Assembly (NCBI GenBank): GCA_965219995.1
Contig: CBDCOX010000002.1
Location: forward strand, 3,360,001-3,424,000
Length of the DNA stretch: 64,000 nucleotides
Direction of reading: 5' to 3'
DNA from: Candidatus Latescibacterota bacterium
Lineage (GTDB): Bacteria; Latescibacterota; UBA2968; GCA-2709665
Made by a program: the position numbers and the translations under genes. The notes under the pieces were generated by a model. That model saw nothing but the letters and a program-made list of their open reading frames with translations, searched no databases and was not told where the DNA came from. Of this stretch, positions 1-64,000 are shown piece by piece (positions within the stretch are counted from its first letter, which is position 1; each line of letters opens with the position of its first letter).

Positions 1-149
1 GCCTTCGCCGCCTCAACGCGCGCTTCGAGAAGGCCGAGCGTTCGTCTGAGCTCGTCGACCCGAGAGGCGGAGGCCTCAATTTCGCGTCGCGCGTGCTCAA
101 GCACCTGTTCGTAGACGTCGTACCGTTCACCCGTTGTTTCTTCCATCAT
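1..149 (-). CDS. Partial hypothetical coiled-coil protein (5' end only; runs off the window)
   Basis: Minus-strand reading MMEETTGERYDVYEQVLEHARREIEASASRVDELRRTLGLLEARVEAAK is open to base 1, with a GGTGGAG RBS upstream. Confidence 0.6.
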   Translation of the reverse strand, partial: MMEETTGERYDVYEQVLEHARREIEASASRVDELRRTLGLLEARVEAAK

Positions 150-201
150 CTCCACCAATCAACCGTGACTCGTGTTTTTCGGTGCCGTTTCGCAGCCATG
201 C

Positions 202-236
202 CCTTTGTGTCTTTTGTGCTTTTTGTGGCTGATTTT
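202..236. repeat. 9-bp-period TTTGTG/CACAAA repeat (related copies at 31401-31436 and, inverted, 33869-33895)
   Basis: tttgtgtct tttgtgctt tttgtggct gatttt; similar string at 31401; reverse orientation agccactcaaagcacaataggcacaga at 33869. Confidence 0.55.
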
Positions 237-267
237 TCGGTTGTCTTTTTTCGAATTGAGGTCAATG

Positions 268-435
268 CTGGTGTCCTGTCCCAAAAATACCTCACCATTC
301 TTCCGCCGATTCATCCCGTCTCGCAGCGTTGCCTTCGCTCGCCGACCTGTCCAGGTCGCCTGCGCTCTGGCGCCTTGCGAGCCGGGCGACTCGACGGCCG
401 AATTTTGGCAACTTATTTCCGGGACAGAACACTAG
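268..435. mobile_element. MITE family A, copy 1 (about 165 bp, terminal inverted repeats, internal hairpin)
   Basis: Ends tggtgtcctgtcccaaaaata ... tatttccgggacagaacactag; diverged second copy at 39418-39584. Confidence 0.8.
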
Positions 436-2363
436 TTCCCTTCGGCAAGCGCCAACTTCAACCTCTGTCGGTATCGTTCGGGATCCTTGAGAATCCGAAC
501 GGCCTCCTGAAACTGTTCATCGCCGCTCAGGCGCGCCAGAATACGCCCTTTCTTGCCCCAAACCCGGTTTCCCAGCTCCCTCCCGATCTCCAGCCGGATA
601 AACGGTTCGGCCTTTTCGAACTCCGCCTCCCGCTCCGTTTCAACAACGTTTCGCAGGACATCCAGCGCCTGGTCCGCCTTCGCCTCAAGTCCTGCCGCCT
701 TCAGTGCACGGCTCAGATTCTCCAGTTCGTTTTCTGACGGCGTACGGTACCGCTTGAAGTTCCCGATCTTTGAGGTGTCCGCGAGGAATGCACGGAACGC
801 GGCGATTTCGGTATCTCCCACCTCATACTCCTCCGGGTGCATGGGAAACGCGTTCCGCGCGGCGTATTCAACGGCAAAATCGAAAAAGAGACCGGCTCGG
901 TACATTTCCAGAACCAGCCGCGGCCTGCGCTCTGGCTTCACAACCACGTCGGGCGTAATTCCGCCTCCGCCGTAAACCGTGCGTCCACCCGCGGTTTTGA
1001 ATGCCATGGCCGAGTCCGGGGCTTCGGAAGCGAGGCTTTCCTCTCTCAGCGCCTTCCCCAGCATCCGCCCCAGTTCCATCTCGAAAAGCTGCTCCGCCTG
1101 GTTCGAGGATTCCAGGTCGAACTGCTCAAAGAGCCGTGTGATCGCGTCCTCCCGCGTCTCTTCCCCGGCAATCGTCGCAACCGTCTGGTACAGCGGCACC
1201 TGCAAGTCCCCAACGTTCAGGGCAAGGTTGCCCAACCTGCCGAATCGTCTGTTTTTGTGGATGCTGCGCCCGCTGGGGGTGTAGTAAAGCGCCGTTGTCC
1301 ACTTGAGCGCCTTGTCGTCGCCAACTTGCTGGAAGGATTGCACAGATCCTTTCCCGAAGGTCGGCACCCCAAGGATCAACCCGCGGTCCGAGTCCTGAAT
1401 TGCGCCGGCAACAATCTCCGAAGCGCTGGCGCTGTGTGCGTTGACGAGTACCACAAGTGGGATATCCCTGACCAGGGACCTCTCCCGGGTACGATATTCC
1501 TTATTCTGGGATTCCACGCGACCCCGGGTGGTGACGACCAGCAGATCGGGTCCGAGAAACACGTCGGCGACGGCGACGGCCTGGGTCAGCAGCCCGCCCG
1601 GATTCCCCCGCAAGTCCAGTATAATGCCCTCCACGTTCTTCGCTTTCAATTCATCAACTGCGGCCGCCAATTCATCGGGCGTGGTTTCCGAGAACCGGCT
1701 GTTGATCAAGCCGGACATGGCGATATAACCGATGCCTTCTTCAATTCCCGCAATGCTCGCCACGCTCTTTACGCGAATGTGCGCCCGAATGATCTCCTGG
1801 TCGAACGGCGCCGACCGGCCCGTCCGGTCGATTGTAACCACAACCCGATTGCCCGGCTTCCCCCGCAGCACATCCACAACTTCCTCCAGCTTCCTGTTGA
1901 GCGTGGGGTCGCCATCCACCGCGACAATCCGATCCCCGACCACGAGTCCGGATGTGTCCGCGGGGGTACCCTCGATCACACTCAGAACGACGGGCACCTC
2001 GACACCTCTCCTCTTCATGGTGCTGATCGTGATGCCCAGGCCGCCGAATTTCCCCTGGGTATCGATCATAAGGTCTTCGAAGGTGCGCCGATTGAGGAAT
2101 TGGGTATACGGGTCCAGTTCATCCAGCATGCCTTCAATGGCCGAGGTCGTGAGCGAGTCGGATGCCAGGGGTTTAAAGTAGCTCGTGGTCAGCAATTTCA
2201 GCGTTTCGGCGTATTCGTCTATACTGCGACCCACCGTGGCGTACGCGTCTTCCCCTTTTACGAGACGCGAGTCCAGGAACACGCCGGTTGCCAGAATGAC
2301 GACAAGCGACACCCCAACCCAAATTCGTCTGCGATTCCGTCCGATCATATTCCGCCTCCGCAT
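432..2363 (-). CDS. ctpA: S41A C-terminal processing peptidase (PDZ + peptidase)
   Basis: N-terminal TM; LDPYT; GLGI PDZ; DLRGNPGG; SASASEI; TFGKGSVQ; YTPSGRSI; GGITPD. Start uncertain (2363 or 2348). Confidence 0.93.
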   Translation of the reverse strand: MRRRNMIGRNRRRIWVGVSLVVILATGVFLDSRLVKGEDAYATVGRSIDEYAETLKLLTTSYFKPLASDSLTTSAIEGMLDELDPYTQFLNRRTFEDLMIDTQGKFGGLGITISTMKRRGVEVPVVLSVIEGTPADTSGLVVGDRIVAVDGDPTLNRKLEEVVDVLRGKPGNRVVVTIDRTGRSAPFDQEIIRAHIRVKSVASIAGIEEGIGYIAMSGLINSRFSETTPDELAAAVDELKAKNVEGIILDLRGNPGGLLTQAVAVADVFLGPDLLVVTTRGRVESQNKEYRTRERSLVRDIPLVVLVNAHSASASEIVAGAIQDSDRGLILGVPTFGKGSVQSFQQVGDDKALKWTTALYYTPSGRSIHKNRRFGRLGNLALNVGDLQVPLYQTVATIAGEETREDAITRLFEQFDLESSNQAEQLFEMELGRMLGKALREESLASEAPDSAMAFKTAGGRTVYGGGGITPDVVVKPERRPRLVLEMYRAGLFFDFAVEYAARNAFPMHPEEYEVGDTEIAAFRAFLADTSKIGNFKRYRTPSENELENLSRALKAAGLEAKADQALDVLRNVVETEREAEFEKAEPFIRLEIGRELGNRVWGKKGRILARLSGDEQFQEAVRILKDPERYRQRLKLALAEGN

Positions 2364-2478
2364 TGTCCGTTCCCGCCATCCTGCGGCACAGCGGGAAGTG
2401 TTCTGCCCGGGTAAGCTGTAACGTTGGACGCGTCCTCTGCCCCCGTGCACCCGACCACGCGCCTGGATTCTCCGATTT

Positions 2479-3114
2479 TCATCCGCCGGGGCGATCCGCG
2501 GCCGAAAGCCGTTTGTGTGTCTCGTTGTAAATCAGGCATGCCAGATCCTCGACGGACAGAAGGCCGTCAACCCGAAAAACGCGCTCGGGTTGCTCCTGCC
2601 AGATCCTGCGATACCCGCCTCTTACCCGCTCAAAAAAAGCGTCGCCGGCCGCTTCGAGCCTGTCGGCATCTGCCGACGTGGACCGCTGTCTGGCCGTTTC
2701 GAGATCCATATCGATCCAGACGGTCAGGTCCGGCCTAAGCCCCCCCGTGGCCACCTCCTGCACCGCCTGAATGCCGTCCTGTTCCAGCCCGCGCCCATCG
2801 CCCTGATAGACCATCGTGGAATCAGCATAGCGGTCTGAAACAACCACTTTGCCCTGCAACAGTGCCGGCCGGATCAGCGCATTGACGTGCTGGGCCCGAT
2901 CGGCCGCGAATAACAGCATCTCGGCGACGGGATCCATCTCCGCCCGACGCGCGAGTACGAGACTGCGCACCTTTCGGCCAAGCCCGGTTCCCCCCGGCTC
3001 CAGGGTGAACACCACGTCGCGGCCCTCCGTGCGAAGCCTCTCAACCAGCCGCTCGGCCTGTGTGGTCTTTCCGCACCTGTCGATGCCTTCAAACGTAATA
3101 AACAGTCCGGCCAC
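2479..3114 (-). CDS. tmk: Thymidylate kinase
   Basis: FITFEGIDRCGKTTQ P-loop, EPGG, DRYADS; GTG start with GGAGG RBS. Confidence 0.95.
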   Translation of the reverse strand: MAGLFITFEGIDRCGKTTQAERLVERLRTEGRDVVFTLEPGGTGLGRKVRSLVLARRAEMDPVAEMLLFAADRAQHVNALIRPALLQGKVVVSDRYADSTMVYQGDGRGLEQDGIQAVQEVATGGLRPDLTVWIDMDLETARQRSTSADADRLEAAGDAFFERVRGGYRRIWQEQPERVFRVDGLLSVEDLACLIYNETHKRLSAADRPGG

Positions 3115-3152
3115 GCCGATGGAACCTCCCGTGCCACACGCAGGTTGCGCCT

Positions 3153-4061
3153 TTATCCGAGCAACTGCGTCAGGATCGCCTTCTGGACGTGCATCCTGTT
3201 TTCCGCCTGATCCACCGCTACGCATCTGGGGCTTGCCATCACTTCGGCCGTCAATTCGTACCCTTTGTGCGCGGGCAGGCAATGCATGACCAGCGCGCCG
3301 GTCTTGTCCAGGAGGTCCATCGTAATCTGATACGGAGCAAATGCCTCGACGCGCCGTTTCTTTTCCACTTCATATGCGGGATCTTCGAAAAACTCCATGT
3401 CGATCCAGGTATCCGTATAGAGAAAGTCTGCCTCGGCCGCTGCCGCCTCCAGGTCGAGGGTTTCCTGAAAAAGACCGGTCGTCCGTGCCCGATCGGTGAG
3501 GTCTTCGTCTTCGGAGGGTTTGTTTACCTCCGGCGTCACCGTCGTGATCCTCACTCCGGCCTTGGTACATCCGGCAATTAATGAATTGCACACATTGTTC
3601 CGAATTCCCACGTAAACCACGTGGGCGCCTTCGAGTTTTCCCCGGATTTCGCGGACCGTCATCAGATCGCCAAGCGCCTGGCAGGGATGGTACCGGTTGC
3701 AGCAACCGTTGATCACAGGCACCTCGGCCCCCGCGGCAAGTTTCTTCAGGTCGCAATGGTTCAACATCCGGGCCATAATGACGTCAGCGTATCGGGAAAG
3801 CACCTGGGCCTCGTCGCCGAGGTCCGCGAGCTGGAAATTGGTGGCCCGCCAGTCCAGATTCATGGCAAACCCGCCCAATTGGTTCATGCCCGTCTCAAAC
3901 GAACACCGGGTACGCGTCGACGGCTTCTGAAACAGCATCGCCAGCGTCCGGCCCTGCAATGCGCCCGAAAATCGTTTCGGGTCTGCCTTCATCAACAGAC
4001 CCGCTTCTACCGTTTCCAGGATGTCCGCTTCCGACCATGTCTTGAGCGTAATCAGATCCAT
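3153..4061 (-). CDS. argF: Ornithine carbamoyltransferase
   Basis: STRTR, HPCQ and HCLP motifs; SMG loop replaced by DME. Confidence 0.88.
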   Translation of the reverse strand: MDLITLKTWSEADILETVEAGLLMKADPKRFSGALQGRTLAMLFQKPSTRTRCSFETGMNQLGGFAMNLDWRATNFQLADLGDEAQVLSRYADVIMARMLNHCDLKKLAAGAEVPVINGCCNRYHPCQALGDLMTVREIRGKLEGAHVVYVGIRNNVCNSLIAGCTKAGVRITTVTPEVNKPSEDEDLTDRARTTGLFQETLDLEAAAAEADFLYTDTWIDMEFFEDPAYEVEKKRRVEAFAPYQITMDLLDKTGALVMHCLPAHKGYELTAEVMASPRCVAVDQAENRMHVQKAILTQLLG

Positions 4062-4143
4062 GGGCAAACCACGCTCTCTATCACCCGTTCGCGCGGTCGA
4101 TTGCCGACCGCCGCCCGTTTCCGTTCGATTCGATCGCCGGAGA

Positions 4144-5103
4144 TCACCGCAGCTGCTTCCCTACTTCGTCCAGTAGCATCCGTTTCGCCTCTTCCAGGTG
4201 CTTTTCAATCCTGCAGCCCGATGCCCGCGTGTGCCCGCCGCCGCCAAACGCCGCGGCGACGCGGTTCACATCCACCGCGCCGCGGGAACGAAGGCTGACG
4301 CGGAACCGTCCCGGGGCCTCTTCCTTGAAGAACAACGCCGCCTGAATCCCGTCGATCGCCATCGCGTGGTCTACCACCGGGTCCAGATCGCCGCCCTTGC
4401 GGAATGTTTCGTAGTCCACAACCAGTGTATTCACTCGAGCGTCGAAATGAAGTTCCAGGGTACTCAAGGCGGCCGCCAGCGTCACCATGGTCTGATAGCT
4501 CTCCCGGGCAAACAGCGCATCGGCGATCTCTTCCGGGTTGGCGCCGAAATCCACCAGTTCGCCGCAGACCTTTAACGCCCGTTCCGGATGAGAAACCCTG
4601 AAAAGCTTGGTATCGAACGCGATTCCCGTGTAGATCTGGGTGGCAACCGCCGGATCGATTGCCGTTCCGGCAGCCCGAAGCAGTCCATAAACCAGTTCGC
4701 TGGCGGAACTGGCCGAACGGTCCACAATGCGGACGTTGCCTTCCGGTTTCCGGACGGCGTGATGATCGATGATCATCGTGCGTGCGTCCTCACGGAGAAG
4801 ACGCCCCACGTCGCCCACTCTTTGCGGGTCCAGCGTTGGCGTGTCCACGAATATCGCCCGGCTGAACGCCGGCTGTGCCGCTAGCGACCCGTACAGTTCA
4901 ATATGGTTAAATCCCGGCAGAAAAGCAAATTTCGGATTCAACGTCTCATCGCTGACGACGAGACGGCACGTCCGCTTCTTCCGGACGAGCATTTCCCTGA
5001 TCGCCAGAATGCTTCCAACCCCATCCCCGTCCGCATTGACGTGGGTTGAGACCAGATATGGTACGTCGGGATCGATAAAAGACAAGGCCGCGGTGTAGTC
5101 CAT
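4144..5103 (-). CDS. nrnA: DHH/DHHA1 phosphoesterase (NrnA-like oligoribonuclease/PAP phosphatase)
   Basis: HVNADGD, IDHH, DT, SLRS, GGGGH..ASG motifs. Confidence 0.88.
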   Translation of the reverse strand: MDYTAALSFIDPDVPYLVSTHVNADGDGVGSILAIREMLVRKKRTCRLVVSDETLNPKFAFLPGFNHIELYGSLAAQPAFSRAIFVDTPTLDPQRVGDVGRLLREDARTMIIDHHAVRKPEGNVRIVDRSASSASELVYGLLRAAGTAIDPAVATQIYTGIAFDTKLFRVSHPERALKVCGELVDFGANPEEIADALFARESYQTMVTLAAALSTLELHFDARVNTLVVDYETFRKGGDLDPVVDHAMAIDGIQAALFFKEEAPGRFRVSLRSRGAVDVNRVAAAFGGGGHTRASGCRIEKHLEEAKRMLLDEVGKQLR

Positions 5104-5131
5104 AATCCGGCTCTGAAACCCCCCTGTCAGA

Positions 5132-5950
5132 TCAACGTCCGTCTGCTGCTCGCGAGCCGCACGTTCCACGCCGCGCAGCCCCACCCTGTTCGATTTTCCG
5201 CAATACGAAATGGACCCGATCCGACCCCTCGTCGGGCGCGCAGAAGCTGAATCCGTCGTAAGCCCCTTCGATGGAAAACGGAGACTGCTCCAGCGCGGCC
5301 TGCATTTCCGGCAGTGCGTATATCCGTTGACGATGCACCTCTTCCACGGCTTCGTCGGTCCGCGTGAACCGGATCTTGAAGCGGTTGAACTGAATCCCGT
5401 TCCTGTAAAAGCTCTCGCGGACGTACGTGAACCCGTCTCCGCGGTCTCTATCCGTCAACTTGCGAAAGTACCTGAGCGAGTTCGTTTCGGTACAAACGTC
5501 GAAAATAAAAATACCTTGCGGCGGCAGAATCGTGTGGACTTCCTCCAATGCCCGGGCGACGTCCTCGATCGTCATCAGATAATTCATGCTGTCGTACAGA
5601 CACAACGCAGCCTCGAATCGGGGCAGCCCGGTCAGGTCAAGCAGGTTTCTGTGGAAGAACTCCACGCTGTGCCCGGATCTTCGCGTCTTTTCTTGCGCCA
5701 CGTCCAGCATTTCCCGGCAATTGTCCGCACCGGAGGCGAGATAGGCCCGTTTTCGCAATTCCAACGCCATACTGCCGGTGCCGCATGCGAGATCCACCAC
5801 CCGTGACGGTGTGGCTTGATGTCGCGCAAAGACAGCTTCTATGTAGTCCGCCCACTGCACATAGTCCACGTGCCGCATCACATGGTCATAGATCTCCGCG
5901 AGCCGGGTGTACGGTTGGGCCGCAGGTGGATATCTCTTTCGTCCGAGCAT
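5132..5950 (-). CDS. Class I SAM-dependent methyltransferase
   Basis: Y..LAEIYD, DLACGTG motif I, CLYDSMNYL, GIFIFD. Confidence 0.9.
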   Translation of the reverse strand: MLGRKRYPPAAQPYTRLAEIYDHVMRHVDYVQWADYIEAVFARHQATPSRVVDLACGTGSMALELRKRAYLASGADNCREMLDVAQEKTRRSGHSVEFFHRNLLDLTGLPRFEAALCLYDSMNYLMTIEDVARALEEVHTILPPQGIFIFDVCTETNSLRYFRKLTDRDRGDGFTYVRESFYRNGIQFNRFKIRFTRTDEAVEEVHRQRIYALPEMQAALEQSPFSIEGAYDGFSFCAPDEGSDRVHFVLRKIEQGGAARRGTCGSRAADGR

Positions 5951-5956
5951 AAATCC

Positions 5957-5985
5957 AATATAAACAGGACACAGGGAAAGGGCAA
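5957..5985 (-). promoter_or_regulatory. Sigma70 promoter, probably giving a leaderless mRNA
   Basis: TTGCCC-17-TATATT ending 6 nt before the ATG at 5950; no RBS. Confidence 0.6.
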
Positions 5986-6026
5986 ACGACAGGCCCGCGC
6001 ACCCGCGGCTCTCCCTGTGGTTCCCC

Positions 6027-6054
6027 AAAAAAACCCGGCCCCAACGGGACCGGG
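6027..6054 (-). terminator. Rho-independent terminator after the S4 gene
   Basis: cccggtccc/ggggccggg stem followed by T7 on the minus strand. Confidence 0.7.
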
Positions 6055-6087
6055 CACTCCGGCTTGACGGACTGGCTTCGGGCTGTG

Positions 6088-6360
6088 TCAGAAGTCTGTG
6101 ACCGCACGCGCCTCGTCCCGAAGCACTTCGTAATACGATCTGGCATCCGCCCGGGAGACGTTTCCGGTCGGCAGCTTCAGGATTTTCAGTTCCAGGTATC
6201 GATCCAGAAACGAGATGCTCACGCGCCTGCCCGGTCCGACGGCATGTCCCGGCTTCGCCCGCCGTCCGTCAAGCGTCACGATTCCATTCTCGCAGGCGCG
6301 TTTTGCCTCGGACCGCCGCCGCGTCAGACAACATCGTTTCAGGTATAGATCCAGCCGCAT
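6088..6360 (-). CDS. RNA-binding S4 domain protein (Hsp15/RqcP-like)
   Basis: MRLDLYL...RRSEAKRACENG.V..DG..AKPG S4 signature. Confidence 0.88.
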   Translation of the reverse strand: MRLDLYLKRCCLTRRRSEAKRACENGIVTLDGRRAKPGHAVGPGRRVSISFLDRYLELKILKLPTGNVSRADARSYYEVLRDEARAVTDF

Positions 6361-6409
6361 GTTGAATTGAACGCCCGTTGTCGACTCGGATCCGGGGCGC
6401 GCCGCGAAC

Positions 6410-7711
6410 TCACTCCTGCGGCCGGCTTCCGTACCCCAGATCGTAGGGCCGAACTTCCACGTAGAGACGCGCCCGTGTTTCCGCAAGAACCTCTTCAAAC
6501 CGCTCTTGAAGGCGCACCTGTTGGATGATTCCCTCTATGGCTGCCTCGTCGTCGTTCACTTTTACGACATGCCATCCGTACTCCGACTGTATCGGGGCGC
6601 TCACTTCGCCCATGCGCATGGTTTTCAGGACGTCCGAGAATTCGGATGGCAGGTTTTCCGGTGTGAACGGCCCGGGCAGCCTCCCGCCTTTCTGGGCGGT
6701 CTCCTCGTGCGCGGAGTGTTTTCGAGCCAATTCCGCGAAATCCGCTCCCGCCTGAACCTTCTTTGCGAGTTCGAGCGCGTCTTCGTAGGCCGTCTTCACG
6801 TCCCGCGTCGAGGGTTGCAGCGGGATGAGTATGTGCCGCGCCCATACCTGGTCGCCGGCTACGGCTTCCACCCTGATGACGTGGTAACCGAACTTCGTCT
6901 TGACCGGCGCGCTGATCTCCCCGGGACGCAGCGCAAAGGCGGCCTCCTCGAACGCCGGGACCATGCGTCCTCGCGGGAAATACCCCAGGTCGCCGCCTTC
7001 TTCCCTGCTGCCTGCGTCGCTGGAATACTGCCGGGCCAGCGTCGCGAAGTCTTCGCCTTTGTTCAAGCGGTCGATGATCGCGTCCGCCTGCGACCTGACT
7101 TCCGCGTCGCGATCGCCGGAGGCTTCGATCGCCACCAGAATATGACTGATACTCAATAGCGGCGGCAGTTCGTCTCTATACCGGTCCCGATAGTCCTGAA
7201 CGTCCTTGAACGACACTTCCACCTGTTCGCTCAGGCGCGTGTACATCCGTTGCCGCAGGAAGTCCTTCCGGAAATCCTGGCGAAACTGGTCGCGAAGATC
7301 CCGTTCCGACACACCCCCTTCGGTAAGCTGCGCGGCAAACGCCTCTTCACCATGTTCCGCCTTGAGTTCCCGGACGCGGGAACGGACCGCGCGTTCGATG
7401 ACCTCCTCGTCTACCTCGATGCTGTCCTCTTCCGCCCTGGCCAGCAGGAGTTTTTCCTGGATCATGTTCCCCAGGATAACCTCGAACAATTCGCTTACCC
7501 TGTCCGGTGTGAGATCCTCCCTGCTCATCCCCTGCTGCATGGCAACCAGCGCCATGCTCGACATCACGTCGGAGCGCAGGACGATCTGATCGTCCACGAC
7601 CGCCACAATCTGGTCGAGGAGCTGCGGCTTTGCCGCGGCGCTCGCCGCGAACATCGTCGCCAGCGCCGCCGCCGCGATGACACGCACGCCCCTTGAAGAA
7701 GCTTTTGTCAT
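6410..7711 (-). CDS. surA: SurA-like periplasmic chaperone/peptidyl-prolyl isomerase
   Basis: Signal peptide, [10 protein letters not shown]-domain, two parvulin domains (HIL...F..LA..S...GG.LG...FGYH). Confidence 0.9.
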
Positions 7712-7868
7712 AGCGCCTTTTCTCCGAATGTCGGACAGGTCCCCACCGCCCTGCGGGGAATGCCCCTTAATGATCCGGCCACCCCATTAGCTGACGGCCC
7801 GCGCATCGTATGGTTCCAAATGAACCGCCGTAAAAAGGCCGCCGGAATTCGGCCGGGAATATATGCGC

Positions 7869-10800
7869 TCAAACGAGGCTCTGCAAGACCTTTCTGGCAT
7901 TTGCAAGGCGTTCGCCGGGGCTCTGGCCGTCCAACTCGGCCTCGATAAGCAACTGTTCGCCGAGGGAAAAATGCAGCGGTACGGGCGCAGCCGCCACCCA
8001 GTCCTCCACCTGCTTCCGCGTCAGCGTGCGGTCCTTCGGAAACGTGACCGCCAACATTCGACCCGTTCGCACCGTATGCGCGCGAAGCTGGCGCGCCAGC
8101 AGCCGCACGGTTATCTTGTCAAGCAGCGCCGAAACGGGCGCGGGCAACTGTCCGAACCGGTCCGTCATCTCCTCTTCCATCGCCAGGACCTCCACCGTCT
8201 GCCGGCACTCGCCCAGCCGCTGGTAAAACTGCATCTTCAGATCTTCATCGGAAATATACGCTTCCGGAATATAGGCGGAGACGGCCACCTGCACCTCCGG
8301 CTCGGCCACAGGTTCGGCCTCATTGCCGTGAACCTGAGCGATGGCTTCATCCAGCAGCCGGCAGTAGAGCTCGAATCCCACCGCCGCGATATGCCCGTGC
8401 TGCTGCGCTCCCAGCAGATTGCCCGTCCCCCGGATCTCCATGTCCCGCATTGAAATATTGAAGCCGGAACCCAGATCCGCGAATTCCTCGATGGCGCGCA
8501 AGCGGCGGACCGCGTGCTTCTTCAGTGATTTCCACGAAGGGATCAGCAGATACGCATACGCCTGCCGCGCGGATCGGCCCACACGGCCGCGAAGCTGGTA
8601 GAGCTGGGCGAGTCCCATCCGGTCGGCACGGTTCACGATCAGTGTATTCACACTCGGAATATCCAGTCCCGACTCGATAATCATCGTGGAAACCAGACAG
8701 TCGTACCGGGCTTCGAGAAAATCCATCATCACCTTCTCAAGTTGTCTTTCCGGCATCTGACCGTGGGCCACCCCGAACCGCACCTGCGGGACGAGCTGCT
8801 CGAGAAAATTCACGATGGCCGGCATCGACTGCACCCTGTTGTGGACAAAATACACCTGTCCGCCCCGGTCGATCTCCCGCAGGATGGCCTCCGCAACCCT
8901 CTCTTCGTCAAACGGGAGGACTTCGGTCGTAATCGGCAGACGGTCTTTCGGAGGCGTTCGGATAATCGACATATCCCGGGCCCCCATCAGGGACATATGC
9001 AGCGTCCTGGGAATCGGAGTCGCCGTCAGTGTCAGGACGTCCACCTGCCGCCGCATCTGCTTCAGCCGCTCCTTATGGCGGACGCCGAACCGGTGCTCTT
9101 CGTCTATCACGAGCAATCCCAGATCCCTGAACCGAACGTCCTGCGACAGCAGGCGGTGGGTGCCCACCGCAACGTCCACCCGCCCTGCCGTCAGACCGTC
9201 GAGAGCCGTCCGCTGCTCACGCGGCGTTCGGAACCGGCTCAACACGTCGACCGTAACGGGCAAGCCGTCCATTCGCTCCAGGAACGTCCGGAAGTGCTGC
9301 TGCGCCAGAATGGTGGTTGGCGCCAGCACCGCAACCTGCTTTCCATCGGCCACGGCCTTGAATGCGGCGCGTACCGCCACTTCGGTCTTCCCGTATCCCA
9401 CGTCGCCGCACACCAGGCGGTCCATCGGCGCCGACTGTTCCATGTCCTTCTTGACCTCGTGAATCGTCTGGAGCTGGTCCCGCGTCTCCTGGAACGGAAA
9501 CGAGGCTTCGAGCGCACCCTGGAGCGCCGTGTCGTCCGAAAACCTGATGCCGGGCGTTGCCTTTCGCTCCGCGTAAAGGGACAGCAACTCGGCCGCCATT
9601 TTGAAGACCTCCTTTTTGGCCTTCTCCTTTACGCGTTCCCAGGTTCCCGTGCCCAGTTTGCTCAATGCCGGGACGACACTGTCCTGTCCGGCATACTTCT
9701 GTACGCGGTCCATCTGGTCCACAGGCACGTACACCCGGTCGCCGCCGCGATAGAACATCGTCAGACAGTCCTGCCGCACTCCGTCGACCGTAAGGTGCTC
9801 GATCCCTTCGTAACGCCCGATGCCGTGGTCCACGTGGACGACGAAATCTCCCGCTCTGAGGCTTGAAATGCTGCGGATCGGCGTGGCGTCCTTGAACCGC
9901 CGGTATCGGCGGCGGCGGCGCGCGCGGGCGTAAATCTCGTGGTCGTTCAGCACCAGCACCCGCGCCGCCGGAGACGGGTAGGCGAAGCCGCTGCGCAGGG
10001 TGCCCACGGTTATCGAGATCAGGTGCTCCTCTTCTTCCAGCAGTTCTTCGAAACGGGCTTTCTGGCCCTGGCTCTCGCACAAAAGCACGACCTCGTAATC
10101 CGCCTGCCAGTGGCTCCTCAGATCCTCTTTCAGCGTTTCCAGATGCCCCTCATACCGCCGTCCGCCGACGCCGGAAAAATGGACGCCATCCTCCGATCGT
10201 CCGCCCAGCGGCCAGTTCAGGACCCTGCGCAACCCGGCCAGCCGCTTCAGAATCGCCTCCGGATGCCGGGCTACGGCATCCGCCGGAAGCGGCTCCGGCT
10301 CTCCGCGCCTCTTCTTCTGGCGCCGGGCCGCCACCTCCACCCGCGCCCACGCGTCCGCCGCGGCCGTGTCGACGGCGACAGGGTCGTCCACCACGACGTA
10401 ACTTTCCGAAACGTGGTCCAGGAGACAGGTCCTGTCTCTGTACAGAATACCCAGGTAATGCTCCAGTCCGTCAAATGCGCCCTGGCTCTCCATCAGTTCA
10501 CGCAGGCCTTCCAGGTTTATCCCAAGCCGCTGTTCCGCTTCGTCCACGTGCTCCGCGAACACGTCGTCCAGCGTCTCTACCAGGACGGCCTCGCGGCATG
10601 GCAGCATCCGCACCGTCTCGTGCGTGTCCACCGACCGCTGCGTACCCAGATCGAATGCCCGAATGGATTCCACCTCATCGCCGAAAAACTCGATCCGGAC
10701 CGGATGTGTGCTGCCAAACGAGCACACGTCCAGGATTCCGCCCCGCACGCTGAACTGCCCGACTCCGCCCACCAGCGTCACACGCTCGTAGCCGATATCC

Positions 10801-11279
10801 ACCAGATGTTCAGCCAGCGAGTCCGGCGCCACCTCTTCCCCGACCCGTATTTCACGAACCGCCAGATCATACAGATCCGGAGGCAGCGTGTGGCTCATCA
10901 GGGCCTCCACCGGAACGACCACGACCCCGTTCTTTGCCCCCTGCAGCTGATCCAGCGCTTCCAGCCGAAGTCCCATCACGTCGAGATGGGGCGACCGATG
11001 GTCGTATGGCGATCCGCCCCAGGCGGGGAAAATCCCGACCCGGCTCGAACCCAGCACGCGCTCCAGATCGTCGCGCACTTCTTCCGCTCGATCTTCGGAA
11101 GCGCATACCACCAGCACGGGACCCGTCGCCTTCTCCTCCACCCACGCGATGCCGAACGCCGTGAGCGAACCCGGCAGCCCGCGTACTGGAATCGAAGGCG
11201 CGCAAGACTCGATCAGGCGCGCCAGATCCTCAAATGGCTGCGACTTGACCATCCTGTCGTATATCCGCCTGATCGACAT
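7869..11279 (-). CDS. mfd: Transcription-repair coupling factor
   Basis: RGGILD, VVH.DHGIG, GDVGYGKTEVA, DEEHRFG, TATPIPRT, QLRGRVGR, TRCF C-terminus. Confidence 0.98.
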   Translation of the reverse strand: MSIRRIYDRMVKSQPFEDLARLIESCAPSIPVRGLPGSLTAFGIAWVEEKATGPVLVVCASEDRAEEVRDDLERVLGSSRVGIFPAWGGSPYDHRSPHLDVMGLRLEALDQLQGAKNGVVVVPVEALMSHTLPPDLYDLAVREIRVGEEVAPDSLAEHLVDIGYERVTLVGGVGQFSVRGGILDVCSFGSTHPVRIEFFGDEVESIRAFDLGTQRSVDTHETVRMLPCREAVLVETLDDVFAEHVDEAEQRLGINLEGLRELMESQGAFDGLEHYLGILYRDRTCLLDHVSESYVVVDDPVAVDTAAADAWARVEVAARRQKKRRGEPEPLPADAVARHPEAILKRLAGLRRVLNWPLGGRSEDGVHFSGVGGRRYEGHLETLKEDLRSHWQADYEVVLLCESQGQKARFEELLEEEEHLISITVGTLRSGFAYPSPAARVLVLNDHEIYARARRRRRYRRFKDATPIRSISSLRAGDFVVHVDHGIGRYEGIEHLTVDGVRQDCLTMFYRGGDRVYVPVDQMDRVQKYAGQDSVVPALSKLGTGTWERVKEKAKKEVFKMAAELLSLYAERKATPGIRFSDDTALQGALEASFPFQETRDQLQTIHEVKKDMEQSAPMDRLVCGDVGYGKTEVAVRAAFKAVADGKQVAVLAPTTILAQQHFRTFLERMDGLPVTVDVLSRFRTPREQRTALDGLTAGRVDVAVGTHRLLSQDVRFRDLGLLVIDEEHRFGVRHKERLKQMRRQVDVLTLTATPIPRTLHMSLMGARDMSIIRTPPKDRLPITTEVLPFDEERVAEAILREIDRGGQVYFVHNRVQSMPAIVNFLEQLVPQVRFGVAHGQMPERQLEKVMMDFLEARYDCLVSTMIIESGLDIPSVNTLIVNRADRMGLAQLYQLRGRVGRSARQAYAYLLIPSWKSLKKHAVRRLRAIEEFADLGSGFNISMRDMEIRGTGNLLGAQQHGHIAAVGFELYCRLLDEAIAQVHGNEAEPVAEPEVQVAVSAYIPEAYISDEDLKMQFYQRLGECRQTVEVLAMEEEMTDRFGQLPAPVSALLDKITVRLLARQLRAHTVRTGRMLAVTFPKDRTLTRKQVEDWVAAAPVPLHFSLGEQLLIEAELDGQSPGERLANARKVLQSLV

Positions 11280-11384
11280 TCAAGCCCCCGCAGGTGTCCT
11301 GTCCCGATCGACGCCACCCGTGCGCACGAATAGGCGAAAAGCAGAAATCGCGCAGCCCCATTCGCAGGGATCGGCCGCAACACC

Positions 11385-11413
11385 AAAAAGCCCGACCCTG
11401 GGTTGAGTCGGGC
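11385..11413 (-). terminator. Rho-independent terminator (second one downstream of tRNA-Asp)
   Basis: gcccgac/gtcgggc stem plus T5 on the minus strand. Confidence 0.6.
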
Positions 11414-11430
11414 ATTTCCAATACAAACAC

Positions 11431-11457
11431 AAAAAACCACCCGTACCGCATCGGGTG
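11431..11457 (-). terminator. Rho-independent terminator (first one downstream of tRNA-Asp)
   Basis: cacccg/cgggtg stem plus T6 on the minus strand. Confidence 0.6.
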
Positions 11458-11536
11458 ACGCAGTGGGCGTTCACAATGCTCCGGAACTTCGGAGCACGTT
11501 GCCGGGAAGCCTTCCGCCGGCCATTCTTTGTTTAAA

Positions 11537-11615
11537 TGGCGGGGTAGACGGGACTCGAACCCGCGACCTCAGGCTTGACAGGCCTGCACTCTCACCAATG
11601 CTGAGCTACTACCCC
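11537..11615 (-). tRNA. tRNA-Asp (GTC)
   Basis: GGGGTAG/CTACCCC acceptor stem, anticodon arm caggc-CTGTCAA-gcctg, GGTTCGAGTCC T-arm, encoded CCA. Confidence 0.96.
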
Positions 11616-11663
11616 GCATCAACGGCACACGCGCTCAAATCAACTGTCATTTGAGCGGGCGTA

Positions 11664-11692
11664 AAGATAACACAGCCCCCTGAAGCTGTCAA
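11664..11692 (-). promoter_or_regulatory. Sigma70 promoter of tRNA-Asp
   Basis: TTGACA-17-TATCTT. Confidence 0.75.
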
Positions 11693-11734
11693 GCCCTTTC
11701 AGGTAAATTCCACTGCTTCACGGGGTGTCCCTCC

Positions 11735-11763
11735 TTGCCTCCCCCTCCCCTTTGTCTTATATT
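11735..11763 (+). promoter_or_regulatory. Sigma70 promoter of hom
   Basis: TTGCCT-17-TATATT. Confidence 0.6.
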
Positions 11764-11865
11764 GGTCCGTTGCTTCAGTTCCGTCCATTTTTCACGGGCA
11801 TTTCGGCGGCGGAAACAACCTTCGGGAATACGCGGCCAACCACTATTCGGACCATGGGCTCCAGC

Positions 11866-13173
11866 ATGTCCAATCACCGACCCGTCGGTATCGGTCTCAT
11901 TGGCATGGGCGTCGTCGGCGCAGGCGTCGTGCGCATACTCAGAGAGCGTGCGGGCTATTTCAAGTCCATACGCGGCGTGCCGCTTGACCTGAGACGCATC
12001 GCCGTGCGGGATAGCTCCAGGCCGCGAGACCGGGACCTGCCCGCAGAAATTCTCACCGGCAACGCCAGGGAGGTCGTTGAAGACCCCGACGTCCAGATTG
12101 TCGTTGAAGTGATGGGAGGGCTGAACCCGGCCCGGGAATTCTGCCTTAACGCGCTTGAGAACGGCAAAGACCTGGTAACCGCGAATAAAGCCCTGCTCGC
12201 GGAACAGGGCGACGACCTTTTCAGCGCCGCCGCGCGCAACGGCGCAAACATCGGCTTCGAAGCCAGCGTCTGCGGCGGCATACCCATCATCCGATCGCTG
12301 ACGGACGGTCTGGCGGCGAACCGAATTCAGTCCATTTACGGTATTCTCAACGGCACCACCAACTATATTCTTACCCGAATGACCGACGATGGCGGAGACT
12401 TTCAGGCCATGCTGCGCCGGGCACAGGAAAAGGGATTTGCCGAGGCGGATCCGACCATGGACGTCGACGGCACGGACGTCGCCCAGAAACTTGCGCTTCT
12501 GTGCCGCATCGCATTCCGTGTCGGCCTGGATCCCTCGCACATCCTCAAAGAGGGCATCTCGCACGTTTCTCCGCTGGATATCGACTTTGCCGGAGAACTG
12601 GGATATACCATCAAGCTTCTGGCCATCGCGAAGGCGATCGGAACCCGCATTGAAGCCCGCGTCCATCCGTGTCTCGTGCCTTCCGGCGCGCTGCTGGCAA
12701 ATATCAAGGACGAATTCAACGCCGTGGAGATCGTGGGCAATGCAGCCGGTCCACAGGTCCTGTATGGCCGCGGGGCCGGGCAGATGCCCACGGCGAGCGC
12801 CGTCGTTTCCGATCTGCTCGACCTGGCCGAACGCCGTCTGACGGGCCGGGCCTCGGGTCGCGCGGCTCTCGCGGACCTGCCCCGCGCCGACGCCATTCCG
12901 CCGGAAGAGGTCGAAACCAGCTTCTACTGCCGCTTTACGGTATATGACCGGCCCGGCGTCCTGGCCAGGATCGCGCGCATCTTTTCAGAGCAGGACATCG
13001 GCATCGCGACCGTAATCCAGCACGGCCGGTCTGAAACCGAACAGGGTACCGTGCCGCTCATCATGACGACCCACGAGGCCCGCGAAGCCAGCATGCGCAC
13101 GGCGGTTCAACAAATCGACCGGCTTTCCGTAATCACCGAGCCCTCGCAGATCCTCCGCATCGAAACGCTTTAG
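11866..13173 (+). CDS. hom: Homoserine dehydrogenase with ACT domain
   Basis: GMGVVG Rossmann, VTANK, FEASVCGGIP, NGTTNYIL, GFAEADP, GRGAG, C-terminal DRPGVL ACT. Start 11854 or 11866. Confidence 0.96.
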   Translation: MSNHRPVGIGLIGMGVVGAGVVRILRERAGYFKSIRGVPLDLRRIAVRDSSRPRDRDLPAEILTGNAREVVEDPDVQIVVEVMGGLNPAREFCLNALENGKDLVTANKALLAEQGDDLFSAAARNGANIGFEASVCGGIPIIRSLTDGLAANRIQSIYGILNGTTNYILTRMTDDGGDFQAMLRRAQEKGFAEADPTMDVDGTDVAQKLALLCRIAFRVGLDPSHILKEGISHVSPLDIDFAGELGYTIKLLAIAKAIGTRIEARVHPCLVPSGALLANIKDEFNAVEIVGNAAGPQVLYGRGAGQMPTASAVVSDLLDLAERRLTGRASGRAALADLPRADAIPPEEVETSFYCRFTVYDRPGVLARIARIFSEQDIGIATVIQHGRSETEQGTVPLIMTTHEAREASMRTAVQQIDRLSVITEPSQILRIETL

Positions 13174-13201
13174 GAGTACCCGCGCGACACCGCCTGAACA
13201 C

Positions 13202-15688
13202 CTATTTCGCGTCTCCGTTCGGGCCGGTATCCGGGGGAAGGCCCTCCGACCCGTCCCCGTTGTTCTGGGAAACCACGCGGGCAACGTCCATCACCTCGTC
13301 GTCCTCGTCGAGATTGATGAGACGCACGCCCTGTGTATTCCTGCCGATCGAACTGATTTCCCCGATCGGCTGCCGGATCAGGATGCCGTTCAGGGTCACG
13401 ATCATCAGTTCATCTTCATCCACCACGCCTCTCACCGCCACTACCTTGCCGTTGCGCTCGGAGGTCCTGATGTTGATCACCCCCTTGCCGCCGCGGCGAG
13501 TCAGCCGGTAGTCCGTGACCCCCGTCCGTTTGCCGTATCCCTTTGCCGAGACCGTCAGCAGGGTGCTTTCGGCGTCCTGAACCACGACCATGCACACCAC
13601 TTCGTCGCCTTCGTCGAGGGAAATGCCACGCACGCCCCGGGTCCCCCGGCCCATGTCGCGCACGTCCTGTTCGTGAAACCGGATGGCCTGTCCATTTCGG
13701 GTTGCCAGCACGATTTCCTGTGACCCGCTGGTAACTTCGGCCCCGATCAACCGGTCGTCATCCATAATGTTCATTGCGATGATTCCGCCGCGCCGCGGCC
13801 GGCTGTACGCGGGCAGGACGGTCTTCTTGACCAGCCCGTTTCGCGTCACTTTCATCAGATACCGCCCGTCTTCGAACGCCTTCACCGGGACGATCGCGGC
13901 CACCTTGTGTCCCTCGCCGATCTCGATCAGGTTGACCACGGGCCGTCCGCGCGAAACACGCCCGCCTTCCGGAATCTCGTGGACCTTCAACCAGTGGCAG
14001 TGACCCCGATCCGTCAAAAACAGAATGTAGCTGTGGGTGGACGCGATGAACAGATGCTCCACGAAATCCTCTTCCCTGGTACTCATGCCCGTCACCCCTC
14101 GCCCGCCCCTGTGCTGTTGCCGATAGGTGTCCACCGGAATTCGTTTGATATATCCCTGGTGGGAAATGGTGATGACCATATCCTCGTCGGCGATCAGGTC
14201 TTCGATGTTGAATTCCGATGCCGACAAAACGACGTCGGTCCGCCGGTCATCTCCGTACTTCGCCTCGACCTCCAGCAGTTCCGACCTTACAAGCTCCATC
14301 CGCTCCGGCCTGCTGTTCAGAATCGACTTTAGCCGTTCGATCTCTTTGACCAGGGCTTCGTATTCCTCTTCGATCTTCCGGTGTTCGAGTCCCGTCAGCC
14401 GCTGTATGGTCATCGTCAGAACCGCCTGCGCCTGTCTCTCGGACAGGGACAGCCGTTCCATCAGGATCGTCCGGGCGGAATCCGGATCCTCGGCCCCCCG
14501 GACGATTTGAATCACCTCTTCGATCGCATCCAGCGCAATTCGCAAGCCTTCAAGGATATGCGCGCGGTCTTCGGCGACCTGAAGCTCGTAGGTGGTCCGC
14601 CGCACCACCACGTCGTGCCGGTGATCGATATAGTGCCGAAGCAGCTGCTTCAGGTTCAACTGCCTGGGCTGCCTGTCGACCAGTGCGATCATATTGGCGC
14701 CAAACGTGCTTTCCAACTGGGTATGTTTGTAGAGCTGGTTCAGGACCACCTCGCTGTAGGCATCCTGTTTCAGCTCCACCACCACCCGCATTCCCTTTCG
14801 GTCGGACTCATCCCGGATATTCGAAATCCCTTCAACCCGCTTTTCCCGAACCAGATCGGCCATCTTCTCCAGCAACGCGGCCTTGGCCACCATATAGGGG
14901 ATTTCAGTAATGACGATGTTCTCGCGCCCGTTCTTCAAGGACTCCACCGCGGCGGTCGCCCGCACCCGGATCAGGCCCCGGCCTGTACGGTAGGCGTCCA
15001 GCACGCCGCTCATCCCGTAAATCACCCCGCCGGTGGGGAAGTCAGGACACTTTATATATTCCATGAGATCCCTGACATCCAGGTCGGGGTTGTCGATCAA
15101 CGCCACCAGACCGGCGACCACTTCGCGGAGGTTGTGCGGGGGTATCGCCGTGGCCATGGTCACGGCGATACCAACGGCTCCATTGCAGAGCATATTCGGA
15201 AAGCGGGAGGGCAGGACGGCGGGTTCCTCGAGCCGTTCGTCGTAATTCGGGTGAAAATCCACCGTATCCTTGTCGAGGTCCTGCAACATCTCGCTGCCTG
15301 CGCCGGCCATTCTCGCCTCGGTATACCGCATCGCCGCGGGGGGATATCCGTCTATCGAACCGAAATTGCCCTGTCCGTCAACGAGCGGATAGCGCAGCTT
15401 GAAGTCCTGCGCCAGGTTGACCAGCGTCGGGTAGACGATTTCCTCGCCGTGGGGATGGTAGTTGCCGGATGTGTGTCCGGCAATGTTGGCGCACTTCCTG
15501 TGCTGCCTGGCGGGACCCAGGCCCAGGTCGTTCATGGCGATGAGGATGCGCCGTTGCGAGGGCTTGAGCCCGTCGCGCACATCCGGCAACGCACGATTCA
15601 CCAGCGTGCTCATGGAATAGTCCAGCATGGACTTCTTCAGTTCGTCGCCGATGTCCATCGGGACAATCCGCTGCCGCTCGCTCATCAT
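13202..15688 (-). CDS. gyrA: DNA gyrase subunit A
   Basis: RALPDVRDGLKP, YHPHG, AAMRYTE, GyrA-box QHRGGRG, pinwheel CTD. Confidence 0.98.
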   Translation of the reverse strand: MMSERQRIVPMDIGDELKKSMLDYSMSTLVNRALPDVRDGLKPSQRRILIAMNDLGLGPARQHRKCANIAGHTSGNYHPHGEEIVYPTLVNLAQDFKLRYPLVDGQGNFGSIDGYPPAAMRYTEARMAGAGSEMLQDLDKDTVDFHPNYDERLEEPAVLPSRFPNMLCNGAVGIAVTMATAIPPHNLREVVAGLVALIDNPDLDVRDLMEYIKCPDFPTGGVIYGMSGVLDAYRTGRGLIRVRATAAVESLKNGRENIVITEIPYMVAKAALLEKMADLVREKRVEGISNIRDESDRKGMRVVVELKQDAYSEVVLNQLYKHTQLESTFGANMIALVDRQPRQLNLKQLLRHYIDHRHDVVVRRTTYELQVAEDRAHILEGLRIALDAIEEVIQIVRGAEDPDSARTILMERLSLSERQAQAVLTMTIQRLTGLEHRKIEEEYEALVKEIERLKSILNSRPERMELVRSELLEVEAKYGDDRRTDVVLSASEFNIEDLIADEDMVITISHQGYIKRIPVDTYRQQHRGGRGVTGMSTREEDFVEHLFIASTHSYILFLTDRGHCHWLKVHEIPEGGRVSRGRPVVNLIEIGEGHKVAAIVPVKAFEDGRYLMKVTRNGLVKKTVLPAYSRPRRGGIIAMNIMDDDRLIGAEVTSGSQEIVLATRNGQAIRFHEQDVRDMGRGTRGVRGISLDEGDEVVCMVVVQDAESTLLTVSAKGYGKRTGVTDYRLTRRGGKGVINIRTSERNGKVVAVRGVVDEDELMIVTLNGILIRQPIGEISSIGRNTQGVRLINLDEDDEVMDVARVVSQNNGDGSEGLPPDTGPNGDAK

Positions 15689-15760
15689 GCTCCGTATCTC
15701 CCGTGTTTGTCAGTTAACCGCCCGATCCTGCGAGGCGGCAGGACAGGATGCATACAGCTC

Positions 15761-17758
<1,998 letters not shown>

Positions 17759-17827
17759 CTATTCCCATGTTCTGCTCACGAACGTATTCTTCGTGAGCAG
17801 ACTGACGGAAGCCGCTGCCGTCGTTCC

Positions 17828-18172
17828 TCACGCGAACCGGATTGAAGTGACCACTTCCCGCCCCAGAGCCTCGTTCAACTTCCCCTGGATCCGATGCCGC
17901 TCGAACAGCAGACGGTGGCGCACGGCGTGCTGGCTGATCCGGATGACCAGTTCGCCCCGGTGAATCTCGGCCGAACGCGCGATCGCATGGGGCAGACCGG
18001 TGATTTCGTCGATCACCTCCGGCAACAGCATCAGCGCTCGCTGCTCCAGGAGCTTCGCGTCGATGCCGAGGCCCCGTATGGCGGCCCTGAGGGCCTCTCC
18101 CAGGGCAACGGCGCCATCGCCGGTGCGGCCGGACAGACGTGCCCCGCTTCCGGTTTCCTCGATGTGTCGCAA
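17828..18172 (-). CDS. dciA: DUF721/DciA family helicase-loading protein
   Basis: Typical position between recF and gyrB; size and KLNEALGREVVTSIRF C-terminus fit DUF721. Confidence 0.7.
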   Translation of the reverse strand: MRHIEETGSGARLSGRTGDGAVALGEALRAAIRGLGIDAKLLEQRALMLLPEVIDEITGLPHAIARSAEIHRGELVIRISQHAVRHRLLFERHRIQGKLNEALGREVVTSIRFA

Positions 18173-18199
18173 GTCTCACTCCTGGCGGCGCCACCGCGA

Positions 18200-19303
18200 T
18201 TACAGCGACAGCAGTTGAAATCCCCGGTCCTCAAAATTCACATCGGGTTCGCGCGCGGACGTTATGACAACCTGCCCGAACGACGCGACAAGATCCATGG
18301 CCGCCTCCGCCCTGTGTTGATCCAGTTCGGCGAAAATGTCGTCCATCAGCAGCACCGGCGAACGGCCGGTGTGCGACGCGAGATAGGCTGCTTCGGCGAG
18401 CTTCCAGGACAGCAGAATGCTCTTGAGCTGACCTTTCGAGGCAAACTTGTGCGCGCTTCGGCCATCCAGCGTGAAAACCAGATTGTCCCTGTGCGGGCCG
18501 ACCAGCGTATAACCCAGACCCGCTTCGTCTCCCCGCCGACGCCTGAGTTCCGCCTCCAGTATCTCCTGACCGCGTTCTCGTTCGTCGGCCTTTACGGGAC
18601 TACGGTAAACGGATGCGATCTGCTCCTTGCTGCGCGAAATCTGCCGGTAATACGCATCGATCGCGGGCCGCATCGCATCCAGCGCGTCCAGCCTGTCGCG
18701 AATAATCCGCGCGCCAAGCTCCGCCAGCTGTACGTCCCAGGGGGCCAGATGACGCACATCCAGCGCATGCTCCCGACCTTCTCTGAGCAACCGGTTCCTC
18801 TGGGCCAGCACACGCCGGTACTGATCCAGGTCGGACAGATAGGAGGTCTGGCACTGAGAAACAAGGATGTCCAGGAGACGGCGTCGCTGGGGGGGATCCC
18901 GCAAGACCAGGTCTACATCTTCCGGGAAGAACAGAACGGCGTTAAAGGTGCCGATCAGGCTCGAAAGACGGGGGAGTGGGGATGCATCCAGAAGCGCTCT
19001 TTTTTTTCCGACGCGCCGGTCGAAGGCGATTCGAATCGATCTCGTACGGTCTTCGAAGGCAACCGACGCATCGATGCTGAAATATTCCGCCCCCCACCGA
19101 ACGACGTCCCTGTCTCTCGATCCGCGGCCGGACCTGGCTATGGCAAGGAAATATATGGCTTCCAGCAGGTTCGACTTGCCCACGCCGTTTTCCGCGCAAA
19201 CCGCGGTCTTCCGGCCCGGAAACTCAAAATCGGCGGCATCGAAGTTTCGATAGTTGTCAAGCTTGAGCGCCGTAAGGTACAAAACCTGTTGCCCATCAGT
19301 CAT
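18200..19303 (-). CDS. recF: DNA replication/repair protein RecF
   Basis: ENGVGKSNLLEAI, GPHRD, ASKGQ, LLMDDIFAELD. Confidence 0.96.
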   Translation of the reverse strand: MTDGQQVLYLTALKLDNYRNFDAADFEFPGRKTAVCAENGVGKSNLLEAIYFLAIARSGRGSRDRDVVRWGAEYFSIDASVAFEDRTRSIRIAFDRRVGKKRALLDASPLPRLSSLIGTFNAVLFFPEDVDLVLRDPPQRRRLLDILVSQCQTSYLSDLDQYRRVLAQRNRLLREGREHALDVRHLAPWDVQLAELGARIIRDRLDALDAMRPAIDAYYRQISRSKEQIASVYRSPVKADERERGQEILEAELRRRRGDEAGLGYTLVGPHRDNLVFTLDGRSAHKFASKGQLKSILLSWKLAEAAYLASHTGRSPVLLMDDIFAELDQHRAEAAMDLVASFGQVVITSAREPDVNFEDRGFQLLSL

Positions 19304-20495
19304 TTATCCGAAGCGGCATCAGCAGACACAGGTAGTCTTCGCCTTCCGGCTGCTCCGCCGGACGAATGATCCCCGCAGCCATAGGACCGTCCAGTTCGAA
19401 CAATACCTCCTCGGAGTCGATACGTCTGAGAATATCCAGGAGATAGTTCGAATTGTAACCGACCACCATTTCGTTGCCGCTGTATTCGGCTTCGAGCTCC
19501 TCGCGGGCCTCACCGCCGATTTCCTGGCTCGAGGCCGATAGAACGACGCGGTTGTCGTTCATTTCCAGGCGAACCTGGTGTGTCTGTGCGCTTGAAAGAA
19601 TGGAAACCCGTCGGACAGCCGGCATAAATTGGCCGTTGGCCACCTTCATCGTTGTGCCGTTGTCCTGGGGGATTACCTGCTCATATTCGACGTAGGGGCC
19701 CTCCACTAGGCGGGAAAACAGGCGGATGGACCCGCGGGCACCCGTTTCGGAGCCGTTGGCCGCCTGCAAATCGAACACCAGGTGGTTCTGACCGAACTGC
19801 ACGCGGCCCAGGCTGCAGCCGCCGGAAGCCAGCTTGACCACGTGATTCAGCGCACGGGTCGGGACGATCGCCTCAGTTGAGACTTCATCGCCCTCCGACC
19901 GGGAAAGTGTCCTGGAGTATCTGACCAGTCTTGCGCCGTCCGTAGCGACCATCGTCATCCGGCCGCCGCCAACCTTCCAGAACACGCCGTTCAGGACAGG
20001 CCTGGTCTCATCTCTGGACACGGCAAACGTCGTCTTCAGAATCATCTCCCGCAACATCTGGCCCTCGCCACCGCCCTCAAGGTTCTCGTCTGCGGCCTCA
20101 AAGGCCATCTCGGGGCCGTCGACTTCCGCGGGCAACTCAGGAAAGTCTTCCGCGGGCGCCGCCATGAGCGCGTACGTTCCCTCCAGGCCCGACTCGCACT
20201 GGAGCGTCACGCGCCCTGAGTCTTCGGTCAGAACAAGGGGGCCTTCGGGCAGTTCCCGCACGATCTCGGCGAATTTCCGGGCCGGGACCGTGGTTGACCC
20301 GGGAGCCTCCACCGTGCCCGAAAGCAAACAGTTGATGGAAATGTCGAGATCGGTCGCGGTCAGACACACTTCGCCGCTCTCGTTGGTTCCGACGAGTATA
20401 TTTGACAGCACAGGCAAGGCTGTCTTCGACGGGACGATATCCAGCACCGAATTGATGCCCCAGATGAGCAGATCCTGCTCAATAACCACCTTCAT
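19296..20495 (-). CDS. dnaN: DNA polymerase III beta sliding clamp
   Basis: LPVLSN, ATDLD, RPVLNG, VATDG.RL, LLMPLR C-terminus. Confidence 0.97.
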   Translation of the reverse strand: MKVVIEQDLLIWGINSVLDIVPSKTALPVLSNILVGTNESGEVCLTATDLDISINCLLSGTVEAPGSTTVPARKFAEIVRELPEGPLVLTEDSGRVTLQCESGLEGTYALMAAPAEDFPELPAEVDGPEMAFEAADENLEGGGEGQMLREMILKTTFAVSRDETRPVLNGVFWKVGGGRMTMVATDGARLVRYSRTLSRSEGDEVSTEAIVPTRALNHVVKLASGGCSLGRVQFGQNHLVFDLQAANGSETGARGSIRLFSRLVEGPYVEYEQVIPQDNGTTMKVANGQFMPAVRRVSILSSAQTHQVRLEMNDNRVVLSASSQEIGGEAREELEAEYSGNEMVVGYNSNYLLDILRRIDSEEVLFELDGPMAAGIIRPAEQPEGEDYLCLLMPLRIND

Positions 20496-20613
20496 TTTCC
20501 TGTCTCCCGGGAACCCATGTTTCAACGACGTGGTTCCACCTGAATCCGGTTGAAATCTCGAGATTGTATTCGTCAAAAAAAACGGCCTGTTCGGGCGTTA
20601 TCAATCATGACGT

Positions 20614-20642
20614 AATATACTGATTTTTATCGAATTTGTCAA
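20614..20642 (-). promoter_or_regulatory. Sigma70 promoter of dnaN
   Basis: TTGACA-17-TATATT. Confidence 0.75.
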
Positions 20643-20899
20643 CGGATATTGTCTGTGTCGAGGTCCCGCGCAGGACCCCTCCCGAGGCGCCAATTGCGGG
20701 ATCACGGAAACGGCGGATTCAGCAGCCTCGTACAACCCTTCTCCGCACCGCGAAAAGCCACTGCTGTTTTCGACTGGTCTCGGAACCGATCCCGGTCGCC
20801 CCAACGTCGTTTTTCCCGGACTCGCACGTTCGCGGCCGACGGTCTTCGGACGCCGGCGACACGCAGCGCATTGTGTCCGTAATCCTCGCGGTCCAACCC

Positions 20900-21320
20900 G
20901 GATTTGCGGGATCTGTCCACATTCGCGATTGTGGATAACTCTTACCGAACTCATTGCGGATGTCGTGCGAATAACACTCATAAACTACGATTAATATGTA
21001 AAATACGGGGATCAAGCGTGTCAGGGCTCCGGAGAAATGAATCTGTGGAATGTTTTCCGGATAACCTGTGGATAGAGATTGGCGCACGGTACCTGTCCCG
21101 GGGATAGTGAATAAGCCTTCGGTTGCGCACAGGTTTTCCATATCAAACCGACAATTCCATTACCCCGTTTTTGCTTCCGGTCAGCGCTGAACTGCCAATT
21201 TTCCACTTTTCCACCGGGCTTATTGTTATTGTATCTTGATTAAATGTTATTGAAAAGATATAAAAATCAACAATGCCGGACGGAATTCCTGTGGATAGGT
21301 TCCGGTTTCCAAAAAAGAAA
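20900..21320. other. Chromosomal replication origin (oriC) between dnaA and dnaN
   Basis: Perfect DnaA box TGTGGATAA at 20930; near-consensus boxes at 20913, 20966, 21044, 21067, 21106, 21134, 21199, 21207, 21290; AT-rich tract 21220-21275. Confidence 0.88.
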
Positions 21321-21428
21321 CGACCGATACAAAACGTTTGTATCGGTCGTTCCGCAGGGAGACATGATGACAGGAGTCGTATTCAGCGGGCTTTGTTTGC
21401 CTTCACGGAAACACCGGCGAAGAAGGGT

Positions 21429-22856
21429 TCAGGCCGAAGAGAACTGCTGGACCCTGTTCTGGATGCGGCCGACAAGCGCCTCGAAATCGGGATCGGCAGA
21501 AAGCCTGGTGGCGATGTTCTTGCACGCGTGAATAACCGTTGTATGATCGCGATTTCCGAATTCAGTGCCGATTGACTTGAGGGGCGCCTCCGTAAGCCGT
21601 CTGCAAAGGTACATGCAGATATGCCTTGCCGTGGCGATATCCTGCTTTCGGGTGGAACCGGTCAGCATTTCCACGGGGATGTTAAAGAAGCCCGCCGTAC
21701 CCTTCTGAATCTTCTCGATGCTGATTGCGGGCGACATAATGGCATCGGCGCGTCCCAGACTCTTTATGGTATCCCTAGCAATCTGGAGGGAAACGGGAGC
21801 GCGTTTATATACCGAAAAAGTAATGAGATGGGTCAGAGCACCCTCCAGCTCCCTGATATTCGAGTCTACCTGCTCAGCCATGAAACGCGCGACGTCGGAC
21901 GGTATTCTGACGCCATGGTCTCCCGCCTTCTGATTGACAATTGCCATTCGGGTTTCCAGGTCCGGTCGGTCGATATCCGATACAAGCCCCCATTGAAACC
22001 TTGAAATCAGTCTGTCTTCGAATCCCTTCAGGGTTGACGGCGGCCGGTCGGAACTCAGGACGATCTGTTTGTTGTGTTGATACAATGTGTTGAAGGTGTG
22101 AATGAGTTCGCGCTGGCAGGCTTCGGTCTTTACGTAGAACTGAATGTCGTCGATGAGAAGAATGTCGGCATTTCGATAAATCTCGACATAAGCGGATGTA
22201 TCCTGCTTCCGGATGGCCTTCAGATAGTCGGTAAAGAACCTTTCGGCCGTCGTATACACCACGCGCCCGGCCGTGTGGTTCCGCACGCAATAGTCGGCGA
22301 TTGCCTGGAGCAAATGCGTTTTCCCGAGGCCCACGCCGCTATAGATGACGAGGGGATTGTAGGACGTCGTGCCCGGCGACTCCGCGACGGCTTTCGCCGC
22401 TGTAAACGAGAACTGATTGCTTTCACCGACGACGAAATCTTCGAACCGGTATCTGGGATTCAGCGGAAAAACGGCTTCGGATACAACAGCGGGTACGGGG
22501 TCTTCACTGGTCGGCCGGGCATTCGGGGCAGGCGGGGAATCATCGGTTATGGTGAAGTCGGGTGGCGACCCCGAGGCAGACCGGACGTTTATCTTGACGG
22601 CAAACCGAATTTCCGGCGTCCAGGAAGTGATTTCCTCGATTACAGACTTGATTAGATCGAGCCAATGTTCTTCAAGCCAGTCTCCGAAAAAGGAAGTTGG
22701 CACCTCAATAACCGCGAACTCCGCGTCCAGTCGTGGTGACAACGTCTCGGCGAACCAGGTACTGTACGCATCCGCCTCGATTTTCCCCTCGATTTTCCGC
22801 AGACACCTGCCCCAGAGGACGGAAGGATCTTCAACCATAAAGACAAAGCCACCCAT
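21429..22856 (-). CDS. dnaA: Chromosomal replication initiator DnaA
   Basis: LNPRY.FEDFVVG, YNPL..YSGVGLGKTHL, LIDDIQF, RLISRF, NIRELEG, RDHTTVIHA. Start 22856 or 22838. Confidence 0.98.
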   Translation of the reverse strand: MGGFVFMVEDPSVLWGRCLRKIEGKIEADAYSTWFAETLSPRLDAEFAVIEVPTSFFGDWLEEHWLDLIKSVIEEITSWTPEIRFAVKINVRSASGSPPDFTITDDSPPAPNARPTSEDPVPAVVSEAVFPLNPRYRFEDFVVGESNQFSFTAAKAVAESPGTTSYNPLVIYSGVGLGKTHLLQAIADYCVRNHTAGRVVYTTAERFFTDYLKAIRKQDTSAYVEIYRNADILLIDDIQFYVKTEACQRELIHTFNTLYQHNKQIVLSSDRPPSTLKGFEDRLISRFQWGLVSDIDRPDLETRMAIVNQKAGDHGVRIPSDVARFMAEQVDSNIRELEGALTHLITFSVYKRAPVSLQIARDTIKSLGRADAIMSPAISIEKIQKGTAGFFNIPVEMLTGSTRKQDIATARHICMYLCRRLTEAPLKSIGTEFGNRDHTTVIHACKNIATRLSADPDFEALVGRIQNRVQQFSSA

Positions 22857-23154
22857 ACATTAGCGAGGGACATGCGCCGTCGCTAAGCTCTATTTACAAT
22901 ATAAAAGAGAGTTGGCGGGGAAGTATGCCGAGCCCTGCCAGAAGCCAGAAGATCATCTATGGAGGGAGTATTGCAGAAGATATTCTGGGGGGATGGAATT
23001 CACGGCAGAGAAAGAGGTGAATTCCTTGTATACGGACAATAAAAAGGCCTGCCGGTTGCAGACCGGTCTCTGGAAAATAGCGGGAACAATAAAACTGATG
23101 ATCATGATGCGGGGGAGTCGCCGAAGGAACTGCCTCGGCAAAAAGGACGGCGCC

Positions 23155-23183
23155 AAACTAAAGAATGGATCTGCAAAAGTCAA
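23155..23183 (-). promoter_or_regulatory. Candidate sigma70 promoter of dnaA
   Basis: TTGACT-17-TAGTTT. Confidence 0.55.
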
Positions 23184-23321
23184 GCCCTTTCTGGCAGAAA
23201 AACCGCCTTGTTTTTCAACAATCGTCCTTTGACCTCGATATACCATATAGTGTATATTTCTCCCGATAAATACACCATTTAGTGGAGTTTTTCGTGATTG
23301 CATGGAGACCAATGAAATCCC

Positions 23322-23350
23322 TTGACAAAGATTCCTTCCCCGTCTATATT
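23322..23350 (+). promoter_or_regulatory. Sigma70 promoter of the rpmH operon
   Basis: TTGACA-17-TATATT; second candidate TTGACC-18-TATATT at 23229-23258. Confidence 0.75.
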
Positions 23351-23417
23351 CATAAGTTCCTACAATTCATTTAGATACAACAACAGCTGTTCTCTGCGCA
23401 ACGCACGGACAAGGGAT

Positions 23418-23552
23418 ATGAAGCGGACGTTCCAGCCCAGCAACCGGAAACGAAAAAACAAACACGGCTTTCGCCACCGCATGCGAACCCCAGGCGGGCG
23501 TCAGATCTTCTCCAGGCGCCGGCGCAAGGGCCGCGTACGGGTGTCCCTGTAA
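23418..23552 (+). CDS. rpmH: 50S ribosomal protein L34
   Basis: [26 protein letters not shown]....RRR.KGR. Confidence 0.98.
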
Positions 23553-23553
23553 T

Positions 23554-23916
23554 ATGACGAGACCAGCCGCCGGATTGCGCGGCGAGGTTCACAGTCTCCG
23601 GCGGACCGGATCGTTATTCAAGGGTCGCTGGTTGCATGTCCGTGCAGGCAATGCCTCAGAAGATCGTATTATCATCTCCGTGCGCAAGCGGTTTGGAAAG
23701 GCCGTCGCGCGAAATCGCGCACGGCGGCGAATTCGCGCCATCTGCAGAGAAATGGCTCCGCACCGCAGCACGGGTCATCTGGTCATCATATCCGTCGGCG
23801 ACGGATCGGCCGCTGCAGGGTTCCGGGATCTGCGCAGAGACGTGATCGCTGCGTTTGGAAAACTGGGTCTTCTCCACGGGTCGGCCATCCCGCCGTTGGG
23901 GTTGCGTCCTCGTTGA
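23554..23916 (+). CDS. rnpA: Ribonuclease P protein component
   Basis: SVRKRFGKAVARNRARRRIR RNR motif; directly after rpmH. Confidence 0.88.
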   Translation: MTRPAAGLRGEVHSLRRTGSLFKGRWLHVRAGNASEDRIIISVRKRFGKAVARNRARRRIRAICREMAPHRSTGHLVIISVGDGSAAAGFRDLRRDVIAAFGKLGLLHGSAIPPLGLRPR

Positions 23917-24110
23917 ATCGCCCTCCGCTTTTTCTTCGGATGCGTGTCGCCCCCCGTACCATGCCCCCTCAGTGTTCTGACCCGGAAACTGATTGCCGAA
24001 ATCCGGTCGATGAGTCGCCCGGCTCGCATACGGTGTGCAAGCCGGGGCACTTCCAAGGGCTCACATTCCTTTCTGCAACTTGCAGAACCGCGACATCACA
24101 GGTCTGACGA

Positions 24111-25808
24111 ATGGACAAGCGTACAATTCTCGCCTTTATCTTGATCGGCCTGATCATCATCCTCTATCCCCATTACATGGAGTGGATTATGGGCGATCCG
24201 CCACCGGGTTCACCCCCGGAGCGGATCCCCTCCGAAAGCCTGAGAACGCCCCCTTCTCCGCCGCAGGAAACACCCGTCCCACAACCCGAGATCCGGCAAT
24301 CCGAGATTGCGCGGAAGGCCACGGACGACGTCTCGACCGGACAGCGGCCCGGCCCGGTCACCCCCGGAGAATTCATCCCGCAAGACGTCTTTATAGAGAC
24401 CGACCTGTTTACCGCGACATTCAGTACGCGGGGCGGGGTATTAACCCGGCTTCGGCTGAAGGCGTACGAACATCCGGACGGCGGGCAACTGGATCTGATT
24501 GCGCCCGGGTGCGCCGCGCTGGGCCTTTCTCTGGCCGGTGAATCGCTGGATGCATACGAGTTTTCCACGAACACGCCGCGGCTTACGCTGGTCGGCGCGG
24601 AGCAGGCCGAGCTGATCTTCAATGGTCAGGTTGGAACGCGCACGATTGAGAAGCGGATCCGCTTTCAGGGCAACCGGTACCGGGCGGACATGGCGGTGGC
24701 CGTTTCCGCACTGGAGCCGCAGGAGAAACTGGGCGTGCGATGGTCGGGCAGTCTTGCCGACACCGAGAACAACCCGGAAGAGAACGCAGCCTACATGTCG
24801 GTTGTCACGCGGGCGGGCGGCGAAGTCGAGACCTGGAACGTGGATGACATGGGCCCCGACGGCGATCCCCCGCCGGGCGGACGGATCTCGTGGGTCGGGA
24901 TACGGAACAAATATTTCCTGATTGCCCTGATTCCGCCGGAGGGCAGCTACAGCCTGAATCTGGGCGGCGAGTTCCGCGATATCGACGAATGGTACGACGT
25001 CGAAATCCTGGCGAAGGGTGTCGATCCCGGACAACGGTACGGCGTCTATTTCGGCCCGATCTCGTACGATCGGCTCAGGCAGCAGAACCAGGACCTGTGG
25101 AGCAATTTCCGGGAACTGGAGATGGAGGAGTTCATGGAGTATGGCTTCGCCATCTTCCGGCCCATCATTAAACCGATCACCAACCTGAATCTTCGTGCTT
25201 TTCTTGCGCTCCATCCCCTGATCCCGAACTACGGCCTGGTGATCATCGTTTTCTCCGTTCTGATCAAAATCGTGGTGTTTCCACTGACGCACAAGAGTCT
25301 CGAGGCTGCCGCGAAGATGCAGCAGTTTCAGCCCAGGATCGCCGCGCTGCGCGAGAAATACCCGGACGACCAGCAGAAGGTCAACCGGGAGATGATGAAG
25401 CTCTACAAGGAAGAAGGCGTAAACCCTCTGGGCGGGTGCCTTCCGATGGTCATCCAGATGCCCATCCTCTTTTCGCTGTTCAATGTGTTCCGCGGCGCAA
25501 TCGAACTCCGACAGTCCGAGTTCATGTTCTGGATTACGGACCTGTCCCAGCCGGACCGGCTGTTCATCGGGGGATTTGAAATCCACCTCCTGCCGCTGCT
25601 GATGGCCGTCTCGACGTTCGTGCAGTCGAAAATGACCATGAAAGATCCCAAGCAGGCGTTCATGGTCTACATCATGCCCGTATTCATGACCTGGATATTC
25701 TGGAGCATGTCCTCCGGTCTGGTGCTGTACTGGACGATGTTCAACGTACTCACGATTTTGCAGCAACAAGTTATGGAACGTGTGAAACGCGTGCTGGGCA
25801 CGCGCTGA
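24111..25808 (+). CDS. yidC: Membrane protein insertase YidC
   Basis: MDKRTILAF TM, periplasmic domain, NYGLVII, GVNPLGGCLP, FWITDLS, SGLVLYW. Confidence 0.97.
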   Translation: MDKRTILAFILIGLIIILYPHYMEWIMGDPPPGSPPERIPSESLRTPPSPPQETPVPQPEIRQSEIARKATDDVSTGQRPGPVTPGEFIPQDVFIETDLFTATFSTRGGVLTRLRLKAYEHPDGGQLDLIAPGCAALGLSLAGESLDAYEFSTNTPRLTLVGAEQAELIFNGQVGTRTIEKRIRFQGNRYRADMAVAVSALEPQEKLGVRWSGSLADTENNPEENAAYMSVVTRAGGEVETWNVDDMGPDGDPPPGGRISWVGIRNKYFLIALIPPEGSYSLNLGGEFRDIDEWYDVEILAKGVDPGQRYGVYFGPISYDRLRQQNQDLWSNFRELEMEEFMEYGFAIFRPIIKPITNLNLRAFLALHPLIPNYGLVIIVFSVLIKIVVFPLTHKSLEAAAKMQQFQPRIAALREKYPDDQQKVNREMMKLYKEEGVNPLGGCLPMVIQMPILFSLFNVFRGAIELRQSEFMFWITDLSQPDRLFIGGFEIHLLPLLMAVSTFVQSKMTMKDPKQAFMVYIMPVFMTWIFWSMSSGLVLYWTMFNVLTILQQQVMERVKRVLGTR

Positions 25809-25820
25809 GGGTTTGTCCCG

Positions 25821-27176
25821 ATGAGACCATCGGACCGCGATACCATTGTCGCAATCGCCACCGGTAACGGCGAGGCAGCGATAGGCATCGTCCGGCTTAC
25901 GGGTCCGGAGGCGGTAGGAATCGCCTCCGGGTTTTTTTGTGGCGCGGGTGAATTGAGGGGAATAGAGGACCGCCGCCTGACGTATGGAAGGTTTGTGGTT
26001 GGAGACCAGGTCCTGGACGAGGTCCTCGTCTCTGTCATGAGGGGTTCCAGGTCGTTTACGGGCGAAGACACGGTCGAGTTCAACTGCCACGGCGGCCCCT
26101 TTCTTTTGCGGCGCGCGATGGAGGCGCTGGTCTCGGCGGGCGCACGCCCCGCCGAACCGGGCGAATTCACCCGGCGGGCATTTCTCAGCGGCCGAATCGA
26201 TCTTACCCAGGCCGAAGCGATATCGGATATGATCAGCGCCCGGGCCGACCGGGGTCTTCGGTCCGCCTATTTCCAGTTGCGCGGTGGTCTGAGGGCCCGG
26301 TTCGAAGATCTGGCGGAAGCCCTGCGGGATTCGCTGACAATGCTCGAGGCGGGACTGGATTTTTACGAAGACGCGGGTGTCGAACAGGACGCGATGCGTC
26401 CGTCGCTCACGCGGGCGGCGGAAGAAATCGAGCGGCTGATCGCCTCGTATCAACACGGAAAAATCATACGCGAAGGCGCCCTGGTCGCCCTGGCCGGCCC
26501 GCCGAACGCCGGCAAATCGAGCCTGCTCAACCGGCTGCTGGAAGAGGACCGCGCCATCGTTTCGCCGGTTTCCGGAACCACGCGGGACACGATTGAGGAG
26601 TCGATCATCCTGGACGGCATTCGCGTCACGCTGGTCGACACGGCCGGGATTGCGAAACCGCGTGATGACATTGAGCGGGAGGGCGCGCGACGTTCACGCA
26701 AGGCGATCGCGCGGGCCGGCCTCGTGCTGCTGATCGTGGATGCGTCCGTCCCCGCAGCCCCCGGGCTGGAAGCGATGGTGGAGGGCGTGACTCCCGAAAA
26801 CGTGCTTCTCGTCAAGAACAAGCAGGATCTCGGCCTCCACGACGACTGGCGGGGGACGCACATGTTTCAGGGACTCTCCACCTCCGCCCTCACGGGGGAG
26901 GGTCTTGACAGCCTCAGGAAGCGTGTCCGCGGGTGCGTGATGGCGGTATCCGATCCCGATCCTGGCGTGGTAACGCACGCGCGACACGTGGAGGCGTTGC
27001 AGCGGGCCGGAGACGCGCTCGGCAGGGCAACCGGGGCGCTTGGCGAGGAACTTCCCGGAGAGGTGGTGGCGCTGGAACTGCGGGAGGCAACCGACGCGTT
27101 GGCGGAGATTGTCGGCGAAACCACGTCGGAGGACATCCTGGACCGGATCTTCAGTACATTTTGTATAGGCAAATAG
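25821..27176 (+). CDS. mnmE: tRNA modification GTPase MnmE
   Basis: DTIVAIAT, SFTGED, GPPNAGKSS, GTTRD, DTAG, NKQD, FCIGK end. Confidence 0.97.
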   Translation: MRPSDRDTIVAIATGNGEAAIGIVRLTGPEAVGIASGFFCGAGELRGIEDRRLTYGRFVVGDQVLDEVLVSVMRGSRSFTGEDTVEFNCHGGPFLLRRAMEALVSAGARPAEPGEFTRRAFLSGRIDLTQAEAISDMISARADRGLRSAYFQLRGGLRARFEDLAEALRDSLTMLEAGLDFYEDAGVEQDAMRPSLTRAAEEIERLIASYQHGKIIREGALVALAGPPNAGKSSLLNRLLEEDRAIVSPVSGTTRDTIEESIILDGIRVTLVDTAGIAKPRDDIEREGARRSRKAIARAGLVLLIVDASVPAAPGLEAMVEGVTPENVLLVKNKQDLGLHDDWRGTHMFQGLSTSALTGEGLDSLRKRVRGCVMAVSDPDPGVVTHARHVEALQRAGDALGRATGALGEELPGEVVALELREATDALAEIVGETTSEDILDRIFSTFCIGK

Positions 27177-27177
27177 C

Positions 27178-27388
27178 ATAAAGGCGGTGAGACGGAAGAC
27201 GGTAGACGGTAGAAAAAAGCGGTAAGACGTGAGACGGTAGACGGTAGAAAAAAGCGGTAAGACGTGAGACGGTAGACGGTAGATGACATCTTTGCCCGAT
27301 AGGTTGCTCCTTTTTGCCTGCGGCAAGAAATGAAACCGAACAGGCAATGATATTTTCTCACGTCTTGCGTCTCACGTCTCACCGGTTT
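27178..27388. repeat. Heptamer-armed hairpin element family B, with a 35-bp left arm triplicated in tandem
   Basis: aaaaaagcggtaagacgtgagacggtagacggtag twice exact plus one diverged copy (27178-27282); core with tgcc-tgc-ggca apex; inverted right arm ...ctcacgtctcaccggttt. Confidence 0.8.
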
Positions 27389-27392
27389 GTAA

Positions 27393-27408
27393 TGTTCCAC
27401 GTGAAACA
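27393..27408. promoter_or_regulatory. parS centromere site
   Basis: TGTTCCACGTGAAACA, matching the parS consensus TGTTNCACGTGAAACA, about 6 kb from oriC. Confidence 0.85.
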
Positions 27409-27465
27409 TCATACCCGATATGTAAAACCGGCGCGTTGTCGCCGGCGGACGCGTGCGGAGGAACG

Positions 27466-28110
27466 GTGACGGATCAGGAGTTTCTGACGGCCGCCGAAGC
27501 GCTGTCCGTCACCCTTTCTGACGAACAGGCCTCGCGGTTTTTTCAATTTGAAGCGCTGCTCCGGTCGTGGGCCGAACGGGTAAGACTGGTGTCCCGGGGA
27601 GACCGGGACAGGATCAGGGCGCGTCACTTTATCGAGAGTCTGCGGGTGGTTCCCTTTCTTCCGGAAGGGCCGATTTCGCTCCTGGACCTGGGATCGGGCG
27701 GGGGTTTCCCGGGCGTTCCGGTCAAGATCGCCCGTCCGGAAGTGGAGGTCGTACTCCTGGAGTCGGCAAGAATGAAGGCGCTCTTTCTGAAACACCTGGT
27801 CGGTGAACTCGAAATGGACGGGCTGTCCGTTTTGCACGAGCGGGCGGAGGTTGCCTGCGAACGCGAGGAAAATCGGGGGAGATTCGATATTGTAACTGCA
27901 CGTGCTGTGGGCGCCCTGCCGGTCCTGTGGCGCCTATCGTCAGGCTTCCTCACGAAGGGCGGCGAGCTGTTCGCGCTAAAGGGGCCTGGCGCGCGCCGGG
28001 AGGCGGAGGAATTCGGGCTCGACGGTCCCGTCGTGACCATAGAAGCCGGGGCGCCGGGGGTCCGGCGAAGGAACACGGTTCTTGTCAGGGCTTCCGCCCG
28101 GCGCGAATGA
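27466..28110 (+). CDS. rsmG: 16S rRNA m7G527 methyltransferase
   Basis: RHFIESL, DLGSGGGFPG, RAE, TARAV, LKG; GTG start after GGAGG. Confidence 0.93.
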   Translation: MTDQEFLTAAEALSVTLSDEQASRFFQFEALLRSWAERVRLVSRGDRDRIRARHFIESLRVVPFLPEGPISLLDLGSGGGFPGVPVKIARPEVEVVLLESARMKALFLKHLVGELEMDGLSVLHERAEVACEREENRGRFDIVTARAVGALPVLWRLSSGFLTKGGELFALKGPGARREAEEFGLDGPVVTIEAGAPGVRRRNTVLVRASARRE

Positions 28111-28509
28111 TCACTCGGCCTGGACGAGTTCGATCAGGACGCCCGATGCGCTCCGGGGATGGATGAAAGCCACCCGCCGGCCGAGCGCGCCCGTCCGGAT
28201 TCCGCCGGCGATTGCGACGCCCCGGTCCTTGCAGGCCGAGACGGCGGCATCGATATTTTTAACACGGACGGCAATATGGTGCAGACCCTGTCCCTTCCTG
28301 GAAAGGAACCGTGTCAGGGAACTCCCTTCGTGCGTTGGTTCCAGGAGTTCGAGCCGGATCAGGCCGGTTCCGCCCAGAAATACCGCCCGGACACCTTCGG
28401 CTTCCACGGTCTCTTCGTCCGTTGTTTCAAAACCGAGCATCGCATAGACGGCCAGTGCCCGGTCAATCCCCTCCACCGCGATGCCCACATGATCCACGTG
28501 TCCGTCCAC
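28111..28509 (-). CDS. mce: Methylmalonyl-CoA epimerase
   Basis: DHVGIAV, ELLEP, GLHHIA, FIHP...GVLIELVQ; directly after the mutase. Confidence 0.92.
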   Translation of the reverse strand: MDGHVDHVGIAVEGIDRALAVYAMLGFETTDEETVEAEGVRAVFLGGTGLIRLELLEPTHEGSSLTRFLSRKGQGLHHIAVRVKNIDAAVSACKDRGVAIAGGIRTGALGRRVAFIHPRSASGVLIELVQAE

Positions 28510-28511
28510 GG

Positions 28512-30368
28512 TTATCCTCCCGGTCTGTAGGATCCAAAAGCGGAACGCAGCCTGTCCGATATCTCGCCAACCGTCCCGCCGGCGAACCCTGCCGCCACGA
28601 CCGCTTCCGTTATCGACCCCGTGCCCCGCGCCCGTCGTTCGACGTTGTCCAGCGCAGCCTGCAGGGCATCGGAATCCCGCAGGGCCCGTGTCCGCGCCAG
28701 GCCCAGTTTCTGACTTTGTTCCGAGTCCTGTGTGGGTTGGAAGGTCGAAACCGGCACGTCAGGATCTCCCTGAAAACGGTTCACCCCCACCACCACGGTC
28801 TCCCCGGACTCGATCTTCTTTTGCGCATGGTATGCCGAGTCCGCAATACAGCCCGCCGTAAAGCCGTTTGCGGCCGCCTGACCCGCCCCGCCCTCGCGGT
28901 CGACCGCCTCCAGTACGGCCATAGCTTCCTCCTCCAGTTCATCGGTCATTTTTTCGACCGCGTACGACCCTCCCATGGGATCGATGGTATCCGGGATGCC
29001 GCTTTCGTAGGCGAGGATCTGCTGCGTTCGTACCGCCAGTTGCGCGCCCGCATCCGTTGGCAGACCCAGCGCTTCATCGTACGCGTTGACGTGCAATGAC
29101 TGGGCGCCGCCCAGAACGGCGGCCAGCGCCTGCAGCGTGGTCCGTGCGCAGTTGTTCATCGGCTGCTGGGCCGTGAGGGTCGAGCCGGCGGTCTGCGCAT
29201 GGAATCTCAGGCGCCTGCAGCGCGGATCCTCCACACCGAGGCGTTCCTGGACGAGGCGGCTCCAGAGTCGTCTTGCCGCGCGGAATTTTGCGATTTCCTC
29301 CAGAAAATGGTTGTGGACGCCGTAAAAGAAGGAGAATTTCGGGAGGAACCGCTCCGGTTCGAGCCCTGCAGCGATGGCGGCATCGGCATACGACAGGGCG
29401 TGGGCGAGCGTAAAGCCAAGCTCCTGCGCGGCGGTTGCGCCGGCCTCCCTCATGTGGTAACCGCTGACGCTGATTGGATTCCATTTTGGCGCCTCTCTGA
29501 GACAATAGTCCATCAGATCGACCACCAGGCGCATCGAGTCGGCAATCGGGAAGACATATGTTCCACGTGAAACATATTCCTTGAGAATATCATTCTGGAC
29601 CGTGCCGGTAAGCGCCCGCGAAGGCAGACCTCGTTTCTTTCCGAGGCCCGCGTAGAACGCGAACAGGATGCACGCCGTCGCGTTGATCGTCATCGATGTA
29701 CTGATGCGGTCGAGCGGGATACCATCGAACAGGGCATCCAGGTCCCAGAGGCCGTCCACCGCCACGCCCACCCTGCCCACCTCGCCGTCGGCGTTTGGAT
29801 GGTCCGAGTCGTAGCCCATCTGGGTGGGCAGGTCGAACGCCACGCTCAAGCCGGTCTGACCCCGGGCAAGCAGATCGCGAAACCGGGTGTTGGTCTCCGC
29901 GGGGGTGGAAAATCCCGCGTACTGGCGGAAGGTCCAGAGGCGTCCGCGATACATGGAGGGATAGGCGCCGCGGGTGAAGGGGGGTTCGCCCGGGCGTCCG
30001 ATCCGGTCCTGAGCGTCGCCGTCGCTTCCGTCTCCGCTGCCCCCTGCCCCCGCGGAATGTGGTTCGCTATTGACCCCGCCGTCGCACGTTTTCACGCTCT
30101 CGGAGGGGCCGGCAAGAAGTCCTGCCATCCGGTCGAACAGGCGCCTGGCTTCTGCCGAAGTGGCGCGCTGCCTGTAGGCCTGCAACAGGAGCGTACCGGA
30201 GTCCAGGTCAAGGGCGGCCGCCAGATCCAGGCATCGTTTGTCCGAAGGAATTCGCTTTCCGCTCTCGATCTGTCCGATATAGGTGCCCCAGACGCCGATC
30301 GATTCACCCAGACCCTGCTGGCTGAACCTGCCCTGGCGCGCTTTCCTGATCATCTTGCCGAAATCCAT
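28512..30368 (-). CDS. XRE-HTH fused to methylmalonyl-CoA mutase large (substrate-binding) subunit
   Basis: N-terminal HTH (FSQQGLGESIGVWGTYIGQIESGKRIPS), G/S linker, then PFTRG, RQYAGF, GLSVAFDLPTQMG, QNDILKEY, SGYHMREAG; no DxHxxG B12 domain. Start 30368 or 30383. Confidence 0.9.
   Translation of the reverse strand: MDFGKMIRKARQGRFSQQGLGESIGVWGTYIGQIESGKRIPSDKRCLDLAAALDLDSGTLLLQAYRQRATSAEARRLFDRMAGLLAGPSESVKTCDGGVNSEPHSAGAGGSGDGSDGDAQDRIGRPGEPPFTRGAYPSMYRGRLWTFRQYAGFSTPAETNTRFRDLLARGQTGLSVAFDLPTQMGYDSDHPNADGEVGRVGVAVDGLWDLDALFDGIPLDRISTSMTINATACILFAFYAGLGKKRGLPSRALTGTVQNDILKEYVSRGTYVFPIADSMRLVVDLMDYCLREAPKWNPISVSGYHMREAGATAAQELGFTLAHALSYADAAIAAGLEPERFLPKFSFFYGVHNHFLEEIAKFRAARRLWSRLVQERLGVEDPRCRRLRFHAQTAGSTLTAQQPMNNCARTTLQALAAVLGGAQSLHVNAYDEALGLPTDAGAQLAVRTQQILAYESGIPDTIDPMGGSYAVEKMTDELEEEAMAVLEAVDREGGAGQAAANGFTAGCIADSAYHAQKKIESGETVVVGVNRFQGDPDVPVSTFQPTQDSEQSQKLGLARTRALRDSDALQAALDNVERRARGTGSITEAVVAAGFAGGTVGEISDRLRSAFGSYRPGG
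29559..29574. promoter_or_regulatory. parS centromere site inside the mutase CDS
   Basis: TGTTCCACGTGAAACA identical to the 27393 copy, extended by ata/tat flanks. Confidence 0.8.
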
Positions 30369-30502
30369 CGCCGAAGCCTCCATTGCGGAATCGCGGGACC
30401 GGATCAACCGAGCGCGACGCCGGAACCGCGTCAACACACGCTTGTGTGTGTAGTGTTAAGACATAAAATACTGTTTTTAAATACGCTTATAAAAACCTGC
30501 AA

Positions 30503-30890
30503 TCGGTGAGACGTGAGACGGTAGAAGGTAGATGACGTCCTTGCGTGATTGACTCTACTTTTATGCCTGCGGCAAAAAGTGAAACCGGACGGGGCAATAA
30601 AGGCGGTGAGACGTGAGTCGGGAGACGGTAGATGAGTTGGTCCGCCTGCGGTTAATCCATCGCGTGCTGGCAGGTCTCCTGTCGGCGGAAAACCCACTCG
30701 ACAATTGCATCCTTGCAAAAGACATGCCTTCGCGAATTGATGAATTGACAACGCCAGGCCATATCGAAATCCAGTGGACGCGGAATCATCCTCTCCCCTC
30801 TCCCGTCTAACGTCTCCCCGCTCTTCAGGCACTCACATCATCTCCCATCTCCCCGCTTCTTGAGGGGCCGGTGGGAGAGGTCTGCGCCCT
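30503..30890. repeat. Family B heptamer-armed elements (two left arms, two right arms, variable internal cargo)
   Basis: cggtgagacgtgagacggtagaaggtagatga at 30504; ggcggtgagacgtgagtcgggagacggtagatga at 30602; right arms ...cgtctccccgctctt (30825) and ...ctccccgcttct (30860). Confidence 0.75.
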
Positions 30891-30974
30891 TCATGGTGTT
30901 CCAGCCTTATGGCGCACCCACAGCTGTCCTCGTTATACAGACACCAATTGGTTTACAAAGGTATTTCCCGACCG

Positions 30975-31312
30975 GAGGGTTACCAGAGCAGAGCGCGCTG
31001 ATCCGTCCAGCGACGCGGATCGATGTTCCTCCGAGGGTGCCAGGGCAGAGGATGATGTGCATCCTGCAAGCGTGTTCGCGCTATGCATATGGCAGGCCCC
31101 ACGCCCAGTGGCGACTATTCCAAAGGCGGTAAGACGTTAGAGGAAAGACGGTAGAAGTAACCCTTGCCAAGTATGTTTTCCCTTCTTGCCTTCGGCACTT
31201 ATAGAATTCGCACAAGGCAGGTAATCTCTACCCTCTCCCGTCTTCCGTCTCCCCGCTTTTAAGGAACCCGCCGGAGGCAGGGAATTTGGGGAAAAGGGGA
31301 TTTTGAATTTGA
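30975..31312. mobile_element. Right half of element family C, interrupted by a family B element (31122-31260)
   Basis: Aligns to 37682-37900 on both sides of the inserted aaaggcggtaagacg...cgtctccccgctttt unit. Confidence 0.75.
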
Positions 31313-31352
31313 TTCTTGGTTTCGATTCTAACTGACGGCTGAATTCTGGTTT

Positions 31353-31377
31353 GTTGGGGCAACCCTTGTGGTTGCCC
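31353..31377 (+). repeat. REP-like palindrome (degenerate GTAG class)
   Basis: gttg-gggcaacc-cttgt-ggttgccc. Confidence 0.5.
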
Positions 31378-31466
31378 GCCTTTCGCGTGTTTCCGGGTTT
31401 CCTTTGTGTCTTTGTGTCTCCGTGTGAGCTGATTTTCGCTTCAAGCCGACGGCTGAACGCTGCCCT

Positions 31467-32324
31467 TCAGCCGGAAACGACCGGATTTTCGAGCCGGCCG
31501 ATGCCGTCGACTTCGCATACGACGCTGTCCCCTGCCTTGAGCCAGAGCTGCGGCTCGCGGGCCATTCCGACGCCCGGCGGCGTGCCCGTGAAGATCAGGT
31601 CTCCGGGCTGGAGGGTGACAACCCGGGAAAGGTAGGCGATCAGCTGGTCGACATTGAAAATCAGTTGCGCGGTATTCGAGTCCTGTACGGTCTCGCCGTT
31701 CAGGATACAGCGAATATCCAGGTTGTGGGGATCGCCAACCTCGTCGGGGGTGACAAGATCCGGGCCCAGCGGCGCGAAGGTCTCGAAGGTTTTGCCCAGC
31801 AGCCACTGACCGCCGGGTTTTTCCAGCTGAAAGTCCCGCGCGCTCACGTCGTGGCCCACCGTATAGCCCGCGACGTGGCCCATCGCGTCGGATTCCGGGA
31901 TGTCTTTTCCCGCCGTTCCGATGACAACGACCAGTTCGACCTCATAGTCGATGGAACTGGTGATCGACGGCAGGCGGATCGCGTCGCCGGGTCCGATGAT
32001 GGTGGACGAGAACTTGGAAAACACCACGGGCTCGGACGGAATGGGCATATTGCTTTCCGCGGCGTGGTCCGCGTAGTTGAGGCCGATGCAGAGGATCTTT
32101 TCCGGGTTCTGGATGGGCGCCACCACGCGGACGGCGCCGGCGTCGATGCCATCGCCCCGCGCTGCCGCCGCTCCCGCCGCGGCCACAGCATCCGGCCCCG
32201 CCTCCAGCAGACCGACCATGTCCGATGGAATGCCGGGATCGACGCGGCTCACGTCCACGATCGTGTCTCCCGACCGGACGCCCACGCGTCGCGATCCCTG
32301 GTGTTCGAAAGTGAGCAATCTCAT
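31467..32324 (-). CDS. Fumarylacetoacetate hydrolase family protein
   Basis: KILCIGLNYADH, DYEVEL, DVSARD, GKTFETF, TGTPPGVG. Confidence 0.93.
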   Translation of the reverse strand: MRLLTFEHQGSRRVGVRSGDTIVDVSRVDPGIPSDMVGLLEAGPDAVAAAGAAAARGDGIDAGAVRVVAPIQNPEKILCIGLNYADHAAESNMPIPSEPVVFSKFSSTIIGPGDAIRLPSITSSIDYEVELVVVIGTAGKDIPESDAMGHVAGYTVGHDVSARDFQLEKPGGQWLLGKTFETFAPLGPDLVTPDEVGDPHNLDIRCILNGETVQDSNTAQLIFNVDQLIAYLSRVVTLQPGDLIFTGTPPGVGMAREPQLWLKAGDSVVCEVDGIGRLENPVVSG

Positions 32325-32378
32325 ATGACGGTACCCTTTCCTGAACGGGATGACGTTGTCCTGCGGAACAGGTCGCGA

Positions 32379-32407
32379 AGGATAACATGCGGGCCGAAAC
32401 CTGTCAA
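32379..32407 (-). promoter_or_regulatory. Sigma70 promoter of the FAH gene
   Basis: TTGACA-17-TATCCT with TG extension. Confidence 0.7.
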
Positions 32408-32598
32408 GGGATAAGCACGACGAGACGGGCCGCATCCGGTATTCGAACGATGAGTAATCCACGATATTGAAAACTCGAATGACGACAATGTGGAAAACTT
32501 AGTCATTGTTTTTATAGTGTTTAAATGAAGCAATCCACAGAATTCCACCAATGGTTGAGATTTGTGGAAAACATGTGCAAGAACCCGGAGGCACTTCC

Positions 32599-32970
32599 AA
32601 ATGCGGTAAGAGGGTAGACGTGAGACGGTAGAGGACATCGTTGCCCGATTGGTTCTTCCTTTATGCCTCTGGCAAGAAATGATATCGCTCGTGGCAGGCA
32701 ACAAAACCGGTGAGACGTGAGCCGGTAGACGGGAGAAGACATCCGTGCCGGGTCGGTTCTTGCTTTATGCCACCGGCAAGAAATGAAATCGCATAGGGTA
32801 GACAATCTCTCCCCTCTCATCGCTTTTGAGGGGCAGGGGGGAGAAGTCTGCGCATCGCTGATAGATTTCGCAGGTCCGTATCGATATCCGGTCGACGCGG
32901 GGTGATCATCTCCCGTCTCCCGTCTCCCCTCTCACCGCTTTTTGGGGCCGGGGGAGAGGTCTCCGCGCCG
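32599..32970. repeat. Family B heptamer-armed elements (two tandem units plus an extra right arm)
   Basis: Units at 32602 and 32706 with tgcc-NNN-ggca-agaaatga core; right arms at 32805-32826 and 32908-32944, each followed by ggggc..ggg.gag..gtct..gc. Confidence 0.78.
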
Positions 32971-33092
32971 GGTCCCGCGACCCAAGATTTCCCTTGCTCC
33001 CCCCCGGCGATTATTCTATATTTCGAAAAATCTGCAATGGGCATTATTGCGCCCTGAAATGCAATATTCCGGCCGATGGAGAATGCTGGCTC

Positions 33093-33674
33093 GTGATTGA
33101 AAAGGTAAAGGACGACGTCGCCGAACTGCTCGAACCCTCCACGCAGTTTCTGGTGAAAAAACGGTTCCGGCCGAACGCGCTGACCCTGGTCGGGTTTCTC
33201 CTGAACCTGGTCGCCGCGGTGCTCTTCGGATTCGATTACATCCGGTGGGCGGGTCTTGTCGTGCTGCTCGCCGGCGTGTTCGATTTTCTGGATGGACAGG
33301 TGGCCCGCGTGGGGCGGAGCGAAACCACGTTCGGCGCGCTTCTGGACTCTACTGTAGACCGTTATTCAGAGATTTTCATCTGGTTTGGCATGGCGGTCAG
33401 CTTCATCAGGTCGGACTCGCTCTGGACCACGTCCGCCGTGTTCTTCGCGCTTGCCGGCTCGTTGATGGTGAGCTATATCCGGGCGCGTGTCGAGGGTCTG
33501 GGCGAAGAATGCAAGGTCGGTTTCATGCAACGGCCCGAAAGGGTTATCGCCATTGGCGTGGGGGCGCTGGTGGGCGAAATCGGGCTTACGGTAGCGATCT
33601 GGGCAATTGCGTTTCTCGCCAACTATACCGCGTTGCACAGGGTTTTGTATTTCCGCAAGCGGTCCCGGGATTGA
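33093..33674 (+). CDS. CDP-alcohol phosphatidyltransferase (PgsA/PIP-synthase like)
   Basis: PNALT; D.LDGQVAR......FGALLDSTVDR motif; TTGCTC-17-TATATT promoter at 32994-33022. Confidence 0.9.
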   Translation: MIEKVKDDVAELLEPSTQFLVKKRFRPNALTLVGFLLNLVAAVLFGFDYIRWAGLVVLLAGVFDFLDGQVARVGRSETTFGALLDSTVDRYSEIFIWFGMAVSFIRSDSLWTTSAVFFALAGSLMVSYIRARVEGLGEECKVGFMQRPERVIAIGVGALVGEIGLTVAIWAIAFLANYTALHRVLYFRKRSRD

Positions 33675-33729
33675 ACCAATGGCCGGCAGGACTCGCCTGA
33701 ACTGAAAGCAAGCCAGAGGAGCCGCAAGG

Positions 33730-33758
33730 AAAAAGGCGCACAAGGGTGCGCCTTTTTT
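33730..33758. terminator. Bidirectional Rho-independent terminator
   Basis: aaaaa-ggcgcac-aagg-gtgcgcc-tttttt. Confidence 0.8.
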
Positions 33759-33956
33759 GTACGTATCCGCCAGCGGGAATCCGGAAGCGAATCGGTTATG
33801 TGTTCTCTTCCGGATTTTTTATATTTCCGCAGAATGGAGACGCGCCAAAACGGGTCGCCAGGGATAAGAGCCACTCAAAGCACAATAGGCACAGATCGTA
33901 AAACCCAGACACGGATTCCCGCCGAACGGACGGTCGCACAGGGATGGAGGCACGGG

Positions 33957-34820
33957 TTGGAGCCGCCGGACGAACGAACGAACCTTGCATTCTTTACGGA
34001 CCTGGACGGAACGTTGCTGCAAAGCGATCGAAAGGCAAGCGCCAAGAGCCTTGAAACGCTGAAAACGCTGGGGAGAAGGAAAATCCGCAGGGTGGTGGTC
34101 ACGGGCCGGTCGCACATGTCTGCAAGCACCGTCTTGCCCGAGACCTTTCCGATCGATTATCTGATTACCTCGTCGGGGGTTGGGATATTCGACTTCCGGG
34201 AGCAGACGCTGGTGGAGTCCCACTCCCTTTCCAACGGCGCTGTGCGTCGCGTTACGGGATATCTTGTCGACGCCGGATTCGACTTCATGGTTCACGCGCC
34301 GGTTCCGGAGAACCATACATTCGAGTATTGGGAACAGAACGAGGACAATCCCGATTTCTTGCGACGGCGTCAAAACAACGCTGAACACTGTCGCCCGTTG
34401 AATCCCGGCCGCCCCGGAAACGGCCGGGCCTCGCAATTTCTGGTGGTCTGTCCCGTTGAAGCGGACCCCTGGCGCACGCATCACGCGCTCCGTAACGACC
34501 TGAAAGACCTGTCTGTGATCCGCACCACGTCGCCTTCGGACCACCAGTCCACGTGGTTCGAGATTTTTCCGCGGCAGGTTTCCAAGGCCCGGTCCGCCGC
34601 CCGGTTGTGCGAGCGGCTGGGTGCGGATGCCGGGCGCTCGGCGGCTGTGGGCAACGACTACAACGACCTGGATATGTTACAGTGGTGCGGGTTTCCGTAT
34701 GTCGTCCGGAATGCGCCGGAGCCCTTGAGAAAACGGTTCCCGGTGGTTTCCAACCACAACGCGGACGGATTTTCCGAGGCGGTCCGGAGGTGGCTCCACG
34801 AAATTGAGACAGCCGTATAG
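33957..34820 (+). CDS. Cof-type HAD-IIB hydrolase
   Basis: DLDGTLL, VTGR, K, GNDYNDLDML; TTG start after GGAGG. Confidence 0.88.
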   Translation: MEPPDERTNLAFFTDLDGTLLQSDRKASAKSLETLKTLGRRKIRRVVVTGRSHMSASTVLPETFPIDYLITSSGVGIFDFREQTLVESHSLSNGAVRRVTGYLVDAGFDFMVHAPVPENHTFEYWEQNEDNPDFLRRRQNNAEHCRPLNPGRPGNGRASQFLVVCPVEADPWRTHHALRNDLKDLSVIRTTSPSDHQSTWFEIFPRQVSKARSAARLCERLGADAGRSAAVGNDYNDLDMLQWCGFPYVVRNAPEPLRKRFPVVSNHNADGFSEAVRRWLHEIETAV

Positions 34821-34833
34821 AAGAGGACAGACC

Positions 34834-37167
34834 ATGCCTGTCGAACTTACCGAAGCCGACCTGGCCGCCGCATTGCCGGATGTGACCGCCACGCTGCGCC
34901 TGTCCGGCCTGATCGACAGCGTCGCAATCTGTCGCGACCGGTGGGGCATCCCACACGTCCGGGCGGAGAACGAGCACGATCTCTTCTTCGCCCAGGGTTT
35001 CGCCACGGCCCAGGACCGGCTCTGGCATATGGACTACGACCGCCACAGGGCGCTGGGGCGTTGGGCGGAAATCGCCGGGGCGGACGGCGTGGATCAGGAC
35101 CGGCTGTTGCGAACCGCGGGAATGGGACGCACGGCGCGGCTGGACTACGAGGCGGCGGGTACGGCGTCCAGGGCGATGGTGGATGCCTATACCGCGGGCG
35201 TGAATGCGTTTATGGAAACGACGTCGGCGTATCCGGCCGAATACAAACTTCTGGACAGGACGCCGGAGCCGTGGGAGAACTGGCACTGTATTGCCGTCTA
35301 CAAGATGCGCAACACGCTGTTGGGGACATTCGAACCGAAACTCTACCGTACCCGCCTGGCGCTTGCAATCGGCCCCGAGAAGGCAGCGCGTCTGATCAAG
35401 GGGTATCCCGGCGGCCATCTTCTTACCGTGCCCCCCGGCGAGGTCTACCAGGGGCCTGGCGTCGACGGCCTGGAGGAACTCAGCGGGGCCCTGGAAGACG
35501 TCAACTGGCTGAAAGAGACGGATGCCGGATCCAATGCCTGGTCGATCTCCGGCGAGCTGACCCGGTCCGGATTGCCGCTGATGGGAGGAGATTCGCACCG
35601 TGCTCTGGACACGCCCAGCGTATACTATCAGGCCCATCTTTCCTGTCCGGATTTCTCGATTATCGGCTCCTCGGTACCCGGGATGCCCGGAATCCTGCAC
35701 TTCTGCCACAACGCACACGTGGGCTGGGGGATGACCTACGGCAACGCCGACACCCAGGACCTGTTCGTTGAGCGGTTCCGGGAGCGGGACGGCGGGCGGG
35801 AGTATCAATTCAGGGAGACGTGGAGGCCGGCCGATGTCCTGCAGGAGACCATCGCGGTCCGGAACGCGGCGCCGGTGGAGATCGAAGTGACCCTCACGCA
35901 TCACGGCCCTGTCATCGCGGGAAATCCCGCGGCGGGTTACGGCATTGCAATCAGCGATCCCGGCCTGATACAGGGCACGCCATGGCTGGATGCCGCACGC
36001 GACGCGATGCGCGCGACCACCGTCCATGAACTGCACGATGCATTCAGGAACTGGACGGATCGGGTCAACAACTACGCGGTCGTGGACGTCCGGGGCAATT
36101 TCGGATATCTGCACGAGGGAAAGATCCCCATTCGCACGGAGGCCAACGGCTGGCGGGCCGTGCCGGGGTGGACCGGGGAATACGAGTGGCAGGGGTATAT
36201 CCCTCACGACGACCTGCCGCGAGCGATCTGTCCGAGGGCCGGGTACGCCGTGACGTGCAACCAGCGCGTGGCCGGATATGCCTACCCGTACTACGTGGGT
36301 CTGAACTTCAGCCCGGAATATCGTGCCAGGCGGCTTCAACTGGACATACTGGACCTGAATCCGTGGGGGGCGTCGGTGGACGATATGGCGCGGATGCACG
36401 CCGACCGGACTTCCATTCCGGCTGAAATCTTCACCGGGGCGCTCCTTGGGATACAGCCTCGGGACACGGCGTCCGAGCGGGCGCTGGCGCTCCTGCGGGA
36501 GTGGGACCATCGCATGGACCGCGATCTTCCGCAGCCGACGATCTACTCGCAGACCCGCCTGCGCGCCACCCGGACGCTTGTGGAGCACCTGCTGGGCGAT
36601 ATGGCGGCTCCTGCGCTGGAGGGGGCTTCAGGAGCGGAAGCGCATATCCGTCTGGTCGTTCTGGAGATGATCCTGGGGATCGAGCGCGGCGACGAATCGA
36701 TGTTACCGGCCGGGCGCACCTGGGGCGAACTGTTGGCGGAGAGCCTGAAACAGGCCGTCGCGGACCTCGAGGACCGGCTTGGTGAGGACATGACGGATTG
36801 GCGGTGGGGCCGCGTCCACCATACACGTCCGAGACACCCGCTCTCGACGGTTTTTCCGGAATGCGCAAGGCTTCTGGATCCGCCAGGCCTGCCGACGCAC
36901 GGAGACGGAGACGTGCCGCTTGCAGGCGGCTATGACGTGAGCGAACCCTTTGTTGCGACGGGGATGTCGGTCAACCGGTACATTCACGATCCGTCGGACT
37001 GGAACAACTCCCGATGGATCGTGCCGCTTGGGGCCTCGGGGCATCCCGGCAGCGCTCATTATGCGGACCAGGCGCAACTCTGGGCCGACGTGGGGTATAT
37101 CCCTCAACTGTGGGAATGGGATACGATTGTCTCCGAGGCGGAGACAAGACAGGAATTGAGACCGTAG
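34834..37167 (+). CDS. Penicillin acylase/AHL acylase family Ntn hydrolase (S45), apparently cytoplasmic
   Basis: RDRWGIPH, AQDRLW, GSNAW nucleophile serine, G.SGHP.S.HY.DQ; no signal peptide. Confidence 0.92.
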   Translation: MPVELTEADLAAALPDVTATLRLSGLIDSVAICRDRWGIPHVRAENEHDLFFAQGFATAQDRLWHMDYDRHRALGRWAEIAGADGVDQDRLLRTAGMGRTARLDYEAAGTASRAMVDAYTAGVNAFMETTSAYPAEYKLLDRTPEPWENWHCIAVYKMRNTLLGTFEPKLYRTRLALAIGPEKAARLIKGYPGGHLLTVPPGEVYQGPGVDGLEELSGALEDVNWLKETDAGSNAWSISGELTRSGLPLMGGDSHRALDTPSVYYQAHLSCPDFSIIGSSVPGMPGILHFCHNAHVGWGMTYGNADTQDLFVERFRERDGGREYQFRETWRPADVLQETIAVRNAAPVEIEVTLTHHGPVIAGNPAAGYGIAISDPGLIQGTPWLDAARDAMRATTVHELHDAFRNWTDRVNNYAVVDVRGNFGYLHEGKIPIRTEANGWRAVPGWTGEYEWQGYIPHDDLPRAICPRAGYAVTCNQRVAGYAYPYYVGLNFSPEYRARRLQLDILDLNPWGASVDDMARMHADRTSIPAEIFTGALLGIQPRDTASERALALLREWDHRMDRDLPQPTIYSQTRLRATRTLVEHLLGDMAAPALEGASGAEAHIRLVVLEMILGIERGDESMLPAGRTWGELLAESLKQAVADLEDRLGEDMTDWRWGRVHHTRPRHPLSTVFPECARLLDPPGLPTHGDGDVPLAGGYDVSEPFVATGMSVNRYIHDPSDWNNSRWIVPLGASGHPGSAHYADQAQLWADVGYIPQLWEWDTIVSEAETRQELRP

Positions 37168-37332
37168 CCGGCCGGCGTCACCACCATCCGGGGGATCCCG
37201 CTTACGGCTCCATGATGTCCATCAAGCGCCTGGTAACGCGCGTATATTGCACATCGACGCCTGACGACTGTTTCTCTTGAATGCTGGTAATCGATTCCTA
37301 TCTAACTACCTATTTTTCTTTTTTTTATCTTC

Positions 37333-37900
37333 GTCCTTTTTCTTGTACGCCCAAGAAAAAGGACCAAAAAGAACGGCGCCGCTCAAACGCCGCGGGGCTG
37401 CTTTTCCGCGAACCGCCTTCAAGGAGAAAACGTGCCCCGTTGCCCTGAAACCCTCGCAGGCGTTCCCAGACTTTCGTGGTGGACGGACTCGCGCGGAAAA
37501 GCCCCTTCCACGCCACCGGGCGGACAGAAGGGCGTCTAGAGGAGTTATCCACGCGGATTCGTTTTGGCTCCGCAGTTAGGTTTTTCGGTTTGTCTTTGGT
37601 TGGGGCTGACTGCTAACAGCGGATAGCTGTTTGCTCCTCGCTCACAGAAAACGAAGTTAAACACGTCTGAATAGCCCATCGAGAGGACTTCCAGAGCAGA
37701 GCGCGCTGATCCGTCCAGCAACGCGCACCGATCTGCCACTGAGGGTGTCAGGGCAGAGGGTTATGTGCATCCTGTGAGTGTGTTCGCGCTGTGCATATAG
37801 CAGGCCCCGCGCCCAGCGGCGACTTTTGGTTCCTTTTGGTCGCTTCAAAAGGAACCCGCCGGAGGCAGGGAATTTGGGGAAAAGGGGATTTTGAATTTGA
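37333..37900. mobile_element. Non-coding element family C with inverted terminal hairpins
   Basis: Left gtcctttttcttg/caagaaaaaggac+caaaaag..cgccgct; right agcggcg.cttttg+gttccttttg/caaaaggaac; partial second copy at 30975. Confidence 0.65.
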
Positions 37901-37973
37901 CTTTAGTCTGTTGGTTCAAGCTGAACGCTGATATCTGCTTTTGCCGACAACTACCCGCGAGAGGAGATTCGAA

Positions 37974-38309
37974 ATGGTACAAATCGTAAAACCGGACCAG
38001 AGGGACATGAAGCTGTACGACGCGCCGGGCGCAAAGGTGCAGGTGTCCGACCCCATTCTGGGAAAGGACGACTGCCTCGCGGCGGGATTCACGGAATATC
38101 TGGAACCGAGCCGTCTGGAGTGGACATTCGACTACAATGAGGTCTTCTTCATGCTGGAAGGCGCGCTGGAAGTTCACGCGGAGGGGCAGGAGCCGGTGTC
38201 CTTCGAGGTCGGCGATCTGGGCTATATCGAAAAGGACACGACCACCGTAATCACGGTACCGGAGGGCGCGCTGCTGCTGCACGTTACCCAGCCGGCGTGG
38301 CGGGAATGA
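37974..38309 (+). CDS. Cupin (EutQ-like) protein
   Basis: AGF.EY...LEWTFDYNEVFFMLEG...GDLGYIEK; GAGGAG RBS. Confidence 0.8.
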   Translation: MVQIVKPDQRDMKLYDAPGAKVQVSDPILGKDDCLAAGFTEYLEPSRLEWTFDYNEVFFMLEGALEVHAEGQEPVSFEVGDLGYIEKDTTTVITVPEGALLLHVTQPAWRE

Positions 38310-38336
38310 AGGAGGACGGGACGCCGCGGGAAGCGT

Positions 38337-39398
38337 TCAATTGAACGCGGGCGCGACGTGGTCGGAGAACATGCGCAGTGACTTGCAGACCAGGTCGGGA
38401 TGCAGGTCGCCGATGCGGGTCCACCCCATAAAGTTCTGCAGTCCCGTGTGTTTCCGGATCCAGCTGATTTTGTCGGCGGCAAAGTCGGGATCGCCCACGA
38501 TGGCGTGTTCCGCCAGGATCTCGTCGAAGCTGATGTTGGAAAACTTCTGTTTCAGCTCCTGGTAGAATTCCATCTGTCCGGGTGGCGCGATTTCGGGCGG
38601 CGGCGCGATCACCTCGGCCAGCAGGGTGCGGAAGTACCACATGAGCTGGTCGTGACATTCCTCACGGGCCTTTTCGGTGGTTTCGGCAACGTACAGGAAC
38701 CTCGCCAGGGGGAAGTCCAGTTTGCCCGACATCCCGCACGCATCCGCCGTCTTGTGGTACGCCTCGTAGAGTTCGAACACCTGCTCGTAGGGATGCAGGA
38801 ACGAAGTCAGGACGTTATAGCCGTTCTTGATGACCCACTCGTAGGTCGAAGGACTCACCGCCGCCACGTAAACCGGCGGGTGCGGTTGCTGTACGGGTTT
38901 CGGGATCACGTTGACCTTCCGGACCTTGTGGAACCTGCCGTCGTATTCCACGGGGCCCGTCCAGGCCTTCAGGATGATCTCCAGTTCTTCCTGAAAGCGG
39001 TCCCGGCTTTCCTCCAGGTCGATTCCCCAGTTGTGAAACTCCTCGAGCTGATAGCCGCGCCCCACGCCGAAGAGGAGCCTTCCCCTGGACATGATATCCA
39101 CGGTGGCGAAATCTTCCGCCACGATGACCGGGTTGTGGAAGGGCAGCACGACGACCGCGGTGCCGATTTTAATGCGTTCCGTAATGGCCGAGGCGTACGC
39201 GGCCATCGTATGGATAGACGGGGTGATCGAGTAATAATTCGCGCCTGGCGCTTTGTGGTCGAAGTGGTGTTCGGCCAGCCAGATGGCGTCCCAGCCGGTC
39301 TCGTCCATGAGCTTGAACTGTTCGAATGCTTCGTGGTAGACCTGCGCGTGATCTTTGCCGGGCGGGGTTTCCAGCAGATAGAACTGACCGAATTGCAT
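38337..39398 (-). CDS. Luciferase-like (LLM) flavin-dependent monooxygenase
   Basis: WLAEHHF, TERIKIGTAV, AEDFATVD.MS.GR, GVGRGY, PKPVQQPHPP. Confidence 0.92.
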   Translation of the reverse strand: MQFGQFYLLETPPGKDHAQVYHEAFEQFKLMDETGWDAIWLAEHHFDHKAPGANYYSITPSIHTMAAYASAITERIKIGTAVVVLPFHNPVIVAEDFATVDIMSRGRLLFGVGRGYQLEEFHNWGIDLEESRDRFQEELEIILKAWTGPVEYDGRFHKVRKVNVIPKPVQQPHPPVYVAAVSPSTYEWVIKNGYNVLTSFLHPYEQVFELYEAYHKTADACGMSGKLDFPLARFLYVAETTEKAREECHDQLMWYFRTLLAEVIAPPPEIAPPGQMEFYQELKQKFSNISFDEILAEHAIVGDPDFAADKISWIRKHTGLQNFMGWTRIGDLHPDLVCKSLRMFSDHVAPAFN

Positions 39399-39417
39399 CG
39401 GGAGTCTCCTGAGTGTA

Positions 39418-39584
39418 TAGTGTCCTGCCCCGAAAATATCTTACCTTTCGGCCGCCGATTCATCCCGTCTCGCGGCGTTGCCCTCGCTCGCCGACCTTGC
39501 CCAGGTCGCCTCACTCAGGCGCCTTGCGAGCCGGGCGACTCGACGCCAGAATTTAGGCAACCTATTTCCGGGACCGGACACTGG
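39418..39584. mobile_element. MITE family A, copy 2
   Basis: tagtgtcctgccccgaaaata ... tatttccgggaccggacactgg; aligns end to end with 268-435. Confidence 0.8.
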
Positions 39585-39748
39585 ATCGAAGTGCCGGTTT
39601 CCGGCGATTAAGTTATGGATCGTACTAATGATGTCAAGCGGTTTTGCGGGTCGACGCCGCAGGAGGATTCGCCATTGGCGGGAGCGCCGACGGCTCCGTG
39701 TGTGCCGGTTGGTGAGGGATTCCGCAATGGACCAGGGAGGATCGGGAA

Positions 39749-42700
39749 ATGACGCCCAATCGAATTGAACGCTGCATGCTGTTCGTGATTGGCATTCTGA
39801 TTTCCGGTTGTGCTTCGAAACGGAACGAGACGGGAACGATAACCTATTCGCGGGAAACGGCCAGGCTGGTCAGCCACGCGACGTCCGACATGATCCGCGC
39901 CGGCGATGACATCCGCGTACGGTTCGTGTCGCCCGTCGTGTCCGGAAACCAGGTCGGACAGAGGCTCGAAGAGACCGTATTCACCTTTGTGCCGCACATC
40001 GATGGAAATGCCCGCTGGGCGGACGGGCGCACCCTCCTCTTCAAGCCCGACGCGCCGCTCCCGTTCAGGCAGCGTTACAGGGGGACCCTGGATCTTGCCG
40101 CCCTGTTTCCGCGTCGAGCAAATCTGCGGCCGCTGGAATTCGCGTTTCACGTCGCCGGCCGGGAGATTGTTTCGTTGAACGCGGATTTCGAGGTGATCGA
40201 GAAAGATGATCCACGAAGGGTGGTATATAAAGGCCGTGTCGTATTCAGCGAGAAAACCCCGCTCGAACAGGTGCGGCAGGCTGCCCGGTTGTCGATGTAT
40301 TATGGCCGGAAATCGCTTTCTCTTGCCTGGACGGCGGACGCGGAGGGGAAGGTCTTCTCATTTGTATCCGAACCGATCGAACGAAGCAAAACAACGAGAG
40401 TGCTCCGTTTCAACCTCGAAAAGGAGGCGCTGGCGATTTCGCGGGACTACGTGGAAAAGAGGAGGCTGACGCCCGTAACGGAAATGAAGATCGTCAAAGT
40501 CGAAGGTCGAGGGGAGGGACGGCAGCCCGGCCTCGCGGTCGAATTGACGGACGTACCGGACCCCCGCCAGGATCTCCAGGGGCTGATTGCCGTGCACCCG
40601 CCGATGGACGTCCGGATCAGGGCGGTGGGAAGAAAAATCCACGTGAGCGGCGAGTTTGAGCACGGCAGGCACTATACCCTCACCGTCCATCCGGGCATTC
40701 GCAGCCGATGGGGCGCGGCGACGGCCACGGAACGTACCGAAACGATCCAGATACCTGATCTGAAACCCCGGATTCGATTCTCCGAAGACGGGATGATTCT
40801 GCCGACGATCAACCGACAGCGCGTGCGGTTCCGGACGGTGAACGTGAGCCGCGTCAGGCTGGGGATCAAACAGGTCTTCGACTCGAATCTGGGCCAGTTC
40901 CTGCAGACGCAGAGCCTGAAGAGCGGCGGCGACCGCCGGCGGGATTTCTCTTCCTGGGAGGTCAACCGCGTCGGCGTGGGGCTGGTGGATACGGTCCTGG
41001 AGACCGGCACGGTCCGCAACCGGTGGCTGCAGCACGAACTGGATCTGAACGAGTTGCTCGATCCGTCCGAGAAAGGGCCGCTTCTGATCAGTCTAAGCTT
41101 CAAACACATCGATATGCTTTACGGCGCACCGGGCGAGGCCGAGGAAGCGCGAAAGCAGTGGCGGTGGAACCGTGGAAATTACGACTACCGCAGCCATCCC
41201 TTCTCGCCCGGATACGTCCGCCGCTACGGAAGGGCATTCAAGCCGGTTATCGTCAGCGATATCGGGCTGACGTACAAGAAGGCGCACCGCCAGCACATCG
41301 TTTATGCGCGGAATGTCAGCAACGCGGCGCCGATGGCCGGGGTGGCGGTCACGTTGCGCACCTTCCAGAACCAGGTGGCCGGACGGGGCGTGACCGACAG
41401 GCACGGCGAGGCGGCGATTTCTGGTGGAGAGCGGGACGTCTTTTATGTCGAAGCCGAAAAAGACGGTCAGAAGAGCATCATCAAGTGCAACGAAATGGCC
41501 TGGAACCTGTCCACGTTCGATACCGGGGGCGCCGCTGCGCAGCCGGACGGCGTCCGGGCGTTCATCTACACCGAACGGGGCGTTTATCGACCCGGCGACG
41601 AGATCCATCTTTCGCTGATCGCGCGCAATTCCGAACAGACCTTTCCCGAGAACCACCCTGTTACGCTGAAGCTCTATAACCCGCGAAATCAACTGGTGCT
41701 GGAGCGGACCGCCCGTGATGGAAAGGATGGATTCTACGTTTTCAGCTTCAAAACAGAGCCCAACGATCCAACGGGTAACTGGCGGGCGCGTCTGGAAGTG
41801 GGAAGCCGGACGTTCGACCATACGGTGAAGGTCGAGACGGTGGCCCCCTATCGGTTGAGGGTCCGGATCGAGCCCGAAAAGCAGAATTTGACGGCTGAGG
41901 ACGACGAACTTCGACTCGGGCTCCTGAGTACCTATCTGTTCGGCAATCCGGCCGTCGGGCTGGATGCCGAGGTCACGGCCGAACTCCGGCATTCAGCGAA
42001 ACAGTTTTCCGGCTATCCGGAGTTCAGCTTCACCAACGAAGGTGTGACCCATAAGCCGGTGCGCACCAGCATCTTCAAGGGCAGACTCGACACGCTGGGG
42101 CGTGCGCGCGTGCGCTGGCGGCTGCCCCAACTTGACGGGACGCCGTCTGCGATCCAGGTCGTGATCAATGCCACGGTGCTGGAGAGAGGAGGCCGTCCCA
42201 ACCGCAGCCGCGAATCCCTGGCGCTGGATCCGTACGGCCGCTACGTCGGGGTGCGAAAACCGCAGTTCGACTACGGATATGCCCGGATGGGGTCCGCGGT
42301 GGAGATTCCGGTTGTACTCGTAACCCCTGAGGGAGAGGCAGCGGCGGGTCTGCCGCTCGAATACCGCATTTACAGAAGTACGGCGCACTGGTGGTGGGAA
42401 TACGAGTCCCGCGATCAGTTCCGCCTCAGGTTCAAGAAGGACCAGTATACGGAACAGATCGACAGCGGCTCGCTGTTCTCGAAGACAACGCCCGTGCCGT
42501 TGGTGTTTACACCCGACCAGCGGGGCGAGTATCTGATAGAAGTCCAGGATGCCGCGGGGCATACCGCCGCATTCTTCATACGCGCCTATCCGTGGGGCGA
42601 AGCGCAGGCCGATCCCGAAACAGCCGGCATGCTGGCGCTCAGGACCGACAGGAAGTCCTATGCCCCCGGCGATTCCGCGATTGTGACGTTTCCCGCGCCG

Positions 42701-45280
42701 CGACAGGGCGCGATTCTGGTCTCGGTGGAACAGGACAGCCGCATCCTGCAGACCCGATGGCACGATCCGGACGGTTTACGGGACGAGTTCCGGGTTTCGG
42801 TGCCCATCTCGCGGGATATGGCGCCCACCGCGTACGTCGGCGTCTCGGTCCTGCAGCCGTACAGCCAGACGATGAACGATCGACCGATCCGCCTGTACGG
42901 CGTCGTTCCGCTCAATGTAGGCGATCCGCATACCCGCCAGGAAATCGCCGTTCGCATGCCGGACGAACTGAGGCCCGAGTCCCCGTTTCAGGTTCAGGTC
43001 GAGACGGGCAACGAAGAGCCGGCGCAGTTCACACTGGCTGTGGTCGACGAGGGATTGCTGGCGCTCACGGGGTATTCCACGCCGGACGCCTGGAAGTCGT
43101 TTTACAGAAAGCGCCGCCTGGGCGTGGTGACCCACGACGTGTATTCCCACGTCATCGGCGCCAACAAAGGCGACGTCTTCAAGACCTTTGCCGTTGGAGG
43201 CGGCTTCGCGAAGGCTTACAGGACTTCCCAGCTGGATACGAAGGGCAGGAAGCGATTCAAGGCGGTATCGCTGTTCAAGGGACCGATCGAAACCGACGGG
43301 CAGGGGCGGGCAACCGTTGAATTCGAAATGCCGGACTACACGGGTTCGGTGCGTGCGATGGTCGTTTCCGCCAGCAGGGGGCGATACGGTCGGGCGGAGA
43401 CATCCGTGCCGGTGAAGTCCGACCTGATGGTGATGCCTACGCTGCCGCGCGTGCTTGGGCCGGAGGATCGAATCACCGTTCCCGTGACCGTTTTCGCGAT
43501 GGCCGACCGTATCGGTCCGACCGTCGTTTCGATGCGGACCGAAGGTCCCGTTTCCATTGTCGGGCCCGCGCGGCAGGAGTTGGCCTTCTCCGCGGCGGGC
43601 GAAAAGGACCTCACGTTTGCTCTGCAGGCGTCGGCGGCCGTGGGACAGGCACGGGTTGTCGTGACCGCGGAGGCGCAGGGGCTTGCGGCGGACCACGAGA
43701 CCGATCTGAAGGTGCGCGCCTCGGCAGCCAGGATCTATTCGGCGGAGGAGCAGAGTGTCCGGCCGGGCGAGAGGGTCCGGTTTGCGGTACCCGACAGAGG
43801 ACTGCCCGGTACCAATCGCGCCATCGTGGCCGTACGCCGCCGCCCCGACCTGGGGATGACCCATCGGCTGCTCGGGCTGATACGCTACCCGTACGGTTGT
43901 ATCGAGCAAACGGTGTCGGCCGCGTTCCCGCTGCTCTATCTGGGAACGCTCCTGGAAGGCGTGACGTTTGCGGGCCCCGCAACGAGCGATATCGACTGGT
44001 ATATCAATCTGGCAATCCGCAGGTTGAGGAACTTCAAACTCGCCTCCGGAGGGTTCACGTACTGGCCCGGCGCATCGTCGGTCTCTACCTGGGGTTCCCT
44101 GTATACGGGGCACTTCCTGATCGAAGCCGGGAAACTGGGATACCACGTTCCTCAGGACCTGATGGCCAACTGGCTGCGTTACGAAAAGTCGCGTGCGCTG
44201 ACCGCTAAAGACAACCTGATGGAACGGGTCTATCGGGTCTATCTCCTGGCGCTTGCCGGCGAATACCGGATCGGCCCGATGAATCTGCTGAAAGAGACCG
44301 GCATCAAGGACATGAACGACACCCAGAAGTGGATGCTGGCCGCGGCCTATCACCTTGCCGGCGTGGAGCGGACCGCCGCGCAGATCCTCATCCCGGCGGG
44401 AAAGCGGGTGGAAGATTACCGCGAATCGGGCGGCACCTACGGCTCGAGCCTGCGGGATATGGCGATCATTCTGAATACGCTGGTTCTTTTCGAACGCTGG
44501 TCGGAGGCGGACGAAGTCGCCAGACAGTTGGGAAAGGCGCTGGGGTCACAGCGCTGGTACAGTACACATACCACCGGGTTTATGCTTCTGGCCATGGGGA
44601 AGTATCTTCGTTCTCTCTCCGGAGAAGGCGATCGCCCGCCCGTGCTCGCTGGCACCCTTTCCCTTGCGGATGGGAAGGAAGTGCCGTTTGAGACGGATCG
44701 GTCCGTCTATCAACTGGAAATCGAAGACGGATTCGGCCAGGAAATCGAGGTCTTTCTGGATTCAACGTCGACCGTCAACAGGGCGTTCGCAACCCTGGAT
44801 TGGGACGGTGTTCCGCTTACCGACGACCAGGGAGATACGTCCGGCAGGCTGAGTCTCGAGGTGGCCTGGCTCAATGAGGCAGGTCTGCCGGTCGAGCCCG
44901 CCGAACTCTCCCAGGGCGAGAACTTCTGGGGTCATTTCCGCGTGCGCAATCTGTCGGCCGTTCGAAAAATCGAAGAGGTGGCGCTGGTCCAGGTCCTTCC
45001 GGCCGGTTGGGAGATCGACAACCCGCGACTGTCCGCCCGGACGGCGCCGGAATGGACGCCCCGCCTGAATCTGAACCAGGAGGAGTATCTGGACGTGCGC
45101 GACGACCGCGTGATGTGGTTCTTCGACTTCGGCAGGCACAGTGAATTGGACTTCGTGGTCCGATTGAACGCGGTTACGGTCGGGTCATTCAGGCTGCCCG
45201 CAACGGTTGCCGAAGCGATGTACGATCGGAACTACCGGGCGACCGCGGCAGGAAGACCGGTCGAGGTCAGGCAAAGATAG
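39749..45280 (+). CDS. Bacterial alpha-2-macroglobulin lipoprotein
   Basis: Lipobox ISGC, YTERGVYRPG MG2 domain, LAVVDEG, thioester YPYGCIEQ, RDDR, AMYD. Confidence 0.95.
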   Translation: MTPNRIERCMLFVIGILISGCASKRNETGTITYSRETARLVSHATSDMIRAGDDIRVRFVSPVVSGNQVGQRLEETVFTFVPHIDGNARWADGRTLLFKPDAPLPFRQRYRGTLDLAALFPRRANLRPLEFAFHVAGREIVSLNADFEVIEKDDPRRVVYKGRVVFSEKTPLEQVRQAARLSMYYGRKSLSLAWTADAEGKVFSFVSEPIERSKTTRVLRFNLEKEALAISRDYVEKRRLTPVTEMKIVKVEGRGEGRQPGLAVELTDVPDPRQDLQGLIAVHPPMDVRIRAVGRKIHVSGEFEHGRHYTLTVHPGIRSRWGAATATERTETIQIPDLKPRIRFSEDGMILPTINRQRVRFRTVNVSRVRLGIKQVFDSNLGQFLQTQSLKSGGDRRRDFSSWEVNRVGVGLVDTVLETGTVRNRWLQHELDLNELLDPSEKGPLLISLSFKHIDMLYGAPGEAEEARKQWRWNRGNYDYRSHPFSPGYVRRYGRAFKPVIVSDIGLTYKKAHRQHIVYARNVSNAAPMAGVAVTLRTFQNQVAGRGVTDRHGEAAISGGERDVFYVEAEKDGQKSIIKCNEMAWNLSTFDTGGAAAQPDGVRAFIYTERGVYRPGDEIHLSLIARNSEQTFPENHPVTLKLYNPRNQLVLERTARDGKDGFYVFSFKTEPNDPTGNWRARLEVGSRTFDHTVKVETVAPYRLRVRIEPEKQNLTAEDDELRLGLLSTYLFGNPAVGLDAEVTAELRHSAKQFSGYPEFSFTNEGVTHKPVRTSIFKGRLDTLGRARVRWRLPQLDGTPSAIQVVINATVLERGGRPNRSRESLALDPYGRYVGVRKPQFDYGYARMGSAVEIPVVLVTPEGEAAAGLPLEYRIYRSTAHWWWEYESRDQFRLRFKKDQYTEQIDSGSLFSKTTPVPLVFTPDQRGEYLIEVQDAAGHTAAFFIRAYPWGEAQADPETAGMLALRTDRKSYAPGDSAIVTFPAPRQGAILVSVEQDSRILQTRWHDPDGLRDEFRVSVPISRDMAPTAYVGVSVLQPYSQTMNDRPIRLYGVVPLNVGDPHTRQEIAVRMPDELRPESPFQVQVETGNEEPAQFTLAVVDEGLLALTGYSTPDAWKSFYRKRRLGVVTHDVYSHVIGANKGDVFKTFAVGGGFAKAYRTSQLDTKGRKRFKAVSLFKGPIETDGQGRATVEFEMPDYTGSVRAMVVSASRGRYGRAETSVPVKSDLMVMPTLPRVLGPEDRITVPVTVFAMADRIGPTVVSMRTEGPVSIVGPARQELAFSAAGEKDLTFALQASAAVGQARVVVTAEAQGLAADHETDLKVRASAARIYSAEEQSVRPGERVRFAVPDRGLPGTNRAIVAVRRRPDLGMTHRLLGLIRYPYGCIEQTVSAAFPLLYLGTLLEGVTFAGPATSDIDWYINLAIRRLRNFKLASGGFTYWPGASSVSTWGSLYTGHFLIEAGKLGYHVPQDLMANWLRYEKSRALTAKDNLMERVYRVYLLALAGEYRIGPMNLLKETGIKDMNDTQKWMLAAAYHLAGVERTAAQILIPAGKRVEDYRESGGTYGSSLRDMAIILNTLVLFERWSEADEVARQLGKALGSQRWYSTHTTGFMLLAMGKYLRSLSGEGDRPPVLAGTLSLADGKEVPFETDRSVYQLEIEDGFGQEIEVFLDSTSTVNRAFATLDWDGVPLTDDQGDTSGRLSLEVAWLNEAGLPVEPAELSQGENFWGHFRVRNLSAVRKIEEVALVQVLPAGWEIDNPRLSARTAPEWTPRLNLNQEEYLDVRDDRVMWFFDFGRHSELDFVVRLNAVTVGSFRLPATVAEAMYDRNYRATAAGRPVEVRQR

Positions 45281-45367
45281 AACGCCACCGGGCCGTCGTC
45301 ATTCCGGCTGCCGGCAGCGACGACGTGGCGATTCGGGAAACGACGGTCGGTTGCGGAGGCTGAGATT

Positions 45368-47749
45368 ATGGTTTCGCTGAGAGAGCGGACGGTGAAGGGA
45401 GGATGGCGCCGCGGGGCCCTTCGTGCGCTTGGAAGACGCGGGAGGGCGGGGCTCCTTCTTACGCTCCTTCTCTTCCCCGTGGCGGTCTACGTATCGACTC
45501 CCCTGCCGGATCCGCTATTCGATCCCGATTACAGTACGGTTGTGCTGGACGAGCGGGGACGGATCCTGCGGATGTTCCTGAATGGCGATGAGCAGTGGCG
45601 TTTCCCGCACCGGGCGAGTGCCGATGTTCCTCACGCGCTCGAAGCCGCGGTTCTCTGTTTCGAGGACCGTCGCTTTTACGGGCATCCCGGCGTGGACCCG
45701 CTGGCGCTGCTTCGCGCCGTTTATCAGAATGTCCGTGCCGGAGAGGTCGTTAGCGGCGCGAGCACGCTGACGATGCAGGTTGCGCGGATGACGTCGCCGA
45801 AGAAGAGGACCTATATCAATAAAGCCCTGGAGATGCTCCAGGCATTGAAAATCGAACTTCATTACGACAAGAAGCAGATCCTGAACCTCTACCTGGACCA
45901 CGCGCCATACGGCGGAAATGTCGTGGGCTACCGTGCGGCCGCGCACCGGTATTTCGGCAAGTCGGCTGAGCGGCTGACCTGGGGAGAGGCCGCCACGCTG
46001 GCGGTCCTTCCGAATGCGCCCGGGCTGATATCGCCTCTTGCCGACCCGGACAAACTGCGGGTCAGGCGAGACCGGCTTCTGAGCCGGCTGCGGAACGAAG
46101 GGGCGATAGACGCCGAGACCTTTGGTCTGGCGAGGCTGGAAGCGGTCCCGGACGGCGCCATGCCGTTGCCGATGGACGCGCCGCATCTGTCGCGGCGGCT
46201 GGCGTCGCGGCACCGGAGTACGTATCTGAGGACCACGCTAAGACGGGACATTCAGAAACAGAGCGCAAAACTCGTCAATCGACACGCTGCCTTCATGCGG
46301 CGTCTGGGGGTCCGGAACGGCGCGGCCCTGGTGGTCGAAACACGAACGGGAGAGGTGCGCGCGTACGTCGGATCCCAGGGGTTCTTCGACGCCCGGAACC
46401 AGGGCCAGGTGGACGGCGTTGCGGCCGCACGGTCGTCCGGGTCTCTTCTCAAACCGTTTCTGTTCGCCCTGGGCATCGACGAGGGCCTCCTGTTGCCCCG
46501 GACGCGGGTCCGGGACCTGCCCACGCACTACGGCGCTTTCTCCCCGGGGAACGCGGATGGGACCTATGCCGGTCTGGTTGCGGCCAAAGAAGCGCTGGTT
46601 CGTTCCCTGAACGTGCCGGCGGTCCGGCTGCTGGATACGTACGGGATGGACCCGTTCTACCGGTTCTTGAAATCCGCCGGCCTGACGACGCTCGTCCGGT
46701 CTTCCGGCGATTACGGGCTGCCGATGATTCTCGGAGGCGTCGAAGTCAGCCTGTGGGACATGGCGCAATGCTACCGCGCGCTGGCCAACGGCGGGCGCTT
46801 CGGTCCCCTCAGTGTCCTGGCAGGGACGCCCGATCCGGCAGGTCCCTCGCTCATCAGTCCCGGCGCCTGTTATCTGACACTCAACGTGCTTCGGGATCTC
46901 AAGCGCCCCGGCGTGGAATACTACTGGCATCAGTTCCAGAACCAATGGCCGATCGCCTGGAAGACGGGTACCAGCTACGGAAAGCGGGACGCCTGGGCCG
47001 TCGGCGTCAGCCCGGAGTGGACGGTTGCGGTCTGGATCGGTAATTTCGGCGGTCGAGGAAACGCGGACCTCACGGGCGCGAGTTCGGCCGCACCCCTCCT
47101 GTTCGATCTGTTCAACACGCTGCCGAAGCGACGGGAGCACGCCTGGTTCGAAACGCCGGATTCCGGCCTGCGTCCGCTTCAGCTTTGCGCGGAAACCGGA
47201 TTCCGGGCGGGTCCGGACTGCGAGCGTCCGGTACCCGTTCAGGCGCCGCAACATATGAAACCCCTCCGAACCTGTCCCTACCACCGGACCTTCCAGGTGA
47301 CGATGGACGAAGCCCATCGCGTGTGTTCGCTCTGCTGGCAACCCGCGGCCCGTCGTTCCGTAAAGCGGCTTGTCTTTCCGGCAGACGTCGCGCAAGTCTT
47401 GCGCGAACAAGGACATGTTCCGGGCACGGTTCCCCCGCACAGTCCGGAATGCCCGGCCGCGACCGAGCCCCTGCCATTGAAAATCATCTACCCGCAACAG
47501 AACGCCAGGCTGTGGCTTCCCAGGGACTTCGGCGGCGCGCTGCAGAAGATCGCGATGCGGGTGGCTCACCGGGAGACGAATCGCATTCTGTACTGGTACC
47601 TGGACGACCGGTATCTGGGGAGCAGCCGCGGACGGCACGTCAAAGCCGCGGAACTCTCGAAAGGATGGCACACGCTGGACGTGGTGGACGAGATCGGCAA
47701 CCGGGATCGAAAGCGATTCTTCGTCGACATGAGACACAACGGCGGATGA
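45368..47749 (+). CDS. pbpC: Penicillin-binding protein 1C
   Basis: EDRRFY.HPG, GASTLTMQ, SLLK, SLN, KTGTS; PBP1C C-terminal domain; follows alpha-2-macroglobulin. Confidence 0.95.
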   Translation: MVSLRERTVKGGWRRGALRALGRRGRAGLLLTLLLFPVAVYVSTPLPDPLFDPDYSTVVLDERGRILRMFLNGDEQWRFPHRASADVPHALEAAVLCFEDRRFYGHPGVDPLALLRAVYQNVRAGEVVSGASTLTMQVARMTSPKKRTYINKALEMLQALKIELHYDKKQILNLYLDHAPYGGNVVGYRAAAHRYFGKSAERLTWGEAATLAVLPNAPGLISPLADPDKLRVRRDRLLSRLRNEGAIDAETFGLARLEAVPDGAMPLPMDAPHLSRRLASRHRSTYLRTTLRRDIQKQSAKLVNRHAAFMRRLGVRNGAALVVETRTGEVRAYVGSQGFFDARNQGQVDGVAAARSSGSLLKPFLFALGIDEGLLLPRTRVRDLPTHYGAFSPGNADGTYAGLVAAKEALVRSLNVPAVRLLDTYGMDPFYRFLKSAGLTTLVRSSGDYGLPMILGGVEVSLWDMAQCYRALANGGRFGPLSVLAGTPDPAGPSLISPGACYLTLNVLRDLKRPGVEYYWHQFQNQWPIAWKTGTSYGKRDAWAVGVSPEWTVAVWIGNFGGRGNADLTGASSAAPLLFDLFNTLPKRREHAWFETPDSGLRPLQLCAETGFRAGPDCERPVPVQAPQHMKPLRTCPYHRTFQVTMDEAHRVCSLCWQPAARRSVKRLVFPADVAQVLREQGHVPGTVPPHSPECPAATEPLPLKIIYPQQNARLWLPRDFGGALQKIAMRVAHRETNRILYWYLDDRYLGSSRGRHVKAAELSKGWHTLDVVDEIGNRDRKRFFVDMRHNGG

Positions 47750-47976
47750 CGACACTGCGTTTCAGTGACACGTCCCGGCATGTGCGTTTCTCCGCAACGC
47801 GTGAAATTGCGACACGGGACTTGAAAACCGGGTCCTTCTTTGCTATCTTGGGACACGGCGAGATGGAACTGGTCCGACGTATGAAACAGAGGCGGCCCCC
47901 TCCCCCGAACCTGTCGTTTCTCGCCCCGGGGCGAATAGAGGGGACGACTGCAGACCGCCGATCGCCGGTTTAAATT

Positions 47977-48957
47977 ATGGACATGAAGAGCGACCCACCG
48001 GCCCAACCCGGTACGCCAACGCGCGGAACCGTTGATGTTTCCATCGTGATTCCGCTACTGAACGAAGCGGACAGCCTTCGGCCGCTGATGGAACAGATCC
48101 GGAAGACACTGGCCGAAACCGGGCTCCGTTTCGAAGTGATTTTCATAGACGATGGCAGTACCGATGGCTCGATCACGGTTCTGGAGGAACTCCACGGCGT
48201 CCGCGACGAAGTCACGGTCATTCAGTTCCGCCGCAACTTCGGCAAAGCCGCGGCGTACGCCGCGGGATTCGACGTGGCGGCGGGCCGGACGATCATCACC
48301 ATGGATGCCGACCTCCAGGACGATCCGGCGGAAATCCCGCGCCTGATCGAACAAATCGACAGCGGTCTCGACCTGGTTTCCGGTTGGAAGAAGAAGCGCT
48401 TCGATCCCCTCAGCAAGACCATCCCGTCCAGGTTCTTCAACTGGGTCACCGGCCGGATTTCGGGCATTCCGATTCACGATTTCAACTGCGGCCTTAAAGC
48501 GTTCCGCCGCGAGGTGGTGGGCGACATCAAGATATACGGCGAACTCCATCGATACATTCCGGTCCTTGCCCACATGGAAGGCTACCGCATTGGAGAAATC
48601 GTCGTACAGCACCGCCCTCGCCGCTTCGGCGTCACCAAATACGGGTGGACGCGTCTGCTGAAGGGCTTCTTCGATCTGCTTACCGTCATGTACCTGGGGC
48701 GGTACATCGGACGTCCGTTACACCTGTTCGGCACGATAGGCGTCATTCTGAGCGCGTTGGGCGTTGCGATCAACGCCTTTATCGCATTTCTGTGGTTCAG
48801 CACGGGAACCATTCAGAACCGCCACCCGCTTCTTTTCCTTGGCATCCTGCTTTCCGTGCTGGGCGTGCAGTTCGTTTGTACCGGCCTCCTGGCCGATATG
48901 ATTACGCGGCAGACGCTTCTCCACGAGAAATACAACATCCGAAGAATCCTCGAATAG
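47977..48957 (+). CDS. GT2 polyprenol-phosphate glycosyltransferase (ArnC/DPM1-like)
   Basis: SIVIP..NE, DDGSTD, RNFGK, DADLQD, DFNCG.K, two C-terminal TMs. Confidence 0.9.
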   Translation: MDMKSDPPAQPGTPTRGTVDVSIVIPLLNEADSLRPLMEQIRKTLAETGLRFEVIFIDDGSTDGSITVLEELHGVRDEVTVIQFRRNFGKAAAYAAGFDVAAGRTIITMDADLQDDPAEIPRLIEQIDSGLDLVSGWKKKRFDPLSKTIPSRFFNWVTGRISGIPIHDFNCGLKAFRREVVGDIKIYGELHRYIPVLAHMEGYRIGEIVVQHRPRRFGVTKYGWTRLLKGFFDLLTVMYLGRYIGRPLHLFGTIGVILSALGVAINAFIAFLWFSTGTIQNRHPLLFLGILLSVLGVQFVCTGLLADMITRQTLLHEKYNIRRILE

Positions 48958-49001
48958 CGCCGCCGTTCGCGCCGGGAACCTCGAGGCAGGGAGACACGCA
49001 C

Positions 49002-49038
49002 AAAAAAGCGACAGACCATAAGACATGGTCTGTCGCTT
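49002..49038 (-). terminator. Rho-independent terminator (12-bp stem, U-tract on the minus strand)
   Basis: aaaaaa-gcgacagaccat-aagac-atggtctgtcgc-tt. Confidence 0.8.
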
Positions 49039-49084
49039 ACCGGCACAAACGAAGTCGCTATGTAACCGGTGTTGGAGCGGTGGC

Positions 49085-49255
49085 TCAAAAGGCCATCGGC
49101 ATTCCGTGGACCTGCGGGCGGCCCAATACCGCCTGATCGTGCCGGCGTACCACGCGCCTGAGCTGCTCGGAGCGCGTCTCGTTTCCCTTGATCGCATAGT
49201 AAAGCGCCAGAAACGCCAGGCGGTCGCGTGGATTCAGTGCTGTTTTGAGAGCCAT
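49085..49255 (-). CDS. Small (56 aa) basic hypothetical protein
   Basis: MALKTALNPRDRLAFLALYYAIKGNETRSEQLRRVVRRHDQAVLGRPQVHGMPMAF with GAGG RBS, upstream sigma54 site and downstream terminator. Confidence 0.55.
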   Translation of the reverse strand: MALKTALNPRDRLAFLALYYAIKGNETRSEQLRRVVRRHDQAVLGRPQVHGMPMAF

Positions 49256-49320
49256 TTTGGGGCCTCGTTCGTTAAGGGTGACAGAAAGAAAACAGGTTTG
49301 ATGAACGCACTCTGATGTAT

Positions 49321-49337
49321 AGCGAATATCGTGCCAA
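49321..49337 (-). promoter_or_regulatory. Sigma54 (-24/-12) promoter
   Basis: TTGGCACGATATTCGCT = TGGCACG with exact GG-N10-GC spacing. Confidence 0.7.
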
Positions 49338-49583
49338 AAATGCGAATCAGGCGCTTTGTTTTCCATTTCTTGAGCGTTTGCGGGCATTTTTCGGGCATCG
49401 GCTGAAAGCAGGACGCGGTCACGTGCAGCACAATGTGTTCAATTCCACCACACAGTGTGAAAAATCCGGTGAAATTCGCCCGCTCGCCGGACGGGGTCAG
49501 GTGAACCCTGACCATCCGTTCCGGCGGCACGATCTCACCGGACCCATTCCGTTGCTCTATTAAAGGCGGGAGGCGGTATCCAT

Positions 49584-50870
49584 ATGCTGGATCTGAACCG
49601 GATTCGAGAGGATCCCGATGGCGTCAGGCAGGCGCTGTTGAAACGCATGGACGCGGTGGATTTTGCGGACTTGCTCCATTGGGACCGGGACCGGAGAGCC
49701 CTTATCTCCAGAATCGGGGGCCTTCGCGAACGTCGAAACAAGGTCTCCGCGCAGATCCCGCAGATGAAAAAAGCGGGCCGGGACACGACCGATGTCCAGC
49801 ATGAAATGAAGGCGGTTTCCGGAAATATCAGGACACTTGAGGCGGAACTGTCCGAATTCGAACGCCGTATCCGAAGCTTTCTGGAGGAACTGCCCAATAC
49901 TCCTGCAAACGACGTGCCCCCGGGAGGGAAGGAGAACAACGAGGTCGTTCGTACCTGGGGTGAAATGCCGGAGTTGGCGGAAGGGGCCAAAGACCACGTC
50001 GACCTTGTAACCGCGCTGGGGCTGATCGACTACGAGCGGGGCGTGAAGATGGGAGGCGCCGGCTTCTGGCTCTACCGGGGCGACGGCGCCCGCCTGGAAT
50101 GGGCGCTCCTGAACTACTTCGTCGAAGCGCACCTTCGCGACGGCTACGAATTCGTGCTGCCGCCGCACCTGCTCACCTACGACTGCGGTTACACGGCCGG
50201 GCAGTTTCCCAAGTTCGCTGACGACGTGTTTCACCTGAAGTGGGAAAGCGAAAAGGAGTCGCGGTTCCTTTTGCCAACCTCCGAGACCGCCCTTATCAAC
50301 TTCCATCGGGACGAAATTCTACCGGAAGCGGACCTGCCCCGGAGGTACTTTTCCTATACGCCCTGCTACCGGAGAGAGGCCGGCAGCTATCGGGCCCAGG
50401 AACGCGGCATGATTCGAGGACACCAGTTCAACAAGGTCGAGATTTTCCAGTTCACGCGCCCCGAAGACTCCGACCGGGCCCTGGAAGAGCTGATTGCCAA
50501 AGCCGAAGGCCTGGTTCAGGGTCTGGAGTTGCACCACCGCGTTTCCAAGCTGGCAGCCCAGGATGCCAGTGCGGCGATGGCCAAAACCTACGACATCGAG
50601 ATCTGGATTCCGAGCATGGGAGAATACAAGGAGGTCAGTTCGGCATCCAACGCGAGCGACTACCAGGCCCGGCGCGGGCGCATCCGGTTCAAACGCGCCG
50701 AGACCGGGCGGAATGAATTCGTGCACACGCTCAACGCCTCAGGCCTGGCGACCAGCCGCCTGATACCGGCCATTGTCGAGCAGACCCAGCGACCGGACGG
50801 ATCGGCAGTCATTCCGGGAGTCCTTCGTCCGTACATGGGCGGGCAGGAAGTCCTGGAACCCGCCGCCTGA
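49584..50870 (+). CDS. serS: Serine--tRNA ligase
   Basis: MLDL..IR, LPTSE, CYRREAG, RGHQFNKVE, EVSSASN..DYQARR, HTLNASGLA. Confidence 0.97.
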   Translation: MLDLNRIREDPDGVRQALLKRMDAVDFADLLHWDRDRRALISRIGGLRERRNKVSAQIPQMKKAGRDTTDVQHEMKAVSGNIRTLEAELSEFERRIRSFLEELPNTPANDVPPGGKENNEVVRTWGEMPELAEGAKDHVDLVTALGLIDYERGVKMGGAGFWLYRGDGARLEWALLNYFVEAHLRDGYEFVLPPHLLTYDCGYTAGQFPKFADDVFHLKWESEKESRFLLPTSETALINFHRDEILPEADLPRRYFSYTPCYRREAGSYRAQERGMIRGHQFNKVEIFQFTRPEDSDRALEELIAKAEGLVQGLELHHRVSKLAAQDASAAMAKTYDIEIWIPSMGEYKEVSSASNASDYQARRGRIRFKRAETGRNEFVHTLNASGLATSRLIPAIVEQTQRPDGSAVIPGVLRPYMGGQEVLEPAA

Positions 50871-50889
50871 AACGCGAATCCGCCGGGCG

Positions 50890-52284
50890 CTACAGGCCAA
50901 GAATCCGGTCCGCGGTCTGTAGTGCCTGTTTGACGCAGTCGGGCACGGAAGATCCCCGGTATGCACTGCCGGTGAGGTACAGGCCCGGTTGTTCCGCCAG
51001 GAGCGATTCCAACTTCGCAACCCGGTCCAGGTGTCCCACGTCGAACTGGGGCCTTCCCTTCCGCCAGCGGTGAATCCGGGAAAACAACGGCTCCGCGGTC
51101 AGGCCCATCAGGCGCGCAAGATCTTCTCGGACGGCGTGGACGAGCATTTCGTCTGGCATTTCAAGCACGTCTTCCTGCGCGTCCCTGCCGACAAATCCCC
51201 TGAGCAACACCCCGTCGTCCGGCGCCCGGTGGTCCAGCTTGGACGACACCCACGTGCAACCCGTGATCCGGCGGCCCTCCGATCGCGGAACCAGGAATCC
51301 GAACCCGTCGAGGTCATGCTGATCGAGAACGTCGGCCTTCCGGTAGGCCAGCGCCACGGTCCCCGTCGATGCGTACCGGACCTGTCGGAGTTCGGTCGAC
51401 AGCGATGGCGCGAACCCGTCCAGCAGACCGGCCGCTGCAAACGCCGGCGCGGCCAGTACCACGGCATCGGATTGCAGAGAGTCCCCGCCAAGCGACACCT
51501 CATATCCATGCTTGCGCCTCGCCAGGCCCGTTACCCGGCAGTTTGTGCGCAGATCGCCGCGGAGCCGGTCCAAGATCGTCTCAACGAGTTCTCCCAGACC
51601 TCCGATCAGGGTCTGAAACATCGGCTGAGACGGTCCGCTGTCTCTTGAAGACGAATGGTGTTTCCGCGCGGCGCGCACGGCCCTGATCAGGCTGCCGTAT
51701 TTGCGCTCCATGTCCGCGAACTGAGGAAAGGTTGCCAGCAGGCTCAGCTTTTCCGGATCCGCACCGTGGATGCCCGCCAGCATGGGCCCCCCGATCTTAT
51801 CCAGGGCCTCCTGCCCCAGGCGCCGCCGGACAAACGACGCCAGGCTTTCGTCGTCCGCGGCCCTGCGGGGCGGGACAAAACGCTCCAGCCCCATCCGCAG
51901 CTTGCCGCGAATGGAGAAAAGCGGGGAGCGGGCAATGGGCAGGAAACGCGACGGTACCAGGGTGAAGTCTTCGGGAAAAGGCACCAATTCGTCCGCCTGC
52001 GCCAGGAAGGTCTTCCGGCGTTCCTCGTTCGGCGCAATCAGCCGGTCCTCCAGCCCCAAGTCCAGACAGAGCCCGACGCCCCACGGCTTCCGCGTCAAAA
52101 GCAAATCGGGTCCACCCTCTATGGTGAACAAGTTGATCCGCTCGGTCAGGATTTCCCCGCCCCATCGCCCCGAGGCCTCAACAAGCGTGTAATCGACCTC
52201 CTTGCCGCGGGCTTCGGCCTTTTCCTGGAGATAGTAGGCCGTTGCCAGCCCGGCGATACCTCCGCCAGCGATGGTCACATGCAT
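50890..52284 (-). CDS. hemY: HemY-type proto/coproporphyrinogen oxidase
   Basis: GGGIAGL FAD motif, [33 protein letters not shown]. Confidence 0.92.
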
Positions 52285-52345
52285 TTCGGCACCTCAACAC
52301 GGCATCGGGAATCGGTACGCGGACCGGAGGCGTCCGGATTCAGGG

Positions 52346-53272
52346 TCAGGATGTTTCATTCAGCTTCTCTTCGACCGCGTCGGCTACGGCTTCGATGAAC
52401 GTGGGATCACTATTCATGGACGCAATACGCCTCACGTCGACCCCCCGCGGTCTCGCGATCTCCTGAAGGCCGATATCGATATCGTACAGAATCTCCACGT
52501 GGTCGCAAACGAATCCGATGGGCGCCACGAGCACCTGCCGGTATCCCTGATCGGCAAGGTCCGGGATCACGTCCTCGATCTGAGGGCCCAGCCACGGTTC
52601 TCCCGTATGAGCGGCGCTCTGATAGGATAACATCCAGTCCACGTCTCCAAGCCGTTCCGCGACCGCGTTCGCATTGCCCTTCAGTTCCTCGTCGTAGCGA
52701 TCGCCCATCTTCAGCAGGCGCGCCGGGAGGCTGTGCGCCGTAAAGACGACCTTCACCGTATTCAGCTGCGCCCCGGGAAAAGACGCCAGCCCCGCGCGAA
52801 CGTGTGCGACCTGGGCATCGAGTAACGCCGGTTGCCGCCACCAGGAATCCACGAACGAGAACCGTATCCGGCTTCCCGCCGTTTTCGCGGATGCGTCGAC
52901 CGCCTCCCGGTACCGTCCGATGCTCAGGCGGGAGTAGTGCGGAGCCATGACAATGGCCACCCCCTCCTCCACGCCATCCTCGCTCATCCGGCGCACGGTG
53001 TCCCCAATCCGGGGGGACCAGTGCCGCATGCCCACGTAGACGCGCACATCGCGCCCGCGAGCCCGCAAGGTCCGCTCGGTGCAGGCCGCCTGTTCATACG
53101 TGTTCTCGTTGAGCGGCGACCTGCCGCCGATCTGCGCGTACCGGCGCCTGAATTCCTCCACGAATTCGGGTGACATCGGACGCCCGCCCCGGATATCGTT
53201 CAGGTAGGCCTCCATGTCGTCCAGGGAATCCGGACTGCCGTACGCGAGCATCAGCACCGCTTTTTCTGCCAT
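52346..53272 (-). CDS. hemH: Ferrochelatase
   Basis: MLAYGSP, GG.SPL, GMRHW.P, FTAHSLP, YQS, WLGP, GFVCDHVEILYD. Confidence 0.95.
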   Translation of the reverse strand: MAEKAVLMLAYGSPDSLDDMEAYLNDIRGGRPMSPEFVEEFRRRYAQIGGRSPLNENTYEQAACTERTLRARGRDVRVYVGMRHWSPRIGDTVRRMSEDGVEEGVAIVMAPHYSRLSIGRYREAVDASAKTAGSRIRFSFVDSWWRQPALLDAQVAHVRAGLASFPGAQLNTVKVVFTAHSLPARLLKMGDRYDEELKGNANAVAERLGDVDWMLSYQSAAHTGEPWLGPQIEDVIPDLADQGYRQVLVAPIGFVCDHVEILYDIDIGLQEIARPRGVDVRRIASMNSDPTFIEAVADAVEEKLNETS

Positions 53273-53278
53273 TGCGAT

Positions 53279-54316
53279 CTATCCGTATGCGTGCACGAAG
53301 TCGACCAGCGCAGCCACGTGCTCGACCGGCGTGTGTTGCAGGATGCCGTGGCCGAGGTTGAAAATGTGTCCCGGCCGCCCCCGGACGCTGTCCAGGATCC
53401 GGGAGGCGCGCCGTTCGATCACAGGCACCGGCGCGAAAAGCACCGTCGGATCCAGATTCCCCTGCACCGCCACGTCCGCACCCAGCCGGTCCCACGCTTC
53501 GTCGAGTTCGATGCGCCAGTCCACCCCGATCACGTCGCCGCCCGCGCGCTTCAGGAGCGGCAGCATACCCGATGTTCCAGTACCGAAATGGATCACCGGC
53601 ACGTCGCAGGTGTCGGCGACCATCTGTATTGCCCGCCGCGTGTGCGGCAGAACGTATTCCGCGTAATCCGCGGGGCTCAACGCGCCCGCCCAACTGTCGA
53701 ACAGCTGCAGCGCCTGCGCCCCGGCCGCGGCCTGGGTCTGAAGGTAGTCTCCGACGGCCGCGGACATCTTTTCCATCAGGCGCCGCCATGTCTCCGGCTG
53801 CTCGTACATGAGGCCCTTGGCGATCCGGTAGTCGCGCGAAGCGCCGCCTTCCACCGCGTAACAGACCAGCGTGAACGGGGCGCCGGAAAACCCGATCAGC
53901 GGAACCGTACCATCCAGCGCGCGTCGCACCTCGCGGATGGCCGACGCGGCGAAATCCATGGCGTCCGCCGCGGGACGAACGGTGAGGGCTTCCACGTCCG
54001 CGGCCGTCCGGACCGGGTTGTGGATCACGGGGCCCGCGCCCCCGATGTACTCCAGTTCCAGGCCCATCGGCTCCAGGAGCGGAAGGATATCCTGGAAGAT
54101 AATGGCCGCGTCCACGTTAAACGCATTCACGGGCTGCAACGTGATCTCGGTGGCGATCTCCGGCGTCTTGACCATCTCCAGAAAGGCGTGCCGTTCCTTC
54201 AACTTCCGGTATTCGGGCATATAGCGGCCGGCCTGGCGCATCAGCCAGACGGGCGTCGCGTCCACCGCCTCGCGGCGGCATGCTTTCAGAAATCGGTTGG
54301 CTCGGGACATAGGCAC
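53279..54316 (-). CDS. hemE: Uroporphyrinogen decarboxylase
   Basis: [41 protein letters not shown]. Confidence 0.97.
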
Positions 54317-54404
54317 GGGACCGCGTCAGGATTCGCCATCGGATTCAAACAAAGCAGGGGCACGACGTTCCGTGCCCCTGCCGAATTGCAAAACCAGCGC
54401 GCTG

Positions 54405-55022
54405 CTACGCTTCAAGTTCGTTGAAATGCGTGACCACCTTGCTGATCAGACCGTATTTTACCGCTTCCTGTGCGGACATCCAGTAGTCCCGGTCCGTATC
54501 TTCCACGACTTTGTCCAGCGGCTGGCCGGTCTCCTGGGCATACAGTTCGTTGATCCGCTCGCGGAGGATGAGAATCTGTTCCGCCGTGCGTTTGACGTCT
54601 TCCGCGGTGCCCACCATCCGCATGGACGGCTGATGGATCATGATTCGCGCGTTCGGCAGGGCGAACCGGTTCCCCTTTTCCGCGGCCAGCATGATCACCG
54701 TGGCCGCGCTGGCGGACAACCCCACGCTGACGATTCTCACCGGCGGGCGAATGAAGCGAATCAGGTCGTAAATGGCGAAGCCGTCGTCCGCGCTGCCTCC
54801 CGGCGAGTTGATCAGAATCGTAATCGGTTTTTCCGGATCGTCGCTGTCCATCAGCAACAACTGGGCGATCACCCGCGTTGTCAGCTTATGGTCGATCGGA
54901 TCGGATATCAGAATGGTGCGCGCCTTGATCAGGCTCCTGACGACGAACTCGCCCTGACCCCCGGGCTGCGCTTCTTCCTCTTCTTCTTCTGCCGGATCTT
55001 CGTTCAACAGGTACTCGTGCAT
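54405..55022 (-). CDS. clpP: ATP-dependent Clp protease proteolytic subunit
   Basis: INSPGG, SAS catalytic Ser, IMIHQP, DRDYWMSA.EA..YGL; TTGACA-17-TAAATT promoter at 55091-55119. Confidence 0.93.
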   Translation of the reverse strand: MHEYLLNEDPAEEEEEEAQPGGQGEFVVRSLIKARTILISDPIDHKLTTRVIAQLLLMDSDDPEKPITILINSPGGSADDGFAIYDLIRFIRPPVRIVSVGLSASAATVIMLAAEKGNRFALPNARIMIHQPSMRMVGTAEDVKRTAEQILILRERINELYAQETGQPLDKVVEDTDRDYWMSAQEAVKYGLISKVVTHFNELEA

Positions 55023-55185
55023 CGCAACCCCTTCTTCCCACAAATAACGCGTGAATTGACAACCGGTTTGCCGGCTTTTGAAGCCCGCTCAATTTATCCT
55101 ATAACCCCAGCATTGTCAAGGGCATTCGCCGGATTTGAACGCCTGCGGAATTCGCGTGTGCGCACGCCGGCGCTTCCGCCGGAGC

Positions 55186-56445
55186 TCAGCCTACCGACAT
55201 CGCCGCGCTGAGAATCCGCGAGGTGCCGGGCCGCATGATGCGCGGATCCACCGCCTCCCCCTTCAGCAGCATCTCCCGCACCTGTTTTCCTGAAATGAAC
55301 ACGGGCTGTTCGTCCGGATGGCTTTCCATCAGGTCCACCCGTCCCAGCGATTCGTAGAACGCGGCGAAACCCACGTTCAGGGGGCGGATCTCCAGGTTCC
55401 CGTTCAGGCGATCGAACACCTCCTGCGCGTCGAAATCTCCCCAGATCGGGCTGCCGTCGTGATAGGGCGCATCGGCGTGTTTGCGACCGATGATAATATC
55501 GGTAAAGCCGAAGTTCTGGCGGTAGATCGCGTGCATCACCGCCTCCTTCGGGCCGGCGTAGAACATCTTGATATCCAGGCCGACGAGAATCACCCGGTCG
55601 GGCACGGCCTCGCCCCTGGGTTCCCACAATCCGGCATCGCTGTCCCCTTCGCCCAATCCGCGGGACTCGATCAGCGCCTCGTAGGTCCGCATCCGGATTT
55701 CCGCATTGACGTCGTCGGATTTGGTTTCTCCCACCAGAGGGTTCAGACAGGCCCCGGCGTCGATCCCCTTTCGAATCAGGGTTTCCAGTCCGTGGACCAG
55801 GGCGTACTCGTGGGCCCGGTGCAGCGGGTTGCGGGTCTGAAACGCGACCACCCGCCGCCAGCCCGTTTCGGAGAGGAGACGACGGACCTCCGCCGGCGTG
55901 TGCATATAACGGCCGAACGCGGGATGCTTCGGTTGCGGCAGTACCCTGATGGCTCCTCCCACGAGGTGCGTCTTGTCCGCATCGCCGTTCAGAACCATAT
56001 CCGCGCCGGGATGGTCGGTCCGCTCCGTGAGGTAGACGCTCTTCAGATACGCATGCTTGTCCCAGGGGTAGACGTCAGTGATTCCTAGGGTACCCGCAAG
56101 CTCGCCGTCCGGCCGCTCAAGGGCAACCGTCTGCCCCGCCTCCAGCTGCCCGGCCAGGTCGCTCGAAACCGGAAGCGCCAGCGGAATGGTCCAGGCGTAC
56201 AGCTTCCCGTTGCAGTCTATGACACTCTCGTCGAGCACCCTGTGGTACGTCTCAGCGTCCATCGGACCGGTGAGCGGACTCAGCCCGCCGTCACCGAAAC
56301 GGTAAACCGTGGACAGATCGGCCTCGCTGACCGGAACGCGGGCCAGTTTCGACGCGTTCTCGCGAAAATCCTCCTGCTCGTCGTCCGGAACCATGCGCCA
56401 AACCGGCGCCGGCAGCCCCCCATGCGGCGGTATCAGATCGGACAT
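55186..56445 (-). CDS. sat: Sulfate adenylyltransferase (Sat type)
   Basis: [48 protein letters not shown]. Confidence 0.93.
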
Positions 56446-56533
56446 AGGTGAGACAATCCTCCAAATCGTCATACATCCAGGGTCATCACGTAGCCCCGGC
56501 ATTCACGGAAATGTGCCTGTACTCTGATCCGCT

Positions 56534-56584
56534 CCCTGAGCTTGCGGTGCCCTGAGCCTGTCGAAGGGTCGAAGGGTCGAAGGG
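56534..56584 (+). repeat. Nested REP-like palindrome CCCTGAGC(T/C)TGTCGAAGGG
   Basis: ccctgagcttg[cggtgccctgagcctgtcgaaggg]tcgaaggg tcgaaggg. Confidence 0.65.
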
Positions 56585-56953
56585 TCGGTACGGAACCCGC
56601 CGAATCAGAAAGCGATAAATATACCCTAAAACCCACCGCAGGGCAAAAAAGATGCGCCGATAACAGGCAAGAGAGCCGTTTGCCTAACAGTTTATCTCAT
56701 TTGCTGTGCAACGGGAGGTAAAATTGAAGATATCGAAGAAGGAGAGGGTCACGCTCGTACCTGCTGATGTCGGAGTAAGGGTGATAATTTCGCGTGGATT
56801 CAGGTTGACAACGACTCTGCCGGGCCGTACGATACTGAGAGACGTTGCATTTTGCGACATGCGCAATGCCTTGAATCGCCTCCATGCATTACCGTCACTG
56901 ATGCAAACCGACAGGAGACCCGTAAGCCTCCGGCCAATCTCCATTGAACCCTT

Positions 56954-58063
56954 ATGAATCAGCGATTACCACATTCAGATCAACTGGATATCGCAACACT
57001 GAGTAGATTGTTCAGGCATACGACAAATTCGTACAAGTATCTCTTTTTTATGTCGTTGCTGACGATGTTAAAGGACAGGCATTTCCTGGTCAAGGATGGC
57101 ATTAAGCTCAGCGAAATCGAGATTGAGATGCTGGTTACCGCATGGTATCCCCATGTTTTTTTCAGGTTGTCATTTGGCACGCAGGACCAGATCGCTCAGG
57201 TACTGAATTCTATCGAGTACATCAAGGATGACAGAAATTACCTGTCATCAACGGGGCGCAGGAAATTGAGGAAACATCTCGCCCGCAATAGTAAGTCGTC
57301 GGATTACAAATTAACGCGTTTCGTCCCGTTTCGAATACTACGCCCGTTTTTCTCCACGGAAACGAGAGGAATACCAGATCAAAGGGTGAACCGCGAGGTC
57401 TCCAGTCTCGCCGCCGAACAATTCCATGTACGACGCCCTCTTTTCCGCTTCGACGATTGTGAAAGAAGAATCTTTATGCATCCGGATTGGGTTGCCTATA
57501 TGAAAGAACATCAGACGATTCTCGAGGGGTGGGGGCTATGGCATTGGTCAGATTATATGCAGCGACGGAATCCAGGTATTCCCGCTGTAACGCGAAAGTT
57601 GTTTCCCCCGGATCGGAGAGCGCCACTCTACGCACAGCGTAGGTTCTGGGATGCTGCGATCGATGAAACGAACATACGATGCATCTACACAGGAAAGAAG
57701 CTGGTTCACGGATATGAATTGGATCACTTCCTGCCGTGGAGATTCGTAGCTCACGATCAGTTGTGGAATCTCATACCCGTCGATTCCCGGGCGAACAGTT
57801 CCAAAAGCGATCAAATTCCTTCAGAGATTTACATCGACCGCCTGGCTGAAATCCAGAGTGTCGCGCTATCAATTGCAAGGGACAGCATGAGCGATGCGAA
57901 ATGGAAAAAGGAAGTTGAACCCTATTCCACGGACCTTTATATTGACGATGTTGAGACTCTGGATCGCGAGAAACTTAAGTCTGCATATTGCAGAACGTTG
58001 AGGCCGCTGATGTCAATTGCGGAACAACAGGGATTCCAAAGCGGGTGGATCTATGAAGCATAG
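56954..58063 (+). CDS. HNH endonuclease domain protein (low-GC, putative defence)
   Basis: CIYTG...ELDHFLPW...DQLWNL......NSSKSD HNH motif; N-terminal TNSYKY; visibly AT-richer than its neighbours. Confidence 0.85.
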   Translation: MNQRLPHSDQLDIATLSRLFRHTTNSYKYLFFMSLLTMLKDRHFLVKDGIKLSEIEIEMLVTAWYPHVFFRLSFGTQDQIAQVLNSIEYIKDDRNYLSSTGRRKLRKHLARNSKSSDYKLTRFVPFRILRPFFSTETRGIPDQRVNREVSSLAAEQFHVRRPLFRFDDCERRIFMHPDWVAYMKEHQTILEGWGLWHWSDYMQRRNPGIPAVTRKLFPPDRRAPLYAQRRFWDAAIDETNIRCIYTGKKLVHGYELDHFLPWRFVAHDQLWNLIPVDSRANSSKSDQIPSEIYIDRLAEIQSVALSIARDSMSDAKWKKEVEPYSTDLYIDDVETLDREKLKSAYCRTLRPLMSIAEQQGFQSGWIYEA

Positions 58064-58219
58064 CGCTATGCATTGAATATCCTTATTCCGAGCCCGTTAA
58101 GTCACGGGCAAATGGACAACAGGTCCGGCAAAAACAACACCCCGAGAGAGTAATCTCCGGGGGTTCGTTCGTTCGTGTCGTCTTCGGTGTGGCTGGCGTT
58201 CCGGATGATTGTCGCCAGG

Positions 58220-61200
58220 TTAAAACGACGTGCCGAGGTGGAGGTGGGGGACGGCGCCCTTGGGTTCGGTGAAGCCGTATGCAGCGCCGATGCGGAAGCG
58301 GAACGGCACACAGAGCATGCCCACGGCGTACACGACCTCGCCACCGGCGGCCAGGAGCGGCTGCGGCCTGGCTGCCCGGGAGTTGTCGCGGCCCCAGGCG
58401 TTGCCGGCGTCTGCGAAGAGCGTGAGGAACGCGCGGTCGAGGTGCAGCAGGTCCGTGCGATAGGCGCGGTTCGCCAGGGTAGCCGGCAGGCGGAGTTCGA
58501 GCGACGCGGTCCAGGCGCGCCGTCCCGAGCGGGGCGTCCCTTCGTATCCCCGAACAGGAAACACGCGCCGGTCCGAGCCGCCAATGCTGAAGTGCCCCCT
58601 GCCGCTGCCCGGCCCGCGCGCGATGCCCGCGCTCGCCCGGAGCGCCAGCACCGGCGCGGCGAATCCGCCTCCGGGCAGCTTCACGTATGCCCTGACGTCG
58701 CCGGTTGCGTCGTCCAGCGACCGGTCATCCGATGAACCCCGGTCCAGGTCGATGCGCCGCCTGGCCACGACGGAGAATGACGCGCCCGCGGCCTGCCCGA
58801 GCTGAAACGCGTGGGACCGGGCGGTCGAGGCGCGGAAGCGGGCCGCCACTTCCGCCAGCGTGCTGCTGGGGGTCTCGAATTGAGGCAGTTCATTTCGATT
58901 GAGCTCGGAATCCAGCGCCTCCCGGTCCTCCCTCAGAACGCCGCCGGAGAGCGAGAGTGAAAGGTTGCTCCACGCCCTGGGGCGCGCTACTCCCACTGAG
59001 AGTCCCGCATAGCGTGTTCGTTCGAGAACAAACGTGGTGTCGACCGGTGCGTCGTTTTCTTTCCTCACCCTGACGAGTTCCTCGTCCCAGTTCTGCGACA
59101 CGGTCAGGCCAAGCGCGGGATTGCCGAGCCCGGCATACCGGTACGTCAGAAAACCCGCCGCTCTACCGCCCGAATATCCTCCAGTCGGGAGAAAGGCGCG
59201 CGCAGTCAGTGCATACGTGTGTCGTCCCACGAGGTCCACCCCGGAGGTAAAGGCGCCAACGGACGCGCCGAGGACCTTCGTCCGGGGGTTTGCCCCGCTC
59301 CCCGCACTCGAGAAAGAATACGTCCCGATGGGTATCCAATAGCGCGGCAGCAGGGTCTGCAGTGGCGAATATGCGCGTATTTGACCGACGGCGGGTGCGT
59401 GGGAGTCACTCGCGATCGCCGCGACCTCGCGAGCGGTTCTGCCCGCGGCGGAGTCTGTCGAATCGAGACGGTGTTCAGGCGCCAGGGGAGCGTGGTCCGG
59501 ATCGAACGGAATGCGTTCGACCTCCCATCCGTCCACATGATACCCGGAGACATAGAGCCACTTCCCCGATGGATCCACGCTCGGCATGGCAGCGCCCGTA
59601 CGGACGTTCGTGAGCATGACCGGCGCTGTGGCCTTCGCACCGTCGAAACGCGCCGCAAGGATGTTCAGAATGCCGGTCCGGTCGGACGCCCACACCAGCC
59701 ACCGCCCGTCCGGGCTCCATGCGGGCGCGAAATCCAGCGCGCGGTCCCGGGTGACCTGGCTGACGAGGCCGCCGCGTTCGTCGAGGACGACGATGTCTTG
59801 ATTCCCGCCCGACCATCGGGTCGCGGCAATCCGCCGCCCGTCGGGTGAGACCCCCGGAAATGCCCAATAGACGCCTTCTTCGGGGCGAACCAGCGTATCG
59901 ATAGCGCCGGTATTGGTATTGACGCGGACAAGGCCGTTCGTGCCTTCTCCTTCAGCAACGGCGACCACCCGGTCCCCCGGGCCGGCCGACGGTGCGCTCA
60001 GACGGGCGGCGTTGGTCAATCGCTGCACGGCGCCGTCCGGAGTCACCCGGTAGAGGTCTCTGTATATCCGGTACAGTCCGGAGAATTCCAACTGGTCGAC
60101 GACAATGTCGCCGTTCGGCGCGAATGTGAACCGGCGTCCGCGGGTTCGGGCGATCGTTGATTCGCGGCCGCCGTTCGGATACGCGGAAACAAGCCTGGTA
60201 TCGGATCGGCCATCGGAGCGGATATAGATCAGCGCCGATCCATCCGGCGACACCTTCGGATGGTCCGCATAGCGGGCGCCGCGAGTCAGTCGTTCAGGTT
60301 GGGTGATCGCACCGAACCTCGCGAGCCGGGCGTCCAGTCCCGCCGCCGAGTCCCGCCACGCATCCGCCCACGCGGCCCATTCGTGCGACATGCTGACACC
60401 GAAGGCGCTTCTTCCTGCCGCGTTCAGCCGATAGGGTATCCACTGTTTCTCCACGGCCTCGACAAAGGCCTCCATCCGGTCCCGCCCGTGCTTCCGCAGC
60501 AGGTATTCGAAGAACATCGGTCCGTACGTGTACGCGCGATTTCCGCCAGGCCATTGCGGAGACGGACCCCCCGCCTGGCCGATGGTTTCGAAACGGCCCT
60601 CCAGCGCCGCCGTCCGCAGCACCATCTCGTTAAAGGTCCCCAGCACGCGGCCCCTGCCCGTGAGTGCGGATTCGTACCACGTCCCGATGCCTTCGATGAC
60701 CCACCTTGGCGATGTCAAGGCGGGAAAACCGAAAACCGGCGCCGGAATCCGGCCGAATAATCCCCGAACGCTGTATCGGCCTGGCCGGTTGAGGTGAAAA
60801 ATGTGTGTCAGTTCGTGAACGATCAAAAGTTGCTGCCAGTCGTCGAAGTAACCAAGTTGGAAACTGTCGACAGGCGGCCGCGCGAACAGGACGATACGGT
60901 TCGACGGAAAAGGGGTCGCGTAGCCGTTGGAGACGTCGGTGTGATCGGTGAGGACGATATCGATAGGACCTTCCGGCCCATGGACGAAATGTTCGGACAG
61001 CCGCGCGTGGGCCCACTCCGCCTGCCCGGCCGCCCTGCGCGCAAGCGCCTCGAGATGCCCGGGAAACGTAATGCGGAAGTGCTCCGTATCGAGTGTGCGC
61101 CAGGGTGCGTCCGGCGGAGGAAAACGCTGCGCCACAGCCGGTGCGGCGCAATAGGCGATGCACGCCAGCAAGACCGGCAGCGTCCGCCGGACACGGGAAG

Positions 61201-61234
61201 CCGGACCGCGCGATGTGAAGAGAGAGGGTTTCAA
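58220..61234 (-). CDS. Outer-membrane protein: signal peptide + HExxH metallopeptidase-like domain + TolB/PD40 beta-propeller + Omp85-like barrel
   Basis: AVA-Q signal, IVHELTH...W..EG, repeated SPDG, PVRGY lid-lock-like motif, LFADAGNAW, terminal LHLGTSF beta-signal. Confidence 0.8.
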   Translation of the reverse strand: MKPSLFTSRGPASRVRRTLPVLLACIAYCAAPAVAQRFPPPDAPWRTLDTEHFRITFPGHLEALARRAAGQAEWAHARLSEHFVHGPEGPIDIVLTDHTDVSNGYATPFPSNRIVLFARPPVDSFQLGYFDDWQQLLIVHELTHIFHLNRPGRYSVRGLFGRIPAPVFGFPALTSPRWVIEGIGTWYESALTGRGRVLGTFNEMVLRTAALEGRFETIGQAGGPSPQWPGGNRAYTYGPMFFEYLLRKHGRDRMEAFVEAVEKQWIPYRLNAAGRSAFGVSMSHEWAAWADAWRDSAAGLDARLARFGAITQPERLTRGARYADHPKVSPDGSALIYIRSDGRSDTRLVSAYPNGGRESTIARTRGRRFTFAPNGDIVVDQLEFSGLYRIYRDLYRVTPDGAVQRLTNAARLSAPSAGPGDRVVAVAEGEGTNGLVRVNTNTGAIDTLVRPEEGVYWAFPGVSPDGRRIAATRWSGGNQDIVVLDERGGLVSQVTRDRALDFAPAWSPDGRWLVWASDRTGILNILAARFDGAKATAPVMLTNVRTGAAMPSVDPSGKWLYVSGYHVDGWEVERIPFDPDHAPLAPEHRLDSTDSAAGRTAREVAAIASDSHAPAVGQIRAYSPLQTLLPRYWIPIGTYSFSSAGSGANPRTKVLGASVGAFTSGVDLVGRHTYALTARAFLPTGGYSGGRAAGFLTYRYAGLGNPALGLTVSQNWDEELVRVRKENDAPVDTTFVLERTRYAGLSVGVARPRAWSNLSLSLSGGVLREDREALDSELNRNELPQFETPSSTLAEVAARFRASTARSHAFQLGQAAGASFSVVARRRIDLDRGSSDDRSLDDATGDVRAYVKLPGGGFAAPVLALRASAGIARGPGSGRGHFSIGGSDRRVFPVRGYEGTPRSGRRAWTASLELRLPATLANRAYRTDLLHLDRAFLTLFADAGNAWGRDNSRAARPQPLLAAGGEVVYAVGMLCVPFRFRIGAAYGFTEPKGAVPHLHLGTSF

Positions 61235-61235
61235 T

Positions 61236-62510
61236 TCAGTTACCGGTCTCCTTGTTTCCTGCCGCCGACGCCTCCTCCTCGGGCCGGGCGTCGTGGAGGG
61301 CGCCGAAACGTCTCAATCCCGGCACACCGGCCGCGGCGCCGAGGACAACGACGACCGTCCCGATGCCACCGCTGACCACCGAGACGACCGGCCCGAACCA
61401 GTGGGCGACCAGGCCGGACTCCAGGCCGCCGAGTTCGTTGGAAGCGCCAATGAAGACGTAGTTGACGGCGAGCACGCGCCCGCGCATCCGGTTGGTCGTG
61501 AGCAACTGGACGAGGGTGTGCCGGACGACCATGCTGACGTTGTCGAAAGCGCCGGTGAGGAAAAGCATCGCCAGCGAGAGCCAGAACGATTGAGAAAAAC
61601 CGAAGACGATCGTGGCCGCGCCGAATCCCGCCACGGCCAACAGGAGGTTCCGGCCCGCGCGCCGCATGGGAGGCAGGTAGGCCAGGAGGATGGCCATGCA
61701 GAATGCGCCGACGCCGGGAGCGGCCCGAAGCCAGCCGAAGCCCTGAGGGCCGACGTGAAGGATTTCCTCCGCATAGATCGGCAGCAGGTAGACGGCGCCG
61801 CCCAACAGCACGGCGAACATATCCAGCGCCATCAGGGAAAAGATCAGGCGGGTTCGCCAGACGTAGCGGATGCCCGCCAGCAGGGTTGTTAGCGACGGGG
61901 GTTCCGCTCTCTCGGACTCTGTACGGAACGACACGCGCGTGAGGAGACCGACGAAGACGAGGGTGCTCGCCGCGCTGAGCGCGTAGGCGGCGGGAACGCT
62001 GAACAGCACGACAAAACCGCCCAGGGCCGGGCCGACCACCCATGCCATCTGCATCAGGCTGGTGTTCCACGTAACGGCAATCGGAAAGATGTCTCTCGGT
62101 ACGAGCAGGGGTACCAGGGCGGTCCTGGCCGGACGGCCCAGACAGGTGGCCGTCGCATCCAGCGCCAGCAACGCGTACATCAGGAAGATCGGCCCCTTCC
62201 CGATGGAGAGCGCCAGGAGCGCCAGCGACGTCAGGGTCGTGCCCAGCATGCTGAAGATGACCACCCGGCGGCGGTCGAACCGGTCCGCCAGGTAGCCCGC
62301 GGGCAGGGCCAGGAGGATGGTGGGCAGGGCCTGCGCGAGCCCGACCAGGCCCAGGGAGAGCGCCTGTCCGGTGCGCTGGTAGATCTCCCATCCGATGGCG
62401 ATGCTCTGGATCTGGTTCCCCACGATGGCGAAGAACCAGCCCAGGATGTAACGCCGGTAGTTGGCAATGCGGAAGGCCGCGTAGGGATCGTGCTTCCCGG
62501 ATGGAGGGAT
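61236..62510 (-). CDS. MFS transporter (DHA3/EntS-like); start codon non-canonical or uncertain
   Basis: About 12 TMs, AGYLADRFDRRR motif A, MRGRV, ASNELG..ESG; the reading frame continues upstream of GTG 62423 through HDPYAAFRIANYRRY to ATC 62510. Confidence 0.85.
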   Translation of the reverse strand: MPPSGKHDPYAAFRIANYRRYILGWFFAIVGNQIQSIAIGWEIYQRTGQALSLGLVGLAQALPTILLALPAGYLADRFDRRRVVIFSMLGTTLTSLALLALSIGKGPIFLMYALLALDATATCLGRPARTALVPLLVPRDIFPIAVTWNTSLMQMAWVVGPALGGFVVLFSVPAAYALSAASTLVFVGLLTRVSFRTESERAEPPSLTTLLAGIRYVWRTRLIFSLMALDMFAVLLGGAVYLLPIYAEEILHVGPQGFGWLRAAPGVGAFCMAILLAYLPPMRRAGRNLLLAVAGFGAATIVFGFSQSFWLSLAMLFLTGAFDNVSMVVRHTLVQLLTTNRMRGRVLAVNYVFIGASNELGGLESGLVAHWFGPVVSVVSGGIGTVVVVLGAAAGVPGLRRFGALHDARPEEEASAAGNKETGN

Positions 62511-62513
62511 CGC

Positions 62514-63878
62514 CTATTTCTCCCGGTTCTTGACAGCGTCGCGGATTTCGCGGATGCCGCCTTCCAGCCTGTCCAGGCGTTCGTTGGCGCTGTTCATCTC
62601 TTCCCTGATCTTCGCGACCATACCGGCCTGTTCTTCAAGTTCCTCTGCGTGTATGGAGTCTTCTTCCTTGACGAGAATACTCGTCAGCGTCGCCGTGAAG
62701 ACGCCCACCAGGACCATTCCGGTGATCACCAGAAAAACGGTGAGAATTCTGCCGGAAGGAGTCTCCGGGTTGTGGATGTCGGCGTAACCGCCGGTGACAA
62801 GCGTCGTGAAGCTCCACCAGAGGCTTTCCCAGAATCCGGAACCGGACTCCATGTGTTCCAGAAACATGAAGACGCATGCGCCGAAAACAAGCGACATGAG
62901 GCCATAGAGAAGGGACCGTTTGAGAAGCCGCACGTCCAGCGTGGTGCTGAGGTGGTCCATACCCCGCCAGAAGAACAGTCCGATGCGCATCAACCGCAGC
63001 GCCCGAAGAATCCGCACGGCCCGCAGAAGCCGACCCAGGCGTACGACGCCAAGGTCGCCGGAGGCGGCAATGACCTGCACCGGGGGAAGCGGAATGGACG
63101 TGATGAAGTCGATCCAGTTGTTTTTCCAATACCACTTTTTGGAATGGGCAAGCTTGTGCTCGAAGACGAAGTTGGCCATGAAAATGGTGCAGCACACCAC
63201 GTCGATGATCCACAAGATCCACAGCGTGCCCACAGAGAAGTGGGGATGTACTTCCACAACCGGTTTCTTGTATTTCGCGCCGCGATCTACAATGTCCACC
63301 CCGGTCAGTTTTCCGGCGGTCACGTGCCCGGAAACGAGTGCGCCGGACCCGACCGTGTCCACAATGTGTATGTTCACTCGCTCATATCCGGCGCCCGCTT
63401 TCGTAATCAGGATCTTGCTGATCTTACCCTCTTTCACTTCCGCCGTTGCCGCCGCGCCGCCTCCGCTGGCGCCGATGCCGAGCAGATCCACGACAAGGAT
63501 CGAGATCAGAAACAGGATGAGAAAGAAGATGACGATGTCCTTCACGTAAACGTTCCGGACGCTGCCCAAAACGCTGGCTTGCCTGTCCATCAGATGTTTC
63601 TTCTGGAAGGCCTGTTCGATGACCCGGGCCTTGTCCTCCAGCCCCTGTCTTTCCTCGTTCAACGTCGAAATCCGCGAATCCGCCGCGTCCAGGTCCAGTT
63701 CGTAGCGGCCATGTTTCTTGTTCAGGGCGACCGCGTCCGCACTTCCGGCCATACGGTTGATCTTCTCTTCCTCCGAGGCCAACTCGCGGTCGATCTTCTC
63801 GATCTCCCCTCCGACCAGGTCTCTCATCCTCCTGATGCGGTCGAGGGAACACGTTTCGATACGCTTTAGATTTGCCAT
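62514..63878 (-). CDS. Voltage-gated ion channel (6-TM Kv-like) with atypical filter and extracellular insertion
   Basis: NWIDFITSIP S3, RLGRLLRAVRILRALRLMR S4, SLWWSFTTLVTGGYADI pore, P.T..GR S6, N- and C-terminal coiled coils. Confidence 0.88.
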   Translation of the reverse strand: MANLKRIETCSLDRIRRMRDLVGGEIEKIDRELASEEEKINRMAGSADAVALNKKHGRYELDLDAADSRISTLNEERQGLEDKARVIEQAFQKKHLMDRQASVLGSVRNVYVKDIVIFFLILFLISILVVDLLGIGASGGGAAATAEVKEGKISKILITKAGAGYERVNIHIVDTVGSGALVSGHVTAGKLTGVDIVDRGAKYKKPVVEVHPHFSVGTLWILWIIDVVCCTIFMANFVFEHKLAHSKKWYWKNNWIDFITSIPLPPVQVIAASGDLGVVRLGRLLRAVRILRALRLMRIGLFFWRGMDHLSTTLDVRLLKRSLLYGLMSLVFGACVFMFLEHMESGSGFWESLWWSFTTLVTGGYADIHNPETPSGRILTVFLVITGMVLVGVFTATLTSILVKEEDSIHAEELEEQAGMVAKIREEMNSANERLDRLEGGIREIRDAVKNREK

Positions 63879-64000
63879 CGCGACGCTTGTAAACTCCGGT
63901 TCAGGTTATGAAAGAATAGGTGCCAACAACAATCACGTGCTGTATATACCCCTTCTGCGGGACTTCTCGATGATCGAGAGATGCTCATGCCATTCAGGTT

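Follow-up and report, generated by a model that had tools for sequence, protein, structure and literature searches.

A single gene in a Candidatus Latescibacterota genome encodes a DNA-binding helix-turn-helix (HTH) module and the large subunit of a B12-dependent acyl-CoA mutase in one polypeptide. The gene lies in the window, i.e., the whole stretch of 64,000 nucleotides analyzed here, and the host genus comprises uncultured marine and sponge-associated bacteria. Judging from sequence comparisons, it is fairly probable that the product is bifunctional, namely a mutase subunit and an autoregulator with a small regulon; the enzyme probably doubles as the repressor of the operon that encodes it and of two further genes.

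The fused gene and its distribution

The fusion gene (28512..30368, minus strand; 618 codons plus stop) joins HTH, linker, and mutase in one frame without interruption. In the 618-aa chain, the HTH takes up aa 1–88, a disordered linker aa 89–124, and the mutase barrel aa 125–618. The initial annotation had drawn the open reading frame (ORF) from 28512 to 30383; its uninterrupted course is retained, but translation starts at window position 30368, with the Met of MDFGKMIRK. A conserved Shine–Dalgarno (SD) GGAGG (30377..30381, minus strand) precedes this ATG by 8 nt, and a stop codon stands directly before the start Met in two relatives. The TAG that seemed to lie inside these two genes is located before their start. 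The GGAGG is kept genus-wide in the upstream alignment of the 15 genus loci. The union of both modules in a single ORF, as first described, was also recovered by Pfam, which finds HTH_3 as well as MM_CoA_mutase.

Two checks proposed with the initial annotation gave concordant results. Among related metagenome-assembled genomes (MAGs), 15 species genomes of the same genus, each assembled independently, were compared; 14 carry the architecture in one frame, with 79–92% identity, and an architecture search returned 11 public-database protein clusters that combine PF01381 and PF01642. When the 120 best mutase homologues were examined, 11 had the HTH, each at least 84% identical, and the fusion is limited to one genus-level clade. 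In the exceptional genome (G009), a gap of 7 nt shifts the reading frame of the HTH in helix 1, after codon 11; if real, this frameshift would make the HTH dispensable in that genome. In an independent metagenome, a contig of 2042 nt bridges 28553–30598. Contigs from RNA libraries cover 30202–30416 and 29865–30037 only, which neither demonstrates nor rules out one transcript, uncovered parts being uninformative.

It is extremely improbable, and effectively refuted already, that an assembly or annotation artefact is responsible, with two genes joined by a sequencing error or the mutase translated from an internal start. Such an origin could be suspected because the genome of the window, an assembly of the metagenome type, has 7.6% contamination and the contig spanning the fusion contains 7 gap letters, whose places are not displayed. 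Against it stand the recurrence of the single frame in independent assemblies, the public protein clusters, the linker indels, every one of which is a multiple of three, and a mutase part devoid of its own N-terminal arm. An alternative mutase-only start was sought across the orthologues and no usable one was found; a conserved internal start or SD is absent, and Met81, without a preceding SD, is replaced by Val (GTG) and Ile (ATC) in one orthologue each. The fusion is real.

No description of an HTH–acyl-CoA mutase fusion was found in the literature searched, which took in few subscription journals. The ESM Atlas returned no large HTH+mutase cluster, the nearest entries being plain PF01642 families at 0.79, which is not evidence of absence. 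Fused proteins were not visible in a profile search of 1.84 billion representatives with the HTH module, presumably because they are placed under unfused mutase representatives; the same search recovered stand-alone relatives of 130–220 aa and generic multi-HTH proteins. Three profile matches of ~600 aa (P0138, P0142, and P0076) were considered as further fusions and rejected, as they contain HTH repeats instead of mutases.

The HTH module (aa 1–88; 30105..30368, minus strand) is of the XRE/Cro type and scores 29.8 bits for HTH_3 (PF01381; cut-off 23), with 34–38 bits for its stand-alone homologues. Its AF2 model has a pLDDT of 90 and six helices (a five-helix HTH and a sixth), disorder setting in at aa 89. 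Foldseek matches it to the P22 c2 repressor–operator complex (3jxb_C; rmsd 1.1 Å over 61 residues) and also to SinR–DNA, 434, and C-proteins (C.AhdI), with E-values that are weak (2e-3 to 1e-2). Over 91 pairs (dS ~0.7), dN/dS is 0.129 for the HTH and 0.124 for the mutase; judged by these ratios, purifying selection on the HTH is as strong as that on the enzyme. Within the module, the ratio is 0.13 for aa 1–60 and 0.25 for aa 61–90. Helices 2–3 contain residues that do not vary between the fused and the free proteins, among them S16, Q17, G25, V26, W27, T29, Y30, I31, Q33, I34, and E35. A two-copy complex prediction of aa 1–96 scored 0.35, where the mark is 0.42 and the controls gave 0.00, a result that is silent on self-dimerization.

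The linker (29997..30104, minus strand) is rich in Gly, Ser, Asp, Glu, and Pro. It differs in length and sequence, with indels, among the 15 aligned orthologues, and in one genome (G013) it is mostly missing, down to a few residues. Its dN/dS of 0.83 (91 pairs) is nearly neutral, and the AF2 pLDDT stays below 50 from aa 89 on. A full-length AF2 model with 19 close orthologues reached a mean pLDDT of 38 and was left uninterpreted as unusable.

The mutase part and its partner genes

The barrel (28515..29996, minus strand) is the substrate-binding part of a split-type acyl-CoA mutase large subunit. PF01642 matches with 644 bits (cut-off 22.1) over profile positions 23–512 of 512, and the NCBIfam model TIGR00641 with 648 bits (cut-off 303.8). 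PDB matches include 4r3u_A (1.8e-149) and human methylmalonyl-CoA mutase (MCM; 1e-136). Like the split-type large subunits (TIGR00641 'acid_CoA_mut_N') and HcmA of 2-hydroxyisobutyryl-CoA mutase (4r3u), the fusion has a full barrel that aligns over the full length; its B12-binding domain resides in a small subunit of its own, and MeaB is encoded beside the latter. It differs from them in that the ~40-residue arm is replaced by HTH and linker and in that its residues are of the MCM type, not the HCM type.

The roles of the substrate residues (Tyr of RQYAGF, Gln of QND, Arg of RGTY, and Tyr-His of GYH) are known from the P. shermanii and human enzymes. RQYAGF, VAFDLPT, VQNDILKEY, SRGTY, and SGYHMREAG of the fusion align residue by residue with human MCM, in agreement with the initial view that the catalytic and specificity residues are intact. 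HcmA differs at four specificity places (Ile, Asp, Ala, Gln); the MCM-type residues are invariant across 19 fused orthologues. The predicted activity is the interconversion of methylmalonyl-CoA and succinyl-CoA. That the HTH stands in place of the N-terminal arm, as proposed, is borne out by the absence of the first 22 PF01642 profile positions and of the ~40 extra N-terminal residues of the unfused orthologue in G018.

This mutase is the sole PF01642 copy in the 5.44-Mb genome. The methylmalonyl-CoA epimerase gene mce (28111..28509, minus strand; TIGR03081, 123.9 bits, cut-off 114.95) follows 2 nt after the fusion stop, as noted previously, and both genes are probably co-transcribed. Pfam did not find PF02310 in the fusion protein. 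The B12-binding small subunit, correctly placed outside the window, is a 131-aa TIGR00640 protein (159.6 bits) with LDGHDRG (DxHxxG), encoded ~860 kb away by a gene that overlaps the start of meaB. MeaB itself (TIGR00750, 291 bits) is a separate gene. The MCM machinery is complete, with a small subunit bearing DxHxxG, MeaB, and mce. The proposed location next to oriC holds approximately: the cumulative GC skew has its minimum at ~20–24 kb of the window, where the GC content also dips.

Palindromic repeats and the ancestry of the HTH

A candidate operator, ACACACACAAGCGTGTGT (ACACAC-N6-GTGTGT), is located at 30434..30451 (minus strand), 66–83 nt upstream of the start codon. Fourteen of the 15 fused loci carry the palindrome upstream, as candidate operator of the mcm–mce operon; the exception (L019) has an upstream sequence of only 410 nt. 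At eight of the 15 loci, it lies 590–1100 nt from the start with inserted repeats between, which is far for a simple operator. The palindrome is of low complexity, (AC)n/(GT)n. Just upstream of it, an AT-rich promoter-like block, TTTATA-17 nt-TATTTT (30465..30493, minus strand), is conserved in the 14 genus loci having the palindrome. A simple sigma-70 scan does not call this block (score 8 of 12); it may act as the promoter, and the position of the repeat just after it suggests repression. Rfam gave no match explaining the palindrome or the conserved noncoding block in the window and upstream of eight loci, the only hit being a tRNA in L030.

Across the HTH family, ACACAC-N6-GTGTGT (at most one mismatch) occurs upstream of 56 of 75 loci (stand-alone 47/61, fused 9/14) versus none of 75 downstream controls, and the other 19 are without a site within 700 nt. 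The arms are constant over the 75 loci and the spacer is clade-specific. A related 16-mer, ACACAAACAAGTGTGT, is present in one copy per genome in 14 of the 15 g6 genomes; G026 adds a match with one mismatch, and the g6 total is 16 matches in 15 genomes with no control matches. For G015, G017, and g6, the site is found essentially only at the HTH gene, and G016 has neither HTH nor palindrome. G018, a genome that is 80% complete, has two palindromes upstream of its unfused mutase and no close HTH homologue; its 42%-identical family member on another contig was considered as a trans regulator of this mutase and proved not assignable, with no palindrome within 4 kb. When the genome of the window was scanned more loosely (arms of 7 nt, up to two mismatches), 7 matches were obtained against ~10 expected by composition, an uninformative threshold. 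The pairing of HTH and palindrome is one of co-localization, which makes the repeat a candidate operator.

A free homologue of 166–167 aa occupies the same slot after yidC–mnmE–rsmG in G015, G017, G019, G021, and G026, the gene order in the sister genera being yidC–mnmE–rsmG → ← HTH, and G018 has the unfused mutase–mce pair in this slot. The fused module (aa 1–88) shares 55–63% identity with the stand-alone homologues, which carry a ~78-aa helical C-terminal domain (pattern ...RDI..L...I..M...QW.AL...) without a Pfam match. No close free-standing paralogue was found in the fusion genus, where other HTH matches have E-values of 6.6e-5 or worse. On this comparison, the fused HTH is a descendant of the free-standing putative autoregulator of the locus. 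The initial annotation had not foreseen this origin, i.e., a captured neighbor regulator whose ~78-aa C-terminal domain was swapped for a mutase. The mutase–epimerase cassette would have landed behind the regulator's control region before the fusion. A deletion would have joined the two adjacent genes, regulator and mutase, taking the helical domain of the former and the ~40-aa arm of the latter, and the disordered linker may be what it left.

The free-standing 'GVWGTYIGQIEKG' XRE-family proteins (uncharacterized, 130–220 aa, from Latescibacterota/Gemmatimonadota-labelled MAGs) have in common with the fusion the N-terminal 88 residues, the genomic slot, and the upstream ACACAC-N6-GTGTGT repeat. 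They differ in their helical C-terminal domain, where the fusion has linker and mutase, and in having essentially one strong site per genome, whereas the fusion genus has three or more conserved sites. With at most one mismatch, ACACACAAGNNTGTGT gives 52 matches in the fusion genus versus 6 for the reversed control. Three loci carry the conserved repeat: the fusion's own operon, a NIF3/DUF34 gene (15/15 genus genomes, as a conserved island in an otherwise unalignable spacer), and a CbiX-like gene (12/15, with three lacking it). In the genome of the window, the latter two copies are at C2:4418619–4418638, ahead of the NIF3 gene, and C2:4538220–4538239, ahead of the CbiX-like gene. Outside the fusion genus, none of 14 CbiX-like loci has the site, and at the thresholds used no palindrome was found at the small-subunit–meaB operon. 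The CbiX-like protein matches PF01903 (32.8 bits), and CbiX represents a chelatase fold known from the synthesis of corrins and sirohaem. For DUF34/NIF3, a role in metal delivery, as chaperone or insertase, has been proposed (PMC8469502); in a word search, that paper contains 'cobalt' or 'B12' nowhere and 'cobalamin' in one table only.

Function and comparison with known systems

In the preferred explanation, the C-terminal 494 residues are the substrate-binding large subunit of a split adenosylcobalamin (AdoCbl)-dependent MCM, which would work with the separate 131-aa B12-binding subunit, MeaB, and the probably co-transcribed epimerase. The N-terminal 88 residues form a phage-repressor-like HTH, and the fused protein would bind ACACAC-N6-GTGTGT inverted repeats as a dimer and control its own mcm–mce operon, the NIF3/DUF34 gene, and the CbiX-like gene. 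Split-type mutases are α2β2, and dimerization may now come from the mutase barrel. Much of this corresponds to the PutA/BirA-style enzyme-regulator that had been suggested initially, and the comparative evidence argues for it: the fusion is genus-wide, the HTH is under selection and has a regulator's ancestry, the palindrome co-occurs phylum-wide with the HTH family, and three loci keep the repeat though there is no free HTH copy. The weakest step is the modulation of DNA binding by substrate, or by docking of the B12 subunit or MeaB.

A stronger form of this explanation, which amounts to the full claim of the initial annotation, makes the mutase barrel the sensor of a metabolite or cofactor. 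When methylmalonyl- or succinyl-CoA occupies the barrel, or when the AdoCbl-loaded small subunit or MeaB docks, the geometry of the two HTHs would shift, and transcription of mcm–mce, NIF3, and the CbiX-like gene would track propionate flux or B12 supply. All evidence for DNA binding counts here too; moreover, the ancestral C-terminal domain, the usual seat of signal reception or oligomerization, was swapped for the mutase, the extra regulon members are confined to the fusion genus, and both a corrin-type chelatase fold and a proposed metal chaperone fall within the putative regulon. This stronger form is less likely than not: the long, floppy, near-neutral linker argues against precise allosteric coupling through it, the small-subunit–meaB operon is without a palindrome at the thresholds used, and the DUF34/NIF3 paper has cobalamin in one table only. 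Slightly less probable again is the specific version in which DNA binding is set by acyl-CoA in the barrel or by an AdoCbl-loaded small subunit/MeaB cap and the regulon was assembled only after fusion; the cell would then gauge the substrate and cofactor occupancy of its only B12-dependent mutase and set the expression of mcm–mce and of two genes that are candidates for metal or corrinoid handling, the CbiX-like gene and NIF3/DUF34. The captured-autoregulator origin also allows a simpler reading, which is quite possible: plain autoregulation without a metabolite signal, in which the HTH represses its own promoter as its ancestor did, the amount of repressor is tied to the amount of enzyme, and the mutase merely supplies the dimerization lost with the C-terminal domain. 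The ancestral family indeed looks like a plain autoregulator, with essentially one perfect site per genome beside its own gene. The fusion arose from adjacent genes in one transcription unit, the way in which neutral or slightly useful fusions most often come about, and the linker is floppy. Yet a regulator without input is unusual, and the two further conserved sites, found in the fusion genus only, would be left unexplained.

That the HTH no longer binds DNA, being a leftover or serving protein–protein contacts, is unlikely. The palindromes would then be sites of another factor, RNA hairpins, or repeat debris, and several observations could be read in this way: the helix 1 frameshift of G009, the dinucleotide-repeat-like sequence that could fold as a 7-bp RNA hairpin, its distance from the start codon at eight loci, and its persistence in G018 without a close HTH homologue. 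These are outweighed by the low dN/dS of the HTH at dS ~0.7, the invariant helix 2–3 residues of fused and free forms, arms whose sequence is kept without covariation next to a changing spacer, and the joint occurrence of HTH and palindrome at most family loci, with both absent in G016.

Trigger enzymes, or bifunctional enzyme-repressors, include PutA, BirA, NadR, and the archaeal RbkR. Proteins of this kind are treated in PMC5397151 and PMC6978683. The fusion resembles them in that a metabolic enzyme and a DNA-binding domain share one polypeptide, both under purifying selection, and in that its candidate operator is at the enzyme's own operon. It differs in that the enzyme is a B12-dependent acyl-CoA mutase subunit, for which no DNA-binding pairing was found described in the literature searched, and in that its XRE/Cro HTH was, by comparison, recently captured from a neighbor gene and occurs in one genus-level clade only.

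Three further systems invite comparison. IcmF-type proteins are MeaB GTPases fused to isobutyryl-CoA mutase, and they too show an acyl-CoA mutase that gained a domain by fusion with a functionally linked neighbor. The fusion chain differs in having neither GTPase nor B12 domain, MeaB being a separate gene, and an IcmF-type identity was ruled out (NF045497, 253.5 bits versus a cut-off of 1500). CarH is a MerR-type HTH fused directly to a B12-binding domain; both proteins tie a transcription factor to B12 chemistry and, if the small subunit docks, the fusion complex would likewise contain a B12-binding Rossmann domain together with an HTH. A CarH-type regulator was excluded by the XRE HTH, the substrate barrel, the lack of PF02310, and the B12 domain in trans; NF052513 (CarH) matched the small subunit only, weakly (E 0.071). 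PrpR/RamB-type XRE regulators govern propionate and acetate metabolism in Actinobacteria and likewise carry an N-terminal XRE HTH on a larger protein governing short-chain acyl-CoA metabolism. Their C-terminal parts are non-catalytic sensor domains and, outside the HTH, the sequences are not meaningfully related, the RamB model NF038139 reaching E 0.031 on a stand-alone homologue.

Bifunctional enzyme-regulators are few and mostly ancient, which makes their origins hard to see. The present case is young, and its putative steps are visible in living relatives: a free autoregulator with one operator, the arrival of the cassette, fusion with C-terminal loss, and two added conserved sites. The system is tractable, comprising a candidate operator of 18 bp, a protein of 618 aa, and partner subunits that are defined, and could show whether an adenosylcobalamin enzyme informs the genome about the state of its substrate or cofactor. 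If the HTH were blind to any signal, the fusion would still illustrate cleanly how a catalytic subunit takes the place of a repressor's oligomerization domain. The cognate DNA motif would, in addition, provide the first functional handle on an uncharacterized small XRE family from Latescibacterota-labelled MAGs.

An HTH–mutase fusion confined to one genus

The minus strand carries a single uninterrupted frame from 30437 to 28512. Within it, the fusion gene starts at the Met of MDFGKMIRK at 30368, since a GGAGG located 8 nt 5′ of this codon is kept throughout the genus (15 genomes, including the window's own) and in two relatives a stop codon immediately precedes the Met; the protein therefore has 618 aa. 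Of the single ORF originally placed at 28512..30383, the open frame stands and the start is revised. A TAG flagged as lying inside the gene in two relatives was found before the start codon. The protein consists of an HTH module (aa 1–88; Pfam HTH_3, 29.8 bits vs a cut-off of 23), a linker (aa 89–124) and a mutase (aa 125–618; MM_CoA_mutase, 644 bits over profile positions 23–512 of 512; NCBIfam TIGR00641, acyl-CoA mutase N-terminal domain, 648 bits). As first described, the methylmalonyl-CoA epimerase gene mce begins 2 nt past the fusion stop (TIGR03081, 123.9 bits vs a cut-off of 114.95).

The best solved relatives of the enzyme half are HcmA (4r3u_A, 1.8e-149), human methylmalonyl-CoA mutase (MCM, 1e-136) and P. 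shermanii MutB (2.6e-129). At the positions that govern substrate specificity, the fusion agrees with MCM and differs from HcmA: RQYAGF versus RQIAGF, VAFDLPT versus TDFDMPT, VQNDILKEY versus VQADILKEY, and SRGTY versus AQKEY. SGYHMREAG is likewise conserved. In these motifs, the catalytic and specificity residues appear intact, as the initial annotation had it. Its proposal that the HTH replaces the N-terminal arm of the mutase also holds: the mutase part is about 40 N-terminal residues shorter than the unfused orthologue of G018, a genome of the sister genus, and Pfam positions 1–22 are missing. The B12-binding subunit, rightly reported as absent from the window, is a 131-aa protein (TIGR00640, 159.6 bits, LDGHDRG) encoded about 860 kb from the fusion, and its gene overlaps the start of meaB (TIGR00750, 291 bits).

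The window's genome (5.44 Mb, two contigs) contains one PF01642 copy, that of the fusion. A search of 30 relatives found HTH, linker and mutase joined in each of the 14 remaining members of the genus (79–92% identity), and the fusion is one intact open frame in 14 of 15. The exception is G009 (locus L020), where 7 nt that G014 has are missing from a G-run at codons 11–14, which puts the HTH out of frame after codon 11 and leaves the remainder intact in another frame; an assembly error and a genuine loss of the HTH would both explain this. All linker indels across the orthologues are in frame, and G013 has nearly no linker. No Met other than Met81 lies between the HTH module and the conserved core of the mutase; it is a GTG-encoded Val in one species and an ATC-encoded Ile in another and has no Shine–Dalgarno sequence, which leaves no usable start for a mutase without the HTH. 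An independent sponge-metagenome run provided a 2042-nt contig spanning 28553–30598 (27 differences and 7 gap letters of unstated position); RNA-library contigs cover the gene in parts only.

An architecture search for PF01381 with PF01642 in a collection of 5.8 billion proteins returned 11 clusters, all of one clade. Among the 120 best mutase homologues, the 11 with an HTH are 84–94% identical and the other 109 are at most 67% identical and carry PF01642 only. The fusion is therefore real and a marker of one clade. The public collection holds P0013, a 100-aa HTH-only protein 88% identical to aa 1–92, on a 5.5-kb contig, which may represent a gene truncated by the contig end or a split form.

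Selection pattern and origin of the HTH module

Fourteen orthologues (91 pairs; G009 excluded) were compared by the Nei–Gojobori method, with dS at approximately 0.6–0.8. The dN/dS values are 0.129 for HTH aa 1–60, 0.124 for the mutase, 0.25 for the sixth helix (aa 61–90) and 0.83 for the linker. Residues of helices 2–3, including S16, Q17, G25, V26, W27, T29, Y30, I31, Q33, I34 and E35, are invariant in fused and free proteins. An AF2 model of aa 1–96 (50 sequences, pLDDT 90) has six helices, with disorder from residue 89. Foldseek places it on the DNA-bound P22 c2 repressor (rmsd 1.1 Å over 61 residues) and also finds C-proteins, SinR, 434 and DdrO, with weak E-values of 2e-3 to 1e-2. The full-length fusion gave no usable AF2 model.

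The HTH module comes from a family of free-standing regulators. Outside the genus, residues 5–94 match free-standing frames of about 176 aa at 57–66% identity (encoded genes, 166–167 aa), and in five relatives (G015, G017, G019, G021 and G026) such a gene occupies the fusion's own slot: after yidC–mnmE–rsmG, on the opposite strand, with genes for an FAA-hydrolase, a CDP-alcohol phosphatidyltransferase and a thymidylate kinase nearby. In G018, an unfused mutase gene stands in this slot together with mce, and there is no HTH gene. The mutase query had no match in G015 or in the genomes of g6, another genus among the relatives; G016 and G017 have IcmF-like proteins only. Homology between fused and free forms stops at about aa 88 (...LLADP), beyond which the free proteins continue into a helical domain of about 78 aa without a Pfam match and the fusion into its linker. 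The genus has no free-standing close HTH paralogue, the remaining HTH matches having E ≥ 6.6e-5. The shared slot, the end of homology at about aa 88 and the missing mutase arm point to a merger of neighbouring genes by deletion. On this evidence, a mutase–mce cassette came to sit behind a resident regulator, and a deletion fused the two genes, at the cost of the C-terminal domain on the regulator side and of the N-terminal arm on the mutase side. The arrangement in G018 may be an intermediate or a secondarily split state.

The slot probably lies near the origin, roughly as initially suggested: at about 20000–24000, the cumulative GC skew reaches its minimum and the GC content dips to 0.54, which probably marks the dnaA/oriC region. 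A 475-aa ORF (21429..22856, minus strand) lies upstream of yidC.

An inverted repeat that accompanies the HTH family

An inverted repeat, ACACACACAAGCGTGTGT, lies at 30451–30434, 66–83 nt 5′ of the fusion start. Of the 15 fused loci, 14 have a related repeat before the gene, at about −80 in six and at −590 to −1100 in eight, where MITE-like repeats are inserted between; L019 has none in its 410 nt of upstream sequence. In the loci that carry it, the repeat is preceded by a conserved AT-rich TTTATA-17-TATTTT block, not called by a simple sigma-70 scan. The MITE/REP-like intergenic repeats (about 104 nt, GAGACG(G/T)-type heptads, inverted arms) lie in the window at 27174–27396, 30493–30635, 30791–30887, 31116–31267 and 32593–32968; in 8 of the genus's 15 loci, such repeats stand between the fusion gene and the palindrome with its promoter-like block. 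Metagenome contig depth rises 10–30-fold across 30457–30638.

All five stand-alone HTH genes inspected also have the repeat, about 190–230 nt 5′ of the gene, with a perfect copy in G017. In g6, the 16-mer ACACAAACAAGTGTGT has 16 matches in 15 genomes, one each plus a second, with one mismatch, in G026 (reversed control, 0), and it stands about 200 nt 5′ of the HTH gene wherever the latter's position is known. The repeat likewise stands at the HTH gene of G015 and of G017 (the latter genome has one more one-mismatch match elsewhere), and G016 lacks HTH and repeat alike. In a broader test of 75 family loci from species-representative genomes labelled Candidatus Latescibacterota or Gemmatimonadota, ACACAC-N6-GTGTGT with at most one mismatch was found within 700 nt upstream at 56 loci (47/61 stand-alone, 9/14 fused) and at none of the 75 equal-length downstream controls; 19 loci have no site. 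The arms are constant and the 6-nt spacer varies between clades, a pattern more in keeping with recognition by a protein than with an RNA hairpin; the upstream region carrying the repeat has no Rfam match. The repeat is low-complexity sequence, and a looser scan of the window's genome gave no more matches than chance would (7 vs about 10 expected). The HTH and the repeat are linked by position only; the latter is a candidate operator. At L027–L031, a long non-coding block about 100–350 nt 5′ of stand-alone HTH genes is conserved across two families; besides the complementary pair CCCTCCCCAC...GTGGGGAG on either side of the palindrome, it contains AAAATATACGCTCTCAAGTGTGTGTTGTCAAG as a second element, and it has no Rfam match.

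Across the 15 genomes of the fusion genus, ACACACAAGNNTGTGT has 52 matches when one mismatch is allowed, versus 6 for the reversed control, and two loci recur besides the fusion's own upstream region. In all 15 genomes, the repeat lies 10–310 nt 5′ of a NIF3/DUF34 gene (PF01784, 94 bits) as the sole conserved island of an otherwise unalignable spacer, with an EamA transporter gene on the other side; in C2, a contig of the window's genome, the site is at 4418619–4418638 and the gene at 4418631–4419431, both outside the window. G015–G018 gave no NIF3 homologue at E ≤ 1e-10. In 12 of 15 genomes, the repeat stands about 320–380 nt 5′ of a gene for a CbiX-like protein of 262 aa (CbiX, 32.8 bits; partial Oxidored_molyb, 35.7 bits); a perfect ACACACACACAAGTGTGTGT at C2:4538220–4538239, again outside the window, is 5′ of a 95-aa ORF and the CbiX-like gene (C2:4537111–4537896). 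None of 14 loci of CbiX-like homologues outside the genus has the repeat. Four genomes have another match about 5.6 kb from the CbiX-like site. WD40-repeat proteins of 393 and 610 aa (8–13 repeats) adjoin both loci, at C2:4535835–4537016 and C2:4422162–4423994; no link between them and the fusion was established. DUF34 proteins are proposed metal chaperones or insertases (PMC8469502); since a word search of that paper finds neither cobalt nor B12, any tie of the regulon to cobalt or corrinoids is speculation.

Proposed working and relation to known systems

We infer that the fusion protein would bind the repeat as a dimer. Split-type mutases are α2β2, and the mutase barrel may provide the dimerisation once given by the lost C-terminal domain. 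Binding just 3′ of the promoter-like block would repress mcm–mce (the fusion gene and mce), and the NIF3 and CbiX-like genes would come under control of the same protein. Acyl-CoA, AdoCbl, the small subunit or MeaB might modulate this binding. A linker so long and nearly neutral speaks against tight allosteric coupling. That the mutase replaced the ancestral C-terminal domain, and that the putative regulon grew after the fusion, argue for a role of the mutase beyond mere attachment. Against the proposed working stand the distance of the repeat from the start codon in 8 of 15 fused loci, the frameshifted HTH of G009 and the case of G018, which retains repeats without a close HTH homologue: two lie 5′ of its unfused mutase (L032 8444–8600, at −201 and −140), and the only family member in this genome, which is 80% complete, is 42% identical (GVYATYIGQIELG) and sits on another contig with no repeat nearby.

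The fusion can be likened to the trigger enzymes PutA, BirA, NadR and RbkR in its structure, with a metabolic enzyme and a DNA-binding domain in one chain; it is neither an IcmF-type fusion nor a CarH-type regulator. No description of an acyl-CoA mutase with a DNA-binding domain was found in CC-licensed PMC and bioRxiv main texts. The evolutionary path of this fusion is unusually legible, and a testable candidate operator comes with it.

What the first reader, a model, noticed from the sequence alone, without database searches (positions are those of the whole stretch)
63250..63475. Phage-virion-like beta-repeat domain inserted in the S1-S2 loop of the channel
About 75 aa between S1 and S2 form two repeats (GGGAAATAEVKEGKISKILITKAGAGY; GSGALVSGHVTAGKLTGVDIVDRGAKY). 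They match the G.GA.A.A....G.I..I.I...G.GY pattern I recall from tailed-phage structural proteins and some adhesins. An extracytoplasmic domain grafted onto a voltage sensor, plus a coiled-coil N-terminus of about 100 aa, suggests ligand or mechanical gating. I know of no described example.
Basis: partly seen in the sequence, partly recalled or inferred. Interest (0 to 1): 0.7.

Follow-up and report, generated by a model that had tools for sequence, protein, structure and literature searches.

The report
Phage-type beta domain on voltage sensor
A bacterial voltage-gated-type ion channel carries, in the outward-facing loop of its voltage sensor, a small folded beta domain of a kind otherwise seen in giant phage particle proteins and giant cell-surface proteins, an arrangement not described for bacterial channels.

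Summary
The gene at window 62514-63878 (- strand, 454 aa) encodes a Kv-like 6TM channel. It scores 58 bits on Pfam Ion_trans, its closest solved relative is KvAP, and S4 carries seven arginines. An 83-residue all-beta domain (residues 136-218, window 63225-63473) sits between S1 and S2.

The domain is an internal duplication of a ~40-residue G-x-G-A...G-x-G-Y unit. It has no Pfam family and no solved structure. It matches PHROG virion-structural and baseplate families (E down to 2e-8). It folds confidently (pLDDT 94) into a shape found in predicted cyanophage structural proteins (TM 0.73-0.88). It also matches 21 times in a 3161-aa phage-like giant protein, and it recurs in giant cellular surface proteins.

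Sixty-one diverse channels carry it and 19 close relatives have only a short loop. The core tree is compatible with a single gain. The insert is under purifying selection (dN/dS 0.18). Topology places it in the periplasm.

Only fold-determining residues are conserved, so a shared specific ligand site is not supported. I read it as a built-in periplasmic accessory module on the voltage sensor, analogous to the TRPP/TRPML S1-S2 domain. Its function is untested. This is a new variant of a known kind.

The parts
62514..63878 (-). Whole gene: 454-aa Kv-like 6TM channel (P0001), stop codon included
   Evidence: ORF list and translation. Pfam Ion_trans 58.4 bits against a cut-off of 25, and Ion_trans_2 46.7 bits. 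KvAP is the best solved relative, E 5e-14.
63543..63878 (-). Cytoplasmic N-terminal region, residues 1-112: two long helices with a small beta hairpin between them
   Evidence: AF2 gives helices 12-45 and 62-104 and strands 52-55 and 58-61. The region is also present in insert-less relatives.
63474..63542 (-). S1 transmembrane helix (residues 113-135)
   Evidence: Hydropathy peak at 111-134. AF2 helix 107-133.
63225..63473 (-). Inserted periplasmic beta-repeat domain, residues 136-218
   Evidence: PHROG hits. AF2 on the insert alone gives pLDDT 94.3 and six strands. BFVD matches. Absent from 19 relatives.
63357..63473 (-). Repeat 1 of the insert (residues 136-174): G-x-x-G-x-G-A ... G-x-G-Y, three strands
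   Evidence: Strands 143-149, 152-160 and 167-173.
63237..63356 (-). Repeat 2 of the insert (residues 175-214), three strands. The last strand runs almost directly into S2.
   Evidence: Strands 181-187, 190-198 and 207-213, then a helix from residue 216.
63159..63224 (-). S2 (residues 219-240) with D226, F233, F237 and E240
   Evidence: D226, F233 and F237 are present in 80 of 80 aligned sequences and E240 in 70 of 80. Aligns to KvAP S2.
63063..63119 (-). S3 (residues 254-272) with D257
   Evidence: D257 is present in 80 of 80 sequences.
62982..63047 (-). S4 (residues 278-299): arginine at every third position, R280 to R298, seven in all
   Evidence: Each of the seven arginines is present in 76-80 of 80 sequences.
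62859..62915 (-). S5 (residues 322-340)
   Evidence: Hydropathy. AF2 helix 317-341.
62778..62834 (-). Pore helix and filter (residues 349-367), filter T-G-G-Y-A-D
   Evidence: Filter variants across the family are TGGFAD, TGGYAD, TGGFGD and TGGYPD.
62670..62747 (-). S6 (residues 378-403)
   Evidence: Hydropathy. AF2 helix from residue 374.
62517..62669 (-). Cytoplasmic C-terminal long helix (residues 404-454), continuous with S6
   Evidence: AF2 helix 374-453.

Best explanation
Shown. The gene encodes a tetramer-type, Kv-like six-helix cation channel with a complete voltage-sensor signature. An 83-residue, six-stranded beta domain has been inserted into its S1-S2 loop. The domain is an internal duplication of a ~40-residue unit. 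It belongs to an unnamed repeat family that builds long arrays in giant phage virion proteins and in giant cellular surface proteins. On the core tree all insert-bearing channels fall in one clade, which is compatible with a single gain. The insert has been kept, with only small length changes and under purifying selection, across lineages that are now only about 40% identical.

Inferred from homology. The domain faces the periplasm and sits directly on top of the voltage sensor. It is tied to S2 by about two residues and to S1 by a glycine-rich nine-residue tether.

Inferred mechanism. The domain acts as a built-in periplasmic accessory module, four per channel, one on each peripheral voltage sensor. 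It biases or stabilises the sensor through contacts with the neighbouring S3-S4 loop or pore turret, and/or through low-specificity contacts with envelope polymers, as Ig-like modules on phage surfaces are thought to do (that comparison is recalled, not tested here). It is not a receptor for one conserved small ligand. The channel itself remains voltage-gated.

My confidence in the architecture is about 0.9. My confidence in the modulatory-module mechanism is about 0.35.
For: Channel identity:
- Ion_trans scores 58.4 bits.
- KvAP, Kv2.1 and Kv1.2 are the best PDB matches.
- D226, F233, F237, D257 and R283 are in 80 of 80 sequences. The other six S4 arginines are in 76-79 of 80.

Insert is a real domain:
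- AF2 on the insert alone gives pLDDT 94.3 and pTM 0.81.
- In the full-length model the ten-residue blocks spanning residues 131-220 have pLDDT 80-88.

Family of the domain:
- PHROG 701, 2885 and 19630 score E 1.9e-8 to 3.4e-7.
- The inserts of the distant homologues P0124 and P0125 hit such families independently, while insert-less P0126 hits none.
- 19 BFVD matches have E <= 0.001, TMq 0.73-0.88 and 24-37% identity.
- P0164 (3161 aa) matches the insert in 21 stretches and scores 1.4e-126 on phrog_701.
- Cellular giant proteins also carry the repeat.

Insertion event:
- 61 of 80 aligned sequences carry the insert and 19 do not.
- The 61 plus P0126 form a clade with SH-aLRT 98.
- Holding the 61 together as one clade is not rejected, p-AU 0.19.

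Selection:
- dN/dS is 0.18 for the insert, 0.06 for S2-S6 and 0.18-0.29 for the cytoplasmic helical regions.

Topology:
- K/R counts are 3, 4 and 4 in the pre-S1, S2-S3 and S4-S5 loops, against 0, 0 and 1 in the S3-S4, S5-P and P-S6 loops.

Tight coupling to S2:
- The last strand is 207-213 and the helix starts at 216.

Against one conserved ligand site:
- Only G136, G139, A142, G151, G162, Y165, G189, G200, Y203, P212 and the alternating hydrophobic positions are conserved.
- Many alternating strand positions, taken as outward-facing, have 2.6-3.5 bits of entropy.

Stand-alone gene:
- No neighbour is conserved across genera.
Against: - No functional data exist. The position of the insert relative to the S3-S4 loop cannot be read, because that part of the full-length model is poor (pLDDT 50-67 around residues 271-330) and I had no access to coordinates or PAE.
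- Variable surface residues would also fit lineage-specific ligands, or diversifying selection by a changing partner, which I did not test site by site.
- The filter T-G-G-Y-A-D departs from the K+ signature at two positions, so ion selectivity, and therefore the physiological role, is unknown.
- One insert-less protein (P0126) sits inside the insert-bearing clade. The channel can therefore evidently exist without the domain.
- The insert evolves about three times faster than the membrane core.
Confidence: 0.55

Rival explanations
1. Dedicated sensor. The periplasmic domain binds a specific ligand or is pulled mechanically, for example through a tether to peptidoglycan or the outer membrane. 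That event is transmitted through S1/S2 to open or close the channel.
For: The domain is rigidly joined to S2 and is periplasmic. It is retained under purifying selection. The same repeat builds surface-exposed arrays in phage and adhesin-like proteins, where binding is a plausible role. TRPP/TRPML channels use an S1-S2 domain in gating (PMC7001106; the gating role itself is recalled, not read).
Against: No conserved polar surface patch is seen across 61 sequences. No partner gene is conserved nearby. The domain occurs only once in the genome, so there is no cognate repeat-bearing partner there.
Confidence: 0.2
2. Structural passenger. The domain is a tolerated insertion that helps only folding, membrane insertion or stability, or shields the sensor. 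It does not take part in gating.
For: The insert's conservation level is the same as that of the loosely constrained cytoplasmic helices. Conserved residues are only the fold-determining ones. An insert-less member lies inside the clade.
Against: The insert has been retained with only small length changes (the 128-226 segment is 99-106 residues) in 61 of 61 clade members listed, down to about 40% identity. Within the phylum, 49 of 49 genomes with the channel have it full length with no stop. A neutral 83-residue insert would be expected to decay or vary more in length.
Confidence: 0.2
3. Phage-related role. The virion-like domain is a periplasmic contact point for phage particles that carry the same repeat. 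It could be exploited by a phage as an inner-membrane receptor, or used by the cell to sense a penetrating tail and depolarise the membrane.
For: The domain family is most abundant in phage virion, baseplate and neck proteins. A SoFic defence gene lies about 540 bases upstream in this genome. Phages encode relatives of the channel core (phrog_7872, E 2.1e-27).
Against: The channel has no PADLOC match. SoFic is next to the channel in only 2 of 13 same-genus loci, and neighbours are metabolic genes elsewhere. No relative of the channel was found in viral contigs. The repeat is also common in non-phage surface proteins.
Confidence: 0.04
4. Artefact. The 'insert' is an assembly or annotation error, or low-complexity sequence without structure.
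For: The first part is glycine- and alanine-rich. tblastn against phage GenBank records found nothing.
Against: The insert is present in frame in 35 full-length genome loci of different species, in 5 metagenome loci and in 49 genomes of the phylum. It gives a confident fold and significant HMM and fold matches.
Confidence: 0.01

Closest known systems
KvAP and other prokaryotic Kv channels (Pfam Ion_trans PF00520)
   Same: Six-helix layout, an S4 with regularly spaced arginines, acidic and aromatic residues in S2/S3, a pore helix plus a filter ending in G-[YF]-x-D, and the best sequence matches in the PDB (6uwm, 2a0l and 1orq, E 5e-14 to 2e-11).
   Different: KvAP has a seven-residue S1-S2 loop where this protein has an 83-residue folded domain. 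The filter is T-G-G-Y-A-D rather than T-V-G-Y-G-D. A ~110-residue N-terminal helical region and a long C-terminal helix are added.
TRPP (polycystin-2) TOP domain and the TRPML luminal domain
   Same: A folded extracytoplasmic domain inserted between S1 and S2 of the voltage-sensor-like domain of a six-helix tetrameric cation channel. [quoted passage not shown]
   Different: Those channels are eukaryotic. Their domain is 2.6 times larger, and it forms a tetrameric cap with an added S3-S4 insertion (the cap is recalled). Here the domain has 83 residues, is all-beta, is of phage/adhesin repeat type, and has linkers too short to reach neighbouring subunits (inference). No PC2 or TRPML chain appeared among the listed fold matches, which does not exclude similarity.
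Unnamed ~40-residue G-x-G-A...G-x-G-Y repeat of giant phage virion proteins (PHROG 701, 19630, 4406, 2885, 708, 438, 460) and giant cellular surface proteins
   Same: Sequence profile matches and the same predicted six-stranded double-repeat unit, with TMq up to 0.88 and rmsd 0.9-2.5 A over 77-84 columns.
   Different: In those proteins the unit is repeated head to tail many times in soluble, extracellular or virion proteins. Here there is a single unit embedded in a membrane-protein loop. No Pfam family and no solved structure exist for the repeat.
Ig-like domains displayed on phage particles and bacterial adhesins (filamin, fibronectin type III and Big-type folds)
   Same: A small beta domain used in tandem arrays on exposed surfaces. 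Weak structural resemblance: VIA Z 3.2-3.6 to TCR, filamin and fibronectin type III domains.
   Different: All Z values are below 5 and the best Foldseek E is 0.78. There is no Pfam Ig-type hit. The internal two-fold repeat is not an Ig feature.

Membership tests
Voltage-gated ion channel superfamily (Pfam Ion_trans, Kv-like 6TM) | Match to the Ion_trans profile above the curated cut-off | tested here: met
   58.4 bits against a cut-off of 25, residues 220-402 on profile positions 33-233. S1 is not covered because of the insert.
Voltage-gated ion channel superfamily (Pfam Ion_trans, Kv-like 6TM) | S4 with basic residues at every third position | tested here: met
   R280, R283, R286, R289, R292, R295 and R298, each in 76-80 of 80 sequences.
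Voltage-gated ion channel superfamily (Pfam Ion_trans, Kv-like 6TM) | Counter-charges and an aromatic residue in S2/S3 (charge-transfer centre) | tested here: met
   D226, F233, F237 and D257 are in 80 of 80 sequences and E240 in 70 of 80. Equivalence to Kv1.2 E226/F233 rests on spacing and is recalled, not aligned residue by residue.
Voltage-gated ion channel superfamily (Pfam Ion_trans, Kv-like 6TM) | Tetrameric assembly and voltage-dependent gating | not testable with these tools
   Needs a structure or electrophysiology.
K+-selective channels | Filter signature T-[VI]-G-[YF]-G-D | tested here: not met
   The filter is T-G-G-Y-A-D here. Across the 80 aligned sequences the counts are TGGFAD 38, TGGFGD 25, TGGYAD 13, TGGYPD 2, TGGFTD 1 and TGGYGD 1. 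I therefore do not file the protein as K+-selective. Selectivity is open.
Unnamed phage/adhesin G-x-G-A...G-x-G-Y beta-repeat domain | Profile match to the repeat region of phage virion protein families | tested here: met
   The insert alone scores E 1.9e-8 on phrog_701, 1e-7 on phrog_2885 and 3.4e-7 on phrog_19630. Ten families have E <= 0.001. The negative control P0126 has none.
Unnamed phage/adhesin G-x-G-A...G-x-G-Y beta-repeat domain | Two tandem ~40-residue units forming one fold unit | tested here: met
   Internal repeat with hhalign probability 98.3%. Six strands arranged 3+3. BFVD matches cover 70-92 columns, that is both halves.
Unnamed phage/adhesin G-x-G-A...G-x-G-Y beta-repeat domain | Agreement with an experimentally solved reference structure | not testable with these tools
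   No solved member was found by sequence or by fold.
TRPP/TRPML S1-S2 (polycystin/TOP) domain | Position between S1 and S2 on the extracytoplasmic side | tested here: met
   This is an analogy of position only.
TRPP/TRPML S1-S2 (polycystin/TOP) domain | Homologous fold of about 200 residues | tested here: inconclusive
   The insert has 83 residues, all beta, against 218 residues in PC2. No PC2 or TRPML chain is listed among the fold matches, which does not exclude a relation. I do not file it as a member.
Ig-like / bacterial Big domains | Profile or fold match to an Ig-type family | tested here: inconclusive
   No Pfam hit at E <= 1. The best VIA Z is 3.6 and none reaches 5.

The most novel reading that the evidence does not exclude
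The inserted domain turns the voltage sensor into a receptor. Four virion/adhesin-type modules in the periplasm would bind envelope glycans, or phage particle proteins carrying the same repeat, or would transmit a mechanical pull from the cell wall. They would convert that event directly into movement of S1-S2 against S4. This would be the first natural prokaryotic channel in which an extracellular binding domain is hard-wired to a voltage sensor, and possibly a phage-sensing depolarising channel.
Probability: 0.08. Interest if true: 0.85.

Novelty: new variant of a known kind. Interest (0 to 1): 0.55.

Why it matters
- Voltage-sensor domains are usually regarded as self-contained membrane modules. 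In bacteria no folded extracellular domain attached to one has been described. My two literature searches returned none in their listed results.
- The family offers a natural paired experiment: 61 channels with the domain and 19 close relatives with a short loop. It can show how an external module loads or biases a voltage sensor. This bears on the TRPP/TRPML S1-S2 domains and on engineering sensor-coupled channels.
- The domain is a single, well-behaved 83-residue copy of a repeat that fills thousands of residues in cyanophage virion proteins and in giant surface proteins. That repeat has neither a Pfam family nor a solved structure. The single copy is therefore a convenient target for a first structure and a first binding study.

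Tried and rejected
- tblastn of the 83-residue insert against 50,697 phage records: no match at E <= 0.01. A single short glycine-rich query with the low-complexity filter on is probably too weak, since the profile and fold searches did find phage relatives.
- PDB by sequence. The insert alone gave only a chance-level hit, E 0.97. P0164 gave none. The profile of 23 inserts gave a best E of 0.0085 to a hydrogenase maturation factor, with per-stretch E 0.82, which I judge to be chance.
- PDB by fold. Foldseek found 0 matches at E <= 0.001. VIA-align against 48,161 chains found 0 with Z >= 5. The top rows are generic beta sandwiches. T4 and KP1 tail-sheath domains appear at Z 3.0-3.1, which is a lead only.
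- Scan of viral contigs with the 80-sequence alignment: no relative of the channel.
- ESM Atlas. The machine was closed for the window's own sequence. With the stored homologue P0015, the best scores were 0.79 to unnamed clusters, below the tool's trust level.
- Earlier findings of this scan: nothing by sequence, words or place.
I did not repeat it and used the domain-only model instead.
- PADLOC: no defence family for the channel.
- Search for a conserved partner gene. MFS and PD40-repeat genes follow the channel in 13 of 13 same-genus loci, but in none of the other 36 loci searched. Elsewhere the neighbours are formate-tetrahydrofolate ligase, a PLP decarboxylase and a TonB-dependent receptor. 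I rejected an operon-partner reading.
- A TOP-like tetrameric cap was considered and set aside on geometry: short linkers, a small domain and peripheral sensors. This is inference. I ran no complex prediction, because the report claims no binding.
- No sequencing-run search was made.
Full report
**What is there**

The finding lies in one gene, window 62514-63878 on the - strand, 454 codons. Hydropathy and motif positions give the following layout:

- a hydrophilic N-terminal region, residues 1-112
- S1, residues 113-135
- a mildly hydrophilic stretch, residues 136-218
- S2, residues 219-240
- S3, about residues 254-272
- S4, residues 278-299
- S5, residues 322-340
- a pore helix and filter, residues 349-367
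- S6, residues 378-403
- a hydrophilic tail, residues 404-454

Pfam finds Ion_trans (58.4 bits, cut-off 25) on residues 220-402, aligned to profile positions 33-233, and also Ion_trans_2. It finds nothing on residues 136-218 at E <= 1, and NCBIfam also finds nothing there. The best solved relatives are KvAP (E 5e-14), Kv2.1 and the Kv1.2 paddle chimera. The KvAP alignment starts in KvAP's own S1-S2 loop and runs through S2. This fixes the two helices that flank the insert as S1 and S2.

The insert as a whole is window 63225-63473, slightly longer at the S2 end than the 63250-63475 given.

**Is the repeat real?**

The two halves of the insert align with a Smith-Waterman score of 53, against 21 +/- 4.4 for shuffles, and 0 of 2000 shuffles reach it. 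Profiles of the two halves built from 61 homologues match each other at 98.3% probability, E 2.2e-14. AlphaFold2 predicts three strands per half. In the full-length model the ten-residue blocks spanning residues 131-220 have pLDDT 80-88 (80-sequence alignment). Predicted alone from 23 sequences, the insert has mean pLDDT 94.3 and pTM 0.81. It is a folded, all-beta domain, not a disordered linker.

**What kind of domain is it?**

The insert alone matches ten PHROG families at E <= 0.001. Nine are annotated virion structural protein, baseplate wedge subunit or head closure protein, and the best are phrog_701 (1.9e-8), phrog_2885 (1e-7) and phrog_19630 (3.4e-7).

The distant homologues P0124 and P0125 hit such families through their own inserts. 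P0123 does not at E <= 0.001. The insert-less relative P0126 hits only channel families, which serves as a negative control.

The exhaustive HMMER search with the whole protein found a 3161-residue protein, P0164, that matches residues 136-218 in 21 separate stretches. P0164 has no Pfam family and no PDB relative. It scores 1.4e-126 on phrog_701 and hits 15 further virion-type families.

The domain model has 19 matches at E <= 0.001 in BFVD, with TMq 0.73-0.88 and 24-37% identity. They include structural, baseplate-wedge and neck proteins of Synechococcus phages and proteins of uncultured Caudovirales.

A search with two repeat units of P0164 among proteins of 1738-5532 residues gave 327 hits. 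Besides a Synechococcus phage S-CREM2 baseplate wedge protein, they include giant cellular proteins named by their sources as:

- multicopper-oxidase-domain proteins of Methanoperedens and Chloroflexota
- VCBS-repeat and Ig-like-repeat proteins of Planctomycetota
- an autotransporter-associated repeat protein of Prosthecobacter
- a 'fibronectin-binding autotransporter adhesin'

Against solved structures nothing convincing appears:

- phmmer and hmmsearch found nothing credible
- the best Foldseek E is 0.78
- VIA-align found no Z >= 5 among 48,161 chains. The top rows (Z 3.2-3.6) are generic Ig-like sandwiches, and two phage tail-sheath domains appear at Z 3.0-3.1

The repeat family therefore has neither a Pfam model nor, as far as these searches see, an experimental structure.

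**Is it an insertion, and when did it happen?**

Close relatives (66-98% identical, 437-460 residues) fill the first homology search. Thirty-five full-length copies lie in genome records labelled Latescibacterota or Gemmatimonadota. All 31 that I aligned carry the insert, with a single one-residue length change.

More distant proteins (40-47% identical; some are named potassium channel family protein or ion transporter of Verrucomicrobiales) also carry it.

In an 80-sequence alignment, 61 proteins have 99-106 residues between the positions equivalent to 128 and 226, and 19 have 21-30. The 19 share the N-terminal helical region, all six helices, the filter type and the C-terminal helix.

A tree of the membrane core, built with the insert columns removed, puts the 61 together with one insert-less protein (P0126) in a clade with SH-aLRT 98. 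That tree needs two changes of state. Holding the 61 together as one clade is not rejected (p-AU 0.19). The data therefore fit one gain, with or without one later loss.

Within the window's phylum, 49 of 168 genomes have the channel, always full length and without stops, and none of the other 119 has a match at E <= 1e-20. The domain profile finds the same 49 genomes, plus one genome with a 1764-residue open frame. Each of these genomes has exactly one copy of the domain, including the window's own.

**Selection**

Pairwise Nei-Gojobori estimates over 25 orthologues give the following dN/dS values (ratio of sums, 244-279 pairs per region):

| Region | dN/dS |
|---|---|
| Insert | 0.18 |
| S2-S6 | 0.06 |
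| S1 | 0.11 |
| N-terminal region | 0.29 |
| C-terminal helix | 0.18 |

The insert is constrained, though less so than the membrane core.

Across the 61 diverse inserts, the positions kept in at least 90% of sequences are G136, G139, A142, G151, G162, Y165, G189, G200, Y203 and P212. The alternating hydrophobic strand positions are also well kept. Many of the alternating strand positions between them carry 2.6-3.5 bits of entropy; I take these to be outward-facing. So what is conserved is the fold, not a recognisable binding patch.

**Side of the membrane and coupling**

By homology with KvAP and Kv1.2, the S1-S2 loop is extracytoplasmic (the sidedness of the loop in those structures is established knowledge). 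The lysine and arginine counts agree. The pre-S1, S2-S3 and S4-S5 segments have 3, 4 and 4, while the S3-S4, S5-P and P-S6 loops have 0, 0 and 1.

In the full-length model the last strand of the insert (207-213) is followed after two residues by the S2 helix, which starts at 216. S1 ends at 133, nine glycine-rich residues before the first strand. The domain therefore sits directly on S2.

How it packs against S3-S4 cannot be said. That part of the model is poor (pLDDT 50-67), and I had no coordinates.

**The channel itself**

The sensor looks fully functional on paper. There are seven arginines at every third position of S4, each present in 76-80 of 80 sequences. D226, F233 and F237 in S2 and D257 in S3 are present in 80 of 80.

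The filter is T-G-G-Y-A-D. Insert-bearing relatives have TGGFAD (35), TGGYAD (13), TGGFGD (11) and TGGYPD (2). Insert-less relatives are mostly TGGFGD (14 of 19). This departs from the K+ signature T-[VI]-G-[YF]-G-D, so I leave selectivity open.

**Context**

The neighbours are ordinary chromosomal genes:

- downstream: an MFS transporter, a 1004-residue PD40-repeat protein, an HNH-domain protein, ATP sulfurylase and haem-synthesis genes
- upstream, beyond the window: a Fic protein, MoaC and MoeA

The Fic protein matches the SoFic defence family (E 1.7e-117), but it is present in only 2 of 13 same-genus loci. MFS and PD40 follow the channel in 13 of 13 same-genus loci and in none of the other 36 loci. 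In another genus the neighbours are metabolic genes. The channel has no PADLOC match, and no relative was found in viral contigs. I see no conserved partner and no prophage.

**How it most likely works**

Shown: a Kv-like channel carries one copy of a phage/adhesin-type double-repeat beta domain in the S1-S2 loop, compatible with a single gain and maintained by selection.

Inferred from homology: the domain is periplasmic and sits on the voltage sensor, four per tetramer, at the periphery.

Inferred mechanism, about 0.35: it is a built-in accessory module that biases or stabilises the sensor. It would do so through contacts with the S3-S4 loop or the neighbouring turret, and/or through low-specificity contacts with envelope polymers. 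It would not be a receptor for one conserved ligand.

The rivals are:

- a dedicated ligand or force sensor (0.2)
- a structural passenger (0.2)
- a phage-related contact point (0.04)
- an artefact (0.01)

The deletion or loop-swap electrophysiology, together with binding screens on the isolated domain, would separate these readings.

**Comparison with what is known**

In function and membership, the membrane part is a member of the voltage-gated ion channel superfamily. The profile, S4 and counter-charge features are met. The K+ signature is not met, and gating is not testable here.

The insert is a member of an unnamed repeat family defined here by PHROG profiles and predicted folds.

The closest architectural precedent is the TRPP/TRPML domain between S1 and S2. 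In polycystin-2 this is a 218-residue insertion (PMC7001106, Introduction passage read). That is an analogy of position, not membership.

For bacterial channels, two full-text searches produced no described case among the papers listed (42 papers held the terms, 15 listed; 128 held the terms, 12 listed). I saw only the listings and abstracts, so a description elsewhere cannot be excluded.

**Verdict**

This is a new variant of a known kind, of moderate to good interest. It offers a natural with/without pair for studying how an external domain loads a voltage sensor. It is also a tractable single copy of a very widespread but structurally uncharacterised phage and surface-protein repeat.

Noticed in passing
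L051:616-1779 (- strand), about 540 bases upstream of the channel and just beyond the window's end: A 387-aa Fic protein matching the SoFic anti-phage defence family (PADLOC E 1.7e-117; Pfam Fic_N + Fic). It is present at this place in only 2 of 13 same-genus loci, so it looks like a variable insertion between moaC and the channel.
   Followed up: partly
window 62517-63224 (residues 219-454 of the channel): The channel core matches a phage-encoded family of unknown function, phrog_7872 (E 2.1e-27, profile positions 46-242 of 254). This implies that phages carry short Kv-like channels without the insert.
   Followed up: no
P0126 (409 aa): An insert-less channel that groups inside the insert-bearing clade (SH-aLRT 94 as sister to the P0125 group). 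It has a somewhat longer S1-S2 loop than other insert-less relatives. It may represent a secondary loss of the domain.
   Followed up: partly
G093:C272:249-473 (same phylum): The only non-channel occurrence of the repeat among 168 genomes of the phylum. It lies in a 1764-residue open frame (E 1.4e-8), which could be a giant surface protein or a prophage gene.
   Followed up: no
window 62637-62846 (residues 345-414): Pfam Lig_chan (ligand-gated ion channel, glutamate-receptor type) scores 31.4 bits, just over its cut-off of 30.8, on the pore helix to post-S6 stretch. Together with the unusual T-G-G-Y-A-D filter, this leaves ion selectivity open.
   Followed up: no
window 56954-58063 (+ strand): A 369-aa ORF with an HNH_4 endonuclease domain. 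It gives weak PADLOC hits to the HNH region of Cas9 models (E 2e-7) but has no other Cas9 features.
   Followed up: no
L001-L036 record titles: Records carrying near-identical orthologues are labelled variously Candidatus Latescibacterota, Gemmatimonadota/Gemmatimonadaceae, and once Aminicenantes (a 2.2-kb contig). The public taxonomic labels for this lineage are inconsistent.
   Followed up: no
P0152 (463 aa): An insert-bearing homologue whose sequence loses all similarity after S3. It looks like a frameshifted gene call.
   Followed up: no
L041:5682-7406 (+ strand): A 574-aa ORF without a Pfam family lies directly downstream of the channel in 5 of the metagenome loci (L041 itself, L037, L042, L043 and L044) of the Verrucomicrobia-like subfamily.
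   Followed up: no
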